Part shown: positions 1 to 64,000 of the stretch, in pieces
Position numbering within the stretch: position 1 is the first letter of the stretch
Layout of the letters: each line of letters starts with the position of its first letter
Assembly (NCBI GenBank): GCA_964019335.1
Contig: OZ025690.1
Span: forward strand, 248,001 to 312,000
Direction of reading: 5' to 3'
From: Diplonema japonicum
Lineage: Eukaryota; Protista; Euglenozoa: Diplonemea
DNA length: 64,000 bases
Position numbers and translations under genes: made by a program
The notes under the pieces: model-generated
The model's input: the letters and a program-made list of their open reading frames with translations, nothing else
The model's database searches: none
Told to the model about the DNA's origin: nothing

Positions 1-2414
1 GGGATGTCATCGTGTTTCAAAAGCATCTTTAACATTTTGAAATGCTTCGTCCCGCACGCCACGTGAAGAGCGGTGTTCTCAGAGGTGATCTCCTTCACGC
101 TGTCGAACATCGCTAAGACTTCCTCAAGCTTGTCAACATCAACGTTCTCCACATGCAGCATCCCGTTGTAGATCATCTGACATTGTTTTGGCGAGAACTT
201 GCACGATTTGATTAGTTTATACGCGTTCTGGTCGTCCTTCCTCGCCCAGTCTTCTCCTATGAAGACGCACGTGTCATCTTCCAAGGTGGTCCCGTACATC
301 TCCTGCATCTCTATCCTGGCTGCCCAGTCTCTTGTTTGATCCAGGTTTTTGCCGGTCGGAAGGCGTCGATTTAACAGATTGTTCAGATGTCCTTCGCGTA
401 TGCTGAATTTCTCGCACCAACCCGCCACTTGTGACTTAAACAACCCGGATAGCAGTATTGGGGTGAGGGCTATGGTCGCGATGGAGACAGCGAGAGCCCA
501 TGATCTCCCGTCGGCGGTGTCCCACGGCCGCAACGCAATGACAATCCCCAGGATTGAAAACAAAGCCTTCACGGTTAACGAGCCCATGCCGTGGTCGGAG
601 GTGTACAAGATGGAGTAGATCGATTCTGACCAATGCCTCTTCAAAACACCAGTTTCCAAAAAAACCTCCGCCGCAAGAAGCGCGAAAATAAACGCCAGGC
701 AGAGAATCCCGTACACATTCGCCAGATACACCCATGAGGCGGTGTGGCAGACAAAATCTAACATTCCAATGGCAACGAGGTATTTTTCAGCGGATGCTAT
801 TTTTTCAGGGATATCGACTGAGGAACAAGCGCGAAGTGCTATCCTCTTGCTGTCCATCACCAAGACTCCCAAGGGCGCGAACAACGCGGTGACGGCGGGC
901 AGCACATACAAGAAGTTTGATGAAATCGAGGATCCCGACACACAGCTTGCAAACACTGCCCGCGCCACACCCGGCACCAGGATCCAGTTGTTAAGCATCG
1001 TTGTTAGCGGTGTTTTTTGCGAGAAAAACCGGTAGATTTCAAGGTCGAAAAACTGGGCCACAGCACGGGTCCCTCCTTGCTTCATTGGAACCCACAACCA
1101 CAACGAGCTGAGCAATCCGTACACCACCTCAAAACCAACGATCAAAAACCCCGTTGAACTCCCTGCGTAAAATTCCTTCGCGGCGATAAACACCTCCACC
1201 AGCTTCGGTATCTGGTACACGGTACAGTACATGCTAAGCGTGCTGGTGGCAGTCTCCGTGACGCCAAAGACGTCTGGGTCGCCAAGGTCGTCCTGCTCGA
1301 TATCGTTGATGGCAAGCCCCTGGTACCCTCTGCTTTGAGCACCGCTTTTGCAGAGCAACCCTGCCACACATGGAAACACCCCCAATAGTAGTATACTTGC
1401 TGCCCCGACGATTATCCACGGGGTGTAGGCATTGTTTTTATCATGTTTACTAGTTTCCCCACTCGGTACCGGTGTTGTCGCTGGTACTGGGCTTGGGCTT
1501 GGTGTGTCTGGTGACATGGTTGTGGGCATGGGTGATGGTGCTGGTGGTGATGGCGTTGAAATCGGTATGATTGTCCCCGAGCCACCGGTGCATTTAAACA
1601 CCTTTTTACTACTGCACGCTGTTGGGTTGCTGCAGTGAACCGTTACGTTCTTGCAATGCGTGCCCGAGAAGACCGTCCCCGTGCAGCTTTGAGGGCCCTC
1701 GCAAAACAGGTTGTACTGCGCTAGACTGTTCACCGAGAACCTGTTGCCAATACACGCCTTGTTCGATTTGCAGTATACAGACACTGATGGATCGGCCTTG
1801 TTCGAAGGAAAGCTCCATGTGTTGTTATGGCAGACGTCCTCTGCCTCACAGTGGACCTCCCGAAGAACGCCTGGCCGTAGATTCTCCAGGGTGATTTGGT
1901 TGCTGGAGAAGGAACCCAGTGCGTTGCCCACTGTCACGTTGAAGAGATCGGCGTTATAGACACTGATTTGCATGTTGTTGCAAGACTCCTTTGAAAGGCA
2001 CGCCAGGTGAATTTTAGAGCTGTCTTCTGTTCTGAGTATTCCATGAAAGCAAGACTGTCCCTCGTTGCAGTTGAAATAAATATCTTTGAACCCATTCAGC
2101 GTGAAGTTCATCGCCGTCTGTTCATGCACTGTGACTAGCTCGGCCACCGCGTCTTTGTTCCCGTGTTGTCTGTCGATTTCGCCGATCACTATGAGCTTTG
2201 TGCAGGCTCCTTGAAAATTGCATTCGATCCTCAGTGAGCTCACCTCGACCGCCATCACCGTCAGGTGCTTGCAGTCCCCTTGCTCCTCACAGATCACGGT
2301 ACAGTTCTGATTCTTTTCGCAAGCTACAGTTTCGTTCTGTTTTGTTGGATAAATCGTCTGCCCGCCCACACCGACCGCTAACATCACCGCAATGCACACC
2401 CTGACCGTCCCCAT
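1..2414 (-). CDS. Large membrane protein (partial, runs off left edge): signal peptide, Cys-rich ectodomain, Pro/Thr linker, multiple TM helices, start of ankyrin repeats
   Basis: Manual translation from ATG 2414 (MGTVRVCIAVMLAVGVGG...) appears open to position 1 and ends in ...ENTALHVACGTKHFKMLKMLLKHDDIP (ankyrin motif). Absent from the ORF track because there is no stop in the window. Confidence 0.8.
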   Translation of the reverse strand, partial: MGTVRVCIAVMLAVGVGGQTIYPTKQNETVACEKNQNCTVICEEQGDCKHLTVMAVEVSSLRIECNFQGACTKLIVIGEIDRQHGNKDAVAELVTVHEQTAMNFTLNGFKDIYFNCNEGQSCFHGILRTEDSSKIHLACLSKESCNNMQISVYNADLFNVTVGNALGSFSSNQITLENLRPGVLREVHCEAEDVCHNNTWSFPSNKADPSVSVYCKSNKACIGNRFSVNSLAQYNLFCEGPQSCTGTVFSGTHCKNVTVHCSNPTACSSKKVFKCTGGSGTIIPISTPSPPAPSPMPTTMSPDTPSPSPVPATTPVPSGETSKHDKNNAYTPWIIVGAASILLLGVFPCVAGLLCKSGAQSRGYQGLAINDIEQDDLGDPDVFGVTETATSTLSMYCTVYQIPKLVEVFIAAKEFYAGSSTGFLIVGFEVVYGLLSSLWLWVPMKQGGTRAVAQFFDLEIYRFFSQKTPLTTMLNNWILVPGVARAVFASCVSGSSISSNFLYVLPAVTALFAPLGVLVMDSKRIALRACSSVDIPEKIASAEKYLVAIGMLDFVCHTASWVYLANVYGILCLAFIFALLAAEVFLETGVLKRHWSESIYSILYTSDHGMGSLTVKALFSILGIVIALRPWDTADGRSWALAVSIATIALTPILLSGLFKSQVAGWCEKFSIREGHLNNLLNRRLPTGKNLDQTRDWAARIEMQEMYGTTLEDDTCVFIGEDWARKDDQNAYKLIKSCKFSPKQCQMIYNGMLHVENVDVDKLEEVLAMFDSVKEITSENTALHVACGTKHFKMLKMLLKHDDI

Positions 2415-2536
2415 GTTCGGAAGCAAAGAGAAAAATACACCTGGTATTCTTTTATTGTTTATTGCTCAACGTCCGTTGCAGGTTTCGGGCGACTACTAAA
2501 AAGATCTATTAAAAAAAGAAAATACGAATGTGGGTG

Positions 2537-4912
2537 TCACGAAAGTAACGCCTCTTTAGATCTGTTGACATTGCTGACCTCGGCGTCTGCATCGTCGGTG
2601 TTGCGCAGCGGCATGTGGGTGCACAGATGGATGTAGTCCCTGTCGGTAGGGGCTGCAGTGGTATCGCTGTCTTGCAAAAGAGAAGCGGGCAACGCGTACC
2701 ACCCACCACCATAAGACCGTTTGCTTGGCTTGGCGTTGCAGAACCCCGTGGGGAGGGGCTCAGGTGTTGTGGGCAGAGTGGGTGCCGGGGAAGGTGTAAT
2801 GCGCAGCATGTGGTCCATCGGTGTCGTCACGCGTGTGGGCGGGCAGCTTGCTCCGCTAGCAGGACGCGTGCTCGGCATGCTAGGCGACTCTACTGGAGGT
2901 CTCGGTGACTTCCTTGTAAAGTGCCGCGTTGCGGTGTCAGCCACTCGTGCGCCCATCAACCTGTTTTCATAGTCAAAAGCAATAACCTCCCACCCCTTCT
3001 CCATCTCCTCCTCGTCCTGCCTTGACAGCGCGGACCTCGGTCTTGGGCTCGGCACATCCTCTGGGGATCCGGCCCCTGTGCCATGCCGCCTGTAACTGTA
3101 CTCAGCCCCGTTCTTCAGTTCGTCCTGTTTTTTCATACGCAGCTCCCTCCTGACCCGTTTCCATGCCAACTCCCTCTCTTCGATGGCGTGTTGCCGCTCT
3201 TGCACCCTCAACTTGCACATTTCTTGTTCGAGGTCGCTTGACTTCAAGATCTTCCGTACCTCGATGTCCTCCTCGTGCGTGTCGAGCTCCTCGAACGGTG
3301 CCTCCCACTGCGTCGCCTTCGCAAGGGTGGGCCAACGGACAGGGCCGCAAGAAGAATCGACAACATCTGGCGAGGGGCTGCAGCCTCTAGACACGGGGGT
3401 TGCCAATACGTCCACTACCGACCTCGTGGGCTCTTCGCGGGGTTCATCGCCGACGTGCCGTACCGACGAGGGGCATTCTTCTGCTGGCTGTGCTACGCGG
3501 CTTTCTTCACCTGTCTCCTGCATATCAAGCACCGGAAGGACCCGCCTGTGCGCAGTTACCCTCATCACTGTGTCAGGAGGGAGTGCAGACGCACACTCCG
3601 TTGAGTCGGTACTTTTACTTTCACTCACTACATCGTGCTCGGCTGGTACTACGGGTGTCTCAGTCGGCACGCTTGAGTTCAAACCCAAACCCATCCCCTG
3701 GGACACAGCGGCTTCATGTATTTCATTCACAACCACGACCTTAGTTGAGGCTGCACTCGACACAATACCTGTGTCCTGAGGTGTGTCACCTGAGCCGGCT
3801 GCATTGCTCTCGTTGGGAAGTGGCGGTTGTGGCGTGTCGAGAGGTGGTGGTGGTTGAGGCGCGTTGGGAGGCAACGGTTGTGGCGTGTCGAGAGGCAGCG
3901 GTTGTAGCGCTAGTTGTGGCGCGTTGAGAGATGGCGGTTGTGGCGTGTCGAGAGGTGGCGGTGGTTGTGGCGCGTTGGGAGGCAACGGTTGTGGCGGCGC
4001 TGACTGTCTCGTTTCTGCAGCCAGCCCAAGAGAAGGTGCATCATCTGCCTGTTCAGAACAGCTGTTGCCTTTACCCACTTTGCCTTTGAGAGGTGCCTTC
4101 GACTTCCGTCTTCCCATCGCGAACGGGTGCTTCCGCATGTCAGGCGCCCTCACCATCAGCCGACGGTTGTGCGCAGAGTTTCTGAAGGGTGCTTGTGGGG
4201 GGGAAGGTGCGTTTGTGTCTTCCTTGGTTGCCGATGGGATGCGAACGGTAACGGTGTGCTGCTTGTGAGAGGGCTTTCCCTTGCGCTTTCCCACGGCAAG
4301 CGCTTCCACCTGCCGTTGCGATTCTGCTAGAGCGGCTTTGTACTTAGATAACTTGGTGGCGTTCTCCTCGCGCAAGCGATGCAAAGCGTCGCGCTCTGTT
4401 CTCAGAACGATGACTTCTCGTGTGAGGTCTTTTGTCACATGCTGCGATTCTCCGGTTCCTTTAGAATACGGAGTGCATTGAACACCAACGGTTTTGTTGT
4501 TCTTGGCCAGAGGTCGCATGTAAAATGGTTCAGAACCATTCGTGTTGTGCAGATTCGATATCTTCTTAAGGTTTTCTGTTCTTTCAGCGTCGTAACGAAG
4601 CTGCCGGTAGTTTGCTTGTGCTCTCAAGCGGTCTTGTTCGGCCATCAGGGATTGGTTTTCTTTTCGCAGATGGGCCGCCTCGCTGTTCAGCTCTTCCAAC
4701 CCAACAAAGGATGCGTCTAGCTGTTGAACCAAATACCCTACGTGGCTGGGCTCTGCGCTCTTGCATGTCACTTCGCGCAAGATCTTCAGGTAGAACTCAT
4801 TAAGCAGGCTGTCGAAGATACTTCGTTTCGTGTAAATGTTTTGTTCCCCGCCGCGCATCAGCCTTCCCACTACCTGTACAATCTCGTCGATGGCGGTTTG
4901 CAAGGTGTCCAT
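2537..4912 (-). CDS. Hypothetical protein, N-terminal coiled coil, Pro-rich repeats, disordered C-terminus
   Basis: 791-aa ORF with GC-rich coding composition and A-rich context before the ATG. Confidence 0.8.
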   Translation of the reverse strand: MDTLQTAIDEIVQVVGRLMRGGEQNIYTKRSIFDSLLNEFYLKILREVTCKSAEPSHVGYLVQQLDASFVGLEELNSEAAHLRKENQSLMAEQDRLRAQANYRQLRYDAERTENLKKISNLHNTNGSEPFYMRPLAKNNKTVGVQCTPYSKGTGESQHVTKDLTREVIVLRTERDALHRLREENATKLSKYKAALAESQRQVEALAVGKRKGKPSHKQHTVTVRIPSATKEDTNAPSPPQAPFRNSAHNRRLMVRAPDMRKHPFAMGRRKSKAPLKGKVGKGNSCSEQADDAPSLGLAAETRQSAPPQPLPPNAPQPPPPLDTPQPPSLNAPQLALQPLPLDTPQPLPPNAPQPPPPLDTPQPPLPNESNAAGSGDTPQDTGIVSSAASTKVVVVNEIHEAAVSQGMGLGLNSSVPTETPVVPAEHDVVSESKSTDSTECASALPPDTVMRVTAHRRVLPVLDMQETGEESRVAQPAEECPSSVRHVGDEPREEPTRSVVDVLATPVSRGCSPSPDVVDSSCGPVRWPTLAKATQWEAPFEELDTHEEDIEVRKILKSSDLEQEMCKLRVQERQHAIEERELAWKRVRRELRMKKQDELKNGAEYSYRRHGTGAGSPEDVPSPRPRSALSRQDEEEMEKGWEVIAFDYENRLMGARVADTATRHFTRKSPRPPVESPSMPSTRPASGASCPPTRVTTPMDHMLRITPSPAPTLPTTPEPLPTGFCNAKPSKRSYGGGWYALPASLLQDSDTTAAPTDRDYIHLCTHMPLRNTDDADAEVSNVNRSKEALLS
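3825..3995 (-). repeat. Coding tandem repeat (PQPLPPNA / PQPPPPLDT units)
   Basis: Repeated ggttgtggcgtgtcgagagg / ggcgcgttgggaggcaac units on +. Confidence 0.85.
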
Positions 4913-5321
4913 TTTATTGGTCTCCTTCCCCGCCCCTTCTCCCTTTGTGATATAGTGGGTGTATGTGGAGGTGGAGGGGAAAAAAAAAAAAACACGATAT
5001 TATATTTGTATGATACAAAAAAAAAAAAAAAATAGCGGTTTATGTCAGTGAGTGAGGGGGACGAGGCGTTTTTTTTTTTTTTATACATTGGACGATGAAG
5101 GGATTTTTTTTTTCTTTTCTTTTCCTCCCCCCACTTCCTTTTTTTTTTTTTGTTTCCTTCCCTCACCTGGTAAGGTGCCCTTTTTTTTTTTTTTTCTTTC
5201 CTTTTTCTTCTTTTTCTTTTTGTTGTTTTGCGGGAAGGTAATTCTTTTTATCGTTTTTTTTTTTTTTTCTTCTTCCAATGTGTAGTCTACCTTTTTTTTT
5301 TTTTTTTCATTATTTTTTTTT

Positions 5322-6859
5322 TCATTGCGTGACGACATTGTACAATTTTCCGTGCTGCACCAGGGACGGCTCAACATGCACGTTTTCCTTGTTGGTGATA
5401 CTTAGAACCTTAACAGAGTTTGAAGGGTCTTGGAATGCCTCTGTAATGTGCCCGACAACCTCCTCATTGTTCAAACCCGCAGGAATGGTAAGTTGATGCA
5501 CACCACCTCCAACAGAAGGACGCCTCAAGCTAATGGTAATGGTGTTGTTTAAATGGTCGTCGTCGTTGAGAACGGCCTCGTCTTCGGTTCTGGGGAGCGT
5601 GTCGTTGTCCTCGTCTTCCTTGTATTCGTCCATTTCTGAACAGTAATCTGAACAGTCGGAAGCATCTAAAGCTTGCTGGCGTTCGGCGTCATTAGGACAG
5701 TAAAGGACTGTTTTAACCTCGGCCTCGAGACACCACAGCCTTTTAATCGCCATTCTGTTGTCGAAATCAGATGTGAACAACAACATGTGAAATGTCAGCC
5801 ACGAATACTGAACAATTAGAAGCCCTCTAGCATGGTCGACTTGCATTGTTCCGCAGAGTTTTCGCTTAGCCTCGAAGAACCAAATAGAACCGATGATGAG
5901 CCAAATCACGACGAGCAACAACCACAGGATGAAAATAAAATTTCTCGAGAACGTTCTTGAAAAGGCGGACAGTGCTGCTTTGGGGGAGTAAGGCGCGATA
6001 AACCAGTAAAACACCTCAATAGACACAACAAGAGTCAGCATCATCCCAGTGAAGATCGCGTTCATCCTCCACCACAGTTTAAGCTTCTCAAGGTCCATGT
6101 TGCAGTTGATTTCAAACCAAACATCATTCGCGTAGTCATACTGTTTCAGGGTTGCACTGTCGAGGATGTACAAGTGCATGGCGACGGACCAGATCGTGAT
6201 CAGCACGTATAGGAATATAAGGATCAGGAAGGCGACCTCGTTGAGCCGCCCTCTGCATCCCTTTGCTTCTTCTATTCTTCGCTTGTGTTCTAGTTGCTGT
6301 CGGTCTTTCTTTTGTTTTTCCAGTCTTTGAACACGCATGTCGGCGTCCATTTTAATGATGGACTGCCTTGCCCCTGCCACCCCGGCGCTGATACTTTTAC
6401 TTCTAGACAATGAGGCTCGGATCGGTGCTAGTTTCGTGAGTTCCTCTTCTTCCAGTCTCTTGTGATATATTCTACGAACACGTTTTTTTTTTGCCCCAGC
6501 TTCGCTTCCGGTGCTTGGGGGTATACTACTGTTGCGGGCTTTCTGGAGTGGGGGGGGGGGGGGTACTATTTTTTATTTAAAATATAAATACCAGTTTCTC
6601 GGCAAATGTGCTTTCCCTTTTTTCGAGTTCTTTGTCATGTGGGTCGAAGGAGTCGTCCCCCACCGGTTCTGGGAGGAGCGCTCTTCCTTTCCCTACAACA
6701 ACGGTGTTTCGGAATTTTCTTGCTGCTAGTCTGATCACACCGGGTTTGGGCTTCGAAGTGGTTTCCTTTTTTTTTTTTTTTTTTCCTTGTCCTCTCGCAT
6801 ACATGGTTTTTCAGCTCGCCGATCGTGTTCTCAATCAGAGCTGTGAAGACACCACCCAT
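5322..6859 (-). CDS. Multi-pass (~4 TM) membrane protein, 3 exons
   Basis: ATG 6859 (MGGVFTALIENT); phase-0 GT-AG introns 6766-6802 and 6543-6591 join in frame to ORF 5322-6410. Confidence 0.75.
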
Positions 6860-7130
6860 GGTTCTTTTTTTTTTTTTTCTTTTTTTTCTTTTTTTTTTTT
6901 TTTTAAATTCCGCTCTTCCCCCCTCACACACAACACACGCACCTCCCAACTCCCCGCCCTCCCCCCCAACACTGTGATGGATGAAGTAATCTTCAAAAAA
7001 AAAAAAACTCCCCGCGTAAAAAAAAAAAAAAAGTTTTTTTTTTCATCATTTTTTTTTTTTTTTCTGGCAAGGAAAAAACAAAACAAAAACAAAAATGTTT
7101 TATAAAACATTTTTACCCCCCCCTTTTTTT

Positions 7131-8543
7131 TCAATTTTTCTTCAGTTTATTGTACTTTCCCATTGCTACTCTGTACGATTCGGCCTTTTCGTGCAGCGAC
7201 TTCACCGTGGCCTCCGACTCCCTCAGGGCACCAAAATCCTTCTCTTCAACCTTTTTTAACTTATGAAAAACGCTGATGTCGGTGGGGGTGAAATCCATCG
7301 ATGTCAAAACATGTCTCCACACGGCATCAATATCATGTGTTATAGGGGTCCCCCACGCGGTTTTAAAACAGTCCTCAAGACCGGAACGTAATATGTCCTC
7401 AAGGTATCGGTGCAAGTGCTGTCTGATCATGACACCGATTAAGAAATCGAGCGACGCGGAGAAAAGGAAGGAGTACAGAATAACAGGGGAAAAAGGGTCG
7501 TCTTCCTCAACGGATTGGAAAAGCCCTGCTAGAACACAGCATAGTGTGAAGGACACCAGGCAGATCAATGCAATGCACGTTCTGCGTCGTTTCCTCCCGC
7601 GGTACAGCATCTCGTTGCAGACTTTTGAAGCTATTTTAATTCGAAGAATGGCGTCCTCCGTCTGCTCGATGAGATTATCCGCGCGTTGCAACGGGACCTT
7701 TGAAATCTTTTGCAGCAAATCGGCTCTTTTTGCTTTGCATTCTTCCAACGCTGATTCCATTGTCTTCTGAACGGAAGTGGTGCGTTTTTGTTCTGTATAT
7801 ATTGTGTAGAACATTGGCGGTTCCTTTCTGGGAACGTATTTGGATAGGTTCCAGCAGAGTGTGCCGAATGTCATGACGAAGTCCTGCGTTGTTTGAAGTT
7901 TGTCGGTTTTGTTGAATATGTATCGAAGCTTGCCTTCCATTCCGGTTTTGAGAAGGTTTAACAGAACTTCTTGTTGTTCCCCACCTCCTGGTTTCTCCGG
8001 GTCGAACAGAAACAAAATAAGATCACTTCTTTCCGCGAACCATTGAATGCTCGCATGGACCGTTTCCTTTGAAAAAAGATCGTTTTCCACCGTTCCGAAG
8101 TCTGTTAAACCTGGTGTGTCGACGACGATTAGGTTTTCCGGAAAAGTTTCAGACTGTGAGTGTATTTTTTTCAGGCGAAGCCGGCCTTCTAAGCCCGGGC
8201 CGAACTGTCGTAAAGCTTCGAAACCGAGGTCAGGGTCGCTGATCACCGCGGAGCCCTTGATCTCGTTTTCTATTCCATCTCCGCTTTCTTTTAGTAGCAG
8301 TGTGAAGCCTGAGTCGGTTGGTGCCGCGCCCACATCTTGCTCGCCTTCTCTTTCGAGCACCGAGTTGATAAATGTCGACTTGCCACTTGAGTAGTTCCCG
8401 ATGACTAGGATCATGGGGTACTTGCATCGCTCCTTCGTCCTCACGATGTTCCACTGGTCCTGTGGTTTTAAAACCCTGTTGTAGCAGTCCTCGATTTCAT
8501 GCTCAATTTCGCGGAGCTCGCTGGCTCCTGCGGTGGGGGGCAT
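7131..8543 (-). CDS. EHD/dynamin-like P-loop NTPase with two C-terminal TM helices
   Basis: GNYSSGKST, APTDSGFT, VVDTPG, WFAERSDLILFLFDP and NKTD motifs; likely start MPPTAG at 8543 after an A-run. Confidence 0.85.
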   Translation of the reverse strand: MPPTAGASELREIEHEIEDCYNRVLKPQDQWNIVRTKERCKYPMILVIGNYSSGKSTFINSVLEREGEQDVGAAPTDSGFTLLLKESGDGIENEIKGSAVISDPDLGFEALRQFGPGLEGRLRLKKIHSQSETFPENLIVVDTPGLTDFGTVENDLFSKETVHASIQWFAERSDLILFLFDPEKPGGGEQQEVLLNLLKTGMEGKLRYIFNKTDKLQTTQDFVMTFGTLCWNLSKYVPRKEPPMFYTIYTEQKRTTSVQKTMESALEECKAKRADLLQKISKVPLQRADNLIEQTEDAILRIKIASKVCNEMLYRGRKRRRTCIALICLVSFTLCCVLAGLFQSVEEDDPFSPVILYSFLFSASLDFLIGVMIRQHLHRYLEDILRSGLEDCFKTAWGTPITHDIDAVWRHVLTSMDFTPTDISVFHKLKKVEEKDFGALRESEATVKSLHEKAESYRVAMGKYNKLKKN

Positions 8544-8874
8544 TTCTTTTTTTTTTTTTTTGTGCTGCTGATATATTGAACAAAACGGTATTTTAAAAAA
8601 AAACAGAAAAAAATGGGGGGGTAAAAAAAAAAACAAAAAAAAGATAAAACTATCGTATGGGAGGCAAACAAAAAAAAAGAAAAAATTTGGGTGGGGGTGG
8701 GGGGACGAAAAAGAGAAAGAAAAAATAAAAAACGGAGTAACAAAGTGAGAAGAAGGGTTACGCGTTGGGGGGGGGGGGGGGGGGAGATGAAATAAAAAAA
8801 AATGGGGTGGAGTATTTTTTCTCATTTTTTTTTTTAAAAAAGGTTAACGTTTATTCTTTTTTTTTTTTTTCCTC

Positions 8875-9092
8875 TTAAGAAGCGTACTTTGAACCGAAGT
8901 GAGCAACAATGATACTCGCGATGAAAATGAGGGACCCAGCCACAACGGTGATGGGCCCGACCTTGAAACCCATTCCTTCCTCCTCAGAGTCGGGACCAAG
9001 CTGTATTGTTTGTTTCCCCCCTCCCCCTTCCCTCCCATAGATACCTGGTTCCCGTTCCTTCCCGAGCGACGCATAGCACGAGCACGCTGCAT
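8875..9092 (-). CDS. SEC61B: Sec61 translocon beta subunit, 2 exons
   Basis: Removing intron 9001-9044 gives MQRARAMRRSGRNGNQLGPDSEEEGMGFKVGPITVVAGSLIFIASIIVAHFGSKYAS*, matching the Sec61-beta G.KVGP..V...SL.FIAS...H...KY pattern. Confidence 0.85.
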
Positions 9093-9443
9093 TTTTTTTT
9101 TTTTTTTTTTTGTGTTATATAACTGTGTTCATGTAGAATTTCCATTTGTCTTAAGACATTTGCACACAAAAAAAAAAAGCCAGCTTCAGATAAAAAAAAA
9201 AGAGGAGGGAAGAGAGGAGAGAATTATCTTCAAGCTTCTTTTTTATTCTCTCATATTTTTTTTTTCCCTCCCCCCTCCCACTTCTTTTTTTTTCTCCCCC
9301 GCCTCCCTGGTCTTTACAAAAACCTTCTAAGCTGTTAGGATAAAAGAGCTTGTTTTGTTTTTTTTTTTTCTTCTTTCTTCTTCTTCTCTTGACAATTTTT
9401 GCATCCAATAGAATGTTTTGTTCTAGAATGTTTGGTTTTTCGT

Positions 9444-9477
<34 letters not shown>

Positions 9478-9619
9478 CATACTCTCGATTCTTTCTCCCC
9501 CTCCCTACAGAGAGGAAGGAGGTACTTGAAATGTTTAATGAAACACAAGGGGAACAAAAGAAACCGGGAAGACAGGCGGGAGGGGCGAGGGGGGGAACAC
9601 AGAACATATTTTTCTCTTT

Positions 9620-9652
<33 letters not shown>

Positions 9653-9749
9653 TAGAGGGAAGGACATGAGAAAGAAAAAAAAAAAAAAAAAAAAAAAGCA
9701 AAAGCGGAGTACAAGACAGAGGAAAGGAGAACATGGGGGGGAGGTGCTT

Positions 9750-10351
9750 TCACTTTTCACGGGTTTCAGCTCTGCCTTCGATCATGCCTGTTATCGACTG
9801 CCTGAGAAGAGCAACAAAATGAAGGTCCTTAGCTGTAACAGTCACCCTCCCAGCGTGTATGCTAGCACGGATGGCATTCTTTTGTATTTTTTTTTTTTTT
9901 TTTTTTTTTCGTACCTGGAAATATGAAATCATGAACGCCTCAGAGGCCTCTTGCAACATTGTGAATACAACAGGCTTGAATCGGTACCCGTCCGAAGCAG
10001 CCTTCTTCCATGCCTCCAGCACTATCTGCTTGAAGCCCGCTTTGCTGATAAGGTTGTTTTGCGTCTTTTGCAGTCTTTTTATCTCAAGCAGAGCCGCCTG
10101 TCCATTCTTCTTTCTCCTCTTCGTGGACTCCTGTGATGACACTAATTTTGGCGACTTCTTCCCTTCAGCTGCCTTTTTGACAGGCCTTCCGAGCTTCCCC
10201 TTTGAAGGCGCACTCTTCTTCGTGATCTGCGACTCGCCTACGATTTCTTTTTTTTTTTTTTTTTTATATAAATACCAGAACTCGGAGGAGTGGCATCCAC
10301 GGCCTTGCCACGCACCTTGCGGGTCGCCAAATTGTGGCTCGATCTTGGCAT
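9750..10351 (-). CDS. Divergent histone H3 variant (CenH3/CENP-A candidate), 3 exons
   Basis: ATG 10351 MPRSSHN...; introns 10247-10275 and 9879-9914; histone fold ALLEIKRLQK...LQEASEAF...SIHAGRVTV. Confidence 0.85.
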
Positions 10352-10665
10352 TTCTTTTACTTGTTCTTCTGTTCTTTCCCCTTTTTTTTCTTGTATACAC
10401 GCTCAGTACCACAACAACAGCCTCCCCCCCCCCCCACCCCCCAAGTTTCGTTAGGGCATGCGGAGCAAACAAACAACAATCAAATAATAATAATAATAAT
10501 AACAACAAAAGAAACAAAAAAAGGGGGGAAGAAAGAGAGGGGCAACAAAAAAAAAAAGAGTTCTAATAAAATTAAAAAAAAAAAAAGAACTCGATGACAA
10601 AATAATATCTAACCCAACCAAAAAAAAAAAAAAAAATCTAACACAAAAAAAATCTTTTTTTCTCT

Positions 10666-12021
10666 CTAATGAAATGAGCGTTCCGCCTGGGCCCCGTTAA
10701 AAGTCACAGTCCCCGACACGGGGCGGTAATGCCCAGCAGGGATCCGTGTCACGGGGACAGTGTTTTGAGTGGACGCAAGGGCGGAGAAATCCCTCGCACT
10801 TCTCAAAGGGGTCCCTTGGACACCGACAACGTGGTCGCCCACCTTCCACCCTGCCTCGCTGGCAGGGCCTCCCGGGGTTATGGTAACAACCGTAGCACCA
10901 CCGTAGCTATCATTACGGTCCTTAAGCTCAACACCTGCAGAGACAACATTGACACTCCCTGAGGGTCTAGTGGGGCTGACACCACGGTAGTCTTGGCTTA
11001 TACTCTCTCTTGCCACCGGCCGCGGCTGCACAGCGTGTATCTGCCGCAACAGTTCATCGAAAACAGGCAGCGTCATCAAAAGGTTCAGTTTCTCTTCCCT
11101 AGATGCGCTCGCTCCGTATGCCGCAGCTCGCTTATCAAGTTCCATGAGCGAGTACAAGTGGTCCAGCTTGTCGAAGTACTGCGTGATGACCAACGCTGCT
11201 TTGCTCTGCTCGTCACGGGTTTCTTCTAGATCCTCCAGACGATCTTTCAACAAAGTGAAGGCCTCCTTCAACATGGGTTCGTCAACAGACGGTTGTTGCT
11301 GCATTACTATCGGAACGGGTTGTTGCGGTGGTGGGGCGGGGGTTTGATGAACAACAGGAGGGGGTGTGTTTTGAAGCGCTTTGACCTTGTCCTCCAAGTC
11401 TGCAAACCGTCCTGCAGACTGCGATTCAATCCTGCTGATCGACGTAGCCACCTCACGCATTTGAGACACCACCTGTGCTCGCAGGGTGTCGCCGTTGTCG
11501 CTGAGCCTTGTCATGTCCTGTTTTGTCTTTGCTGCGAGGGTTGCCAGCTCTTCATGGAGGTCCTGTGCGTCGTTTTGAACTTTCGAGAATTTTCTGGAAA
11601 CGTTTGCTTGGATTTCGTCGAGGTCTGCGTTGGTGGAGCGTTGGTTGGCTTCAAGCTCGCGGGTCTTCTCGTGTTGTCTATCGAGCGTTTCTGAGATGTT
11701 AGCAAGCTTCTGTTCGATTTGAGGATTGGTGGTGTTGCCTGTGTTGTGGTGCGATGCAGCGTTCTGTTCCAAGTCTCGGATCCTTTCCTGCTGTCGTTCT
11801 ATGACGCTGCGTAGTGACCCGAGCTCTCGGCGGACTTCGGTAACCTCGTCGGCTTGCTTCACGGCTTGCTCCTTGCTGAACCTGAACAGGGCCATGACCG
11901 CGTCATATAGTGGGGAGCTGCTCACAGTGACCGCACCCCCTGGCCCGCATGACTGCAGGTTGTTCGCAGCGTTCAGAAGCTCGACGTGCCCTGAGTTGCT
12001 GTACCCTCCGTCGGACGACAT
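10666..12021 (-). CDS. Coiled-coil protein with C-terminal PDZ domain
   Basis: GATVVTITPGGPASEAGWKVGDHVVGVQG is a PDZ motif; heptad-rich N-terminal half. Confidence 0.8.
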   Translation of the reverse strand: MSSDGGYSNSGHVELLNAANNLQSCGPGGAVTVSSSPLYDAVMALFRFSKEQAVKQADEVTEVRRELGSLRSVIERQQERIRDLEQNAASHHNTGNTTNPQIEQKLANISETLDRQHEKTRELEANQRSTNADLDEIQANVSRKFSKVQNDAQDLHEELATLAAKTKQDMTRLSDNGDTLRAQVVSQMREVATSISRIESQSAGRFADLEDKVKALQNTPPPVVHQTPAPPPQQPVPIVMQQQPSVDEPMLKEAFTLLKDRLEDLEETRDEQSKAALVITQYFDKLDHLYSLMELDKRAAAYGASASREEKLNLLMTLPVFDELLRQIHAVQPRPVARESISQDYRGVSPTRPSGSVNVVSAGVELKDRNDSYGGATVVTITPGGPASEAGWKVGDHVVGVQGTPLRSARDFSALASTQNTVPVTRIPAGHYRPVSGTVTFNGAQAERSFH

Positions 12022-12350
12022 TTCTTTTTTTTTTTAAACCTTTTTTTCCCCCCTCCTCCCTCTCTCACTCTCCCTCTGTGGACAAGGAGATTCTTTTTTT
12101 TTTTTTTTTTTTTTTTTTGCAAAAAACCAATACAATACTAATAAAAAGGGTAACCACATTAAAGAGACAAGAGTGTTCACACGGTTTTTTTTTTTTTTTT
12201 TTTTTTTGGCACACTTGGATACTCCCACCTCCTTTTTTTTTTTCTCCAAACCGTCGGATGGTGAGAGAAAAAAAAAAATTGAGTAGAGAAGAAGGGGGGT
12301 GGGGGGGGAGAGGGGGGAGTAACGGAATACAGGCTTTACACCCCCCTTCT

Positions 12351-13177
12351 TCACAGCTCGGGGATGTTCTCCTCACGGGGCTCGACGGTCAGCCCCGTGG
12401 CCTTCACGGCGATGGGGTCGATGAGGCAGGCGGAGTCCATGTCGAGCTTGATGGTCCCGTTCTCACCCCACACAGTACCCCACGAGTTCTTGGCAAGCCA
12501 GTACTCCCTGCCTTGGTGCTCGCCGAAACCAATAATAGTAACGGCTGCCACTGCGTCACCCCCACATGTTGAAAACACAACATTCTGCTGATAAGTCTTC
12601 CAGTCCTGCACGTTCGACACAGACGCAGCAAAAGCACCGTTCTTGACGATCCACTTCTTGAGGAAAGCAGGGTTGTTCTCGAGGGAGAGGATCTCCGTGA
12701 CTTCTGCGCCGTACCTCATGGTTGAGGGGTCGAAGGCACAGGCTGAGCCCTTGGCGAACTCGTAGTCTTCTTCAAGTGGAACCTTGCCGCCTGCTTCAAC
12801 GACAGCCTTGAGAAGCGCACCGGGTGAGCAGTTTTCAGTTGTCGATACAGAACAGTCCTTGGCAGCACATGAGACAATCCACTCTTCTGAGAGAGGACGG
12901 AGGATAGGGCCCTTTGCAGCATACGCGCCTTCTATAGCTCCGGTGGCGGCAAAGGCACCACTGAGAGCGGTTCCAAGCTGGTGTTTAATGTGGGAAACGG
13001 TCATGTCCCGCCTTCTGTCTACATTGCCTGTAGGGTCCTTGCCCTGGTAGTCCTCGATGGAGGCCTTAGGGAAAGATGGTGTTGGAGCGAAGACGTTGCC
13101 GTGCGTGAAGGTCTTGAAGTCCTCGTCTGTCATGTCAGTGTACATGGTGAACCCAAATGTTGTTCCTTCGTTCTGAG

Positions 13178-13209
<32 letters not shown>

Positions 13210-13439
13210 CTTGTTACCTTGTCCATCTGTTTAGAGGCTTCCAGCAGGCCTTCTTTGAAGACAAGCATCTTTTTGTGGTCTTCGCTGCCTTCTACACCCG
13301 CGCCCTCGTACTCCTTTCTGTAACCTCCTTTGTAATCCTGCCACATTTTGACCACGAATTTTTCGATGTACTCCGGCGTGAGGTAGTCACACGTAGCCCC
13401 GCTAATCAGCAGGAGAAAAATCGTTATTTTAGGGTTCAT
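12351..13439 (-). CDS. Papain-family (C1A) cysteine protease homologue, predicted catalytically inactive, 2 exons
   Basis: Signal peptide MNPKITIFLLL; I29-like prodomain (FGFTMYTDMTDEDF); LSEEWIVSC; YWLAKNSWGTVWGENG; in-frame intron 13173-13217. Confidence 0.9.
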
Positions 13440-14396
13440 TTTCTTTTTTTTTTTTTTTTTTTTTTTCCTTTTCAAGTTTTGGATTTTAAAAGCGAATGGG
13501 AAAAAAGAAAAAAGAAAAAAAAAGGTTTTTTTTTTTTGAAGGAAGAAACCCAATATTTAAAAAAAAAAAAAAAAGAAAGAAGAGAAATGAATACGAAAGG
13601 AGACGGGAAAAAAAAGAGGGTAAACAAAAAAAAAAAAGAATTAGACAACAATATAAGGGCATAATGAGGGGATCGTTTACCTGCAACATGACAAAATCGA
13701 GAAGATAAAAAAAAAGGAAGAACAATCTCTGAATTTTTGCGGAAACGGGTTAAGCACGCAAAAAGAACGAGAGATTGTGCTGAGCGGTCCAGGTAAGTCT
13801 CCCTCCCTCCCCTATTCTGTTTTTTTTCTTCTTCTTCTTCTTTTTTTCTTTTCCCCCCTTTCCCTCTCCCCATGTTTCTTCTTTTCCTTTCTTTCTTTCT
13901 TTTTTTCAAACCGGAGAATAAAGAAAGATATTTTTAAAATAAAAATAAAAAGGTCGTAGCGAGACCCTATAGAGCGTGGATGATCTGCTCTAACTTCTTT
14001 TTTTTTTCTTAATAATTTTCTCGTCTCTTTTTTTTTTCTTAAAGTTTTTTCCCCCTTCCTATCCTTCTTCTTTTTTTTTTCCCTTCTTTTTGCAAAATGC
14101 TTTTGCGCGTGAAGAGAAGAAGGGAACATGGACGGGGGGAAAGTTCTTGCTATGACAGAAAACGAAACGGTTTGCAACGGCCAATAGACATGAAGAAAAG
14201 AAAGAGAGAGAAAAAAAGAAGGAATATAATAAAGAGGGAAACTGGCTATTGTTTGTTACATGCCAAAGCAGAAACCTGGAGAGGTTTACAAAACCCCTAT
14301 TAAGCACAATGCCAAAACATACCCCCACCCTTTATCACAAAGAAGAAAAAAAAAGAGAATAAAAAAAATCGAGGAAAGTGGGTAAAAAGAAGGAAT

Positions 14397-14430
<34 letters not shown>

Positions 14431-14444
14431 TGAAAGGTGTAATC

Positions 14445-15511
14445 TTAGTTCGTCTTGCCAGTCCCATCATCGATAAGGTTAAGAATTTGCTTCACGGAAA
14501 GCAGGTCCTTGTCGGCTTCTAGAGAACGCCCGTGGGTCAGAATCTTTTTTTTTTTTTTTTTTTTTTCCACTTTAAATAAAAATATTTTTACCTTCTCTGC
14601 AACACCCATCATAGCGGGGTAGGCAGCACGCAGCATCTGGTTGGCGTGAATAACGATCGAGGCACCCCTCTCATGGAGCTCCTGCTCAGTCTGCGAATTG
14701 TACTGTGAGAAGAAAAAAAAAAAATTTTTTTTTAAAAAATTTCTTTTAAAGGTACCGTTGTAGGTACGACGACGACCATCTTCCTGTTGGGCAGCTTGTT
14801 GTAGTCCTCAAGGAACCTGTAGATCTCATGCGGCTCCTTCTCCTTAGAGTGGATCATTACACCGTCTGCACCGGCGTCGAGGAAAGCACGTGCCCTCAGC
14901 ATGGCCTCGTCGTGCCCGTACCCAGCGATAAGTGCCTCGAGCCTTGCAAAGATCATGAACTCGTCAGTTACCTGCGCGGCCTTGCCACGCGCGATTTTCT
15001 CGGAAAATTCATCAATATCAGCAAGCTGCTGCTTCCTCTCTGTTCCAAAGAGGGAGTTCTGCTTGAGGCCGGTCTTGTCCTCGATAATACAAGCGGAAAC
15101 ACCCATCCTTTCAAGGTTCTTCACGGTGAAATGGAAGATCTCCGACGCAGGGCCACCGGTGTCGCCATCGTAAATCATGGGCAGTGAGGTAACGTCCATC
15201 ACCTCATCACAGATACGAAGCCTTGCTGTGGTGTCCACCACCTCTATGTCGGGCTTTCCCATTACAGAGGATGACGTAAGAGAGGATGACCAGGTGGCGT
15301 CGAATTTTTCGCCGTTGGCGCCGACAGCGTGCTCTGCAATGAGGCCTGTGAGGCCGCTGTGGGCTTCGATGGCCCTGACAAAACCCTTCTCTGCGATTTT
15401 CTTCTTCAAGCTCGCTCTTCTCTGGTCGACCGTGACGCCCGGTACCTTGTATGAGCTCCATCTCGTTTGCTGCACTGCTGCAGCCACAGTTGCCTTTCGG
15501 ATCACGTTCAT
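14445..15511 (-). CDS. pepM: Phosphoenolpyruvate phosphomutase (phosphonate biosynthesis), 3 exons
   Basis: EAHSGLTGLIAE, DGDTGG, IEDKTGLKQNSLFG, ARLEALI, GADGVMIHS, VVVPTT|YN; introns 14703-14755 and 14544-14591. Confidence 0.92.
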
Positions 15512-16283
15512 TGTTTTTTTTTTTTTAAAATACACCCGTCTTTTTTTTTTTTTTTAAATTGAGGGGAATGGGGAAAAGATATGTTTAAAAAAAAAAAAAA
15601 CAGTTTTGTTTGCTTCTTTTCTTTTTCTTTTGGTGTTCCCCCCCCCCCCCCCATTCTTTTCTTTTCTTTTTGTGCGATTTTTTTTTGTTTTGAAAATATT
15701 TACGAAGAAAGAAATTTCTTCCCTATTTTTTTTTTTGAAAAAAAAAAAAAAAAAAAAAAAGCGGAAAGGAAATAACGGAAAAGAGTGGGGGGGGTTTTTT
15801 TTTTTCGTTTACACCACCGGTTATCCCTCGCTGTCCTCGTTCTGAAGGAACTGGCGGCCTACGGCGGTGGGGAAAAAAAAAAAAAATCTTTGCTAAAAAA
15901 AACAGAATCACCAGTACGTTGAAGAGGAAACCCGCAGTACGTGACACAATTGCCTGGAGGCGGCGATCATAGGGAAGGGAGGGGAAGGAGTGGAGAAAAA
16001 AAAGGGGGGGGGTGAAGTAACTAAAAAGAAGAAGACCTTTTTGTAATAGTGACGAATAGGCTTTTTTAATATGCCAATTGGCTGTAGCTGGCCAAAACCC
16101 TGTTATTTCGGACTACTACTGCTGTACCAGAAAGGTCCTATAAGGGGGCTTCAACAATTTTGTGAAAAATGAAAAAATGGTCGTAGCAATATTTTTTTTC
16201 TTTTTCTTTTTCTCCCGGTGTCAGGAAAATATATATGCGTTTTTTTTTTTTTTTTTTTTTTTTTTATGCGCACACCGGGGGTC

Positions 16284-16373
16284 TTCGCTACTTCTGACCA
16301 CCTGGTAGCAGGCCAGGCCTATGATGCTTGCGATGTAATTGATAAGCAAAAAAAAAAAAAAAAAAAAGAAGAA
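16284..16373. repeat. Left copy of ~90-bp direct repeat (putative TSD)
   Basis: 64 nt ttcgctacttctgacc...gataagc identical to 17872-17935, followed by A-run and GAAGAA. Confidence 0.9.
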
Positions 16374-17871
16374 TGACTTTGGTTGCTTCATAAACCGCCT
16401 GGCGTACGAGCAACTTCTTTTCCGCGCTAGCGGATGTTGCTACCCTTCTGTGCTGAAGGATGCATGGCTGCGGGAAGGGTGGACAGCGTTCTGGTAGGTT
16501 GTTGTGCTCTGTAGTCGGGCACGAAGGGGTCGGACCACTCTTTTCTCTGTGCAGTCGGTACTGCGCATTGTCTTTCCAGAATTTCGCACGTTCTGCTGGA
16601 TGCGAATTTCGGCCTTCCGGTGTACCCCTTCAGTCGCTTGGGTGCACCTATCGATCGTAATGCCACGGATTCAGTTATTTCCTTGGGCATGAACGGCTTT
16701 GGTGCGTGTGCCTCGGCTGCGCCCATCAGTCTTTCAATTATTTTTGCCAATCGGTTGGCCCTCTTGATGATGTCGTCTTGCCTGCCCAAAACGTACACCC
16801 CACTCGTCAGCTCGAAATCTATCACTAGCTCTAGTCTAGTCACCGACCCCTGCTTATTCCATTCTAATTTCGAAAGCCACTTAACTACTTCCGGCACAAT
16901 CTGTGCTCCTATGAAGTTCATCTTCAAGTGCTTTCGGAACCACCTCATTTCAGGTACTGTGTACTTGCTCCATAGCGCAGGGCGTCTCCATACATGTACC
17001 CTTTTCTCATTCTTTTCTGCTATCATCTTGGTTGCGTCCGCAAGAGTTATCATGTTGACTAGCAGTTTCTGCACAATTTCCGGCTGTGGTACTTTGCAGT
17101 TTTTCGGTATGATTCCATGAAGTCTTAGACATTGAGGCATATCTTTCTTCGGAAAATTCATTACCGTGGTGTACATCGCTTCTTTCCGTACAGATTCATA
17201 CTCTTTGCACTTCCAGTAGATATGCTCCAGGTATGCTGTGTAGGTTCCAGCCACCTCCCCGCATCCCCTGCACAGTACTCTTGGATCTTCTACCTTGGGG
17301 TGGACCATCCCAAGAGCTCCTGTCAGCATTCTCCTTGCGTTGTTCTGTATTTGCCACGCTTTTGTTGTTTTCCATATCATGTTTGTCCTCTGTTCGTCCA
17401 CACCCTCTTTTATCCCCTCGAGGGTTTGTCGTTCTCGGCACATCTGTCCTCTACGGTATCTCTTGATACGAAGGCGATGCTCATGTACCATCATTCCCTT
17501 TGGTTGCTTGGCAACTGCTCTTAGCCATGTCCATCCTAGCCTGAGTGGTTGAAGTACATTGCGCTTTAGGTTGCTCACCGGCCCTACGCCTCTTTTACTG
17601 TGCACCTTCTTCAGCAGCTTTTTAATTCTTCTGCATCTTTTCCTCACCGGGGCTTTCTTCATCAACTTGGTGTACGCACCTAACATCCTGTACATAGCTG
17701 CTAGTAGGGTCGGTGATGAACGAGTCGCGTACTTGGGTCCCCAAAGTGCATCTGTCACTGCTATCCTGAGGTCTTCAAGGCGTTGCCGTGGCTCGTACAA
17801 AACACCATATAGGGCCGCCGGGATTTTGTTTTGTGCCACTATCAACGATTTTTTCACGAACGGCAGTTGTG
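16374..17871 (-). mobile_element. 5'-truncated non-LTR retrotransposon (C-terminal ORF part plus 3' UTR)
   Basis: ORF 16427-17857 has a post-RT region, CxxC...H...C zinc knuckle (CRGC...EHIYWKC) and ELVIDFE motif shared with the 34904 and 23576 ORFs; flanked by long direct repeats. Confidence 0.8.
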
Positions 17872-17965
17872 TTCGCTACTTCTGACCACCTGGTAGCAGG
17901 CCAGGCCTATGATGCTTGCGATGTAATTGATAAGCAAAAAAAAAAAAAAAAAAAAAAAAGAAGAA
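17872..17965. repeat. Right copy of ~90-bp direct repeat (putative TSD)
   Basis: Identical to 16284-16373 apart from A-run length. Confidence 0.9.
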
Positions 17966-18952
17966 GAAGAAGAAAATCAAGTGTCAATTAAGAATTTGAT
18001 AAAAGATAAATCCACAAACAACCACAACAAGGTAAGAAGGTACTTTTTTTTTTCTTTTTTCTCTTTCCCCATCCTTCTTGTCCGCCTGCTCTTGGTGTGC
18101 TTTGCCCCCTCCCTCCTTCTCTCAGACATGCTTGGAGCAGCCTGATCGAAGGCTACAGTCCGGCTGCAACCGTTCTGTTGCTATCCTGGGGGGTAGCAAA
18201 ATGATCTTCTACAAAGAAAGTTTAAAATTGAAAAATAAGAGGGGCAAGTTATTTCTTTATTTTGTGCTAACCTGATACAGAAAAGAATTTTTTTTTTTTT
18301 ATTTTACTCTTCAGAAATTACTTCACGCACTGGGGGGCCCATTACTTCACGCTAAATCTCATTACTTCACGGTGAAATAATGGCCTGTTTTCCGTGAAGT
18401 AATAGGGGGTTTCCAATTTTTGCCTCGGTTCGGTTCCCAGTGGGGCTACTTTTCCCTCCCAGTTTGCTATTTCCCCCCAGGTTCAGCTCAATTGGCCAAC
18501 TTTTGCCTCGGCTCAGTTCCAAGTTGGACTACTTTTTCCTCCCAATTTGCCCACTTTTGGCTAGGCCTTGTTCCCAGTTTCTGGGTAACTCTTCTGTGGG
18601 TAAGGGTAACTTAGTCAGCTTACCCAAGCACCCCAAAAGACTTCAAAATACCGAAGCAGCAGAAAAAAAGGAGCCAGCAGCCGCGCTAGGTATGAGAAGG
18701 CCTGATTAGAGATGGTGACAGTGGCAATGCCAGCGACAGCGGCAGCTCTTAGTCAACAAAAGGAGGGAAAACAACTTGTATTGTAACCTTTGTAACCCCT
18801 CTCTTGTTGTACCCCTTGTCACCCTGTTGTGCCCCTCGTGGTGAAGTAATTTCAGAGTGTCGTGAAATAAAACCACTTACCTACCGCCAAGTAATGCTTT
18901 ACCGACCTCTCGGTAACGGTAAGTCATTACTTGTTGGCAGTAAATAGCTATT

Positions 18953-19465
18953 ATTTCACTCTTCGTCATTTTCTTCACTCACTAGGGGCCTCATTACTTA
19001 ACGCGAAATGGCCATTATTTAACGCGAAACCGCCATTATCTAACGATTTTGCAGTTAAATAATGGCCCTTCGCCGTGGAAAAAAATGCACCCAACCCCTT
19101 GAAAAATCTTTTTGGGGTGGGGGTATTTTGACTATTTTTGGCCATCTGAGGCCATTCCAGCCCTTAAAAGTGGGAATAAGTGCCCTACTTCCCCTTTAAA
19201 TGCCACGGCGAAATAGCTACCCTGTATTACCTTAGGAAAATCCCCGAAAAGCTGACCTGCGTGAAAAAAAAACAGCAGTGAAAGCAGTGAAGAGTGAGTG
19301 ACTCAAATGACGAAGAGTGAAATAAAACGACTTACTTGCCGCCAAATGAGCCATTATTTAACACTCGTTACCGTTTTTTTGCACGAGGGCCCTGCGGGCC
19401 CTCGTGCAAAAAATTCGGGAACTCGAGTTAAATATGACTCATTATTTGTTGGCAATAAATAGCTA
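18953..19465. mobile_element. MITE-like repeat, copy 1 (inverted repeats atttcactcttcgtcattt / aaatgacgaagagtgaaat plus shared right flank)
   Basis: Near-identical to 20536-21102; internal ccattatttaacgcgaaa tandem units. Confidence 0.75.
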
Positions 19466-19555
19466 TTTTTTTTTTTTTGCGTAAAACACTGTCGAATATA
19501 GGTTTTTCTTTTGACTAGTTCTCGTTCATCACAAAAAAAAAGGGGGGGGGGCTTT

Positions 19556-19648
19556 GATTGCAACACTAGGTGGCGTTAAGCGTGCAACAAAAAAAAAAAA
19601 AAAAAAAAAGAGACATTTAAGGGTACCTGCGGTATGTGGCAGGACGCC
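19556..19648 (-). mobile_element. Chained orphan retroelement-like 3' tails (tail 3, poly-T, tail 2)
   Basis: 19610-19648 equals 23759-23797; 19556-19588 equals the 3' ends of the elements at 40512 and 41451. Confidence 0.7.
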
Positions 19649-19730
19649 AAAAAAAAATAGAAGACAGAGATGGCTGCTCGACGTGAGAAGAAAAAGAAAC
19701 TGTAACAAAGAAAAAGAAAAAAAATGGGGG

Positions 19731-19761
<31 letters not shown>

Positions 19762-20535
19762 TTTTTTTCTTACAGCTACATGTGCTCACGGGAAAGTTCT
19801 CAAGGGAAAAAAAAGAAGAAAGAAATAGGGCGAAGAATAGGGAGAAAAAAAAAGAAGAAAAAAAAAAGAACATAGAAAGGATATGGTAAAAACTTCGGGA
19901 GAAGAACGACTGACGGTGCTCGGATGGGGATGTGGCAGGGAAAATGGGAGTTTAAAAAAAAAAAAAAAAAGAGGGTGAGGAGAGTGGATAAACAGTGGAA
20001 GCAGTTCCCCTGTTTCCAAAAGGGGGGTGAAAAAAACATTGTCCCCACAGTTAAATGGGATCCAAAAAAAAAAAAAGAAATCCAAGCATTCGGTTCATAC
20101 CTTCCCCCCTCCTTACCCTGACCGTTTTTCATTATAAGAAAAGAAGAATAAAAACTAGACATTTTAAAGTGTTTCTCACATCGCAAAGCTGCTTCAGCGG
20201 GTTTACGCAGGTCCTCGTTTATGCTCCTCACGTCCGGGCACAGTGCAAAGGCGCACGAGGTCATAGCCGTCCCTCGCTTCATGGCCACCAGAGCTGGTTG
20301 CCCCCACCTTGCCATGCCTCTGTACGAAAAAAAAAAAAAAAAAAAAAAGGAGAGAGAGAGAGAAGAAAAGAAAAGAAAAGCATCCTGAACATAAAGAGAT
20401 TTAAAAGAAACGAAAAGAAGAAAAAAAAAAATGGTATAACTAAGGGTCATCACGAGTGAGACCTATTTTATTTATTCCCACCCCTCCTTTCTTTCAACGT
20501 CTGTAAAACAAAAAAAAAACTTTTTTTTTTTTTTT

Positions 20536-21100
20536 ATTTCACTCTTCGTCATTTTCTTCACTCACTAGGGGCCTCATTATTTAACGCGAAATGGCCATTA
20601 TTTAACGCGAAACGGCCATTATTTAACGCGAAATCGCCATTATTTAACTAGTTAAATAATGAGATTTTGCAGTTAAATAATGGCCCTTCAGAGTGGAAAA
20701 ATGAGTCTCGCCGTGGAAAAAAATGCACCCAACCCCTTGAAAAACTTTTTTGGGGTGGGGGTATTTTGACTATTTTTGGCCATCTGAGGCCATTCCAGCC
20801 CTTAAAAGTGGGAATAAGTGCCTTACTTCCCCTTTAAATGCCACGGCGAAATAGCAACCCCATATTACCTTAGGAAAATCCCCAAAAAGGCTGACCTGCG
20901 TGAAAAAAAACAGCAGTGAAAGCAGTGAAGAGTGAGTGACTCAAATGACGAAGAGTGAAATAAAACGACTTACTTGCCGCCAAATGAGCCATTATTTAAC
21001 TCTCGTTACCCGTTTTTTTGCACTCGGGCCCTGCGGGCCCTCGTGCAAAAAATTCGGGAACTCGAGTTAAATAATGACTCATAATTTGTTGGCAATAAAT

Positions 21101-21102
<2 letters not shown>
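20536..21102. mobile_element. MITE-like repeat, copy 2
   Basis: Near-identical to 18953-19465 with one extra internal tandem unit. Confidence 0.75.
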
Positions 21103-21137
<35 letters not shown>

Positions 21138-21142
<5 letters not shown>

Positions 21143-23066
21143 GCCTGAAGCTTGTATAGGTAGTTGAGCTCTCTGTCCCACCGTCTGTGGCAGGTCGGTG
21201 CGAAGGAGAAACAGGCGGCAGCATCGCAACATCGTCAGAAACTGAAATAATCACAGGAAGCGTCGCACAGGTGTGCAAAGGAGACGACAGCGGCCCCATA
21301 ACTTCTTGCGGCTTCAAGCTCTCCTCCAGGTACTGCAGTTCCTGAAGGATATACCGCCTGTTTGTAGACAGTATATAGACCTCAGTGAGGAGATCAAGAA
21401 AAAGCTTAAAGAGTATAAAAGACACCGATACCAGTAGCAACGTGTCGGCAGCTTGAAACTGCCACGCCGACCGCCCAGCGTCGGCACAGAACCCAGACGC
21501 CATGAACAGAACAGAAATACCCTGCGAAAGATTAATCAACGGGCCCAGGATGTTGTCCCTCGGCCTGTGGTAGGGCTGCATCACCACACTCACCATGAAG
21601 AAGCCCAGGAGAACCACAGCAGCGGAGATTTTAAAACCGCAACACATTGCAACGTTCGTTAGGTGTACGCTCGACGTGGTGGCGAGGAGGAACATGGAGC
21701 CGAACTCAAGGAAGGACCACCACACACACCCTTCTGTGTACCCACGCACTACACAGCTGTACCTTTGCACCCAGTGGCATTCGCGATTTGTCGAAACCCA
21801 TTCCCCGCTTCCAGCGAAGAACAGGACCACCCTGTTGTGCGTCTCGTTGTCGCGTCGGTACAACGCCTTCTCCGGCACAGCGGTGATGATCTTCTTCACG
21901 AATATTATCGGAAGCACCCCACACAGACCAACACCAACGAGACCGAAGACCTCATGGTACCATGTGCGGCCGGACATTAACATGCGAAAGGCAGCCAGGA
22001 TGGTCCCTTGGTAGAGAATGATGAAGACGAACATGATGTTGGACGGGAGGCGGAGCAGGCCCTGGCTGTCCATGACGCCGCGCAGCGAAGTATGGGGCAG
22101 CACGACCTCCGCGACGTGGAGTGCGACCCTTGCTATGATGGCGGCTGCAACGCACAGCCCAATGTTGCCAACAAGCGCGCCCAACCACATGCTGCCTTCA
22201 ATGCGCAGCCTGGTGGGGTGCAGCGTCCAAGGAAGCACCTCGTCTGACATGGAATGGTCGTGTTTGTTCCTGCAAGATCCAGACCCTGCTAGGAGTGAAG
22301 CTCGACCAGCTGCACCACCAGCCGCCGCTGATATACCCGACACTGCAGCACCACCACCACCATCAACGATTTGCCCGTTCGGGACAATCTGCGGTGGTGC
22401 GTGTGTCTGCGGGATAGAAGTAATCGGGGCACTTGTGTCGGGGAACGGTGTGGTGGGCAACGGCGATGGGGTGGCAGGTGAGCTTGTCGAGGTTTTGCAC
22501 ACGCACTGGTACCCTCCCTTGATCCCGCATTGCTCCTTGTTGCCAGTGGTGGAGTATTGGTATTGGTTTTGAGCCTCGTTGAGCAAGCACCCGTACAACC
22601 CTGGGACGTCAATGATACCGGCATAGAAGAGCCCCGCGGCAATCCCAGCACCCTGGCAGCCGAGCGGTTCTAAGTAATCGAAACATGTGCTTCCCCCGAC
22701 AGTCACGTCGACCTTAGGCTTTGGGTCCACTGTCCCTGTTGCACATAGACAGTAAGCATCGGCTGTGCATTGGGATGCGCTGGTGCTGCTAGTTACGTAC
22801 ATGACCTCTGTGTTCCCGATAGTTGTGCAGATGCCTCTCTTGTCACAGTCATACATTTGGATGCAGCCTTCTTGCAGTACATCTGAGGTGCCGACGTGCA
22901 ACAGTTTTCCTTGCTCCCCTGCGTACTTCTGGCACAGCAGCTTCGGAAGCCTGCTGCTGCCGCACGTGCCCATCTCCTGTTTAAAGGTTTCCTGTCCTAG
23001 ACAGGTTCCCACGGTGACCCATGTTGCTATTATTCTTATTAGTGTAAATAAATAGTCATCGGCCAT
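21138..23066 (-). CDS. Receptor-like multi-pass membrane protein with Cys-rich ectodomain and Pro/Thr linker
   Basis: 642-aa ORF; signal-like N-terminus, GGAAGR...LPWTLHPT region, ~7-8 hydrophobic helices. Confidence 0.85.
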
Positions 23067-23152
23067 CCTTTTTTTTTCTTAAATCTTTTTTATTAAACAC
23101 GCGTGACAAGCGGAAAAAGAAGAAAAAAAATATATGAGAAAGAAAGAGAGAG

Positions 23153-23186
<34 letters not shown>

Positions 23187-23323
23187 AAGATAATTGAAAA
23201 GAAAGTCGAACTTTGTTAAATGGCGGTGGTAGAAGGTGAGAACTCAGAGAGAAATCAGATTGCTAAAATGGTACTATCGCAGAATAAGAAGGTTTGGGAG
23301 AGGAAGGAAAAGGACACAAAAAG

Positions 23324-23740
23324 CTCAAAGTACAGGACAAGCCCCCCGCTAGAGGGCCGCCCAATGGGAGGGGGGGGTCTATCTGTTAATACTCCCCTTC
23401 TGGAGCATTGCTTTCATCCCGATTGAAGCCGTGAGCGTCTTGCGGAGTCGTGTGATGCGGTCCCGCTTGTAGTCGGCTTTCAATTCCATTAGCTTGTCGT
23501 GCGTGGAGCGGGTGGCGAAAATAGGCCTCCTGGAGAAACCAATAGCTGCCTTTCCTCCAATGGCGATGAGGGACTTCACTCTTTTTCTCTCGTCCGCTGG
23601 GAAGGGGCGTCGCTTCTTCCGTGCCCTGCTGTGTTTACCTTTACGATGAGAGCTTTGATTCTGCGCGCCCTATCTTCCAGCAGGCCTCCCAAAGACTTTC
23701 CGGTCGTCCATTCGAAGTCAATGGCCAGTTCCACCGCCGC
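23324..23740 (-). mobile_element. LINE 3' fragment with tail 4 (frameshifted)
   Basis: VELAIDFEWTTG...SLIAIGG...GFSRRPIFA is homologous to the C-termini of the 16427 and 34904 ORFs; ~23324-23570 nearly identical to 55198-55450. Confidence 0.8.
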
Positions 23741-23852
23741 CAAAAAAAAAAAAAAAAAGAGACATTTAAGGGTACCTGCGGTATGTGGCAGGACGCCTAA
23801 AAAATAATCGGAATAACTTCTTCTTCCAGGCTTCGCCTTTAGCAAAGAAAAA

Positions 23853-23968
23853 GGCCAATCTGAGTCGACAGTCGGCTCCAAAGTGTACCATAAAGCACTA
23901 GTAGCACATGGGGTGGTTTACGACACATTTCGAGTGCGCTTCAAATACGTGGTCACCACTCAGACATG
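23853..23968. repeat. Dispersed repeat (copy at ~27101-27216; diverged relatives at ~56700-56815 and ~57903-57992)
   Basis: Shared ggctcca(a)agtgtaccata..gtac/gcac..ggggtgg motif. Confidence 0.7.
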
Positions 23969-24301
23969 TAAAATATTACTTTTGAATCCACAAAAACAAG
24001 TGCTTCTGTTCATTATAAAAATAAATAATAATAAAGACCACCTCGTTCACCAGGTTAGAAAAGAACGGGGTCGAGAAAGTTGTTTGGGAGGAAGGAAAAG
24101 GACAAAATTCAATCTTTTAAAGTCGCTGCCCAACATACACACCAAATCCACAATAACAAGTGTTTCGGTTCATCAAACAATAAAATAAAATAAAGACCAC
24201 GTGCATCAAGCTAGAAAGAAAGGGGTCTTGGGGGAAAGGGGAAGGGGGGGTTGAAGGGAAAAGAAGAAAGAACCAATATAATAAGAGACACAGAAGAAAA
24301 G

Positions 24302-26707
24302 TCACTGTCCCACCCCCTTCAGAGCATCCAAGTATGAGACAGAAGGGTTTGCCTCCCTCCCCTCAAAGGGTAAACAGGGCTCCTTCCGTAACTCCTCAAT
24401 TCTCATGTACAACCCATCGCTGTGGCGGTGTTTCGCCTTGCGTTTCCTGAAGTGGCCTTCCGGTCTTGTGTCCACCTTTCCACCACAACGGGACGTCTTG
24501 AAGTGCAGCAAGGGTATGTCCTCGTCAGACGAGGATGCCTTGTACACACCTTTCACTGCCACAACTGCACTAGGACACCTGTCCGAAGAAACAAGATGAG
24601 AACAAACCTCGTCGTAATCGTCCTTCGCATCAGGGTCCGCTCCGTGAGACATGAGGAGGGACATCATTTCCCTTTCACGATGGAGATCGGAAGTAAAGTT
24701 CTGTCGCTGCCCGTTCTTCATGACAGTCACAGAGCATGAACCCCCAATACTATATTGATTCCCGAGCTGCTTCGCCACTGTGTCAGAAACAGTGTGGAGG
24801 GGGGTCCTGCCTGCATTGTCCCTTGCGTTCACGTTGGCATCGGGAGAGGCTTCTTCCAAGAGACAAACAACTAGATCTATTAAACCAGCACCGACGAAAA
24901 TATGGAGAGGAGTCTGTCCCTTGTTGTTCCTCACGTTCACATCAGCACCACTACGCAGAATGAGGGAAGCAACGAAGGGGTTCACGACAAGATGAAGTGC
25001 CGTGTTGCCTTCGTTGTCTTGTGCGTTCACATCGGAGGGAGCCGCAAGCATGTTTCGAACAATGTCAAGACTGCCATCAAGACGAACAGCAAGATGGATG
25101 GGAGTCCGTCCCTTGTTGTTCTTCAGCCTCACATCAGCACCATGACGGAGAAGGAGGGCGGTTTTGTCGTCTTTAGAGACAACAGGTAACGCAGAGACAA
25201 GATGAAGTGCCGTGTTGCCTTCATTGTCTTGTGCGTTCACATCGGGAGAGGCCGCGAGATAGTTTTGCATGGCATCAAGATCACGAGAAAAAAGAACAAA
25301 AAGATGGAGTGGGGTCTGTTTCTTTTTGTTGGTTTTCAGATTCAGGTTAGGATGGTGCCGCAACAAACAGGGTACGATCCCAGAGGAGTCATGGGCACGT
25401 GAGACAAGATGAAGCGCCGTGTTGCCCTCATTGTCTTGAACATCCACATCGGGAGAGGCCGCAAGCACGCCCCGAATAATGCTACCAACACCAGTAAGGA
25501 CAGAAAGGTGGAGAAGGGTTTGATCATTCTTATTTTTCAGGTTCACATCCGCACCGTGCCGCAACAAGACTGCCATATGATGACGAAAGGATGGTTCGCA
25601 GTACCGATTGTCTATCAAGGTTGCTGCATGGCATGCTGTGTTGCCCTTCTCATCTTGTGCATTCACATCACAAGAGGCTTCGAGCAAGAGTTCAGCGATT
25701 CCTGTATTTTTAGCAAGGTGAAGAGGTGTTTCGCTTCCACAGGTCTTTGCATTCACATCCGCACCCCATGCGAGCAAAGACGAGACAACATCGATGTGGC
25801 CTTGCTGCGAGGCTTTGTGAAGGGGTGTAGTATCGCTGCTGTTCACACAGTTGACAGCTGCACCATGTTGCAGGAGGAGGGATGCTGCTTCCGTACTTCT
25901 GGCATGATGAAGGGGACTGGTTCCGTAATAGCAACACAGGTTCGGATCAGCAGACTTCTCGAGAAGCAAGGCGATAGTACTAATGTTGTCCACTTGCGTT
26001 GCTATTATGAGAGGAGTAATATAGTTAAAATAAACCTTCAGGTTCAGCCCTGCACCAGCCTCGAGGAACATCGAGATGATTTCGGTGTTGCCTGACGCCA
26101 CAGCTGGACCGAATGGATAGCCGTAACTGTCAGCTATGCTAACACCATTCGACAGTAGGAACTGAATCATTGCAACCTGCCGACCGAGTACTGCTTCCTT
26201 GAGTGCACAGCGCATGTCTGCACCAGCAGCCAGAAGGAAATCAACACACTGGATGAAGCCCCGACGGGACATGATGTTAACCAGGTCCCGTTTCTGACCA
26301 TCATTGCACATCCCTGCCTCCATCATCGTGGCCAGCACTTCACATAGTTTCCTGTCCAAATCCTGCCGGCCCTCAACAGAGAGGTCTGTGTATTCTCCAG
26401 ATTTGTGATAAGCGAGGGACGTTACGTCCTTGCCTGCCCAACCCAACTCCTTCAGATGATGAAGTGCCACCTCTTTCTTGCTCAAGACCAGCTGCAGCTC
26501 ACTCTGATCCTCAAAGGGAAGCTCCCCAACGAGCCTGCCGTCACTGTCACCGAACACCTCCCCTTCAAAGGAGAGGTCGAAGGTGTTGACGCACATCCCG
26601 GACTGCGACGCCACCCTTTCCTTCAAGCCCGCCAAGCTCTCCATCGGGCCTACCTCCACTTCCATCCACTCACCTCCAGGGTGTTGCACCAACAGCTCAA
26701 CTGACAT
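24302..26707 (-). CDS. Ankyrin-repeat protein with N-terminal ubiquitin-like domain (long paralogue)
   Basis: MSVELLVQHPGGEWMEVEV...LKERVA; many TPLH/TALH...GADVN repeats. Confidence 0.92.
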   Translation of the reverse strand: MSVELLVQHPGGEWMEVEVGPMESLAGLKERVASQSGMCVNTFDLSFEGEVFGDSDGRLVGELPFEDQSELQLVLSKKEVALHHLKELGWAGKDVTSLAYHKSGEYTDLSVEGRQDLDRKLCEVLATMMEAGMCNDGQKRDLVNIMSRRGFIQCVDFLLAAGADMRCALKEAVLGRQVAMIQFLLSNGVSIADSYGYPFGPAVASGNTEIISMFLEAGAGLNLKVYFNYITPLIIATQVDNISTIALLLEKSADPNLCCYYGTSPLHHARSTEAASLLLQHGAAVNCVNSSDTTPLHKASQQGHIDVVSSLLAWGADVNAKTCGSETPLHLAKNTGIAELLLEASCDVNAQDEKGNTACHAATLIDNRYCEPSFRHHMAVLLRHGADVNLKNKNDQTLLHLSVLTGVGSIIRGVLAASPDVDVQDNEGNTALHLVSRAHDSSGIVPCLLRHHPNLNLKTNKKKQTPLHLFVLFSRDLDAMQNYLAASPDVNAQDNEGNTALHLVSALPVVSKDDKTALLLRHGADVRLKNNKGRTPIHLAVRLDGSLDIVRNMLAAPSDVNAQDNEGNTALHLVVNPFVASLILRSGADVNVRNNKGQTPLHIFVGAGLIDLVVCLLEEASPDANVNARDNAGRTPLHTVSDTVAKQLGNQYSIGGSCSVTVMKNGQRQNFTSDLHREREMMSLLMSHGADPDAKDDYDEVCSHLVSSDRCPSAVVAVKGVYKASSSDEDIPLLHFKTSRCGGKVDTRPEGHFRKRKAKHRHSDGLYMRIEELRKEPCLPFEGREANPSVSYLDALKGVGQ

Positions 26708-27274
26708 TCTATTTTTTTTTTTTTTTTTTTCCTTTTTTGTTTCTAACCAAAGGTTTGTGTTGTGAAACATGAAACAAAAGATGGAGAAGCAAACATGAAC
26801 GTTCTTTCGTTGTGCGGGAGGGAAAAAGAGATAGGGGAAAGGAAAGAAAAAAATTGGGAAAAAACAGTCTAACTTTGTTAAATGGTGGTGGTAAAGGGTA
26901 AGAAGCGAGAAGGAAATCAGATTGTTAACAGAAATAGTCTACGTAAATAAAGAAGAAGGTTTGCGAGAGGAAGGAAAGGACAATAAAAGAAAAAATCGTC
27001 GGATAAAATTCTTCTTAGAAAGGGCTTCATTCTCCTTCACATCAAGGTGCCACAAGGTGACGGCCCCTTTAAGGGAGTAGAAGAGAAAAGCAAAGAAAAA
27101 GGCCAATCTGAGTCGACAGTCGGCTCCAAAGTGTACCATAAAGCACTAGTAGCACATGGGGTGGTTTACGACACATTTCGAGTGCGCTTCGAATCTGTGG
27201 TCACCACTCAGACATGTTAACGCTGCCAAATATTCTTTTTGAAACAACAATAAAAGTGTTTCTAAAAGAATAAA

Positions 27275-27631
27275 TTCACTATGATAGGAACGAAGTGGTT
27301 AGCAACGGCTACCGCCAATAAATTATATACAAGAGTTGAAGGAGGCCGGTGTTGGCGGCGCCCTGCACCAGAACTGTCTACTTGATCACAGAGGCGCACC
27401 GTAGCCGAGTTGTAGCTTCTTCTGCGTCCGCATCGTGTCCTTAATGCGTGCAGTGTGCAGTTCAACCCTAGCCGGGGCGTCCCGGGTAACCAAGATTAGG
27501 CGCTCATGCAGTTTGCTACCTGTTCTTCGTCACTCTTCGACTCAGGCGCTACCGGTGATAACTGACGTGGAGGTCAACAGCGAATAACACATTTGATGTA
27601 CTTCTTATATTCCCATGTTGTCCCCACCACC
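27275..27631 (-). mobile_element. SINE-like family A element (degenerate HDV-like ribozyme head, LINE tail 1)
   Basis: Homologous to 40545-40828 but ends in gttgctaaccacttcgttcctatcatagtgaa, the 3' end of the LINE at 34880. Confidence 0.8.
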
Positions 27632-27954
27632 ATTTTTAAATAACGCTCCGTATCCGTTAAGTGTCACAACAGAAATCGCAAAATTACGGGGCTACAACAA
27701 AATTTCCAATTGCTTTTTCTCAGGCTGGAATGGATTCATTTGCGTCCGGGACATTTCTTTTTTGATCTTTCCTTCGTGTGGCCCTGGGGGGGCCTAGGGG
27801 AGAACCACTATGGACAACGGTCGGGTCACTTAACGGATGCGGAGCGTAAAAATAAAGACCACCTCGTGCATTAGGTTAGAAAAGAACGGGGTCTTAGGAA
27901 ACAGGGGGGTCAAAGGAAACGAAGAAAAAACCAATTAAACTCTTCGAATTTCAT

Positions 27955-29208
27955 TTACAACCCATTGCTGTGGCGGCCCTTCAGAGCATCCAAATATGAC
28001 ATAGGCAACCCATTGCTGTAGCGGTGTTTCGCTTTGCCTCTCCTGAAGTGGCCTACATGGCAGGTTGTGTTGTCCCTCTCATCTTGTGCATTCACATCAC
28101 AAGAGGCTTCGAGCAAGAGTTCAGCGATTCCTGTATTTTTAGCAAGGTGAAGAGGTGTTTCGTTTCCACAGGTCTTTGCATTCACATCCGCACCCCATGC
28201 GAGCAAAGACGAGACAACATCGATGTGGCCTTGCTGCGAGGCATTGTGAAGGGGTGTCTTATTATCATCGCTGCTGTTCACATAGTTGACAGCTGCACCA
28301 TGTTGCAGGAGGAGGGATGCTGCTCCGGCACTTTTGGCATATTGAAGGGGACTGGCTCCGCAAAAGTCAATCAGGTTCGGATCAGCAGACTTCTCGAGAA
28401 GCAAGGCGATGATACCAATGCTGTTCCTTTGCGTTGCTAATATGAGAGGAGTATCGCCAATTCGATCTTGCAGGTTCACCCCTGCACCAGCCTCGAGTAA
28501 CATCGAGATGATTTCGATACTGCAGAACTCCACAGCAAAATTGATTGGATCGCAGCAATAGCCATCTATGTGAGCACCAATCGACAGTAAGAACTGAAGC
28601 ATTGCAACCTGCTGACCGGCCACTGCTTCGCAGAGCACACTGTACATGTCTGCACCAGCAACCAGAAGGAAATCAACACACTGGATGAAGCCCCGATGGG
28701 ACATGTTGTTAACCAGGTTGCGTTTCTCATCATCATTGCACATCCCTGCCTCCATCATCGTGGCCAGCACTTCACATAGCTTACTGTCCAAGTCCTGCCG
28801 GCCCTCAACAGAGAGTTGTTCGTCGTTTTGTAGAGTTTCGGAAGAGATTTCAGTTTCGTAAGAGCGGGATGTTTCATCCTCGTCCGCCCAACCTTTTCCA
28901 GATGTGTAGTTAGCGAGGGACATTACACCCTTGCCTGCCCAACCCAACTCCTTCAGACGATGAAGTGCCACCTCTTTCTTGCTCAAGACCAGCTGCAGCT
29001 CACTCCGATCCCCAAAGGGAAGCTCCCCAACGAGCCTGCCGTCACTGTCACCGAACACCTCCCCTTCAAAGGAGAGGTCGAAGGTGTTGACGCACATCCC
29101 GGACTGCGACGCCACCCTTTCCTTCAAGCCCGCCAAGCTCTCCATCGGGCCTACCTCCACTTCCATCCACTCACCTCCAGGGTGTTGCACCAACAGCTCA
29201 ACTGACAT
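27955..29208 (-). CDS. Ankyrin-repeat protein with N-terminal ubiquitin-like domain (short paralogue)
   Basis: Near-identical N-terminus to the 26707 gene with fewer repeats; tandem duplicate. Confidence 0.9.
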   Translation of the reverse strand: MSVELLVQHPGGEWMEVEVGPMESLAGLKERVASQSGMCVNTFDLSFEGEVFGDSDGRLVGELPFGDRSELQLVLSKKEVALHRLKELGWAGKGVMSLANYTSGKGWADEDETSRSYETEISSETLQNDEQLSVEGRQDLDSKLCEVLATMMEAGMCNDDEKRNLVNNMSHRGFIQCVDFLLVAGADMYSVLCEAVAGQQVAMLQFLLSIGAHIDGYCCDPINFAVEFCSIEIISMLLEAGAGVNLQDRIGDTPLILATQRNSIGIIALLLEKSADPNLIDFCGASPLQYAKSAGAASLLLQHGAAVNYVNSSDDNKTPLHNASQQGHIDVVSSLLAWGADVNAKTCGNETPLHLAKNTGIAELLLEASCDVNAQDERDNTTCHVGHFRRGKAKHRYSNGLPMSYLDALKGRHSNGL

Positions 29209-29327
29209 CTTATTCTTTTTTTTCCTTTTTTGTTTCTTACCTAAGTGGTGTGTGTTCGTGTTGTGAAAAGCATGAAACAAAAGACGGGGAAGCAACATGA
29301 ACGTTCCTTTTATTCGTTTCACGGATG

Positions 29328-30206
29328 TTACAAGACACAGATTTCGGGGATCGAGCACCACTCACCTTTGGCAAGCCCGGTCCGGGTGAAAAGTCTCGGC
29401 TCAACAGGCTTGCCAGGGCCGTGCTGTACTGCGGTCCCAAAGGCCTGGGTGTTGTAGAAGGCGAAGAACGACCAGACAAGAGAGGCGTCGTCGCGGCGGG
29501 CGAATATCCCACCACAGGGGGTCTTCTTGGTGCGGCAGAAGTCGACGATTGTGGCTTCTGCTGTCGAAGGTGAGAATGTGAGACGCGCAGCCAAGAGAGA
29601 CGACATGGCGTCTTCACCGCGCCCAGAAAGTGCGGCTGCCGAGGTGGGTGTTGCCCAGCATCCTGCTCCTGGGTGCCCGGCTTCACCTATACGGCCGACG
29701 GGCTTCCCTTTGTACCCACCGCTGGAGACGGTTACAACAGACTGATGCTCGCGGGTAATAATAACCCCTATTGTGTCTTCTTTGTCATTGGGTGAATGCG
29801 GTGAAGAGGAAGTGTGACTGCAACCCCCCTTTGATAGCATCACAGGTGCAAGGGTTTTCTCCCCGGTGTTGTTGCGTTGCTTGGCAAGCCGAATTGCCTC
29901 AGCTGAGGGGTTTTTCGCACTGCACCTGACCACACACCCGAGTAACCCTTCGCTTGTGACCGCTGTTGCGTCCCCTTCTGCCTTCCCTTCCTCGTTCCTG
30001 TTCCCGCCCGCACCCGCATTTGTCTTCCCGGAGTCCTCCAAGGTTGTCATCACCGCCTCCGCTGCATCCAGCAGTTCACCGTTATTTTCCAACATCAACT
30101 CTCCCTTTTTGCAAGCGGCTTTCATTAAGGTTTTGAGGTCGTCGGCCTCCAAGTGTCCAGGGTAGCTCCCCACCCCAATGTGAAGCGAGATCGTCCAGTG
30201 CGCCAT
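29328..30206 (-). CDS. Ntn-hydrolase of the asparaginase-2/taspase family
   Basis: LHIGVG, LEDSGKTNAG, D-TIG nucleophile site, SSGG...KPVGRIG, SGRGE. Confidence 0.88.
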   Translation of the reverse strand: MAHWTISLHIGVGSYPGHLEADDLKTLMKAACKKGELMLENNGELLDAAEAVMTTLEDSGKTNAGAGGNRNEEGKAEGDATAVTSEGLLGCVVRCSAKNPSAEAIRLAKQRNNTGEKTLAPVMLSKGGCSHTSSSPHSPNDKEDTIGVIITREHQSVVTVSSGGYKGKPVGRIGEAGHPGAGCWATPTSAAALSGRGEDAMSSLLAARLTFSPSTAEATIVDFCRTKKTPCGGIFARRDDASLVWSFFAFYNTQAFGTAVQHGPGKPVEPRLFTRTGLAKGEWCSIPEICVL

Positions 30207-30318
30207 TGATCTGCTTTGGGGTAGCGGGTGGGAGAGAGAAATGGGTGTCCTTTTTTCTTCTTCTTTTTTTTTCTTCTTCTTCTTTTAATCTTTTTATAAC
30301 TTTCCCCCCCCCTTTTTT

Positions 30319-31545
30319 TTATTTCGTGGTGATTCGCTTCACCCAATCATCCGTGTAAGGAGGCCTCCCGTTGTATGTATGGCACCAGTATTTATTCGCC
30401 TCCTCGTGAGACCGCTTTGCAATGTCGATCCCAGCGAACCTCCAGTACTGCTGAACGCTGCGTTCAGTGCCCAGCCCGTATTTCTCGGCCTCAACCGTAA
30501 CATATGCCTCTTTGGTGTCACGGGGCACAATTGTGCGTGATGGGTTTCTTGGGTCGGGCAGCTCCAGCAGATATTGAACTCTCCTTGCAGACCTTGACTG
30601 ATGGGTGGCCCAAGAAGGCAGAGTCTCCATCCTCGGTTTCCCGCTTCGATAGTAATGGTGGTAAAGTATATTGTCGCCGGGGGAGAAGAAGTCGTACCCG
30701 TGGGTCCACAGCCGGACTGTCATTAAGATTTCCTCGCCATGGAAAAGGAAAGGAAGATGCGGATCGAAGGGAACCTCGTGGACCATGCTACCATGGGTAA
30801 AAACAAGCCCCGCTCCCACGTACGGCTGAGGCCGGTTCGTGTTCTTAACAACCTCGTAGACAGCACCGGAGAAGGGCCCAGGATAACCGTGCCCATGCCA
30901 CATCGCGTTCCCGCACAGATGTGCTACGTAAGGCTTCGAATCGTAGTTTTGAACACCTGGCTGTGTTGCCATTGGGTAGACGGATAGAACACACTTCTCA
31001 GAAGTGCAAACATCGTGGTGCTTGATGATAAGCTCGTCCCAATGCGTTACGAATTTGTTGTGAGAATCTATCATCATGAAGTAATCCTCTCCTTTGTACA
31101 TAAGGCTGGCACGGTGGCGTGCGTAAGTAGGGCCTTTAGCTTGTTGAGCATCCATGTCCTCAAGGGTTATGTTAAACTTTTCGATGTCGGATGCAGACCA
31201 CTCAGGTGGAATGCAAATTTCGTCGTCGGACTTAATGTCACGTTGGCAAACGATTCCGATGTGGATTCTTGTGAAGTTCTTCGCTTTTTTGCGCATGTCT
31301 CGAAGGGTTTCTTGGGCCTCGTTGTCCCTGAACGCGGCGATATTGACGAAAATGGTGCGCTCGTCGCTCGGTTTGTCAATGTTTCGCCTCGACGGCCCCC
31401 TTTTCAGCACAGCTGCTCCAGAAGTGTGAGGCGACGCAAGATTTCCCTGATCCCCCGAAAAATTACCATGCATAGCGAGCACCCAAATCAATGTGGCAAC
31501 TCCCGGAGTGATTACCAGTAGCAATTTTTTTGTTTTGTTGGCCAT
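30319..31545 (-). CDS. GT60-family GlcNAc transferase (Skp1 Gnt1 / polypeptide alpha-GlcNAc-T-like), type II membrane protein
   Basis: IFVNIAAFRD, AKGPTYAR, MIDSH, VPFDPHLPFLFHGEEI, RLWTHGYDFFSP, YGLGTERS. Confidence 0.92.
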   Translation of the reverse strand: MANKTKKLLLVITPGVATLIWVLAMHGNFSGDQGNLASPHTSGAAVLKRGPSRRNIDKPSDERTIFVNIAAFRDNEAQETLRDMRKKAKNFTRIHIGIVCQRDIKSDDEICIPPEWSASDIEKFNITLEDMDAQQAKGPTYARHRASLMYKGEDYFMMIDSHNKFVTHWDELIIKHHDVCTSEKCVLSVYPMATQPGVQNYDSKPYVAHLCGNAMWHGHGYPGPFSGAVYEVVKNTNRPQPYVGAGLVFTHGSMVHEVPFDPHLPFLFHGEEILMTVRLWTHGYDFFSPGDNILYHHYYRSGKPRMETLPSWATHQSRSARRVQYLLELPDPRNPSRTIVPRDTKEAYVTVEAEKYGLGTERSVQQYWRFAGIDIAKRSHEEANKYWCHTYNGRPPYTDDWVKRITTK

Positions 31546-32124
31546 ATATATTTATTTTTATATTTCCCTTTTACACACCCCCCCCCTACCCTCTTCCTCT
31601 TTGTGGGTTAGAATGGAAAGTGAAGAAAAGCAGAGGAGGAAAAAAGAAAGAAAACAAAAAAAGAAGAAAGGGGTAAAAAAAAAGAAAAATCTATCTATTT
31701 GAAAGGAGGGTCTAATAGGAAAAAAAAAGGGGGGGGCGTGGGTGGGAAGAAGAGGGGGAGAAAAAAAAAAATAGTGGGGAGGGAAAAGAAGGGAGAAAAA
31801 AAAAATAGATTATTGACACGGTAAAGGGGGAAGGAGTGGGAACTGGGGAAAGGAGAAGGAGGGAGAGGGGAAGAGCAGGCAATAGGGCCCGTCTTTTTTT
31901 TTTTTTTCTCTTTTTTTTTCTTCTTATGGTTAACCAATATTTTATCCACTAACAGCGCTGGCCTTGTAAATGCAGATCACACCTCTTTTCTCTTTGTTGA
32001 TCATTTACATTAACAATTTCTTTTTTCTTTTGCTAATCATGAAAAATAAGAGGATAAAAAAAAGGGAGGGAGGGGGGGAGAACATAAAAGAAGAAAAATG
32101 GAAATGTACAAAAATCTAGCAACA

Positions 32125-32159
<35 letters not shown>

Positions 32160-32174
32160 TAAAATCACCACACT

Positions 32175-32227
<53 letters not shown>

Positions 32228-32239
32228 AAAAGAAAAAAA

Positions 32240-34452
32240 TCACTCCACTTTTTCCGCCTTTTTAGCACGAATGCGAGAGATGAGCTCTGCCTTGCTACCG
32301 TTCAACTGTTATAAAAATGGGGGGTATATAAAAATATTTTTTTTTTAAAAAAAAATTCTCACACCTTAAGGCCAAGGTCTTTAGCAGCCGCTTTGACCGA
32401 CTTGAACTCCTGGCTGTCGAGGTCATCATCGGGCGAATCCTGAGCCTCCTCGTCTTTTAAGGCCTTGTTAGGTGAGGCCGCTGGGGTGTCGAAGAGCTCG
32501 CTCTCTTCCTCATCTTCGTTGACGTTGATGTCATCTTCATCAACAGCACCGAATGTGACCGATCGCCTTACGGGCAACGACCGACGCTTCTTGTTAGGCG
32601 GTGAGACTTGTTCGGCGTCTTCCTCATCATTGCTGATCATAGAGAAGTTCCTCCTCCTAGCTTGCCTCTGCAGCTTCGACTTGAGCAGTTCGTAGTCAGT
32701 GCGGTAGTTATTTGCGACGGTTTCAAGCTTCTTAGTCTCTGCGTTCATTGAGTCGATCCTTTCGTTGGCCTGGGCAATGAGGGCTTTCTTGCTTTTCTTC
32801 AGTTCCCTGATGTCCTTGTCCTTTTGCTCCACTTTCCCTCTGAGCTTCTCAGCGATAAGGGTCTGCTTCTTTGCGTTGTGCTCTTCGCACCTCACCTTGT
32901 AGTCCAGGTCTGCGTTCGCCTCCTCCAGTGTCTCGTTCTCCCTGGAGATCTCCTCGACTCTTTGCGCGAGCTCATCGAGTTCTAACTTGTTCGCCTTTAC
33001 TTCTTTCTCTACCTTCTGAACCTTTCTCTTGTAATCCTTGACTTGGTCTTTTAGTTCTTCGTTTTGCTGTTGCATTGTCAACGCGGAGTTCTGTGCTTCT
33101 TTCATGCTTTTCGCATCCTCCGTTTTCATGTTCTCGTTGGCCGCCTTCAGCCTCTCGTTCTCCTCGTTCAAGTCCTCGATCTGCGATTCGAGCTCCGCCT
33201 TCGCGTTCTCAAGATCCCTGCTCTCGTCCTCCTTCAGTTTTAGTGCTGCTTGTGCGTCGACGACGTGGTTCTTCGCGGCGGTCATGTCCTTCCTGTGCTT
33301 CTCGACAAGGCTGTGCTGGTCCTTCTTCTCCTTTGAGATCTGTTCCGTCTTAAACCCAAGCGCCGTGTCCTTCTCGATAATGTCACTTTCGAGTGCGTCG
33401 ATCTTGTGAGTGAGCTCCGAAACCTTCTTCTGAGCTTTTTTCAGCTCCGCCACCACGTCTTGGTGGGTGTCCTTGTGTACTCTGGTTTCCTCTTGAAGCT
33501 GTTCAAGCTCAGCGGAGAGGGCGTCTGCTCTGTCAAGAACCTGTTGTTTGGATTCGGCAAGTGCGTCGTGTTGTGTTTGCGACTTCTGGATGCGTGCTGT
33601 GAGGCTGTCGACATGTTCGGTTTTCTCGTCGAGTTCCAATGTGAGGCTTTCGATCTTCTCGTTGAGGGACTTTGCGTGCGCGTCGGCTTCGTCCCTTACA
33701 TCGGAAAGCGTGGCACGAAGCGCTACAAGGTTGCCCTCAGCTTGCTCGTACTTGTTGTTGGTTTCGGCGACATCTTCGTTGAGTTGGTGGAGGCGGGTTT
33801 CAAGAGTTTCGTTGGCGTTGTGTAGGTCGTCGTGTGCTGCGGTGAGGCCTGTGTTTTCGTTCTTAGCGTTGAGGAGCTTCTGCTGGACTGCTTCGTACTG
33901 TTCTATCATCTGCTGCAGTTTCGCGTCGGTGGTCTCCTTGTCGCCTTGCACGTTGTCGAGGGTTCCGAGGAGCTCGTCCATTTTAAGTTTCAACTCGTTC
34001 TCGCCTTTGAGCTTTTCTTCTTCCTCCCGTTTGGCTTTTCTCTCAGTTCTGTCTACCTCGCGCTGGTTGCGGGCTAGCTTTGACTCCAGCTCTGCGACCT
34101 TCTTGAAGGCGATGATGTGTTCGTCTTCTTTTTTTTGCCTGGCGCGGCGTTCTTCTTCGAGCTTTTCGTTGGCAGCTTCAAGTTGGAGCTTCGACCTGTT
34201 AACCTCAGCCTTCACTGCCTGGTACTCGCTAAGGCTTACAGTCGCCGAGCCTACAGCACCGATTTTGTTAGGTGCGCTTGGCATCGTTGACATCCTGGGC
34301 ATCAGCGACTTTCTACCCATTGCGGGGCTTATGTCGAATGTGCTCCCCGGTGCGAACGACCTCCTCCCAGGCCTATACATGCTGGGCAACGGCTGTGGCT
34401 GTGACGGCATGGCACGTTCACCCGGTGTTCCCGGTACAGCAGAGGCGGGCAT
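32240..34452 (-). CDS. Long coiled-coil nuclear protein with NLS, RVxF motif and C-terminal SAP-like domain, 2 exons
   Basis: Intron 32306-32364 yields ...VKAAAKDLGLKLNGSKAELISRIRAKKAEKVE*. Confidence 0.8.
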
Positions 34453-34879
34453 TTCTTTTTTTCTTCTTTTTTTTTTTTGTTGTCGTGTGTTTTTTTTTTT
34501 TTACCTTTTTTTTATTTTGAATTTTTTTTTTTTTTGGTGTGATATTGGTAAATAAAGAAAATTGAAGGGGATGGGGGGGGAGCCTTAAAATATATAATAT
34601 AATAACGGGGGGTGTGGGGGTGTATACAAATAAAATGAACAGGTTTTTTTTTCTTTTTTTTTCCCCTTCCTTTTTTTTTTCTTCTCTGATAAAAAAAAAA
34701 GTGCATTTCTTATTTCCATGTGTGGAAGAAGGGGGGGGGGGGTAAAACAAAGATAAAAAAATAGATTGAGGGAAATGGTGGGGTGAATAGAATGCAGCGA
34801 AGGAGAAAAAAAAATGAATGAAACAATGCCATTTTACCGGGGCACGGGTACAAAGAAAGAAGAAAAAAAAGAAAGAAAA

Positions 34880-36760
34880 TTCACTATGATAGGAACGAAG
34901 TGGTTAGCAACCCTTTTGGGGTCGTTCCCTGCTACCCACCGTAGTGCCTAGCTGTCGTTTATATCTTCCAATCCTTTCTTTCCGGTAATCTTCTCTCAGT
35001 CCTTTCAGCTTCGCCGTCAGCCCCGATGCAAACAGGGCCCTCCTATCAAAGCCAACGACGTGGTCGCGGCCAATGGATCGTAGTGATCTCACGTTCTTGC
35101 ATGACTGCGCCGGAAAAGCGCGTCTCCTCTTCTCCCTCATCCATGTCGCTTGCAGCGTATCCAGGATCCGCTTGATCCTCACCGCCTTCTTGTCGATGTC
35201 AATCGTCGTGTTGATGTTAACCCCCAGCGTCTTCTTCGTGTAGCACTCGAAGTCAATCGCCAGCTCGATCGCCGACACGGACGTTCCCTCCTCCGCCCAC
35301 CGCAGCGCAGCCAGCCATCTCAGCACCTGATCACCATACTCCCTGAGCTGCGGGGTCAGCTTGAGCTTGTACAGTTCCACAACCTTTGGCGCCTCGAAAC
35401 GCCTTCCTTGAGTCGTCACCATCCACGGCGGTTCCTTCTCAACCGCGAACCGCTTCACCACCAGAGCATCGTCCCTGCGCCTCACCACCTCTGCCAAATA
35501 CCTCTGCAGCCTCTCCAAACCGCGGAACACGACCTTCCTCGGGAGAATCCCGTGCAGCTCCAAACAGACCGGCCACCTTTCGCTCCTGACCAGACCGGTA
35601 TATACCTCCTTCTTCTGCACCTCCAATGCGACCTCGCACTCCCAAAGCTGGTGTCGCAGCAACCTAACTGTGCTGCCCTTCGCAGCATCACAGACATCGC
35701 AATTGAGCGTTCCCGCTGCTTTGTCCGTCCTCCCCCTATCCAGGTGGTCGGCTTCTTCCTCGCTCCCTTCACCTCCCTCCTCATCAGGTTCTTCAGGAGG
35801 GGAGAGTAAAACTTGTTTCGCATACGGGCTGAGGTACGGCACCGCCCCGGCGATTATCCTCCTCACCCGCCACGCTTCGAGCGGTCTGCGTGCGCTGCAC
35901 TTCATCCAGTAAGCGTTCGTTGCAGGGGCCGCGCCCTTCCCAAGCCCGGCCATCGTGCTTCGCGTCTTCACAATACCCGATGTCCTCATCCTCCGCAGAG
36001 CCTCCCTGAGGTCGTGCCCAGGATTCTCTCCTCTGTGCCAGCTTGCCAGCCTTTCCCACTTACCCGATCGCCGGGAGCCACCTCAGAAGCACATTTCCTA
36101 CGACCCCCCTCGGCCTCACCTGCCCAGAAGTTCCGTACGCCTGTGCCAACTGCGTCCATGTTGCCATTGCCCCGTCCTGCCTCAGCCAGCACCTCCTCAG
36201 CATCATCAAAGCACTGTACACTACGGCACACAGCGGGTCCACCCGGTGCGCTCGCGCCAGGATTGACAGTACCACGTCTGGAGATCTTCCTCTGTAGTGG
36301 GGGCCCCACAGGCACTTCACGATCGATCCTTTAAGCTGACTGAGACTCTAGTCACTCGGCGGAGAGAAGCTCGAGCTGTATAGCAGTCCCGGCATAATAT
36401 GAGTTCTGATGAGACTCTCCTTCCTCTGAAAAGAGAGCTGGGTCGAAGCCAGCCTTTCCACTTTCTGTCTTGCAGTAACCGCGGCATCGTTCCAGCTCGT
36501 GCCGCATGCTGTCGTGTTCAGCATAGTTCCCAAGGCCTTATGCTTGTCGACCTTGTTGAGCCTTACCTTCCTTCTTCTTCCGTCCACCTCACTATCCTCC
36601 TCGCAGTTGAGGTCCCCAATCACCACGATCGGCACGTCTCCCAGCTCTATTCGCTTCCTGACCAGAATGTGATGCAGAAGTTGCTCCCGTTCCCTGGCTT
36701 GCACTGCCTCATTGCCAGCTGGTCAGTAGACGTTCAAGAAAAGAAACCACACCCATGCAC
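34880..36760 (-). mobile_element. Internally deleted, decayed APE-type LINE
   Basis: APE remnants LNVY.P and PIVVIGDLN fused directly to post-RT thumb-like KALG...LIRTHIMPGLLY; CDVC...HQLWEC knuckle; ELAIDFE; tail 1 at 34880-34911. Confidence 0.8.
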
Positions 36761-36937
36761 CCTAATCGATTGTAAATGGTGGTGCGAAAAAAAAAGAAAA
36801 GTTAGAATGAGGTAAAGAATGAAAAATGAATCATCATTGCCCCCCCCCCCCCCCCCCCCCCCAGAAATATTCTTTTATTTAGGAAATACGGCGCAATAAT
36901 CGTACCGACGAATACGGTGCTTTAAAAGAGGAAAACA

Positions 36938-37046
36938 GCCGTTACTTGTGTGCACCGGTGGGAAGCCTGGAGAAGGTTATAACCCGTAAACTCATGGCTA
37001 ACGCTCCCCTTTTGTTTAGACAAGTCAAAGACACGGTCTTGCAAAC
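36938..37046. repeat. Dispersed repeat, second copy at ~56512-56617
   Basis: Shared cctggagaag...aacccg...cccttttgtttagacaagtcaaagac...tcttgcaaa. Confidence 0.75.
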
Positions 37047-37116
37047 AAAAAGAAAATAAAGATTTAAAAACCTGCAAAATCTTGCACAAATTGCATAAGG
37101 TAATAAAAAAGCTGGA

Positions 37117-37170
<54 letters not shown>

Positions 37171-37661
37171 ATTGGCCAATCCAAAGCTATCGATACTACG
37201 GCCACTCTTCTTTTTTTTTCTTTTTTCTTTTTTTCTTCTTATTCTCTTCCTTCTTTGTTGGTGGCAAGACTGAAAATAAAGGGGGGGAGGGTTTATTGCC
37301 ACAAAAAATGGGGGGGGTTGCACCACCCCCCTTTCCATAAGCTCAGAAGCAATAATGGATTTTCTTTTGTTTGATTGTTGTTTTTCTTTTTTTTTTTTAA
37401 TGTTCTCTCCAATAAAAAAAAAAAAAAAAAAAAAAAAGAAACCATGATGATAGTACACCCATCATCAATGTTTGCTTACCCCTCTCTGCCCGTACGTTAT
37501 GCGTCTATTTTCTTTTTAAATTATACCCTTTAAAATTACTCTTTGGGCCTTTTTTTCACATGCAAAAGACACATTAACCTGACAAATAATTTCAGCGTGT
37601 CGTGAACAAAAAAAATACTCCTTATTTTACCGCCAAATATATATATTGGCCTTACTGGGGG

Positions 37662-38284
37662 TAGGGAGGGTCACATGGGGGTGGTAAAGTGGGTTTTTTT
37701 CAAATTCGGAAATGCAGAGTACTGGGGCCGCCTAATGTAAAACACCCCTTTCTCGACCAAAAAATCGATTTCCGCCGGTTTTTTTTACTTTTGGGCAATC
37801 TACAAAGCATTATTTTGCATTTTTAAAAAAGGTGACCACGGTTTGGTACCTGGCCTGTTGTTTCCCCTGTAGTTTCTGAGTTTTCTGAAAATTTTGGAAT
37901 TTGACCATGGTTTGTTCCACTCTTTGAACGCGCTCTTTAGGACGCCGCTACCGTTTGAACGGCAGAGTACTGTCTTACATTGTCCGATTGTGAACCTTTC
38001 TGTGTTTTGCGCGGCATTTCTGATGAATATCTATCATTTTCCCGAGGTTAGGATGGTAAGTTTGTTTTTGCAAATATTTTCAGGTACCAAACCGTAGTTA
38101 CTGTTTTCAAAAATACAAATAAAGCATTAACAAGTGCTCAGAAATGCTCTAATCCGGCGAATTTTGATTTTTTGGTTAATTTGGAGGGTATTGGTCGGTT
38201 ATTTTTTTACCTTAGGGGAAAATCTTTTTAAAAAAACTTTTTTTTCACGTTTAACCACGTTTTTTTAGGACCATGTGACCTCCT
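37662..38284. mobile_element. Foldback/MITE-like element with long imperfect inverted repeats
   Basis: Perfect 15-bp IR acggtttggtacctg (37838) / caggtaccaaaccgt (38081), ~80 bp of flanking imperfect IR, outer ggtcacatgg / ccatgtgacc. Confidence 0.65.
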
Positions 38285-38464
38285 AGGGCTATGCTGGCAG
38301 GAAACGTGGAAACGTATCCGTTTCCGTTTCCATACTTTTCAAGATTCTTATGGAAACGCGTTTCCTTCTTAAGCAAACGTAAGGAAACGTTTCCGTTTTC
38401 GTATCCGTTTCCCTTTTTTTTTAAAAAATGCATGGAAACGCGTTTCCATGCCAGCATACCTAGG
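38282..38464. mobile_element. Small MITE-like element
   Basis: TIR tatgctggca / tgccagcata flanked by cctagg on both sides; interior built of ggaaacg/cgtttcc units. Confidence 0.7.
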
Positions 38465-38692
38465 GGGGGGGGGGGGGGAGTTATTATTTGCTGTATCAGT
38501 AAGCAGCTATTTTGTTTTGTTTTGTTTGGATTAAAAAAAAATAAATAAATAAATAAATAAAAGGGTGCATGCGGCCATTTTTCACTGAATAATTCAATAG
38601 TTTGCGAATAATAATTATAAAAAAAAGGGATTTTCTTTCTTTCAGTTTTTCTGTTTTTTTTTTCTTTTTCTTTTTTTTTTACTTCTATTTAT

Positions 38693-38744
<52 letters not shown>

Positions 38745-39529
38745 CTCCCCAAATTCACTTACGGTTTTTTTTCTTCTTTTTCTTTTCTTCTTTTGGTATA
38801 ACTTAAAAAAGCTAGAAAGTACTCCTACAATAATGGGAGAGAAAAGCGTTGGGCAACGGTGGGCACCATCGGACCCCTCCCCCCCCCCTTTTTTTCAGAG
38901 CAATTTCTTTTTTTTTTAAAGGGGGGAAGATGGACCACAGTCATCTACAGTGTCAAAAGCAAGAAATTGGGCTCACAGGCAGGCAGTCCAACTTAATCGG
39001 GACTGCAACAATTATGACTTGTGATGACTGTGGGGTGAATCTTTCTTTTTTTCTCTTTCCAAAAAAAAAAAAAAAAAAAAAGGAACAAACCAGAAACTAA
39101 GGACAGAGAAAGAGGGGAGAATACCCTCCATATATTTCTCTTTGTGTTTTCTTTTTCATCTTTTTTTTTTCATTTTCTTTCATTCTGAATAAAAAAAAGC
39201 AAAAAAAAAAAAAAAAAAAACGGCATACGTTTTCCCCAACCTCCCTTTTTTCTTTTGTGGGAAGGAAGAGGGGGGGGGGGGAGAAAATACCCCCCTCCCC
39301 CTTCTTTTTCTTTCTGTCATTGTGTGGATTTTCTCTTCTTTCCCCTCCCCCCCCCCCCCCCTTAGTCTCTTGTCTCGGTACAAACATTTCTCTCTCTTTT
39401 CTTTTTTTTTTTTCTTTCCGGCCGAGCAAAGATACCAAGGAACGAGAGGATTTAAAAGAAGAAATAAAAAAAAACTCATAGTAAAAGGCAATCCCACTGG
39501 AGGACAGCCTCTTGTGGTGTGAGTTCCTA

Positions 39530-39569
<40 letters not shown>

Positions 39570-39572
39570 GCA

Positions 39573-40274
39573 TCACCTTCGCAGCAACTGGCTATACCGG
39601 GTTGGGGTAGTTGTACTGAAGGGCCGAGGTGTGTTCCGCACAGGGGTGTTGCATGCCCGTTCAATCTTTTTTTTTTTTTTTTTTTTTTTTTTTCCCCAAC
39701 ACACCAATTTATAAACCTCCCTCACCTCCGGTGATGCTATAGACGCCACCGAGACACGGTGATGACTGGGGGTCAGAAACGCTTTTTTTTCTCTTTCCTT
39801 TTCTTTTTCCCTCTCTCTCCGCTTAACGGCGGCTGCAGCATCTGCCTTTAGTGCTTTCTTCACAATGTCAGCACCAGTTGTGCAGCGTTGAGGTAGAAGA
39901 GGCGTGGCAGGGGGCGTCGATGACCTTGACTGTGCACATAGAGATCTTCGTGATCCAGCAGGTGGAGGCGTCATGGTCCGTCGGTTTCGAGATTCAAGTT
40001 TTGTAGGTGTCAACGGAAGTTTCATTTGTGTGACCTTCTCTTCTTCGGCCTCCTGCAGCGCTTCGACCAGCGCGAAATTTAAAGGGAATCCCCTCTCTGG
40101 CTCACGGCAGAGGGCCCTGCAGCAAGGGCAGCTTACGGAACAATCCCCTTTCCGCCTCTTCATCACCATCGACAGGCATTTGCTGCAAAGCGTGTGCCCG
40201 CAGCCAAGCAACCTCGGCAGTCGGGCGTAAGGCTCGGTCGCATAACTCACCAAGCACACCGGGCATTCTGGCAT
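39573..40274 (-). CDS. RING-finger protein (probable in-frame intron 39666-39716)
   Basis: CPVC...PRLLGCGHTLCSKC...CPCCR...NFAL. Confidence 0.88.
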   Translation of the reverse strand: MPECPVCLVSYATEPYARLPRLLGCGHTLCSKCLSMVMKRRKGDCSVSCPCCRALCREPERGFPLNFALVEALQEAEEEKVTQMKLPLTPTKLESRNRRTMTPPPAGSRRSLCAQSRSSTPPATPLLPQRCTTGADIVKKALKADAAAAVKRREREKEKEREKKAFLTPSHHRVSVASIASPEVREVYKLVCWGKKKKKKKKKIERACNTPVRNTPRPFSTTTPTRYSQLLRR

Positions 40275-40511
40275 TTTCTTTTTTTTTTTTTTTTTCTCCC
40301 AAAATGGGCTGAACACCCACCCTCCCCCAGCGCCTTCTGTGATAAAAGGTAATGTGAAGATAACGAATAGAAAAAGAAATGGGGGGAGGGGGGACAAAGT
40401 AAAATAATAGTATGGGGGAAAACTTTTTTTTTAAAATCCCCCCCATTTTTTTTTTTTTTTTTTTTTTACTTAATAAAATCCGGAGAAAAAGAAAAAGGAA
40501 AAAAAAATGGG

Positions 40512-40828
40512 GATTGCAACACTAGGTGGCGTTAAGCGTGCAATGAAGCACGAACTACCTACTTGATTACAGGGGGCGCTCCTCGGCCGAGCAGTAGCTT
40601 CTTCTGCGTTCCGCGTCGTGTCCTTAATGCGTGCGGTGTGCTCAACCCTAGCCGGGGCGTCCCGGGTAACCAAGATTCTGCGCTCGTGCAGTTTGCTGCC
40701 TGTTCGTCACCCTGAGCATCTGCGTTACGTCCTTCCACTCAGGCGCTACCGGTGATGACCGACGAGGAGGTCAACAGCGAACAACACATCTGATGTACTT
40801 CTTATATTTTCATGTTATCCCCACCACC
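40512..40828 (-). mobile_element. SINE-like family A element, most intact copy (HDV-like ribozyme head, tail 2)
   Basis: Homologous to the 27275, 41451 and 42362 copies; all four start at GGTGGTG. Confidence 0.85.
40691..40828 (-). ncRNA. Predicted HDV-like self-cleaving ribozyme (family A)
   Basis: P1 GGTGGTG/CATCACC; P2 GCTGTTG/CAG(G)CAGC; P3 ACC/GGT; L3 TCCTCGTC; P1.1 CC/GG; P4 CCTGAG...CTCAGG; J4/2 ACGAA with catalytic-C equivalent at 40706. Folded by hand. Confidence 0.8.
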
Positions 40829-41062
40829 TTAAAAAATAAAATGAAATACCCCCCCCCCCCCCCTTTTACTCTTCGGGGGGGTTTTTTCTTCTTCTTTTGC
40901 ACATGGGGTAGAGGCGCGATAATGCGAGTGTGTTTTTTTTTTTTTTTTTTCTCTTTTTTTTTTTGAGGTGTTTTCGTGTGAATTTTGGAGCATTTCGGGG
41001 CGGTTTCCCTTCTTTATATGTATATATTTTCTTTTTCCTTTCATTCTTTGCTTTTCACTTGG

Positions 41063-41106
<44 letters not shown>

Positions 41107-41450
41107 TGAGCAAGGTTTTTTTTTTTAAAAAAAAGGAAAAGTATTACCATAGTTTTTTTTCTTCTTTTTGCGGGGTGAAAGTGTTTTGAGTAACGGCCTA
41201 TCACCCCCCCCCCCCCCCCCCCCATCTGAAAGAACTCGTTTTTTTTTTCCAAACCGCCCCAGGCTTGTGGCACACCAGTCCACCCGAAAATACACACACA
41301 TTCTCAGTACCACTACTACCCATGCTTTTTTTTTTTTTTTTTTTTTTTTTTGTCATCCCCGCCGCCCTCCCTACACGGTTTTCATGAAACCGAACAACGC
41401 AGTCTCTGTAGAAAGGGGGGGAAAAAGGGGGGGATACAAATAGGGCTTTT

Positions 41451-41663
41451 GATTGCAACACTAAGTGGCGTTAAGCGTGCAACGAACTAACTACTTGATT
41501 ATATGGGGGCGCACCGCGGCCGAGCTGTAGCTTCTTTCTGCGTTCCGCGTCGTGTCCTTAATGCGTGCGGTGTGTAATTACCGGTGATGACCGACGAAGA
41601 GGTCAACAGCGAACAACATATATTTGATGTACTTCTTTATATTTCCATGTTATCCCCACCACC
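41451..41663 (-). mobile_element. SINE-like family A element with internal deletion, tail 2
   Basis: Same head and tail as 40512-40828; P4 to P2' and part of the body missing. Confidence 0.8.
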
Positions 41664-42156
41664 TTAAAAAAAATCAAATTCAAAGGAGGGGGGGGGGGGG
41701 GGGAGAAGAAAATCAGTAGGGGAAAACAGGGATGAAACGACCAAAAAAAAAAAAAAAAAAGAAGAAAAAAAAAAGGAAAAAACTTTTCTTTCCCCTTTCC
41801 AAATCTTTTGTATAAAATGTATGGAATGTTCTTTTTTTTTTTTTTAAGGTTTCCTTCTTGTGGGAGGGCGTGCTAAAAGAAATAAATGATTTTTTTTTTT
41901 TTGTTCCCTTTCGTTCTTAGAGACCAAATACTTATTTTTTTTTCTTTTTTTCCCGTCTGCTTTTTTCTGTGAAGACCAAGCAGTGATCAAAAGCATGTCT
42001 GAGAGACTACACCCCACAGAACCTTGCAGCGCACATGTGGAGTGGGCGAAATTCATAAAAAAAAAAAAAAAAGGAAATTGTTGATTCTCTAAAATATTTT
42101 TTACCCCATTCTTACATTTTTCCTTTCCCCCAAAGAGGCGTTTATACGTGACCTTT

Positions 42157-42192
<36 letters not shown>

Positions 42193-42361
42193 AGAAAAAA
42201 AAAACCGACGTCACAAGCATGCAAATACCGCGTGTAAGCCGCAGGGGAAAAAAAAGGGGGGGGGGAAAGGGGGAAAAAAAAAACTACAGTCATATTAGTG
42301 TGCAATGACAAACGCCCCTTCTCTCGCCTCTCGAGAACAAACAAATAAACAAAAATGAAAT

Positions 42362-42471
42362 CTGTAGCTTCTTCTGCACCCTGAGCATCTGCAATACGTT
42401 CTTCCACTAGGGTGCTACCGGTGATGAAAACACCTGATGTATTTCTTTACATCTCCGTGTTATCCACCACC
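42362..42471 (-). mobile_element. Degenerate family A fragment
   Basis: GGTGGTG start, catcaccggtagc, gcagatgctcagggtg and gcagaagaagctac retained. Confidence 0.7.
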
Positions 42472-42900
42472 AAAAAAAACATCACTATTGACTTACCTAA
42501 AAAAAAGCTCCCCCCCTTCCCCCCCCCTCCCACTTGGACACCGAATAGAAAAGTGTAAGCAGTACGCATAAATTAAAAAAAAGAAAAAAAAAGAAAACAC
42601 ACACTAATCCCGTTATTTACCCCCCCCCCCCCTCCCATTCTTTTTGCTTCCGTGGGGGTGGCTCTGCATGTAATTTCCCTACGGCAAGCACAGCATGCCT
42701 GAGGTTAAAAAGATCGTTTTTTTTTTTTTGTTTTTTTTTTCTCACTATGATTGGAGGGAGAGGAGGGGGAGGGAAAGGGGGGGGGGGGGAGAGGAAAAAA
42801 AAAAAAAAAAAAAAAAAAAGAAAGAAAGAAAAATGAGTTCAGCTACAGCAACTCTAACCCTATCATCACCCCCACCAAATTTTGAAGAAAACAAAGTCAA

Positions 42901-43705
42901 TCACTGAGCCCCTGGTTGGGGGAACCGCGGCATCAGCATCTGGGGCGGCACAACTAATGCCGAAGGGTTACTCTGCACATAAGGCTGGGCGACAGGGGGA
43001 GGGTGGTGGTGGTGATGGTGGTGTTGTTGGTGATGATGGTGGTGGTGCTGCGGTATAGGCACCGCTTGAGGACGATAAGGCTGCTGCTGCTGCTGCTGCT
43101 GAGGCTGCACTTGCGGAGGTTGAGGTTGTTGCTGCTGCTGTTTGGGCACAGACGTGCTATTACGTCGCTGGAGAGACTGTGTGATTTTTTTTTAATTTTA
43201 ACTCCCCCCCCCCATACTTGTATGTACTCCTTAAGCTTCTGAGTCGACATTTTCTTCACTTCAATTGATTCCTTTTTTTTAATTTTTACTTGTTAATTTT
43301 TTCTAAATTTTTTTTTACCTGATCCCCCAACACTTGTATCAGCCTCCTAGCCTCGTTCAGAAGCGACACGTGATTCGTTCTATCATTCGGGGCGGAATAT
43401 GCTCCAGAAGACACCGGTGCAGGTGCAGGGACAGGGACAGGAACAGGGGCAGGAGTAGTATGTTGCTGGGGGGGCTGAGGCTGCACCTGAGGGGGTCGAG
43501 GCAGTGCTCCTCCGAGTTGAGGTGCCGGTGCAGATTGGGCCGGTGGGGTATGGTTGCCCTTTGAAGGCCTTCTGTGGTCACCTTTTTCGTAGTAAGGTGA
43601 AATTGCATAACCCCTCGCCTCTGCCAGCCCCATTGCATGGTCGGCCTCATTTTGTGTTTGATACGAAACAAGAAGCAGTCCCTATTGGTTTGTGGGAAGA
43701 AAACG

Positions 43706-43747
<42 letters not shown>

Positions 43748-45232
43748 CGAATTTGCGGATTTGCAAGAAGGAGTGCCGTGGGCTTTGAGCCAAGACTCGA
43801 CTTCTTTGTGCTTGTCCGACGAGATGTTCTTTATGCAGAACTTGTGCTGTCCAGCACCTTTCTTTTTCTTTCCTTGTTGAGGTTGTTGTTGTTGTTGAGG
43901 TTGTGGTTGCTGAGGAGCCGTCGCAGCGGCGTTGCCCGGAACAACGGCGCCGCCTCCGCCGCTTAGCTTGTTCTGTTGGCTGTTGAAGTTCTTGTTTCTA
44001 TTCTGATTCTGCCCGCTGGTTGGCGAATTGGTGTCCACGGGAGGGCGCGACATCACTCGCTCGTACGTCTCGAGCATCTTCTGCGCCTTTTCGTTCACTT
44101 CTTGTTTATCGTCCTTCGCCTCCGATTCGGGTTTTTCTGTTTTTTTTTTTTTATAAAATATTTTCTTCTTTTTTTTTTTTGTACATACCAGTAAAGGCCG
44201 CCCCCCACCCGTTTCTCGCCCCCATTTCTTCTTTTTTAAGCCTCATTCCGTCTTCCTGCTATTTCTTTTTATCCCCCCCCCGCTACACACCTTTTGAGGT
44301 TGTTGTGGCTGTTGAGTTGGAAGTAAATTTGTCCCCATCATGGCCCGGCTGTACTCCGGTGCGGGAGGGTGCTGTGGCTGCTGGGGCTGTGGCTGTGGCT
44401 GTGGCTGTAGTTGCTGCGGCGGTTGGGGAAGCTGCTGTTGCTGTTGTTGCCCCATTGGCCGTTGCTCTTGGTGATGCTGGTGGTGGTAGTGATGGTGGTA
44501 GTGGTGGTGGTGGTGGTGGTCCGGAGACAGAGCACCGTTTACAGGCGCTGGTTGAACGGGAGATGCTTGCGGGGCCGGCGCGGGGGAGCCTCCGTCCGCC
44601 GCTGTCGCGTGCTGGATAGCTGCCGCCAGTTTGTGACCTGAAAAAGAGAAAACAAATACAAACACATCTTCTCACAAAAAAAAAAAAAAAAAAAGAATAC
44701 CTTGTATGTCCTCAGTTCCGATTTTCGTAACATACGGACCAGGAGGGTGGTGGGTGGCACCTTGGGGATATGCCCCTGGGGGACCACCTGAAGTTGTAGG
44801 CGCGGGAGGAGGCTGAGGTACTGTGCCTGGTAAAGGCTGTACAGAAGGTATCTGTGGGCCTGTTAAAGCAGTCACAACAGGAGTGGTTGGGGACGGAAGG
44901 GCAGCAGGCGCAGGAGGTGCTGCGGTTGGCTGGCTAGGCTGCACGGGGATTTGTACAGGTGCTGCAGCGACTGATGGTTGCTGCTGTGGTTGTTGTTGCT
45001 GCTGTGGTGGGACCTGCCCTGGGCCTGGCTGGTATGGAAATGGAGGCTGCCCAGGAGGGTAGAACATGGGCTGCCATGGCATTCCCTGCCACGGACCAGG
45101 AGGAGGAGGAGGAGGAAACCCAGGCCACGCACCATGCGGGAACCCGGGCCACGCCCCACCCCCGGGACTCCACCCGGGTGGGGGCTGCCCCATCCCAGAC
45201 GGCACTGGTGCTTGCTCCTGCGGTGTCGCCAT
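42901..45232 (-). CDS. Pro/Gln/His-rich low-complexity protein with an RRM-like domain, ~7 exons
   Basis: Six GT-AG introns can be placed in frame (e.g. 44638-44700 and ~43682-43747); RRM-like KFCIKNI...NS|GLLLVSYQTQNEADHAM; last exon SLQRRNSTSVPKQQQ...PGAQ*. Confidence 0.7.
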
Positions 45233-45237
45233 GCTCT

Positions 45238-45276
<39 letters not shown>

Positions 45277-45669
45277 GGGGAAAAAACCACTCGCAGCTCC
45301 CTCCCTATTGACACCAAACCCTGCCTGATTTTGTATTGTTGTTTGTTTTTTTTTTTTTTTAAACACAGCGATTTAAAGGAATCGTAAAAAAGAAAAAGAG
45401 GGGGGAGATGTAGGGAAAACAGTGGAAAGAGACGGGGGGGGGGGGGGGGGGCATTGCAAGTGCGAACTTATTATCTTCTTATTGGGCTTTTTCCCCCCCC
45501 TTTCTTTTTTCCAAGTTCCTTCCGCCTGCACTTCTCTCAACAGTGTCTCTACCCCCCCCCCCCCCCCCCATTTCACATATGAAAGGAAAACAAAAAACAC
45601 TTTTTTCAAAAAAAAATATAAAAAAAAAAAACTGAACACTTTTTTTTTTCTTTCTTTTCAATCTTTTTT

Positions 45670-47328
45670 TTATTTTTTCGCTTCTTTTTTCCTCTTCAGG
45701 AACTCGGACAGTGACATCTTTGTGGTGGTGCCTCCATGTTGGACCCTTGCCTTTTTTGCCGCGGGGTTCTGGGTAGGTTTTGATGGTGTGCGCATAGAAG
45801 ACGCTGAACCCGCCTCGAGTGGGGTAGATGCAACCTCGTGGGTGAAGGACTCGAGATCCTTAATGGGAACAGTACCTATTTTAAGCTCTTTTGCACGCTT
45901 GACTTGGATTTCTTGTTGTTCGTCGTTCTCTTGCTTCTTCTTGTCGACCCAGAAAGTGTCGATTTCTTGCTTTTTCTCAGCGAACCCGCCTTCAGACACC
46001 GACCAGTAAGATTTCCCCGACCGCCCCTCCTTTCTTCCAAACACAATGGTATCAATGGGGTCGGTAGCCTCAACACGGCCTTTATTAGCTGCAGCGTTGC
46101 GGTGCGTCAGCGTAGCAAGCGTGGAAAACGACGAGTTCTGCCCGTATAGAACCGATTTAAGTTTTTCTTCGGTTTCTTGAAGTTCAGCTTCAAGCTGTCT
46201 CTTTTTGATGTCGGGGTCCTCGAAGAATTTCTTCCATGCGACTTCCAAACCAAGCTCCTCCTCTACCGCTTTGTACTCCGGGGGGAGTTCGGTCATGTCT
46301 TCTTCTTGTATTCTTCGCACCGCGAGCTCTTCCAGTTCTTTTTGAAGAATTATCTTGTTCTTGACGAGGTTCACGGATGCCTTTCCTCTTAATCGTTTTC
46401 TTGTGTCGACGATTTCCTTGACCTGTTCGTCTGTTAGGGGCTTCTTGTAGTAGTCGGAGTAGATTTTCCAAAGCTGGGAGCGTTTTTCCGCAGCGCGTTT
46501 TCTGGTGATGACTGGGATTTGGTGCCGTGCCATTCTTTTCACGTAGTCGAGGTATTCTTCTTCAGTGCACTTTTCGTTGGACACAGAACTGAGTTTGAAA
46601 CGCCGTTGATGGCGTCCTGACCTGCACACGATGATCCAGTCTGTTAAGGTGTCGTTTACCTTGTAGGTCAACGCAGCGCCTGTCTGTTGATCGGTACCAG
46701 ATGGAACAGCGGTTTCTACCTCGAACAAGGCGTAGGTGTGGTGGGGTGTTTTTGTGTCGATAACAACTCTGACGAAGGCGCCGGATACGAGCTTTTGAAA
46801 GAAAAAGAGTTGGCAGTGTGGGGAGATGTCCCTGTTACGTGTTAAGGTGATCGAGTCGATAATTTGTTTGTTGGCAGGTTTTTTTTCCTCCGTCGCTGCG
46901 TCACCAGCGCTTTCTTTTTTCAACACAGCTGTTAGATCATCATCAGCATCGTGGTCTGTGTTCAGACGGTCCAGTACGTTGTTCCATGCAGCGTTTTCTT
47001 CGTCCTCGTCGAAGATATCGGCGTTTGCTATCTGTTTTGAGACTTCTTTTTCAATGTGTGTGTCGGAAGCCACCTCCACGCTTTCCAGGTCGTGATCGTC
47101 GTTGTTTTTGTTTTTCTTCTTTTTTTTCCTCGCGGGGGAGTCTTCTTGGATTTCAGACTTCACTTCCACGCTTTCGAGGGACGCGGCCCTTCTTCTCTTT
47201 TTCTTGTCCTTTCTATCCTTTTTGTCCTTCTTCCTGTACAAGGGGAACTCGTCGTCGCTGGACACCTCCTCTTTGATCTCCTCCTGACCCGTTTCTTCTT
47301 TCACTGCGATTTCATCTGGTTCTGACAT
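45670..47328 (-). CDS. RTF1: Rtf1-like Paf1-complex subunit (Plus3 domain)
   Basis: GAFVRVVI...YALFEV...YKV...RRFKLSSVSNEKCTEEEY is Plus3-like; charged N-terminus. Confidence 0.78.
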   Translation of the reverse strand: MSEPDEIAVKEETGQEEIKEEVSSDDEFPLYRKKDKKDRKDKKKRRRAASLESVEVKSEIQEDSPARKKKKKNKNNDDHDLESVEVASDTHIEKEVSKQIANADIFDEDEENAAWNNVLDRLNTDHDADDDLTAVLKKESAGDAATEEKKPANKQIIDSITLTRNRDISPHCQLFFFQKLVSGAFVRVVIDTKTPHHTYALFEVETAVPSGTDQQTGAALTYKVNDTLTDWIIVCRSGRHQRRFKLSSVSNEKCTEEEYLDYVKRMARHQIPVITRKRAAEKRSQLWKIYSDYYKKPLTDEQVKEIVDTRKRLRGKASVNLVKNKIILQKELEELAVRRIQEEDMTELPPEYKAVEEELGLEVAWKKFFEDPDIKKRQLEAELQETEEKLKSVLYGQNSSFSTLATLTHRNAAANKGRVEATDPIDTIVFGRKEGRSGKSYWSVSEGGFAEKKQEIDTFWVDKKKQENDEQQEIQVKRAKELKIGTVPIKDLESFTHEVASTPLEAGSASSMRTPSKPTQNPAAKKARVQHGGTTTKMSLSEFLKRKKEAKK

Positions 47329-47614
47329 TCTTTTTTTTTTTTTTCTTCTCCCTTTTGAAACACGTGGATATAGATGGGTGAGGACGGGGGGTATGTTTAT
47401 AAAAATGAAAAATATTTGAAAAAAAAAAAAAAAAAAAAAAGAGTGTCAGAAAAAAAAAAAGGCACCTCAGAAAGGGGGGTGAAATTGGAAGATAGAAGGT
47501 CGGGGGGGGGGGGGGGGTTAATTGGTGTTGATGTTGTTGCTCAACAAGTACTGTTTCAGTTTTTTCAAGTTTTAAGAATGAAAAAAAAAAACCCCCCCCA
47601 TTTAGACATCGTTT

Positions 47615-48877
47615 TCATTTGTAAAGACTCTTCTCCAGTTCTTCGATGAAACCAAGGGCCGAGCGTGCCGCACCTAGATTGTTCGTGATGTTTGTTACGC
47701 AAGAGTCGCCGTGTTCCTCCTCTAGCATTTCTGCGGCCTCTTTGGCTTGCTCCTGCAAGGAAACGTAGTTTTTCTGTCCCTCCTTCTCGTGTTTCAGGTA
47801 GCTGACAATGTTACTCTCATCTCCATCAAGCCCGTCCATCATCTTGCTGTACTGAGCTTTCAGATCCTTCTCAGTCTGATCTATCGCCTCCCGAACGTTC
47901 TTCAGAATGGTTTGCATCTTTGGCTGCAAAAAATTGTTGGTGGTGGAAACGAAGCGATGCACTTCTGTTTGCATTTCCACCCGCTGCTTCTCTGCATGGA
48001 GCGCCTGTTGCGCAGAGACAACCTTGCGGTACTGGTTCTGCATAGCCTCCCTTCTTTTTTCTTGCTGTTCTTCTCGCTTAGCGATCAGATCTCGTTTCTT
48101 CTCGTACTCCACCTCCACGCGACCTGTCATGCGCAATATTTCAGACTGTAGTGTCCGCACACGGTCGTTGCACGCTGCTTGCTCTTTGCTGTTTTTGTCG
48201 AAGGCTTGCTCATAGGTTCTGCGAACGTCATCCAGTTTGTTAAGTTCCTCATTTAGCATGGCGTTTTTGGCCTTAGTGCCGTCCGAGGAAGGCATTTCAG
48301 TGTTTAAAGGCAGCTGTTTGAAGACGGTTTCCAAAGCGGCGCTGTGCTCGGAGAGAGAAGCGAGTTTTTCCCGTTCGAGATTGTGTCTCAGTTCGACAGC
48401 TTTTCTGTTTTTTTTGACGTAGTTTAAGTTCGTCTTCGCTGTGTTGAGGTTCGCACGAAGCTGTTCATGTTCAACTCCGTGCGGGTCACTGCTCTTCCCA
48501 AGGTCTTCAAAGGAAACTCTTGCAAATGAACACATGGGGTTTAGATAACCGTTATTATCGAAACGATCCATTTTCGGGGTGTTGTGTTTGGATATTTCCG
48601 TGGCCTTGCGTATTGTTTCGACTGTTGCTCTCAAAGTGGGGTCGCGCTTGGCTCGGTTGGAACATTTTTCGTAGGGCTCGACAAGTTCGTGCTCCGCTGG
48701 TGGGGGTAGATCTTCCTGACGTGTATCGATGTCTTCGTCAAGAGGAGCTGCTTGTTGACCCGCCAGTTCTTCTTGTTCTTGCTCCAGCTCGTCGTGCGTC
48801 ATCGATGACAGGTCAAGTTTACCGCAAGCTGTTTTCATCAAACATACGGCTGCTTTAAGCGCATCTGACGTTGACAT
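47615..48877 (-). CDS. Coiled-coil protein (possibly flagellar/PFR-like)
   Basis: ORF from MSTSDALK at 48877; extended heptads. Confidence 0.75.
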   Translation of the reverse strand: MSTSDALKAAVCLMKTACGKLDLSSMTHDELEQEQEELAGQQAAPLDEDIDTRQEDLPPPAEHELVEPYEKCSNRAKRDPTLRATVETIRKATEISKHNTPKMDRFDNNGYLNPMCSFARVSFEDLGKSSDPHGVEHEQLRANLNTAKTNLNYVKKNRKAVELRHNLEREKLASLSEHSAALETVFKQLPLNTEMPSSDGTKAKNAMLNEELNKLDDVRRTYEQAFDKNSKEQAACNDRVRTLQSEILRMTGRVEVEYEKKRDLIAKREEQQEKRREAMQNQYRKVVSAQQALHAEKQRVEMQTEVHRFVSTTNNFLQPKMQTILKNVREAIDQTEKDLKAQYSKMMDGLDGDESNIVSYLKHEKEGQKNYVSLQEQAKEAAEMLEEEHGDSCVTNITNNLGAARSALGFIEELEKSLYK

Positions 48878-48908
48878 TCTTTCTTTTCCTTTTTCTCTCT
48901 TTTCTAAG

Positions 48909-48909
<1 letters not shown>

Positions 48910-48941
<32 letters not shown>
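48910..48941. repeat. (GT)n microsatellite
   Basis: Direct observation. Confidence 0.95.
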
Positions 48942-48943
<2 letters not shown>

Positions 48944-48992
48944 GGGGGGGAAAGAATAGAACAATAATGTCGGGGTCTTTCTTTTTTGTAAA

Positions 48993-51230
48993 TCACAACG
49001 CGGCCACATCTATGTACTTCTCCCCCGCTCTGCCTTTCCCCTTGTCTTCTTTTTCCTTTCCTCGCTCGGGTTGTTGCTGCTTGGGCCGTTCCCATTGCTT
49101 CTGCCCGGTGTGTGGGTTCTTATAGAAAAGATCCCCCTGGGGCGACTCAGCCTTTTTTTTTTTTCTCTTTTTTTTTTTCCCCCTTTCCCGCCATTCATAC
49201 CAACACCCACCCGGTGGGCAGATTCTTATCTAGCTCCCTTTGCGGAGGTTCTGGACCGTATTTTCTGTGGAGGGCCGCGAACAGGGTTTCCTCAGTGTCG
49301 GTGTACTCAAGGAGGGTGGCAACGACGCTTGGGAGCTTCGCGGGGTTGTAGTGCTGGTAAAAATTCACAAGACGCTGCCGGGTAGGCTTGCTGATAATCT
49401 TCTCACGTCTCTGTTGCTTGTACACTTGGTTCTGCTCAGCACGTTGGAGCGGGTCGGCAGTCGGTTGCTGCCGTGTCTTCCAAAGAACCTCGGCTACGAC
49501 TGATGCAACATCACCCTCTTCCACGGTAGGCTGCCACACGTCGCCTTCCACAGCTCCCCGAGGCGCGAATGTGACCCACCCCCTCCCGCTCAGATCGAAT
49601 TTGTCTTTGAAATAAACCAGCAAAACCTCATCAAAATTTGGTTCCGGGGTGTTGCTCTTGAAGCAGAAACCCTTGCACTCAGGGGATCGTATCGCTAAGT
49701 CCAACGCCTGCTCCAATGTGAGCTCTCTCGGCGAGCCTAAAATATCCCCCCCGGAGCTTATGTACCCAATTCGCGGGGTCCAGTCGCTTTGTAGTCGAAC
49801 GGCGTTGGGGTTTCTCTTTTTTTTATGTTCCGGAAAGACGCCGAAGGTTTGCCAACCGACAGGGTGCAGCATGAAGGGTGTTCCAAGCTTCTCCCCGAAC
49901 CCGGCATTGCTAGTGAGCATGGGGGCGATCGACGAACTTTGCATGATGTCCTTCACCTCGTGCACAACCTGCGCCAGTGTGGGCGGCGCCATGTGGTCGA
50001 AAGGGGGCAACGCCACACCAGTAAAATACTCCTTCGCCATGTTCTGGATGAGACCGCTTTTTTTAGGATCGACGTCAAGGCTTCGAAGCGTGCCCTGTAT
50101 GTTCACCAAAGGGTCTTCACACCATTTCTGTAGAACTGTTGAAGACAGTTTTTCCAACGCATGCTCAACCTCACCTCCGAACCTCGTACGGATCGCTTCA
50201 AAAAAACGCATTCTGCCTGAACGAAGCGACTCGTGATCGGTACACGGCACACGAAGTCGTTTCAACGCTGAAATAAACGCCCCGGTTAGGTTGTACTCTG
50301 AGGTTTCCAAGTTCAACCTGGGCTTGTGGACGGACAATATTGTAATCCTCGGGTTTGGGGGTAGGTTCGTAAACTTCGCCCCGACACGAGGCTGTGCATC
50401 TCCCTCCAAAAAAGACACCAATTGGTTCCGAAGAACGGCAATGTTGTACCCAAGCGGCCGTGCATCGCATAAAATAAACGCCTCACTTCCATTGTGAAGC
50501 TTCTCTGACAGGGTTTGAAGAACATCCGCTCCACGAATGGACCCGTTGGTACGGTGGTCTGCGGGGTACAGACACCCTGAACCTTCCGTTTCCTTGTGGC
50601 CTCCATGCGCAGTTTTTCCGATGAACGCGAAAAAAACAGAATGGCCTGGTTGGGAACCTGTTGCCAACCATTGAATTGAGTCTAAAATATTTTCTTTTGA
50701 AGGGATTGTATCGATGTTGCCATCGTCGACTAGCATGCGGATACCGCCCTTGAACCGTTCTGCAACAAGACAGTTTCGAAGTTGTTTGGCAGCGTTCACT
50801 GATGTGGACGGGACGGCGGAGGTGTTTGCGCCCACATAGTCCACACCTATGATGACGGCTTTGCCTACGACGGCTTCAAGCGGGCGGATTTCTTCAGCGC
50901 CGATTTTTTTGTTGTCTAGAGGGGGCCAAGGTCCGTATTCATCTATGTATTCTTCCCACAGTCCGGCCCAGTCCTTGTTCGCTGCGAGGATGGTGTCGAG
51001 TACACTGAGTTCTTTTGGATCGTAGTGTTGCAGAAAGTCCGCGAAATCGCCCCGTTGGAGGTCTTCCTTCCTGGTCTCGGCTGGCGGCCAAGGTCCGTAC
51101 TTTGTAGTGAATTCGTTCCACAAACCCTCCCAGTCGGCCGTGCCTGATAATACCTCTTCAATGCCATCTGCGGCGCCCTGGTCGTAATGCGCCAGGAATT
51201 CTTTGAAATCGATGATGGTTTTTGGGGTAT

Positions 51231-51234
<4 letters not shown>
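48993..51234 (-). CDS. Pseudo-metacaspase-domain protein with KYGP[WE]P helical repeats and C-terminal WW domain, 2 exons
   Basis: KAVIIGVDY, PSKENILDSIQWL, QPGHSVFFAFIG; intron 49152-49200 completes LPTGWVL|AESPQGDLFYKNPHTGQKQWERP. Confidence 0.85.
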
Positions 51235-51268
<34 letters not shown>

Positions 51269-52210
51269 TTATGTTACATTTTTCATTCGACCTTTTTTTT
51301 TTTTTTTTTTCCCCTGAACACGCAAAACCGAAAAAAGTTGCGTGATTCCTTGATGGAAGCTGCAGGCATTTCCCCATCCCCCCCCCCCCCCCCCCCCCCC
51401 GGCGGTGAAGAAACTTAAACAACACAAAAATAAAGAAAGAAAAAGAAATGGATACAATAAGAGAGTGATGTTTTAACCCGTATGCGCCCAGGGGAAGGGA
51501 GGTAATTGATTTTTCATTTTTTTTTTTTTTGGATTTTTTTTTTTTTGGGCCCTGTGTTGGCATATGCTGAAGTCTCGAGGTTGACAGATATTTTTAGACA
51601 TAAATCCCGCCTTCGCCTAGAGAGGTCTAAAAAAAAAAAAAAGGCCTAAATGGGATTTTGGATAGCTCAGAGAAGGACCCACTAACTGCTTCTACAGAAG
51701 CAATTGAGCGCATAAGGGTTAAAAAAAAACTTTTTTTCTTCTACGGGAGGTAAAAAAAAAAAAAGAAAAAAACTGAAAAAAAAACTGGGAAATTAAAAAT
51801 ATCATGACAACGGGGAAGGGGGGGGGGGGGGGGGAGATAGAATACAGTACAAGAGAAGACAGGGAAGGATTTAACTGGTGGGGAGGGGGGTGTTGTTCCA
51901 CAACCCGGTCAAATGAAAGAAATGCATAACTGGAGACACCTTTTTTTTTTTTAAATTTTTATTTTGAAAAAAGCTTCTTTTTCTTCTTATTATGTTACAA
52001 TAAAAAAAAAACCTTCTGGTTTCGGAACGAAAAGGGGGAGAAGTCTCTTTTCGCTCACACAAAACCACGAAGGCCACAAAGTTCACTATGTTGGTGGGGG
52101 GGGGGGGGGGGGGGGGTAGGGTTGCGCACAACCAAGTAAAATCATGACTAACACAACTACATACTACAAGGGGTGCCCTGCACGAGGGCTGGACCACCCA
52201 GAGGAAAACG

Positions 52211-52267
<57 letters not shown>

Positions 52268-52819
52268 AAAGCAATAGGTGTGATTGTGAATAGGGAGAAA
52301 AAAAAAATAGAAAACAAGAAATACAACATTAATGAGAACGGGTTATATTTGGAAGAACTCAAAAAAAAAAAAAAAAAAAAAAATGCATGTTACCCAAAAA
52401 GGGCATTTGCAAATGCATATGGCATGAACATGGGGTATATGGGGGGAAAGAAGAAGAGGGGGAAATAGCACTGAAAATAGTAGTGGAGGAGGGGGGTGGG
52501 TCGGTTTTTACAATGTGTTGACTTCAAACCTGAACAAAAATCAACCAACTGCGCTTGCCAAGAGGGGGGGAAAAAAAGGAAAAAAAAAAAAAAAAAAAAA
52601 AAAGAATAAGACAACACAATAGGGTGCCATTTCTCTTCTTTTTTTTTTTTTTCCTTTCTTCCCCCCCCCCCCCCCCAACAGCTCGTAAAAAAAGAAAAAA
52701 AAAATGAGACACGAGGAGAGGAGGAGGAGAGGAAAAAAAAATCTAAAACCCGGACTTGTATTTCTTGCCGTATGAAGGCAGTGAGTCTTGGTTAGGGGCA
52801 CGGTGCTGAAAATTCTGTA

Positions 52820-52851
<32 letters not shown>

Positions 52852-52869
52852 TTTTTTTTTTAAAAAAAA

Positions 52870-54084
52870 TCACACCGCATCCGAGTCACCAATTGTATGA
52901 CAAATAATAGTGTCGCCGACGTTGGTGGTGACCTCTCTGGGAGTGATCAGAGGCGAGGACCGGAGGTACTGCGCAACAGGGAGTCCCGACTTGACCATGT
53001 CCTTCAAGAATACGGTGAGAAGCGTAAGGATACCCTGTTCGTCCTTTCCTCGGAAATCCGGAACAAGAATCGCCTGCGTCGCGTTTTTCCTCAAACAGTC
53101 GGGAGTGTTCTCCACGAGCAGCACACGGTCGGGATCACGGCCAAGAAGACGGAGATCCTTCACCTGACCGGGTTGGCCATCAAACCACAGATGATGACGG
53201 TAAATACAATGCCTGATCGCACCTACTGTGTCTAGCTGTTTCAACACCTCCTTGGCATAACTCCTCTCACCAGCAGTCCAAACAACGGTTTCACAATGTT
53301 GCCCAAGAACACGAATCATCTCCTTAAACCCCGGCCTGCATTGAATAGGCCCATCCCTCGCATAAACGAGCGTTTCATCAAGATCGAGAACAACACAGTA
53401 CTTCCCTCTGTCTTCATGAGCTTGCGGTGCTATGATGAACTGCGACATACCGTCCCACAACATAGACGGTCGACGGTCAGGAGAAGCAGGGGAAGCAGGA
53501 GGTGGAAGTGCTGTGTTGTAAGGCTTTGCCTTATCCTCATCCCTCCAAGTGTGCTCAGAGTACGCACGGGACGGCGGTGTACTGAACACCCTTTTAGGAG
53601 GTGCCATCGGCGATGTTGTTCTAGGAAGCCTCGACTCAAAGGTAGCATGAGTAGGCGATGGTGTCCTGGTTTTGTATGTAGTCCCGGTGTTTCTATCCCT
53701 TCCGCGTTCTCTGTCGGGGACCATTGATGTGAAGGTGGTGTGCGGTGGTGTTTTCGGTGACACTGGGTGGTTCTTCTCTATCCCAGCGCTTCTCTTCATG
53801 ATGTCGTGTCGAAGGTTGCTCGCCATTGGAGACTTGTACCCGCCTGTTTTCCGAGCTTGCCAGGTTCTGTGGCTTTCTTCTTGCGGGGGTTGCCTCGTGT
53901 CGTGGCTGACCCCGCCGGTGTACCACCTATGCGGGGGTGTCGCAGGCGTAGTGCTCCCCCTTCCCGTATTATACGTCGCGTAAGCATACCCATTCCCAGG
54001 GCTTCTGTCATGGTGGGGATTCCCAGGGCTTCTGTCATGGTGGGGGGCCACGTAGCCCATGTTGTAGTTGTGGGAAAGCGGCAT
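52870..54084 (-). CDS. FCP1/SCP-like (NIF) HAD phosphatase
   Basis: VVLDLDETLV, RPG, VVWTAG, KDLRLLGRD. Confidence 0.92.
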   Translation of the reverse strand: MPLSHNYNMGYVAPHHDRSPGNPHHDRSPGNGYAYATYNTGRGSTTPATPPHRWYTGGVSHDTRQPPQEESHRTWQARKTGGYKSPMASNLRHDIMKRSAGIEKNHPVSPKTPPHTTFTSMVPDRERGRDRNTGTTYKTRTPSPTHATFESRLPRTTSPMAPPKRVFSTPPSRAYSEHTWRDEDKAKPYNTALPPPASPASPDRRPSMLWDGMSQFIIAPQAHEDRGKYCVVLDLDETLVYARDGPIQCRPGFKEMIRVLGQHCETVVWTAGERSYAKEVLKQLDTVGAIRHCIYRHHLWFDGQPGQVKDLRLLGRDPDRVLLVENTPDCLRKNATQAILVPDFRGKDEQGILTLLTVFLKDMVKSGLPVAQYLRSSPLITPREVTTNVGDTIICHTIGDSDAV

Positions 54085-54252
54085 TGTTGTTTTTTTTTCT
54101 TTTTTTTTTCTTTTTTTTTTTTCTTAATTGTATCATAGACAGTGTGGGAATGATAATAAATAATAATTTGAAGAGGAAAAAAAAAAGGGGGGTGTGGGGG
54201 GAAGGATAGAAAGCGTGTATTAATACTATTATTTTTTTTTTCTTTTTTCGTT

Positions 54253-55083
54253 TCAATCCTTCAACATCTCGATCACCTCTGGAACCGTCAGCTCCCTGTA
54301 CACCACCTCCGTCGCATGACGAAGTGCGTCGGGGCCCGGGTCGGGTTTTTCGGTCAAAACGTTTCGATACGATTCAATGGCTGCTGTGAAGGGCCCTGCG
54401 GCCGTTGCTACCAAATGGGTTGGGGTGAGCTTCTGGACAGTGAACGCCCAGCCTAGCATCTCAGAGGAGTCAAAGGCACAGGTCGCCGTGAGGCATCCTG
54501 AAGACGACCACTGTGACGGCTTGAACTCAATTCTAGACAATTCATAACCAAGACCGATACCTATAGCCTTGACAAAGGACTCCTTAAGAGTCCACATCAC
54601 ATAGAAATTTGTAAGCTGATCTAAAGAAGTTGTCGGGGTAACGATTATATCCCACTCCGAGGGTGAGAAGCAGTCTTGCATAGACGAAAAGAACTCAGAG
54701 ATGGTTTTGTCGTTTGTCGGGTAATGGGAAGGCTGGACCTCAATCTTCATTACATCGCACCCTACAAGGACATCTTCGCTGCTTGCGAAGGTCACGTACT
54801 CCCCTTGATGTGATATATTGAAGTTTTCTCCTTGCTCTGTGAAATAAGGTTTGCCTTCCTTTGTTCGCGACGCGGGCTTGCCCTTACCTTGTATATGGAT
54901 CAGCAATCTACCGATTAACGATGATTTGGCGTCAGGGTTGAGCCTCCCTGTTATACCCCTTCCTCTGTTGAATTTTCCTATCCGGTGCGCTTCTACTTCT
55001 GGAAGGATTTTCAGAAGGTTGGACCACTGCTCCTCGGTGGGGTCCCATTCATTGAAGTTTACGGCCCATCTTGTTTCGGGCAT
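54253..55083 (-). CDS. Sfp-type 4'-phosphopantetheinyl transferase (AASDHPPT-like)
   Basis: GKPY, FNISHQG, VGCDVM, FYVMWTLKESFVKAIGIG. Confidence 0.93.
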   Translation of the reverse strand: MPETRWAVNFNEWDPTEEQWSNLLKILPEVEAHRIGKFNRGRGITGRLNPDAKSSLIGRLLIHIQGKGKPASRTKEGKPYFTEQGENFNISHQGEYVTFASSEDVLVGCDVMKIEVQPSHYPTNDKTISEFFSSMQDCFSPSEWDIIVTPTTSLDQLTNFYVMWTLKESFVKAIGIGLGYELSRIEFKPSQWSSSGCLTATCAFDSSEMLGWAFTVQKLTPTHLVATAAGPFTAAIESYRNVLTEKPDPGPDALRHATEVVYRELTVPEVIEMLKD

Positions 55084-55197
55084 TTTTTTTTTTTTTTTTT
55101 TTTTTTGTTGCTTTCCTTTTAACAAAGTGTTGCTTTTTTTTTCTTTTTTTTTTCTTTCCCAATACGAGGGGGGGGGGAAAAAGAAGAAGAAAAAAAA

Positions 55198-55854
55198 CTC
55201 AAAGTACAGGACAAACCCCCCGCTAGAGGGCCGCCCTATGGGAGGGGGGGGGGGGCCTATCTGTTAATACTCCCCTTCTGGAGCATTGCTTTCATCCCGA
55301 TTGAAGCCGTGAGCGTCTCGCGGAGTCGTGTGATGCGGTCCCGCTTGTAGTCGGCTTTCAATTCCATTAGCTTGTCGTGCGTGGAGCGGGTGGCGAAAAT
55401 AGGCCTCCTGGAGAAACCAATAGCTGCCTTTCCTCCAATGGCGATGAGGGAAAAAAGTTGTCTCGATTTTAGTGGTGCCATGCAGTATGTGACACAGCGG
55501 CCACCCTTGTGAAACTTCGCCCCGAAGCCTCCCAAGTCCCCTGTGGTCCCGTAGAAAGTAAAAGTGGAGAGGTAAAGAAAGCTTGGAAATTGAAATAGGG
55601 AGAGGGGCCACAGAAGCAATTAAACCGGGAGGCTACTTGCCTGACCTGGTGAAGCCACCTCCTTGTCCGATGTAATGGGATAGGGACTCTCCGTTGAGGG
55701 CGATGCTAACTGGCGCCACGCGTAGGGCTCTCCACCCCCGTCCAGGTTTCCCCACGTGTACGTCTTTAGAACGAGAGTTTCCCTTTCGCTTGTGTTTCTC
55801 CAAACCACAATTACCAGGAACCACCACAGGGAGGTTGGAAACATTCGTCCCCCC
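55198..55854 (-). mobile_element. Non-autonomous LINE derivative, family B (HDV-like ribozyme head, UTR-like body, LINE 3' end with tail 4)
   Basis: 3' ~250 nt nearly identical to 23324-23570; 5' end folds as an HDV-like ribozyme. Confidence 0.75.
55777..55852 (-). ncRNA. Predicted HDV-like ribozyme (family B, compact)
   Basis: P1 GGGGAC/GTTCCT with G1-U wobble; P2 GTTTCC/GGAAAC; P3 ACC/GGT; L3 TCCCTGT; P1.1 GG; P4 TTGT(G)GTTT-GGAG-AAACACAA; J4/2 GCGAA with C at 55788. Confidence 0.75.
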
Positions 55855-56248
55855 AAAAAAGAAGCTCGCCGCCCGGATATACTTTTTGTTAAAAAAAGAA
55901 AGGAAAAAAAAAACGGGGGAGGGGAAGCTCTCTTCATCGTCGTTGACTCCAGAGTAGCGTAAGGGGCAGGGGGGTAAGCAAAGTGTTGTTCTTTGTTATT
56001 TCGTAATGCCTAACTCTTTTTTTTTTTAAAAAAATAAAATATGAGCTCGCCCTGAAAAAATATGCCAACAAATTAAAAATTGCTCGTCACAAATTAAAAA
56101 TTGAGAAGTTTGCTTTTTAAGGACCCTTAAGGGATTTTAGCCTAAATGGCAGTATTTTCCCCACCCCATTCTAATAGTGATGGAGAGCCCAAACCACCCA
56201 AAATGACCTTAAGATTCACAGATTTTCCATCTCGCTTTTCAATGATGA

Positions 56249-56285
<37 letters not shown>

Positions 56286-56613
56286 ATTCTAAAAAGCATG
56301 TTTTTGCACGCGCGTTTTAGAAACGAAACAAACGGTGCGCATTGTGCCCTATATGGTGCACACACTTAGACCGCAATTTTACTTTTTGTACACACAAATC
56401 TTCCGAGGGCTTTCCGTTGCAAAAGTCGTTTGTTGACATTTTCTTTTTTTTCTTTTTTTTCTTTTCTGGACAGACTCACTTATATATAAAAAAAAAAAAA
56501 AAGAGAAACTGGCCGTTGTTTGTACGTGCCGGGTAAAACCTGGAGAAGTTTGTCAACCCGAAACACGTTGCCAACGTTCCCCTTTTGTTTAGACAAGTCA
56601 AAGACTCGTTCTT

Positions 56614-56669
<56 letters not shown>

Positions 56670-57375
56670 TCGATCTTTTAACGTCAAGGTGACAAGTCGA
56701 ACAACGCTCCAAGTGTACCATAGAGTACAAGGGGTGGGGGTGTTTGTAGTCAAACGACACATTGGAGTGGGTTCTAACCTGTGCGGCACCACTCCAGACA
56801 TGGCGTACCTGGTCTCCGTTTCCTCGCGGTAGGGTGGGGGGGACATCTTTTTCTTTTGGTTTGCCTTATTCTTGTCTCTCTGCCGAGCACCGTCACCCTG
56901 ACACAGACTTCCCTGGACTCGCTTAAGGGGAGGTGCCGTTACGCACCTAGACCCGGCCAAAGGTCTTGCTGCCCCTTTAAAAAATAGCACGAAACACACA
57001 AGGCCAGGTTGCAACAAAAAAGTGAAGCAGGGTGAGGTGGAACATCCCTTGGTTCCTTTTTGAACAGGCAGAGCTCACGCAGCTGCAGCAGTAAAGGCAA
57101 AGGTAGTTCTCTCAAAACGGGCGAGAGAAAGCACAATAAATTCGGATCTTTACAGTAATTATGAGCGCGAGCTTATAATTATTGTTACGTCAGAGGGGAG
57201 AAAAAAAAAAACGGAAGGAGGGTGGTGGTGACCCACCCATGGGTAAGGGAGGATAGCAGCCTTCCCACTCAAGAATAATAAAACAATAAATTACCGGGGA
57301 AGTAAAAAAAACTTCCGGTCCGCCCGGGAGCTTTCCGGTAATTTTTTTACTTCCGGAATTAATTGTTTTATGGTG

Positions 57376-57416
<41 letters not shown>

Positions 57417-57627
57417 CCAGAGAAAAGCCGGCGCTCATACAATTTGTTGTTCACACGAGCAAAAAAAAAAAAAAAGAAGTTTTTAAAAAAAGCTGCGAAA
57501 ATCTTTTTCGTTTTTTTTTTTTTTTTTTTTTTTTTCGAAATAACAATGGACCCACCCGTGCGAAACTAGGGGGAAGAAATTAAAGGGAGGAGGATATCGG
57601 GGTGCACGGCGGAGGTTACAAAAAATA

Positions 57628-57698
57628 TTCACTATGATAGGAACGAAGTGGTTAGCAACGGCCCGCCGCGGTGGCGTGCCTACCTTATGATGCTCCCC
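57628..57698 (-). mobile_element. Short insertion ending in LINE tail 1
   Basis: Exact ttcactatgataggaacgaagtggttagcaac on +. Confidence 0.7.
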
Positions 57699-58146
57699 TT
57701 TCTTAAATATTTATTTTTCAAAGAAATGATGTTATAACTAAATGCAACTTGTGCCGGGCAAAAAACTTTCGCAGCTTTTTTTTTTTTCTTCTTTTTTTTT
57801 TTTTTTTTTCCTTTCTGCTCAGACACAAGTTGCATATAGTTATAAAAAATTGTTTTTTGAAAATGAATTTAACACAACTCAAACGGCGTCAGTACGACCA
57901 CCAGACGGCTCCAAGTGTCCCATAGAGTACATGGGGTGGGGGTTTTTGTAGCCACTACGGCGCCACCTCTCAGACATGGCGTGCCTGGTCTCACCCCTGT
58001 TTTGAGGTCTTTTAGTGTTTAGTCGACAGTTGCTCCGCCGCTTACCAAAAAGGAAAAAGAAAGAAGGAAACTTCCTCCTCCCCCCCTTTTTTTTTTGTTG
58101 TTGGAACCAGGAGTAGTAATCATGGCGCCAAAATGTTTCTATTTAA

Positions 58147-59536
58147 CCATCTACCAACGAGTGTCTTTATAAACACGATTTGAAAAAAAATCTTTTGCGC
58201 AAAGGGCTTTCAATGCAATAAGGCCCGGCCGAACAATGTGGCAAATGCGGCTAAAAAAGGTGTTACCCTGGATCTCGATGCTGCTTCTCTGCATACCTTC
58301 CTAGGTGCCCTTTTGTCGATGGACTTGGATATCAAGCCAGATTATTCTGATTACTGGTGCACTAGTTCCACGCCTCTCAACCACACCCCTGGGTACGCCA
58401 CCGTCATGTCAAGAGACCGCTTTTTGACTATTCTGAGAAATCTGTGTTTCCACAGCGAAACAAACAAGCGTGCTGACTTCTACCTTTCGCAAAGGCCTCC
58501 CGGAGATCACGGATGCCCCAAAGAAGCGAGGCCGCAAGCCCAAGGACGCGCGTCCTGTGGGGACACCCAGTTCCACCAGCACGTGAGCATCCTTTGCACC
58601 ACAACGTGGCATGACATCAAGCCTGAGCGCTTTCTGTCGACGTTGGATGTTCTGGTGAAGTCAAATTTGACGTGTCGGCCAAAAGAGAATGAAAGCCGGA
58701 AAGGACATCCTGCTCCCCACCAAGTGCATATTTACAACACCGCAATGGGCGGAACCGACGCTGGGTGACGCTGTGACAAAACGCCATAAACGCACCCTTA
58801 TGACTTCGAAGTGGCCCCTGAAAGTATTTTCGTACTTGTTAGATAAATCTCTGGCAAATGCCTAGCTCGTTTGGAAAGAAGCATTGCCCCCCAACACCCT
58901 GAGTACGAACGACAGTGGATTCACGCCTTTCAAAGAGGCAGTCATCGAAGGGCTACTAGGGAGGCTGTTTAAACAACAGCTAAAGTCAACTACAGAGCAG
59001 GCTGCCCCAATACCATGCCCCGAAACACAGAACGAGTGCCCTGGGACCCCAATGTGCCGTGACAGTACCTTCTGGGACCATTTCCCCGAAAAAGTAGCGC
59101 AACGTGCGGTACAAGCATGGCAAGTCGAAATGACCCCAGTTCCAGTGTTCAGTCTGCTTGGTACAACTTTGCGTGACTCCGTGCTTCAAAGACTACAACC
59201 TTCCAGGAATACCCCCCAAAAACCCCTCTCGGGGTCAAAAAAGAAGTCCCCCAGCCCTGGGGCACATACGAACCGCGTCAAGAAGGCCTTAAATAGCTTT
59301 TTATAGAATTTTACAGTCGATTTTTTTTTGACTTGTTTTTTGTACCCCCTCTCGGGCACTTCAGGAACGATATTTTTGGAATGTTGTGGGGGTGGGCTGG
59401 GCACCCTCTCTCTAGAATTGGGACATCTGGAGGCATTTCCGGGGGCATACAGCCCCGGCGTTGCGCTAGAATAGTTTTTTTTTGAAGTTTTGAAAATTTA
59501 CCCCCTGGTAGGCAAAAATGGTCCGTTGGTAGATGG
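58147..59536 (+). mobile_element. Decayed piggyBac-like DNA transposon
   Basis: TTAA-ccatctaccaacg ... cgttggtagatgg-TTAA; transposase remnants MSRDRFLTILRNL, YNTAMGGTD, KWPLKVFSYLLD and a Cys-rich C-terminus, broken by deletion, stops and frameshifts. Confidence 0.9.
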
Positions 59537-59552
59537 TTAAAAAAAAAAAAGA

Positions 59553-59603
59553 TTTTCACTATGATAGGAACGAAGTGGTTAGCAACGGCCCGCCAAAAGG
59601 GGG
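59553..59603 (-). mobile_element. ~50-nt tail-1 retro-insertion with target-site duplication
   Basis: Flanked by direct repeats ggtagatggttaaaaaaaaa..ga (from 59528 and 59604). Confidence 0.75.
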
Positions 59604-59880
59604 GGTAGATGGTTAAAAAAAAAGAAAAAAAAAGAAGAAGAAAAAGAAATAAGGCCGATATTCGCACTATTTCAAGACCATTTTACGCTCCACAATCGTA
59701 CTTCTTGGCCTTCAGTGTTGTGAAATGAAGTAAAATTGAGGAGTGCAATAATGTTATGAATATCGAACATAAGCCTTTAGTAACCAGGCAAAGAGGGGAA
59801 AAAGAAAAAAAAGAAGAAGAAGAAAAAAAGAGACATTAAAAAAAAAAAAAGAATATCGAAGTGGAGAGGAAAAAAGGTGG

Positions 59881-59912
<32 letters not shown>

Positions 59913-59987
59913 CCTTCCCCACTGGTTTCGCATTTCGCCCACGAAGACGAACGAGAGACCGGCGGAGAGGCCGCAACCTTTCACATC

Positions 59988-60308
59988 TTAACAGGGCCAT
60001 TGTGTGATTTCGATGTTATCACTTATGGGGTACACCGTGGGCGTCCATTCCTGAGGGAAATAAATTATTTCAATCCCTAATTCGGTTAAAGGCTTATGGT
60101 CTTCGTACTGCCAAGAAACGGTCATGGGTCGGTACAGCTCTCCTTCATACATTTCGCCTTCTTCTCCGTCCCAATCGTCTTCGCTCTGTGCTGCCTCTAC
60201 GACCTTCAGCCACTCAACCTCCTGCAGGTCCGCTAAATCTATATCAGCGCGCCCCACCATCAGTATAGTGATTTCTTCGAAGTTCGCTGTTACTGTTGCG
60301 GATTTCAT
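59988..60308 (-). CDS. Small acidic hypothetical protein
   Basis: MKSATVTANF... follows an A-run; coding-like composition. Confidence 0.6.
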   Translation of the reverse strand: MKSATVTANFEEITILMVGRADIDLADLQEVEWLKVVEAAQSEDDWDGEEGEMYEGELYRPMTVSWQYEDHKPLTELGIEIIYFPQEWTPTVYPISDNIEITQWPC

Positions 60309-60657
60309 TTTTTTTTTCTTTTTTTTTAAAATTCCTTGCGGCTTTGTGCGATAATCGTGACGGCGAAAAAAAGAAACTTTTTCAAAATAAAAAATAAAAA
60401 AAGAAAGAAAAATAAAAAAAAACCCAGAAGAAAGAGTGGTCGTAGCAATGTGCCCCTCCCCCCAAAAAAAAATCGAACAGCAATTGTCACCGGTCAATAG
60501 GGGTTTAAAAAAAAAGATAAAAACGTAGAAACGTTTTTTTTTTTTTTTTTTCCCTTTTTCCCCCCTCCCCTCTGTCATATGTACAGGATTAATATTTAGA
60601 ATAAAAAAATAAAAATAAAAAAACGAATTAGCGGATCCCTTTCCCTTTTTAAAGCGC

Positions 60658-60957
60658 TTAAACCGTGCGGAATGATCGCCTCCCGAAGGAGGCGGTCCGC
60701 CCTTGCAGCTCTCTTGCCTGTTCTTCTTCTTCCCTGCGGAGTTCTTCACCACACCTGGAGCAGTACCCCCGCTGGTCTTGACTTCCGAAGAACGGGCATC
60801 CTCGGGAAACGCAGTAGCTGGCCGTGGTCGTGAGCTCCCCCTCCTCCTCCTCAATTGGGTTGGTAAACTCCTTTATAGTGCTATGCCTAGAAGACACGTA
60901 GGCATCCGTCCCTGCAATCCTTGTCTGACCTGCTCTTCTGCCATGGGCAACATCCAT
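60658..60957 (-). CDS. Small A20-type zinc-finger protein
   Basis: YCVSRGCPFFGSQDQRGYCSRC; start MDVAHG at 60957. Confidence 0.8.
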   Translation of the reverse strand: MDVAHGRRAGQTRIAGTDAYVSSRHSTIKEFTNPIEEEEGELTTTASYCVSRGCPFFGSQDQRGYCSRCGEELRREEEEQARELQGRTASFGRRSFRTV

Positions 60958-61240
60958 TTTTCGTTTTCCTTTTTTTTTTCCCCCTCCTCCCCCTTCTTTC
61001 CCTCTTTTTTCCCTCTTTTCTTTTTTTTTTTCTTCTTTTTTTTTGTATTGTTTTCCGTTAATACTACCAAGAAAAAAAAGAAGAAAAAAAAAAAGGATAT
61101 TCGAACGCTGTGTTTTTTCCCGTTGTGCACACGAAAAAAAAAAAAAACTTTTTTTAAACAACAGGAAGCGGAGAGATAGAAGGTAAAAAAGGGGAAGTAA
61201 GTAGAAAAGAAGAAGGGGAAAAAAAAAAAAAAATACATAA

Positions 61241-61972
61241 CTAGCCAAGACCGTTTGTGAGCGGGTTCACAGGTGGTGGTCCGGCTCCATGTGGTGGGTA
61301 GGCGTACTGGTGCCCAGCATTGCGCTGCGGGTACGCAAAGGCGTGTTGCATTGTGGGGGGCTGCTCCGATTCTTCTTCCCGCATGCGGGCCTTCTCCTTT
61401 TCGTTGTTCTCAAGCTCTTTTTTCGCAACTTTTTTCATCTTGTTTTCCAGCCTCTGTTTCTTCGAGAATTTCTGGTAACCCACCCACGCAAGCCCGGCCA
61501 GCGGAATCCCAAGAATGGCCCCCACACCGACTACTCCTAGGATAGCCCCGGTGACAACGAGAAAACCTCCAAAGAAGAAAAGCAATGTTAATATTATACA
61601 GACCGCGAGAAGCTTTTTCCGACGGGAAGCAGTTTTACCGGTCTGCAGGAAAACGATTAGGCAAAGGACCAAGAAGGCCATCAGCCCTACATAAAGAGCA
61701 AGGGTCTCGTCGCCGTGGCTCGCTGACCCGACTGAGACGACAGTGAGGTTGGCGGGGGTGATAGGGGGTCCACTTGAATTGTAGCACTTTCCCCACCAAG
61801 TGGCTCCTTCGCCTAGCTTCGCCACGCACTCAACATCTGTCATCCCACGACACACATCTGAAGAGTTCGTATTTAACTGGACCACATCTTCACCGTATTT
61901 ACATAACACCAGACACCAACCAGTTTCGTTGGAATATTCGAAGAAATGCGGGCATTTCATAGAAGACGGCAT
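61241..61972 (-). CDS. Membrane protein with Cys-rich N-terminus, ~3 TM helices and Pro-rich tail
   Basis: 243-aa ORF; hydrophobic segments visible. Confidence 0.75.
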   Translation of the reverse strand: MPSSMKCPHFFEYSNETGWCLVLCKYGEDVVQLNTNSSDVCRGMTDVECVAKLGEGATWWGKCYNSSGPPITPANLTVVSVGSASHGDETLALYVGLMAFLVLCLIVFLQTGKTASRRKKLLAVCIILTLLFFFGGFLVVTGAILGVVGVGAILGIPLAGLAWVGYQKFSKKQRLENKMKKVAKKELENNEKEKARMREEESEQPPTMQHAFAYPQRNAGHQYAYPPHGAGPPPVNPLTNGLG

Positions 61973-62029
61973 ACCGCCTGTTGAATACTAAAAAAAAAAG
62001 GGGGGGTAAAAAAAAACAAAAAAAAAACA

Positions 62030-64000
62030 CTACAGGTTCCTTGCAATAGGCCCGTCAAGGTTCGCGGGTAAGATTTGTTGTATGGTTCCTTCTTCTTCGT
62101 CTTGTCGGGATCGGTGGCCGAACACCGAGAAGACCAGTTTGAATGGGGAGGTTAAAACAGAAGCAAGAGGATCGAGATGCAACAGTTTACGGATTCCGGT
62201 AAAGATCCCTATGGAGTAATGCTCCACGAGCTCTGTTAAAGCAATGACGCTCTCCGGCTGCACCAAAACCAAATCATCGATTGGAATATGCACGCTGGTG
62301 TGCGGCAACACAAACGACGCCTTCACAGAATAAGGCTCATGCGTGACGACAAAACAATCAGAATCACCGCTGCTTTCCGGTTCCGGGTTCTCATTTCTAT
62401 AAGCTGCCTTGCACCTCCACAGGAACGACACCAAATCGCTGTCGACAGTGATTTCAGGTTGGCAGTTTGTCTGCACGTTCAGTTCAAATAAGTTCCCCGT
62501 TTTCAGGTACGTCGCCCTTGTGACCAATCTGTTGCGTTTTGCAACCTTGGGTTTTCTGCAGAGGCTGAAAAAATCCGTGTCTCCTAATGAACATATAACC
62601 GGTCCGACAGAAAAAGTCCCCGACGATGCCGCCACCGCCACAGAGACGTCATCCACTGAACATACTAAAATCGACGAAGTTGAGCCATCGTGCAGATGGA
62701 GTGTTGTGTTAGGAAGCGATCCTGAAACAGCCCATTTGGGTGAAGATCGAGACGCCGTCGACGTTCTCGTAGGAAGGCAGCCCCGCCATTTACAAATTTC
62801 CGGTGTAACATCAAGCGTCGGTGTGGACGTGTCCGCCATCTCCCCGAAACGGATGGTTTGCTCCCGGAGATTGCACCCAACAGCAATGGTGTCCTCCACC
62901 CTCAAACGGACCCCCGTCACCGCGATATCGATGTCCCCACATAGCAGAAAAATGTTTTCAATAATCGGGTTTTTTACTTTTTTACCTCTGGTTTTGTTGT
63001 CCCCGCTTAAAAGACTCAAGATGAGCCCGTCGTGTGACATGTCTGAGTAGTCGATTTTAACAGAAGACGCCACACACGATACGTTCAAGGATTTGTTGAC
63101 GGTGAAGCTTAACATCCCGCATTGGGCGATCGGGGTGTTTTTCACACGGCCCTCCAAGAATATCTTGGTGGTTGTTAGATCGGTGCTGAGCAGGTTGGGA
63201 GAGTGCGTCCTTGCGACACATGTCACGCGTTCCGTGTGCGTCTCGTAACACAATTCCAACGACGGACCCTTTACACTAACATTGTTCAAATTGCACATAA
63301 ACACGGTTTCAGCATCCGTACCTTCACCGAACCTCGGGATGAAGCTTAATAAGCGAAGCAATGTGTCTTGCAGATTACTCACAGATGTTGGGATTTTCTC
63401 TGCCTCCACTGACACCACAGCGGTTTTATCGCTGGACATCTCTACCGTTCCGGGGTGTGAGGTGAGTAAGATGTTTTGAACTGTTGCCTTTCCTATCAAA
63501 TCGTTGTTGAGAATAAGCTCGATGCCGGTGGACTGGCATTTCAATTTCCCTCGGACTTGCCTTCCGAGAAGAACTGACAAAGAAACCGGTTCGGAGGTAA
63601 GCGCGACAAGCGAACCGTTTGAAGAGGCCGCTGCCGTCACACGCTCGATGTTCACGTTGATGGTGCGGTTCACCTTGTGTTCCTCTTGTTCTTGTTCTTG
63701 TTCGTGTTCTTCTTCCTCCTCCTCCTCTTCTTCATCCTCGAAATCATCCCGGCGTTGGACGGTGGAATAAAAAAAAACCCCATCACCACCACCGTCACCA
63801 TCACCTTCATTCCCATCCTTCTCTTGAACACACGTGTGCGTCGTGATCTCCGTCGCAGCGAAGGTAGTGTGCAGACCGGTTCCTCCCAAACAGGTTCTGA
63901 ACATAGAGGAAAGTTGAGTACTAGGATTGGGGTTGCTATGTTTGTCGGTAGAAGTAGTGGTGGGTAATAGACCCCTTGCTTTGAGAATGGCTCTGATTCT
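62030..64000 (-). CDS. C-terminal part of a large beta-rich protein, possibly VPS13/ATG2-like (partial)
   Basis: Frame is open to the window edge; LVEHYSIGIFTGIRKLLHLDPLASVLTSPF resembles VPS13/ATG2 C-terminal helices. Confidence 0.6.
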   Translation of the reverse strand, partial: RIRAILKARGLLPTTTSTDKHSNPNPSTQLSSMFRTCLGGTGLHTTFAATEITTHTCVQEKDGNEGDGDGGGDGVFFYSTVQRRDDFEDEEEEEEEEEHEQEQEQEEHKVNRTINVNIERVTAAASSNGSLVALTSEPVSLSVLLGRQVRGKLKCQSTGIELILNNDLIGKATVQNILLTSHPGTVEMSSDKTAVVSVEAEKIPTSVSNLQDTLLRLLSFIPRFGEGTDAETVFMCNLNNVSVKGPSLELCYETHTERVTCVARTHSPNLLSTDLTTTKIFLEGRVKNTPIAQCGMLSFTVNKSLNVSCVASSVKIDYSDMSHDGLILSLLSGDNKTRGKKVKNPIIENIFLLCGDIDIAVTGVRLRVEDTIAVGCNLREQTIRFGEMADTSTPTLDVTPEICKWRGCLPTRTSTASRSSPKWAVSGSLPNTTLHLHDGSTSSILVCSVDDVSVAVAASSGTFSVGPVICSLGDTDFFSLCRKPKVAKRNRLVTRATYLKTGNLFELNVQTNCQPEITVDSDLVSFLWRCKAAYRNENPEPESSGDSDCFVVTHEPYSVKASFVLPHTSVHIPIDDLVLVQPESVIALTELVEHYSIGIFTGIRKLLHLDPLASVLTSPFKLVFSVFGHRSRQDEEEGTIQQILPANLDGPIARNL

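What the first reader, a model, noticed from the sequence alone, without database searches (positions are those of the whole stretch)
27275..41663. Same ribozyme head and body, interchangeable 3' tails: a modular element using different partner LINEs
Seen: the 27275-27631 copy ends in tail 1 (gttgctaaccacttcgttcctatcatagtgaa), which is exactly the stop codon plus 3' UTR of the LINE at 34880-36760. The 40512 and 41451 copies end in an unrelated hairpin, tail 2 (ttgcacgcttaacgccacctagtgttgcaatc). Known: stringent-type SINEs share 3' stem-loops with the LINE whose RT mobilises them. Inference: one ribozyme-headed RNA has swapped recognition tails and can hijack more than one RT family.
Basis: partly seen in the sequence, partly recalled or inferred. 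Interest (0 to 1): 0.85.

Follow-up and report, generated by a model that had tools for sequence, protein, structure and literature searches.

The report
Ribozyme-headed SINE with two tails
A short jumping element of a diplonemid-like protist comes in two versions that share a self-cutting-RNA-like front and body but end in different 45-50-base tails.

Summary
The sequences are real, but the key reading is wrong. The 27275-27631 copy is not "body + tail 1". It is an old copy of SINE family B with its own tail (tail 3, 27323-27370). A separately inserted 42-nt, 5'-truncated 3'-UTR fragment of LINE-1 follows it (27275-27316), flanked by its own TTTATT duplication.

Genome-wide, only 5 of about 490 tail-3 ends carry such a fragment, each at a different junction. 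No copy joins the body directly to tail 1. Tail 2 (family A, 40508-40828 and 41441-41663) ends no RT-coding element in the assembly.

A corrected form of the idea survives:
- Families A and B are 95% alike over 270 nt of head and body, then carry unrelated 45-50-nt 3' modules.
- B's last 17 nt plus (TA)n equal the 3' end of an autonomous APE+RT LINE (LINE-3).
- LINE-3 itself starts with an HDV-like fold.

The closest precedents are R2/R1 hybrid SIDEs, NARTc/L1Tc and tail-swapping SINE superfamilies, so this is a new variant of a known kind. The scan has already noted these SINE/LINE families elsewhere in this genome. Self-cleavage and RT recognition of the tails are inferred, not shown.

The parts
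27371..27631 (-). Head and body of an old, decayed family-B SINE copy. G1 of the predicted ribozyme is at 27631. P4 is partly deleted and P3 has a mismatch.
   Evidence: 82-86% identity to 20 other B copies; 87% over the shared 270 nt.
27323..27370 (-). Family-B 3' module (tail 3): ..TGGTGCAGGGCGCCGCCAACACCGGCCTCCTTCAACTCTTGTATATAA.
   Evidence: The same module ends 20 of 20 fetched B copies. The 34-mer occurs 490 times genome-wide.
27317..27322 (-). Upstream copy of the TTTATT target-site duplication of the tail-1 fragment.
   Evidence: Read directly from the sequence.
27275..27316 (-). 42-nt 5'-truncated copy of the LINE-1 3' UTR (the 'tail 1' mini): GGCGGTAGCCGTTGCTAACCACTTCGTTCCTATCATAGTGAA.
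   Evidence: Matches the last 40 nt of intact LINE-1 copies L061 and L062.
27269..27274 (-). Downstream copy of the TTTATT target-site duplication.
40508..40828 (-). Young family-A SINE copy. The A-specific 3' module (tail 2) is 40508-40551, with a 5-nt deletion before the final CCCCA.
   Evidence: 40 genomic copies at 93-100% identity, 39 of them 98% or more. True end ..GCAATCAAAGCCCCA.
40698..40828 (-). Predicted HDV-like ribozyme. P1 is nt 1-7 with 72-78. A 49-nt insert sits in J1/2. P2, P3, L3 (UCCUCGUC), P1.1 and P4 follow, with a C-G-A-A motif before the 3' strand of P2.
   Evidence: 25 proposed pairs are 98% paired in 25 copies, with no covariation. Weak Rfam HDV_ribozyme match: 13.3 bits, E 8.7. 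All full-length copies start at this G.
41441..41663 (-). Older family-A-type copy with an internal deletion and a diverged tail 2.
34880..36760 (-). Dead LINE-1 copy. It keeps an APE fragment and the C-terminal 361 aa, has lost the RT region, and has a 38-nt deletion that fuses the frame to tail 1.
   Evidence: Intact ORF2 is 1451 aa with APE and RT domains.
57628..57702 (-). 75-nt 5'-truncated LINE-1 3' end.
59555..59594 (-). Solo 40-nt tail-1 mini with a 19-bp target-site duplication (59529-59547 and 59605-59623).
19546..19588 (-). Solo tail-2 mini behind a T-run.
42360..42472 (-). Decayed SINE fragment (head with deletions).

Best explanation
The window holds copies of one roughly 320-nt non-coding retroposon (a SINE) of a diplonemid-type genome.

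Every full-length copy starts at the same G. Its first ~131 nt fit an HDV-like self-cleaving ribozyme. The likely life cycle, which is inferred, runs as follows: read-through transcription inside the host's gene clusters, self-cleavage that sets the 5' end, then target-primed reverse transcription by a LINE enzyme into T-rich tracts.

The SINE has two subfamilies. They are 95% alike in head and body. Just after ..CAAGTAGNNAGTTC they switch to unrelated 3' modules:
- Family A ends in tail 2: ..TTGCACGCTTAACGCCACCTAGTGTTGCAATCAAAGCCCCA.
- Family B ends in tail 3: ..AGGGCGCCGCCAACACCGGCCTCCTTTAACTCATATAT(AT)n.

B's last 17 nt plus the (TA)n are identical to the 3' end of an autonomous APE+RT LINE (LINE-3). 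LINE-3 has one reading frame of 2036-2185 aa and its own HDV-like 5' end. It is the probable driver of family B. A's driver is unknown.

The copy at 27275-27631 is an old B copy. Its 'tail 1' is a separate 42-nt abortive (5'-truncated) insertion of LINE-1, a different APE+RT LINE with a 1451-aa ORF2. The fragment landed in the T-rich stretch just behind the B copy. All these elements integrate at T-runs, and each insertion is followed by a T-run, so truncated copies often stack behind older ones.
For: Family structure:
- 20 of 20 fetched relatives of the 27275 copy end in tail 3, not tail 1.
- A and B are 95.1% alike over 270 nt (A within-family 97.7%, B 96.6%).
- With the body anchor fixed, only these two tail types exist genome-wide.

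Partner of family B:
- Six LINE-3 copies end in ..CTTCCTTTAACTCATATAT(AT)n plus a T-run.
- LINE-3 carries APE and RT domains.
- Its 5' end fits an HDV-like fold: 26 pairs, 96.7% paired, one compensatory change in P4.

Tail 1 is a stacked insertion:
- Intact LINE-1 ends in ..GGCGGGCCGTTGCTAACC..GTGAA.
- Only 5 tail-3 plus tail-1 composites exist, against 490 tail-3 ends.
- The five have different spacers and truncation points, and each fragment is flanked by its own direct repeat, for example TTTATT, TTTATTT and TTTCTTTTTT.
- A solo mini in the window has a 19-bp duplication.
- There are zero direct body-to-tail-1 junctions.
- 5 of 24 sampled LINE 3' ends have another truncated element in their trailing T-run.

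Tail 2 has no LINE:
- 60 sites were read: 56 SINE copies and 4 minis.
- 72 non-canonical contexts were listed. Apart from one non-coding chance match, they read as SINE variants or truncated tails, and none follows a reading frame.
- 24 LINE ends showed six tail types, none of them tail 2.
Against: - No RNA data. The runs found are stored only as contigs and show no RNA ends. Transcription and cleavage are therefore not shown.
- The SINE ribozyme fold has no covariation support, because the copies are too alike. It pairs G1 with C rather than the usual U. Rfam gives only 13.3 bits.
- B and LINE-3 share only 17 terminal nt. The 23 nt before that are about 57% alike by eye. This shows common origin of the ends, not RT recognition.
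- Direct repeats in T-rich DNA can arise by chance. Two of the five are inexact.
- Tail-1 fragments behind B ends are about 5-10 times commoner than a rough random-T-run expectation.
- The screens for a tail-2 LINE needed near-exact matches, and the assembly may be incomplete.
Confidence: 0.8

Rival explanations
1. The 27275 copy is a functional chimera in which the SINE body has acquired LINE-1's recognition tail and is now moved by LINE-1's RT.
For: Tail 1 is identical to the LINE-1 3' end. The composite recurs 5 times. Three of the five share the variant CTCTTATAT, and two share a TTTATT(T) junction.
Against: The copy keeps its whole family-B tail. The five junctions and truncation points differ, and each fragment has its own flanking repeat. 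The flanks of the loci are unrelated. No body-to-tail-1 junction exists. No amplified subfamily was seen.
Confidence: 0.04
2. One-step chimera by template switching. LINE-1's RT copied about 40 nt of its own RNA, then jumped to the 3' end of a family-B RNA, so the composite was inserted in a single event.
For: Template jumps of this kind are documented for R2 (PMC3414825). The tail-1 fragments end at clustered positions 32-42 nt from the 3' end. The composites are commoner than a random expectation.
Against: A single event should leave no target duplication between the B end and the fragment. Repeats flank the fragment alone in at least 3 of 5 cases. Solo minis with clean duplications exist.
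Confidence: 0.1
3. The tails are not recognition modules. Any LINE of this T-run-targeting clade primes on U/T-rich 3' ends in a relaxed way, and A and B differ only through an old recombination with no change of partner.
For: At least six LINE families with unrelated 3' ends all sit before T-runs. Family A thrives with no LINE sharing its tail. The tails show no significant common fold.
Against: The exact 17-nt plus (TA)n identity of B and LINE-3, kept in two LINE-3 subfamilies that are only 77% alike, suggests constraint on that end. Each LINE family keeps a sharply conserved terminal motif.
Confidence: 0.25

Closest known systems
R2 SIDEs and R2/R1 hybrid SIDEs of Drosophila (Eickbush & Eickbush 2012, PMC3414825)
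   Same: Non-autonomous elements built from an HDV-like ribozyme at the 5' end joined to a LINE 3' end. In the hybrid class the same R2 ribozyme carries the 3' end of a different LINE (R1) and uses R1's machinery.
   Different: SIDEs are rare, rDNA-specific and clearly derived from their LINEs by internal deletion. Here the element is dispersed and has several hundred to over a thousand copies. It has a ~140-nt body of unknown origin, and its head is not significantly like LINE-3's. One of its two tails has no LINE counterpart.
NARTc/L1Tc, RIME/ingi and SIDER of trypanosomatids (PMC3185411, PMC3383444, PMC4035085)
   Same: Euglenozoan genomes with polycistronic transcription. An autonomous LINE and short non-autonomous elements both begin with an HDV-like ribozyme that frees the RNA from co-transcripts.
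   Different: Those pairs share the same 77-nt head and have A-rich tails. Here SINE and LINE heads differ in sequence, the elements end before T-runs, and the SINE has two alternative 3' modules. No sequence similarity to Pr77 was tested or seen.
SINE superfamilies with conserved cores and exchangeable LINE-derived tails, such as the HCD-tRNA SINEs of bivalves (PMC11481361; see also PMC5786205). CORE-, V- and Deu-SINEs are cited from my own knowledge.
   Same: One head and body, with different 3' tails that match different LINE partners. Tail replacement is seen as a way to survive partner turnover.
   Different: Those SINEs have pol III promoter heads (tRNA, 5S or 7SL). Here the head is a ribozyme-like fold, and no tRNA, 5S or 7SL similarity was found.

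Membership tests
SINE / non-autonomous non-LTR retroposon | Short, non-coding, dispersed, high copy number | tested here: met
   About 320 nt. The searches gave 1416-1833 first-look candidates, and 40 copies were scored at 93-100% identity (39 of them 98% or more) on many contigs.
SINE / non-autonomous non-LTR retroposon | Target-site duplications and 5'-truncated copies, as expected from target-primed reverse transcription | tested here: met
   Short T-rich duplications, for example TTTTAA in L051. Many 5'-truncated copies and 32-45-nt minis.
SINE / non-autonomous non-LTR retroposon | 3' end shared with an autonomous LINE (stringent type) | tested here: inconclusive
   Met for family B: 17 nt plus (TA)n equal the LINE-3 end. 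Not met for family A: no LINE with tail 2.
SINE / non-autonomous non-LTR retroposon | Internal pol III promoter head (tRNA, 5S or 7SL) | tested here: not met
   No Rfam match to any small RNA. The head is ribozyme-like instead, so the element works like a SINE but is not a classical pol III SINE.
HDV-like self-cleaving ribozyme | Nested double pseudoknot (P1, P1.1, P2, P3, P4) with the cleavage site at the 5' end of P1 | tested here: inconclusive
   All 25 proposed pairs can form (98% of cells), and the indels fall in P4, but there is no covariation. The copies' 5' ends coincide with G1.
HDV-like self-cleaving ribozyme | Match to a curated family model | tested here: not met
   Rfam HDV_ribozyme scores 13.3 bits against a gathering score of 50, with E 8.7. 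Nothing reached the gathering threshold.
HDV-like self-cleaving ribozyme | Self-cleavage activity and a catalytic C in J4/2 | not testable with these tools
   A C-G-A-A motif precedes the 3' strand of P2. Activity needs a bench assay.
   Zero direct junctions. There are 5 stacked composites with independent junctions and internal duplications.
APE-type non-LTR retrotransposon (LINE-1 and LINE-3 of this genome) | Endonuclease and reverse transcriptase domains in one long frame | tested here: met
   Pfam Exo_endo_phos and RVT_1 are found in both. Intact frames of 1451 aa and 2036-2185 aa exist.

The most novel reading that the evidence does not exclude
The stacked copies may be snapshots of how SINE tails get exchanged. 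LINEs of this clade often leave abortive 3'-end copies of about 32-45 nt ('minis') in the T-run behind an existing element. A SINE source copy that acquires such a mini and is transcribed through it gains a new 3' end and a new driver.

The clustered 5' ends of the minis lie within 6-8 nt of the point where families A and B diverge. That fits the idea that both tails were captured this way. On this reading the 27275-type composites are failed or not-yet-amplified first steps.
Probability: 0.25. Interest if true: 0.6.

Novelty: new variant of a known kind. Interest (0 to 1): 0.4.

Why it matters
The result corrects a tempting misreading: a nested insertion was taken for a modular swap. It also documents, in a little-studied protist lineage, a ribozyme-headed SINE with two alternative 3' modules, one of them tied to an identifiable LINE that has its own ribozyme head.

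This gives a tractable system for three questions:
- Do a few terminal nucleotides decide which reverse transcriptase moves a passenger RNA?
- How are tails captured?
- How do retroposons without pol III promoters live off polycistronic transcription?

If no driver exists for the young family A, that is an open puzzle.

Tried and rejected
- Rfam scans of the window and of the heads found no family at the gathering threshold. The only relevant match was a 13.3-bit HDV_ribozyme hit.
- Public runs hold this DNA only as contigs, with coded names and no RNA on record. Laying them showed high copy number but no RNA ends or empty sites.
- Folding the 3' tails gave no significant or shared hairpin: z -2.3 to 0.
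- The SINE head was compared with the LINE-3 5' end. The alignment score was z about 2 or less, so homology is not shown.
- The head and body were blasted against 20 RT-bearing loci from several LINE and LTR-like families. Nothing matched.
- One non-SINE site ending in AATCAAAGCCCCA (C42) was fetched. It is non-coding and a chance match.
- A screen for a third tail type on the same body found none.
I therefore could not collect all copies and cluster them, nor fetch full lengths of every LINE family. Counts come from pattern searches and samples.
- The organism name (Diplonema japonicum) comes only from earlier scan notes and was not checked.
Full report
**Setting.** The window is contig C43:248001-312000 of a 62.5-Mb, 132-contig assembly. 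Nearly all long reading frames lie on the minus strand, and the spacers between them are full of homopolymer runs. Earlier notes of this scan call the organism Diplonema japonicum. I did not check that. All elements discussed here lie on the minus strand, and sequences are given in that sense.

**Checking the observation.**
- BLAST of the three copies against the window confirms a shared body. 27371-27631 matches 40552-40828 at 82% over 280 nt. The 41451-41663 copy is the same element with an internal deletion.
- Tail 1 (27276-27307) is identical to 34880-34911 and recurs at 57628 and 59555.
- Tail 2 recurs alone at about 19546-19588.
- Genome-wide, tail 1 has 408 matches and tail 2 has 302 (two mismatches or fewer). 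The reversed-pattern controls gave none.
- So the strings are real and far beyond chance.

**What the 27275 copy really is.**
- Searching the genome with this copy gave dozens of relatives that matched only positions 1 to about 305-316 of the 357-nt query.
- I fetched 20 of them. Every one ends in ..AGTTCTTGTGCAGGGCGCCGCCAACACCGGCCTCCTTTAACTCATATAT(AT)n followed by a T-run. This is a third tail, tail 3, defining family B.
- The window copy has this tail complete at 27323-27370. After it comes TTTATT, then the 42-nt GGCGGTAGCCGTTGCTAACC..CATAGTGAA (27275-27316), then TTTATT again.
- Intact copies of the tail-1 LINE (LINE-1) have ORF1 plus a 1451-aa ORF2 with APE and RT domains. They end in ..AAGGTAGGCACGCCACCGCGGCGGGCCGTTGCTAACCACTTCGTTCCTATCATAGTGAA plus a T-run.
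- The 42-nt piece is therefore a 5'-truncated LINE-1 3' UTR.
- The window's own LINE-1 copy (34880-36760) is dead. The RT region is gone, and a 38-nt deletion runs the frame into tail 1.

**Is the composite a family?**
- A gapped pattern for tail 3 followed within about 25 nt by tail 1 finds only five places in the genome: C7, C28, C43 (the window copy), C91 and C110.
- By comparison, tail 3 occurs 490 times.
- The five have different spacers, different 5' ends of the fragment (GGCGGGCC, GGCGGTAGCC, GTGGGCC, GGGCC) and unrelated flanks.
- In each, the fragment is bracketed by its own direct repeat: TTTATT, TTTATTT, TTTTTT, TTTCTTTTTT and an approximate ATTTTTT.
- The solo fragment at 59555-59594 has a clean 19-bp duplication, so such minis insert on their own.
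- A pattern for the body joined to tail 1 within 35 nt finds nothing.

**Why stacking is expected here.** All these elements sit in front of T-runs.
- 5 of 24 sampled LINE 3' ends carry another truncated element in their trailing T-run.
- Tail 1 also sits just upstream of SINE heads in L002 and L006.
- L047 shows tail 3, a tail-1 mini and a tail-2 mini in a row.
- A rough estimate from T-run density gives 0.5-1 expected tail-1 insertions behind B ends. Five are seen. That is a mild excess I cannot explain.

**Tail 2 and its missing LINE.**
- The real end of family A is ..CATTGCACGCTTAACGCCACCTAGTGTTGCAATCAAAGCCCCA plus a T-run.
- Of 60 exact tail-2 sites that I read, 56 are SINE copies and 4 are solo minis of about 43 nt.
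- I then ran a genome-wide screen for the terminal 13-mer, excluding the SINE's base 41 nt upstream. It listed 72 sites.
- These were SINE copies with indels, minis and shorter stumps. One non-coding chance match was fetched and checked.
- The 3' ends of 24 members of the related LINE clade fall into six tail types. None is tail 2.
- Twenty RT loci of other families also lack it.
- Within the limits of near-exact matching and this assembly, tail 2 ends no RT-coding element.

**What survives of the idea.**
- Families A and B are 95.1% alike over the 270 nt of head and body. Within-family identity is 97.7% for A and 96.6% for B.
- They part just after ..CAAGTAGNNAGTTC into unrelated modules of about 51 nt and 44 nt.
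- With that anchor fixed, and the base shared by A and B excluded, only 21 sites remain. All are A or B variants, so there are just two tail types.
- Tail 3's last 17 nt (TCCTTTAACTCATATAT) plus the variable (TA)n and the T-run are identical to the end of LINE-3.
- LINE-3 has one frame of 2036-2185 aa with APE and RT domains and many intact copies. Two of its subfamilies are only 77% alike.
- The 23 nt before the shared 17-mer are about 57% alike by my own count.
- LINE-3 is thus the probable driver of family B. That is an inference from shared ends, not a demonstration.

**Ribozyme heads.**
- All 36 aligned full-length SINE copies begin at the same GGTGGTGGGG behind unrelated flanks.
- The first 131 nt can form an HDV-like double pseudoknot:
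  - P1: GGUGGUG with CAUCACC.
  - A 49-nt J1/2 insert.
  - P2: CUGUU with AACAG.
  - P3: ACC with GGU.
  - L3: UCCUCGUC.
  - P1.1: CC with GG.
  - A variable P4.
  - C-G-A-A before the 3' strand of P2.
- In 25 copies, 98% of cells pair and the indels fall in P4. Nothing covaries, and the fold was derived from these same sequences.
- Rfam's HDV model aligns the P3-L3-P1-P1.1-P4-J4/2 core at only 13.3 bits.
- LINE-3 begins at GGGGCUGG behind a T-run. Its first ~116 nt fit the same architecture, with a canonical G1-U pair and one compensatory plus two one-sided changes in P4. It has no Rfam hit.
- The two heads are not significantly alike in sequence.
- Cleavage is unproven for both.

**Comparison with what is known.**
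- A ribozyme head joined to the 3' end of a different LINE is exactly what the R2/R1 hybrid SIDEs are (PMC3414825).
- Ribozyme-headed LINE/SINE pairs are known in trypanosomatids (PMC3185411, PMC4035085).
- SINE cores with several LINE-derived tails are well documented (PMC11481361, PMC5786205).
- The combination seen here is a new variant rather than a new kind: a dispersed, high-copy, ribozyme-headed SINE with two tails, in a T-run-targeting LINE clade of a diplonemid.
- Earlier follow-ups of this scan reached similar readings of the same families on other contigs.

**Open points.**
- Which enzyme moves the young family A.
- Why minis of all three tails stop 32-45 nt from the 3' end, close to the A/B divergence point.
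- Why all ten element pieces in the window point the same way as the genes.

Noticed in passing
genome-wide; in the window at 59555-59594, 27275-27316 and 19546-19588: All three tails have many solo 'minis' of about 32-45 nt behind T-runs. Their 5' ends cluster, and the cluster lies within 6-8 nt of the point where SINE families A and B diverge.
   Followed up: partly
L036:1912-2030, L034:1682-1800, L037:2223-2300: LINE-3 starts right behind a T-run with a sequence that fits an HDV-like ribozyme and overlaps its start codon. The fold has a G1-U pair, a 6-7-bp P2, and P4 with one compensatory change between subfamilies. No Rfam hit.
   Followed up: partly
L061-L072, L076-L087 (3' ends of LINE copies): A clade of APE+RT LINEs has at least six unrelated but sharply conserved 3' ends. 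All are followed by T-runs instead of poly(A). 5 of 24 have another truncated element stacked in that T-run.
   Followed up: partly
L036:1620-1880: This LINE-3 copy sits inside a Fe/Mn superoxide-dismutase-like reading frame (FHYNKHHKGYVTKLN..NHTFYW). The long open frame therefore reads from host gene into element.
   Followed up: no
window 19546-59623: All ten SINE and LINE pieces found in the window lie on the minus strand, like nearly all long ORFs. Yet long T-runs are not commoner on that strand (77 against 103 runs of ten or more).
   Followed up: no
L046 (upstream of its tail-2 mini) and L063 (downstream of its LINE end): Another repeated 3' end, ..AACGGTGAGCACCC(ACCC)GCACACCGAAAT(C/T)TATCA.. 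followed by a T-run. It is probably a further retroposon family.
   Followed up: no
window 34904-34915: The window's LINE-1 copy lacks 38 nt (..AAAAGGG^TTGCTAACC), so its frame ends at a TAA inside tail 1. Intact copies stop at a TAG 36 nt upstream.
   Followed up: yes
window 39954-40160 and 40508-40828, run X12 (organism C): Contigs of a run labelled as a different organism hold the SINE at 90-99% identity and the neighbouring gene with 9 differences in 207 nt. A related strain or species seems to carry the same family.
   Followed up: no

What the first reader, a model, noticed from the sequence alone, without database searches (positions are those of the whole stretch)
40512..40828. SINE-like family that starts exactly at G1 of an HDV-like self-cleaving ribozyme
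Seen: four related minus-strand copies (5' ends at 27631, 40828, 41663 and 42471) all begin GGTGGTG. The 40828 copy folds by hand into the full HDV nested double pseudoknot: P1 GGTGGTG/CATCACC, ~40-nt J1/2, P2 GCTGTTG/CAG(G)CAGC, P3 ACC/GGT, L3 TCCTCGTC, P1.1 CC/GG, P4 CCTGAG..CTCAGG, J4/2 ACGAA. Known: HDV-like ribozymes define the 5' ends of R2 and of trypanosomatid L1Tc/ingi/SIDER2 elements. Inference: in a polycistronic genome, self-cleavage replaces a promoter and releases the ~320-nt RNA from host read-through transcripts. This fits all copies being co-oriented with the genes. The sequence does not resemble the Pr77 signature as I recall it.
Basis: partly seen in the sequence, partly recalled or inferred. 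Interest (0 to 1): 0.92.

Follow-up and report, generated by a model that had tools for sequence, protein, structure and literature searches.

The report
SINE family headed by HDV-like ribozyme
A short mobile element present in over a thousand copies in this diplonemid-like protist genome begins exactly at the first base of a hepatitis-delta-virus-type self-cleaving RNA fold, which probably cuts the element's RNA out of long host transcripts; the principle is known from other retrotransposons, but not from this lineage or sequence family.

Summary
The element is a 326-nt retroposon on the minus strand (window copy 40508-40828). The genome search gave 1416 first-look candidates (a loose count), and the 40 scored copies are 93-100% identical. 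All 30 copies examined start at GGTGGTG (one GGTGATG). Nucleotides 1-134 fit the full HDV-like nested double pseudoknot, with L3 UCCUCG and C123 (40706) two bases after P4. A consensus-based descriptor found only these heads and one LINE head in 308 kb, and nothing in ten shuffles. Orientation is settled by 5'-truncated tail-only copies with target-site duplications, and by one tail being the 3' end of a LINE. These are APE+RT LINEs of about 2035 aa. They start with their own HDV-like fold, with different P1, P2 and P4 but the same P3/L3 core, and they end in a T-run, not poly(A). A third head family also exists. The host is diplonemid-like, not trypanosomatid, and two Pr77 hallmark motifs are absent. 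Not shown: cleavage, RNA 5' ends, covariation within the SINE, or any Rfam match. Other first readers of this scan noted the same family elsewhere in this genome. Verdict: a new member of a known kind; interest 0.5.

The parts
40508..40828 (-). Full-length copy of the SINE (family consensus 326 nt; this copy lacks 5 nt, AAAGC, near its 3' end)
40695..40828 (-). HDV-like ribozyme domain, element nt 1-134. Window coordinates: P1 40822-40828 / 40751-40757; J1/2 40779-40821; P2 40772-40778 / 40695-40702; P3 40769-40771 / 40758-40760; L3 40761-40768; P1.1 40766-40767 with 40749-40750; P4 40708-40745; J4/2 40703-40707
40706..40706 (-). Putative catalytic cytosine (C123), two nt after P4 and followed by GAA and P2, as in HDV and CPEB3 (comparison from memory)
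   Evidence: HDV/CPEB3 reference sequences recalled, not tool-derived
40544..40694 (-). Body of unknown origin. No tRNA, 7SL, 5S or rRNA match, and no similarity to the sampled LINEs
40508..40543 (-). 3' tail A (TTGCACGC..GCAATC(AAAG)CCCCA). It folds into a stem-loop and also occurs as isolated 5'-truncated fragments
40480..40507 (-). T-rich tract directly after the 3' end; target-derived, no poly(A)
27264..27631 (-). Older copy, 82% identical over nt 1-277, with a different 3' tail B (27264-27318). Its ribozyme is decayed: C123A, P4 deletion, G69A
41443..41663 (-). Copy with an internal deletion of nt ~83-188; head and tail are kept, J4/2 and P2 3' are lost
42364..42471 (-). Degenerate head fragment that lacks P2-L3
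19548..19592 (-). 5'-truncated insertion made of the last ~45 nt (tail A) between T-runs
59544..59596 (-). 5'-truncated tail-B fragment with an unambiguous TSD (T-run + AACCATCTACC) and 8 extra nt at its 5' junction. This fixes the orientation
34867..36200 (-). 5'-truncated LINE remnant. ORF 34904-35989 is similar to the C-terminus of the ~2035-aa APE+RT LINEs. Its stop codon and short 3' UTR are tail B, followed by a T-run

Best explanation
This is a non-autonomous non-LTR retroposon with three parts: a ribozyme head (nt 1-134), a body of unknown origin, and a 35-55-nt tail borrowed from a LINE.

Shown:
- The ends are exact.
- The target-site duplications are T-rich, 7-20 bp, and begin with the T-run.
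- There is no poly(A) tail.
- 0-4 extra nt, mostly A, lie before G1.
- Tail B equals the 3' end of a LINE.
- The related APE+RT LINEs end in a specific tail plus a T-run, and begin with an HDV-like fold of their own.

Inferred:
- Copies sit in gene-sense orientation inside polycistronic units and are transcribed by read-through.
- The HDV-like domain folds co-transcriptionally and C123 cleaves 5' of G1, giving a 5'-OH RNA that starts at the element's first base.
- The LINE protein recognises the tail, nicks the A-run of the antisense strand, and primes reverse transcription there.

This would explain insertion into sense-strand polypyrimidine tracts and the orientation bias.
For: - Boundary at G1 in 30 of 30 copies.
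- Complete HDV architecture. L3 UCCUCG is identical to HDV genomic L3 over its first six nt (comparison with HDV from memory). C sits at +2 after P4, followed by GAA and P2.
- Descriptor specificity.
- The HDV fold is energetically competitive: -28.1 kcal/mol for the nested part plus about -6.5 for P2, against a nested MFE of -31.2.
- Independent realisations of the same architecture at other retroposon 5' ends. The L048 LINE has P1 GGGGCU/GGCCCU with G1.U, P2 CUGGGGA/UCCCCAG and P3/L3 ACC-UCCACGU-GGU. L049 is 79% identical and has a C-G to U-A swap in P4.
- A third head family in L046 was picked up by a model built only from SINE heads.
- Orientation and LINE partnership.
- L007 carries G5A, which turns a G.U pair into A-U.
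- No variant at 10% frequency or more falls in P1, P2, P3, L3 or J4/2 in four runs from three related organisms.
Against: - No biochemical or RNA-end evidence exists.
- G1 pairs with C78 rather than forming the G.U wobble typical of HDV and CPEB3 (from memory).
- The 43-nt J1/2 and competing nested folds could slow folding. The 165-nt MFE is not better than shuffles (z = +0.76).
- No Rfam HDV-type family matches even at E <= 10.
- The young copies are so similar that conservation of the core is not statistically informative (about P = 0.06).
- The SINE-derived model does not significantly detect the L048 head (5.9 bits).
- The partner LINE for tail A was not found.
- The descriptor was written after seeing the candidate.
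Confidence: 0.7

Rival explanations
1. The HDV-like fold is an inherited relic of a LINE head and is not what defines the SINE RNA. The 5' end at G1 is instead a transcription start set by an internal promoter, Pol II as in Pr77 or Pol III, with cleavage weak or dispensable.
For: Pr77 of L1Tc is both promoter and ribozyme (PMC3185411, PMC4748587). The G1-C78 pair is atypical. There is no RNA evidence. A T-run directly after the 3' end could act as a Pol III terminator.
Against: No tRNA-, 7SL- or 5S-like head was found. The Pr77 hallmarks CCACC and CGTG are absent. Every catalytic-core feature is intact in the young copies, while old copies have lost them. Three unrelated head sequences keep the same architecture exactly at element 5' ends.
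Confidence: 0.2
2. The resemblance to an HDV ribozyme is a chance hand-fold.
For: The descriptor is post hoc, and there is no Rfam hit.
Against: Shuffles gave 1 hit in 60 and 0 in 10. All real hits start at the first base of a retroposon. Two further head families show the same architecture.
Confidence: 0.03
3. The element is really a plus-strand poly(A) SINE (TGGGGCTTT...CCACCACC + A-run), and GGTGGTG is only the complement of its 3' end.
For: A-runs on the plus strand flank both ends.
Against: TSDs abut ..CACC with no tail in that orientation (L003/L004, L010). Tail-only fragments with TSDs would then be 3'-truncated, which target-primed reverse transcription does not produce. Tail B is the sense-strand 3' end of a LINE ORF.
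Confidence: 0.01

Closest known systems
L1Tc/NARTc (and ingi/RIME, SIDER) of trypanosomatids, with the Pr77 / L1TcRz HDV-like ribozyme
   Same: There is an HDV-like fold at nt +1 of an APE-type LINE and of its short non-autonomous partner. The hosts are euglenozoans with polycistronic transcription. The proposed role is release from read-through transcripts (PMC3185411, PMC4035085).
   Different: The host is diplonemid-like, not a trypanosomatid. The ribozyme is 134 nt with a 43-nt J1/2 instead of 77 nt. The Pr77 motifs CCACC (16-20) and CGTG (25-28) are absent. There is no poly(A). Insertion is into T-tracts. The SINE is a composite of head, unrelated body and LINE tail, not a simple internal deletion.
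R2 ribozyme and R2-derived SIDEs
   Same: The HDV-like ribozyme is long (~184 nt in R2), defines the 5' end from a co-transcript, and is shared by non-autonomous derivatives. The 3' end is recognised without poly(A) (PMC6765202, PMC3414825).
   Different: R2 has a restriction-like endonuclease and is specific for the 28S gene. Here the LINE has an APE domain and targets dispersed T-runs, and copy number is in the thousand range.
HDV genomic and CPEB3 ribozymes
   Same: The nested double pseudoknot is the same. The L3 motif U-Y-C-N-C-G, the 3-bp P3, the 2-bp P1.1 and C-GAA before P2 all match (comparison from memory of those sequences).
   Different: The first pair is G1-C instead of a G1.U wobble (the LINE heads do have G1.U). 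J1/2 is long with its own hairpin. P2 has a bulged G. No Rfam model matches.
Schistosoma Sm-alpha SINE (hammerhead) and twister-variant retrotransposons
   Same: A self-cleaving ribozyme is an integral part of a SINE or LINE (PMC6765202, PMC8501958).
   Different: The ribozyme class is different, and the Schistosoma SINE has a Pol III promoter.

Membership tests
HDV-like self-cleaving ribozymes | Nested double pseudoknot in the order P1-P2-P3-L3-P3'-P1'-P1.1-P4-J4/2-P2', with the cleavage site at the 5' end of P1 | tested here: met
   All helices are present with standard pairs. The descriptor hit is unique in the window. G1 is the first base of the element.
HDV-like self-cleaving ribozymes | Catalytic cytosine in J4/2 | tested here: met
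   C123 (40706) lies in A-C-GAA between P4 and P2. It is present in the young copies and changed to A in the decayed copy 27631.
HDV-like self-cleaving ribozymes | L3 core (U..CG giving the reverse wobble, and CC for P1.1) | tested here: met
   L3 is UCCUCGUC, and C62 and C63 pair with G80 and G79.
HDV-like self-cleaving ribozymes | G1.U wobble closing P1 (typical, not universal; from memory) | tested here: not met
   The SINE has G1-C78. The L048/L049 LINE heads have G1.U.
HDV-like self-cleaving ribozymes | Covariation supporting the helices | tested here: inconclusive
   Inside the SINE there is only G5A (G.U to A-U). L048 against L049 shows one C-G to U-A swap in P4. Across the three head families P1, P2 and P4 differ completely yet still pair, but homology of individual columns is uncertain.
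HDV-like self-cleaving ribozymes | Match to a curated covariance model (Rfam) | tested here: not met
   No HDV, CPEB3 or drz family matched at E <= 10 on the SINE or on the LINE head.
HDV-like self-cleaving ribozymes | Mg2+-dependent self-cleavage yielding a 5'-OH | not testable with these tools
   Only assembled contigs of public runs were available, and none is on record as RNA.
SINE (non-autonomous non-LTR retroposon) | Short, non-coding, dispersed and high-copy, with TSDs and a LINE-derived 3' tail | tested here: met
   1416 first-look candidates. TSDs of 7-20 bp. Tail B equals a LINE 3' end. The tail A partner was not found.
SINE (non-autonomous non-LTR retroposon) | Internal Pol III promoter head derived from tRNA, 7SL or 5S | tested here: not met
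   ARAGORN found nothing, and there was no Rfam match. The head is a ribozyme instead.
Pr77-hallmark elements (L1Tc/ingi clade) | Pr77 signature with CCACC at 16-20 and CGTG at 25-28 | tested here: not met
   The SINE has ATGAA and TAAG at those positions.

The most novel reading that the evidence does not exclude
In diplonemid-like euglenozoans a whole retroposon community may run on HDV-like ribozymes. At least three head families unrelated in helix sequence are involved: this SINE, a ~2035-aa APE LINE whose start codon lies inside J1/2, and a third family. These are combined with an unusual poly(A)-independent integration primed at T/A-tracts. The SINE would then be a separate design, with a ribozyme head instead of a Pol III promoter, that exploits polycistronic transcription. 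It would place over a thousand potential self-cleavage sites next to trans-splicing signals, where they could shape mRNA processing.
Probability: 0.4. Interest if true: 0.7.

Novelty: new member of a known kind. Interest (0 to 1): 0.5.

Why it matters
HDV-like ribozymes at retrotransposon 5' ends are established for R2, L1Tc/NARTc and others, so the principle is not new. Three things are new. The lineage is new: diplonemid transposable elements are essentially uncharacterised (PMC10161547). The sequence family is new and very abundant, with copies still 98-99% identical, which suggests recent activity. The setting is also new: a composite SINE without a Pol III head, paired with T-tailed LINEs that insert into polypyrimidine tracts. 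The family gives a clean system for testing ribozyme-dependent SINE biogenesis in a polycistronic genome, and it provides three natural ribozyme variants for comparison.

Tried and rejected
- Rfam, at gathering threshold on the window and at E <= 10 on the SINE and the LINE head, gave no ribozyme family.
- A loose first descriptor produced only homopolymer artefacts and was replaced.
- Public reads: 8 runs hold the locus, but all are Logan contigs and none is on record as RNA, so 5' ends and expression could not be read. Only copy variation was usable.
- The metagenome scan with the core pattern returned 80 hits, all chance matches in contigs of about 68% GC.
I did not try to get round it.
- blastn of the SINE against 10 LINE loci found nothing. 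The poly(A)-tailed LINE families (L044, L045) are not partners.
- My first reading that tail A ends the LINE-like ORF in L021 was wrong. That ORF belongs to a young LINE ending 233 nt upstream.
- The model built from SINE heads does not significantly detect the L048 head.
- The plus-strand poly(A) SINE reading was considered and rejected.
- The trypanosomatid assumption was rejected by protein homology.

Full report
**What is there.** On the minus strand, the sequence from 40828 downward reads GGTGGTG followed by 319 further bases and then a T-rich tract. blastn inside the window finds related pieces at 27371-27631, 41451-41671, 42377-42427 and 19556-19587. In the whole assembly (62.5 Mb, 132 contigs) the 317-nt query has 1416 first-look candidates. 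Of the 41 scored matches, 40 are 98-100% identical and one is 93%. Thirty copies fetched with flanks all share sequence from G1 onward (one has GGTGATG) and share nothing before it. At the other end they all run to ..GCAATCAAAGCCCCA, so the family unit is 326 nt. The window copy has lost AAAGC and ends at 40508.

**Ends, target and orientation.**
- Both flanks are T-rich on the element's strand.
- Informative target-site duplications directly abut the 3' CCCCA. Examples are TATCTTTT in L003/L004, TTTCTTTTTTT in L010, T9A in L005 and T7AAA in L002. There is therefore no poly(A) or obligatory tail.
- 0-4 extra nt, mostly A, lie between the 5' duplication and G1.
- Orientation cannot be read from a tail, so I used truncation and LINE homology.
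- Short fragments holding only the last 35-55 nt occur between T-runs. One of them, 59544-59596, has an unambiguous duplication (T-run + AACCATCTACC) and 8 extra nt at its upstream junction. Target-primed reverse transcription gives 5'-truncated copies, not 3'-truncated ones, so the CCCCA end is the 3' end.
- The alternative tail of the 27631 copy (tail B) is 93% identical over 45 nt to the stop codon plus short 3' UTR of a 5'-truncated LINE at 34867-36200(-). That LINE's ORF matches the C-terminus of the LINE ORFs in L048 and L049 by tblastx, with E-values of 1e-42 and 3e-45.

**The fold.** Element nt 1-134 give the following:

| Part | Sequence or position |
|---|---|
| P1 | GGUGGUG / CAUCACC |
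| J1/2 | 43 nt, with its own hairpin |
| P2 | GCUGUUG / CAG(G)CAGC |
| P3 | ACC / GGU |
| L3 | UCCUCGUC |
| P1.1 | C62, C63 with G80, G79 |
| P4 | CGCCCGAG / CUC(A)GGGUG in the family consensus (the window copy has U88, which pairs with A116) |
| J4/2 | ACGAA, with C123 at window 40706 |

- The L3 hexamer and the C-GAA-P2 arrangement equal those I recall for HDV and CPEB3.
- A descriptor built on those shared features found one hit in the window, at 40828, against one hit in 60 dinucleotide shuffles.
- A slightly more general version, run on all 308.5 kb of this genome that I hold, found 31 SINE heads and one LINE head and nothing else. It found nothing in ten shuffles.
- With P1, P3 and P4 enforced the RNA reaches -28.1 kcal/mol, against a nested optimum of -31.2. 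P2 would add about -6.5.

**Comparative support.**
- The LINEs that end like the SINE, with a specific tail then a T-run, encode one ORF of about 2035 aa with APE and RT domains.
- L048 is full length, with a duplication of T10AA, and starts GGGGCUGG.
- Its first ~115 nt fold as P1 GGGGCU/GGCCCU (G1.U), a ~45-nt J1/2 that contains the ORF's AUG, P2 CUGGGGA/UCCCCAG, P3 ACC/GGU, L3 UCCACGU, P1.1 GG, P4 UCCCCUCC/GGGGGGGA, and GCAAAC before P2.
- L049 is 79% identical. Its homology with L048 begins exactly at G1, and it keeps every helix, with one C-G to U-A swap in P4. Its L3 reads UCCAAGU.
- I cross-matched head hits to RT hits. Of 11 L048-type copies, 8 have the head within a few nt of 3.70 kb upstream of the RT match (3692-3698 nt); the other three lie at 3467, 3673 and 3799 nt. 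In 5 L049-type copies the distance is 3724-3726 nt.
- A covariance model built only from SINE heads recovered the four window copies. It also found a third head type in L046 at 8302-8427 (19.4 bits, E = 0.022) and at 8070-8191, directly after a LINE poly(A). This type has ACC-UCCACGGU-GGU, P2 GCUGCC/GGCAGC and its own P1 and P4.
- That third head has about 29 genomic candidates. Where an RT hit lies downstream on the same strand, it is 1.5-4.2 kb away, at no fixed distance.
- The architecture is thus realised three times with different helices, each time at the first base of a retroposon.

**What is not shown.**
- No Rfam HDV-type model matches.
- The SINE model scores the L048 head at only 5.9 bits.
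- The first pair is G1-C78, not the usual wobble.
- Young copies are too alike for conservation to be informative. Variants at 10% frequency or more fall in J1/2, P4 and the body and never in the core, but that is only about P = 0.06.
- Decayed copies have lost core features, as expected after insertion.
- All public runs holding the locus are contigs with no RNA on record, so cleavage and expression remain untested.

**Context.**
- Window proteins occur only in a EukProt transcriptome. Their best named relatives are from Diplonema papillatum (71%), while kinetoplastids reach about 40-45%.
- Diplonemids have unidirectional gene clusters and spliced-leader trans-splicing, and their transposable elements are hardly described (PMC10161547).
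- 17 of 19 independent loci with a flanking ORF of 250 aa or more have the SINE in the gene's orientation. Targeting of sense-strand T-tracts explains this bias without invoking selection.
- The Pr77 hallmark motifs are absent.

**Verdict.** The structural reading is well supported by computation, and the catalytic and biogenesis steps remain inferences. The thing is a new member, in a new lineage, of the known class of HDV-like-ribozyme-headed non-LTR retroposons.

Noticed in passing
L049:530-615 (G000:C2 ~150530-150615): Just upstream of the L049 LINE 5' end lies a spliced-leader-RNA-gene-like sequence (..CAGTTTCTGTACTTTATTG|GTACCC..), preceded by an A42 run. The LINE may sit beside or inside an SL RNA gene.
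   Followed up: no
L044:7640-7712: A tRNA-like gene (GGCGAGATGGCCGAGCGG..GGTTCAAACCCC..), followed by a T-run, lies about 30 nt upstream of the ORF1 start of a poly(A)-tailed LINE copy. This suggests possible tRNA-gene targeting or promoter borrowing.
   Followed up: no
L046:8070-8430: Two tandem HDV-like heads, 80% identical and of a third family, lie directly after a LINE poly(A). Between them P2 changes from U.G to C-G, and P4 is completely different but still pairs.
   Followed up: partly
L048:8919-9088(-) and L049:682-840: The start codon of the LINE ORF lies inside J1/2 of its ribozyme, and the ORF reads through P2, P3, L3, P1 and P4. The same bases therefore serve as coding sequence and as catalytic core.
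   Followed up: partly
L050:21-782 and 7264-8031: Direct repeats of about 770 bp flank a 1963-aa RT-containing ORF, an LTR-like arrangement. The same 770 bp also occurs in L043, L047 and L052.
   Followed up: no
L021:~478-1000(-): A young LINE family (355 first-look candidates, 97-99% identical among near-full matches, many 5'-truncated) ends in ..ATAGATCGAG + T15. It is another T-tailed subfamily of the same clade.
   Followed up: partly
window 40398-40507: The SINE's 3' T-tract lies about 100 nt upstream of the start codon of the RING-finger gene (39573-40397, minus strand). It could serve as that gene's polypyrimidine tract for trans-splicing.
   Followed up: no
window 55198-55854: Another first-reader note proposes a second, unrelated HDV-like head here. 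Neither of my descriptors nor model R1 hit it.
   Followed up: partly

What the first reader, a model, noticed from the sequence alone, without database searches (positions are those of the whole stretch)
55198..55854. Second, unrelated HDV-like ribozyme heading a RIME/NARTc-like LINE derivative
Seen: minus-strand 55852-55777 gives a compact HDV fold with a G1-U wobble, ACC-TCCCTGT-GGT, GG, a P4 hairpin, GCGAA and a 6-bp P2. P1 is only 6 bp and the top of P2 is mismatched. Next come ~330 nt of non-coding sequence, then ~250 nt nearly identical to the LINE 3' fragment at 23324-23570. Inference: this is an internally deleted LINE that kept both cis ends, so the autonomous clade itself probably starts with a ribozyme. 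It lies ~115 nt upstream of the PPTase ATG, so cleavage could affect processing of that pre-mRNA.
Basis: partly seen in the sequence, partly recalled or inferred. Interest (0 to 1): 0.8.

Follow-up and report, generated by a model that had tools for sequence, protein, structure and literature searches.

The report
Ribozyme-headed short retroposon, diplonemid flagellate
In a marine flagellate, this stretch is two different jumping-gene pieces lying back to back: a 400-base non-coding repeat whose front end is predicted to cut itself out of the host's long transcripts, and the broken tail of a separate retrotransposon; such self-cutting elements are known from trypanosomes, and my searches did not find them reported for this group.

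Summary
The HDV-like fold at 55852-55777 (minus strand) is real. It is the best Rfam match of the region (HDV-F-prausnitzii, E 0.09) and sits within 2 nt of the 5' edge of a repeat present at roughly 50-110 times single-copy depth. The 3' 254 nt encode the C-terminus of an APE-RT LINE.

The 657-nt unit is probably not one internally deleted LINE. In contigs of public runs the head often ends at 55451 in its own stem-loop and T-run, followed by varied flanks. Other contigs carry the tail on into LINE body. The tail is also about five times more variable than the head.

Best reading: a ~400-nt ribozyme-headed non-autonomous retroposon of a diplonemid, stacked (or template-jumped) onto a 5'-truncated LINE at a T-run. 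It likely frees itself from polycistronic pre-mRNA as NARTc/RIME/SIDER do.

Cleavage is untested, competing folds are strong, and the partner LINE is unidentified. The predicted cut lies 769 nt, not 115 nt, upstream of the PPTase ATG. The scan noted ribozyme-headed retroposons before in vertebrates; my look-ups found none for diplonemids. New member of a known kind.

The parts
55855..55860 (-). T6 run at the 5' junction (target-derived or TSD, inferred); the family's 5' edge
   Evidence: loose ends at 55860: X1 26, X5 11, X2 6, X8 5, X3 5
55777..55852 (-). HDV-like ribozyme fold; predicted cut 5' of G55852 (alternative P1 register G55853); predicted catalytic C55788; two further G's (55854-55853) belong to the repeat edge
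   Evidence: variants at 1% or more listed only at 55787, 55789, 55796, 55797 and one 7-nt deletion at 55819 in one contig per run
55768..55776 (-). segment right after P2 that can pair with the 5' strand of P1 (7 bp) and would switch the ribozyme off
   Evidence: nested MFE -26.2 kcal/mol for 55854-55765 with P1 pair probability 0.0
55457..55854 (-). ~400-nt non-coding short retroposon (ribozyme head, body, 3' stem-loop), roughly 50-110 times single-copy depth
   Evidence: no ORF homology; no tRNA and no Pol III A/B consensus
55471..55505 (-). 3' terminal stem-loop of the short element, 8-nt loop CACAUACU at 55491-55484; likely RT recognition signal
   Evidence: same loop with a 5-bp stem and T-run at 23787 and 19638; 0.007 expected per shuffled window
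55451..55456 (-). T6 junction between the short element and the LINE fragment
   Evidence: breakpoints on both sides at 55451
55198..55451 (-). 5'-truncated 3' end of an APE-RT LINE: last 64 codons, stop, 3' UTR
   Evidence: 48% over 40 aa to P0001, E 2e-06; P0005, E 3e-10; P0001 = endonuclease + RT
55167..55197 (-). T-rich tail and pyrimidine tract; holds a 9-nt CTTCTTTTT also found just 5' of the whole composite (possible TSD, low complexity)
54253..55083 (-). 4'-phosphopantetheinyl transferase gene (neighbour; ATG 769 nt downstream of the predicted cut)
   Evidence: Pfam PF22624 + PF01648; closest named relative DIPPA_28153 of Diplonema papillatum, 42%
23324..23742 (-). second, longer 5'-truncated copy of the same LINE tail, itself directly behind a stem-loop stub and a T-run
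23760..23804 (-). ~45-nt stub with the related CACAUACC stem-loop, flanked by T-runs (twin at 19611-19655)

Best explanation
The 657 nt are two separate repeat families joined at a T6 run: a ~400-nt non-coding repeat that starts with a predicted HDV-like self-cleaving ribozyme and ends in its own stem-loop, and the 5'-truncated end of an APE-RT LINE, likely inserted one after the other into the same T-run. Shown: the fold, the multicopy head with its own 5' and 3' edges, and the LINE origin of the tail. Inferred mechanism: the short element has no Pol III boxes and lies in the sense of the gene cluster, so it would be read as part of the host's polycistronic pre-mRNA. The ribozyme would cut co-transcriptionally 5' of G55852/G55853 using C55788 and give the element RNA a defined 5' end. 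The 3' stem-loop and U-run would be bound by the RT of an unidentified LINE, which would copy it by target-primed reverse transcription into T-runs. Each insertion leaves T-runs at its ends, so later insertions would stack on it. An effect on the PPTase mRNA is unlikely, because the cut would fall in spacer RNA upstream of the trans-splice site.
For: - Fold. The P3/L3 core matches the R2 catalytic-region primers printed in PMC3414825 except for two swapped L3 bases.
- 5' edge within 2 nt of predicted G1, with T-run and varied flanks in 5 of the 6 runs laid.
- Single-contig depth over single-copy depth: X8 9359 vs 87-103; X2 7181 vs 72, X4 1636 vs 15, X3 6326 vs 55-117.
- Two-way break at 55451. 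Records X2-13 and X4-29 match only 55451-55581, as a 5'-truncated copy ending at 55451 would. X3-18 and X4-27 run on 2.0 and 1.1 kb past 55451 on the LINE side.
- Variable positions at 5% or more: 26 in the 254-nt tail against 8 in the 403-nt head (40 of 44 rows shown).
- Own 3' stem-loop shared with stubs at 23.8 and 19.6 kb, with one two-sided and two one-sided stem changes.
- The same stub + T-run + next-element stacking is seen at 23.7 kb and 19.6 kb.
- 11 of 11 retro-insertion sites I identified lie on the coding strand, although T-runs are symmetric, 214 vs 210.
- The same logic is shown in vitro for L1Tc/NARTc and SIDERs.
Against: - No cleavage or RNA data.
- Nested folding favours alternatives: P1 pair probability is 0.0-0.001 in all 6 constructs. 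The downstream 9 nt, and at this locus the upstream U-rich flank, can sequester P1 or J4/2-P2'; z 0.60. ViennaRNA cannot form the pseudoknot, so this is a caution, not a refutation.
- The Rfam score is far below gathering.
- One or two G's lie upstream of predicted G1, which precise cleavage does not explain.
- The ribozyme is no less variable than the next 77 nt (4 vs 5 substitution positions at 1% or more), so low variation shows youth, not selection.
- I could not count contigs that bridge 55451, so the composite could be a minor subfamily.
- A 9-nt pyrimidine repeat flanks the whole composite, which also fits one insertion event.
- Depth is a rough proxy; the tool warns it is no copy number.
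- The partner LINE was not found.
Confidence: 0.62

Rival explanations
1. Same two families, but joined in one event: the LINE RT copied 254 nt of its own RNA, then jumped to the U-tail of the short element's RNA and copied it whole (template-switch chimera).
For: A 9-nt CTTCTTTTT lies just 5' of the composite and again 3' of the LINE tail. The 23 kb LINE fragment also sits directly behind a related stem-loop end. Template jumps in vivo are described for R2 (PMC3414825).
Against: The repeat is low-complexity in a pyrimidine tract. LINE-first, short-element-second insertion into the duplicated T-run gives the same sequence. At 19.6 kb the same stub precedes a non-LINE fragment.
Confidence: 0.2
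2. One reading: the whole 657 nt is a RIME/NARTc-like internally deleted LINE family, and the autonomous LINE that owns the tail starts with this ribozyme.
For: Ribozyme at the 5' end and LINE 3' end at the other, in the same orientation. Both parts are high-copy. Bipartite elements of this build are known (PMC5786205).
Against: Head copies end at 55451 with varied flanks (X1 44, X4 14 contigs). Head and tail differ about fivefold in variability. The head has its own 3' stem-loop. No well-supported branch from the ribozyme into other sequence appears among the 24 of 115 loose-end rows shown (weak, 91 rows unseen).
Confidence: 0.08
3. The fold is a vestige or is kept switched off: the family moves as read-through RNA without self-cleavage.
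For: P1 has 6 pairs with two G.U wobbles. The P2 top is mismatched. Competing helices are strong. Extra G's lie upstream of G1. Some trypanosomatid Pr77 folds are inactive (PMC4035085).
Against: The catalytic C, P1.1 (CC/GG), P3 and L3 are intact, with no substitution listed at 1% or more. The element edge coincides with the fold. L1Tc also has an attenuating downstream region yet cleaves co-transcriptionally (PMC3185411).
Confidence: 0.25
4. This copy has been domesticated to regulate PPTase pre-mRNA processing.
For: It lies on the sense strand in the spacer upstream of the gene. Leishmania SIDERs regulate mRNAs from 3' UTRs (PMC4035085).
Against: The cut is 769 nt upstream of the ATG and about 4.1 kb downstream of the previous long ORF. 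Candidate acceptor AGs (55155-55112) lie downstream of the whole insert. The copy differs from the family majority at only 2 substitutions and 2 indels in the head, as a young insertion would. The local flank is predicted to hinder the fold.
Confidence: 0.04

Closest known systems
NARTc/L1Tc, RIME/ingi and SIDER elements of trypanosomatids (Pr77 HDV-like ribozyme; PMC3185411 passages, PMC4035085 parts 1-2 of 7)
   Same: Short non-coding retroposon in a euglenozoan with polycistronic transcription. HDV-like fold of about 76-77 nt at the 5' edge. Downstream sequence able to attenuate the fold.
   Different: Diplonemid host. T-run ends rather than a poly(A) tail. No RNase H domain found in the related LINE proteins P0001/P0002, whereas INGI has one. 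No autonomous partner with the same head shown. No promoter activity tested. Similarity to Pr77 itself not tested.
R2 SIDEs and R2/R1 hybrid SIDEs of Drosophila (PMC3414825, passages)
   Same: Ribozyme head, non-coding middle, LINE-recognised 3' end, dependence on host co-transcription, stacking at a shared target, near-identical P3/L3 core.
   Different: Dispersed at T-runs between protein genes instead of 28S rDNA. The mobiliser would be an APE-type LINE, not R2.
Bipartite non-autonomous LINEs of the RTE, Ingi, Vingi and R2 clades (PMC5786205, passages)
   Same: Non-Pol III short element with a ribozyme-type 5' end and a LINE-type 3' end.
   Different: Neither end is yet traced to a named autonomous LINE, and the clade of the diplonemid LINEs was not determined here.
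Rfam RF02682 HDV-F-prausnitzii (HDV-like ribozyme class)
   Same: Full-length alignment to the model, with P1, P3, L3, GG, P4 and the J4/2 cytosine in place.
   Different: 21.2 bits against gathering 44; eukaryotic retroposon context.

Membership tests
HDV-like ribozyme | Nested double pseudoknot P1, P2, P3, P1.1, P4 in the right order and spacing | tested here: met
   P1 6 pairs + G.G in a 7-position register, P2 6 pairs, P3 3 pairs, CC/GG for P1.1, P4 hairpin. P1 position 7 and the P2 top are mismatched.
HDV-like ribozyme | Catalytic cytosine in J4/2 (PMC10879173) | tested here: met
   C55788; no variant at 1% or more listed there in 4 runs.
HDV-like ribozyme | Score at or above an Rfam HDV family's gathering threshold | tested here: not met
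   21.2 bits vs 44 for RF02682; 0 matches at gathering in the window. This excludes that Rfam family, not the structural class.
HDV-like ribozyme | Helices supported by covariation | tested here: inconclusive
Two low-agreement loose-end consensuses at 55844/55845 hint at variant P1 5' strands.
HDV-like ribozyme | Mg2+-dependent self-cleavage 5' of G1, lost in the C-to-U mutant | not testable with these tools
   Needs an in vitro assay.
Non-autonomous non-LTR retroposon | Dispersed multicopy, non-coding, with fixed 3' end and 5'-truncated copies | tested here: met
   (depth, edges, records X2-13 and X4-29); no coding homology.
Non-autonomous non-LTR retroposon | Target-site duplication | tested here: inconclusive
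   T6 on both sides of the short element and a 9-nt pyrimidine repeat around the composite, both low-complexity. No empty allele seen.
SIDE (RIME/NARTc-like internal-deletion derivative), 657-nt unit | Head and tail travel together as one family | tested here: not met
   Two-way break at 55451 and different variability. A minor composite subfamily is not excluded.
SIDE (RIME/NARTc-like internal-deletion derivative), 400-nt unit | 5' and 3' ends shared with one autonomous LINE | not testable with these tools
   No genome held; genome index unanswered; metagenome scans empty.
Pol III SINE (tRNA/7SL/5S head) | Small-RNA-derived head with A and B boxes | tested here: not met
   ARAGORN 0 genes; no A or B consensus match in the head; no such Rfam match.
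Ingi clade (for the tail's LINE) | APE + RT + RNase H, and placement with ingi/L1Tc in an RT tree | tested here: inconclusive
   Relatives P0001/P0002 have APE and RT, an NPGP motif before the APE, and no RNase H Pfam hit. No tree was built, because no named ingi protein was retrieved.

The most novel reading that the evidence does not exclude
Diplonemids carry several independent families of ribozyme-headed retroposons that home to the T-runs of intergenic spacers in the sense of transcription, stack there and swap heads and tails. Self-cleavage would then be a pan-euglenozoan answer to polycistronic transcription, older than the trypanosome Pr77 system, and hundreds of such ribozymes would add a spliced-leader-independent layer of cuts to diplonemid pre-mRNA.
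Probability: 0.25. Interest if true: 0.65.

Novelty: new member of a known kind. Interest (0 to 1): 0.4.

Why it matters
It would extend ribozyme-headed retroposons from trypanosomatids to their free-living sister group. The D. papillatum genome paper leaves transposons uncharacterised and does not use the word ribozyme (PMC10161547).

Two different HDV-like heads in one 64-kb window, all on the coding strand, suggest that self-release from polycistronic RNA is common in this lineage. That makes a shared euglenozoan origin testable.

The compact 76-nt fold with a 6-pair P1 and a built-in downstream off-switch is an easy bench test. The system type itself is well known, so a specialist would be pleased rather than surprised.

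Tried and rejected
Whole-genome test of head-to-ORF linkage: not possible. No genome was held, and the genome index was busy on all 6 tries.

Metagenome scans: 0 matches for the ribozyme core. For P0001, 594 pattern matches and none confirmed.

Sequencing runs: no RNA holder listed among 21 rows. I laid 6 of the 10 runs holding half or more of the words, all contigs, so RNA ends, strand and expression could not be seen.

Empty-site or heterozygosity test from depth: uninterpretable. The upstream-flank contigs show 0.16-1.06 of the PPTase contig's depth, and repeats at 55073-55205 were skipped.

Descriptor and Rfam scans: the strict descriptor missed the fold. In the whole-window Rfam E-value scan the 150 rows shown of 181 are low-complexity matches with no HDV row.

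Other copies of the head in the window: none.

Pol III SINE: rejected. Coding remnant in the middle 325 nt: rejected.

Clade assignment of the LINE: the RT search returned mostly Diplonema and unnamed proteins, and the Atlas gave only generic RT clusters.

Selection on the ribozyme from low variation: rejected as an argument, because the adjacent body is as invariant.

Scan look-ups by sequence: nothing for head or tail.

Ruminski et al. 2011 (PMC3308841) is not held. It is known here only through PMC5786205 and PMC6765202, and its text or supplements could list protist examples that I could not see.

Full report
HOST. Nearly all long gene-like ORFs of the window lie on the minus strand. The PPTase's closest named relative is DIPPA_28153 of Diplonema papillatum, 42% identical. 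RT relatives of the LINEs are largely D. papillatum or unnamed proteins. The host is therefore a diplonemid; earlier scan notes say the same (unchecked AI notes). Diplonemid genes are described as probably co-transcribed in clusters and matured by spliced-leader trans-splicing (PMC10161547, passages).

THE FOLD. P1 pairs G.U, G-C, G-C, G.U, A-U, C-G with a G.G at position 7; P3 is 3 bp around a 7-nt loop; then GG, a P4 hairpin, GCGAA with C55788, and a 6-bp P2. Rfam on 401 nt ranks HDV-F-prausnitzii first of 5 at 55853-55778, 21.2 bits, E 0.092, below gathering 44. Its alignment starts one G earlier, so two P1 registers are possible. A strict descriptor missed the fold. A loose score set after seeing it ranked it above all 60 shuffles. 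A core-anchored descriptor gave 2 hits in the window against 45 in 400 shuffles, 18 of them at this score or better. On fold alone the chance is about 5% per window. What makes it convincing is that both hits sit at the 5' edge of repeats. The P3/L3 core is nearly the R2 catalytic region as printed in the primers of PMC3414825 (passages). Against: nested folding is unremarkable (z 0.60), and P1 is never favoured in six constructs. Nine nucleotides after P2 can capture the 5' strand of P1, and the local U-rich flank can capture J4/2-P2'. L1Tc has such a downstream attenuator and still cleaves co-transcriptionally (PMC3185411, passages).

THE HEAD IS A MULTICOPY ELEMENT WITH ITS OWN ENDS. Ten runs of one coded organism hold half or more of the region. 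I laid six, all contigs. Depth jumps over 55200-55860. Single contigs stand at roughly 50-110 times single-copy depth (X8 9359 vs 87-103; X2 7181 vs 72; X4 1636 vs 15; X3 6326 vs 55-117); the tool warns that depth is no copy number. The 5' edge is a T-run at 55860 with varied flanks (X1 26, X5 11, X2 6, X8 5, X3 5 contigs), two G's before the predicted G1. In the fold, substitutions at 1% or more are listed only at 55787, 55789, 55796 and 55797, so the short P1 and mismatched P2 top are the family state, not decay. The next 77 nt are equally invariant, so this is youth, not proof of selection.

THE JUNCTION. At 55451 contigs leave the window sequence in both directions (24 of 642 rows shown). 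Head copies end there in a T-run and go on into varied sequence (X1 44, X4 14). Tail copies continue into the LINE body seen in the 23 kb copy (X2 7, X3 5, X4 4). Two long records match only 55451-55581, as a 5'-truncated copy with its 3' end at 55451 would. The tail has 26 variable positions in 254 nt and the head 8 in 403 (40 of 44 rows shown). The head ends in a stem-loop with loop CACAUACU. The same loop with a 5-bp stem and a T-run occurs in 45-nt stubs at 23.8 and 19.6 kb; 0.007 such are expected per shuffled window, for a motif defined after seeing them. The stems differ by one two-sided and two one-sided changes that keep pairing. I could not count contigs that bridge the junction, so a minor composite subfamily is possible.

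THE TAIL. 55451-55198 matches the 23 kb copy at 194 of 195 nt in its core. It encodes the C-terminus of LINE proteins: tblastx to the 34.9 kb ORF, 48% over 40 aa to P0001, E 3e-10 to P0005. P0001 and P0002 carry endonuclease and RT domains with no RNase H hit. The clade was not determined.

STACKING AND ORIENTATION. The 23 kb LINE fragment also follows a stem-loop stub and a T-run, and at 19.6 kb the stub precedes a fragment of another repeat. A 59.5 kb stub is flanked by a duplication that starts with a T-run, and so is the 16.4 kb LINE. All 11 retro-insertion sites I identified are on the coding strand, while T-runs are symmetric, 214 vs 210. I infer T-run targeting and dependence on host transcription. 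A 9-nt pyrimidine repeat around the whole composite leaves a one-step template jump open.

PPTase. The ATG is at 55083. The tail ends 115 nt upstream of it, but the predicted cut is 769 nt upstream and about 4.1 kb below the previous long ORF. Candidate acceptor AGs lie at 55155-55112. By the known logic of trans-splicing (own knowledge) the cut would be in discarded spacer.

MECHANISM. Shown: fold, multicopy head with its own edges, LINE origin of the tail, no tRNA or Pol III boxes. Inferred: co-transcription with the gene cluster, self-cleavage at G55852/55853, capture of the 3' stem-loop by an unknown LINE RT, and insertion at T-runs. How the RNA's 3' end is made is unexplained, and so are the extra G's.

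COMPARISON. It works like NARTc/RIME/SIDER (PMC4035085, parts 1-2 of 7; PMC12278014, passages), R2 SIDEs and bipartite LINE derivatives (PMC5786205, passages; review PMC6765202, passages; catalytic C from PMC10879173, passages). Membership in the SIDE class is not met for the 657-nt unit and untested for the 400-nt unit.

NOT FOUND IN PRINT, within these searches. 'HDV-like ribozyme + retrotransposon + Diplonema' gave 0 papers. 'diplonemid + ribozyme' gave 8, 7 listed, none on this by title or abstract start; I read passages of one, PMC12621601. PMC10161547 has 0 uses of 'ribozyme' in its main text and in 7 supplementary files held. PMC3708506 was seen as a listing only. Subscription papers and Ruminski 2011 were not seen.

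VERDICT. A real and well-placed ribozyme candidate heading a new diplonemid short retroposon, joined to a separate LINE fragment. New member of a known kind; interest 0.4.

Noticed in passing
Only the 40.8 kb copy passes the descriptor. T-rich sequence lies upstream of each copy.
   Followed up: partly
window 27630-27264 (-): This copy of the second family ends in the 3' terminus of the 34.9 kb LINE, unlike its sisters: a head/tail swap or another stack.
   Followed up: partly
window 59547-59594, 57620-57667, 27264-27306 (-): About 45-nt stubs of the 34.9 kb LINE's 3' end. The 59.5 kb stub is flanked by a 17-nt duplication that begins with a T-run.
   Followed up: partly
window 16281-17958 (-): 5'-truncated LINE (482-aa C-terminal ORF with CCHC motif) flanked by a 90-nt direct repeat that begins with a T-run; unusually long for a TSD.
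   Followed up: no
window 34860-36760 (-): LINE remnant in which an endonuclease-domain piece is followed almost directly by post-RT sequence, so it looks internally deleted (blastx to P0001 709-759, then 1349-1901).
   Followed up: partly
window 15970-15900 (-): A more diverged piece with loop CACGUACU, a 3-bp stem and a T-run; possibly an older member of the same 3' end type.
   Followed up: partly
window 55213-55198 and 23339-23324 (-): The LINE tail's last 16 nt loosely echo the stem-loop motif of the short element, so the two 3' ends may be distantly related.
   Followed up: no
window 18924-19478 and 20532-21118: Two copies of a ~550-nt element with internal inverted repeats, MITE-like.
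   Followed up: no
window 58184-58768 (+): Transposase fragment, Pfam DDE_Tnp_1_7, E 8e-16, opposite to the gene strand.
   Followed up: no
window 56028-56215: Another multicopy repeat just upstream of the finding, by contig depth.
   Followed up: no
window 23841-24007 / 27089-27263 and 56706-56752 / 57908-57954; 36924-37060 / 56499-56633: Further short dispersed repeats, each pair in the same orientation.
   Followed up: no
proteins P0001, P0002, P0005, P0024, P0027-P0029 and others: Many relatives of these LINE proteins carry an NPGP (2A-like) motif ahead of the endonuclease.
   Followed up: no
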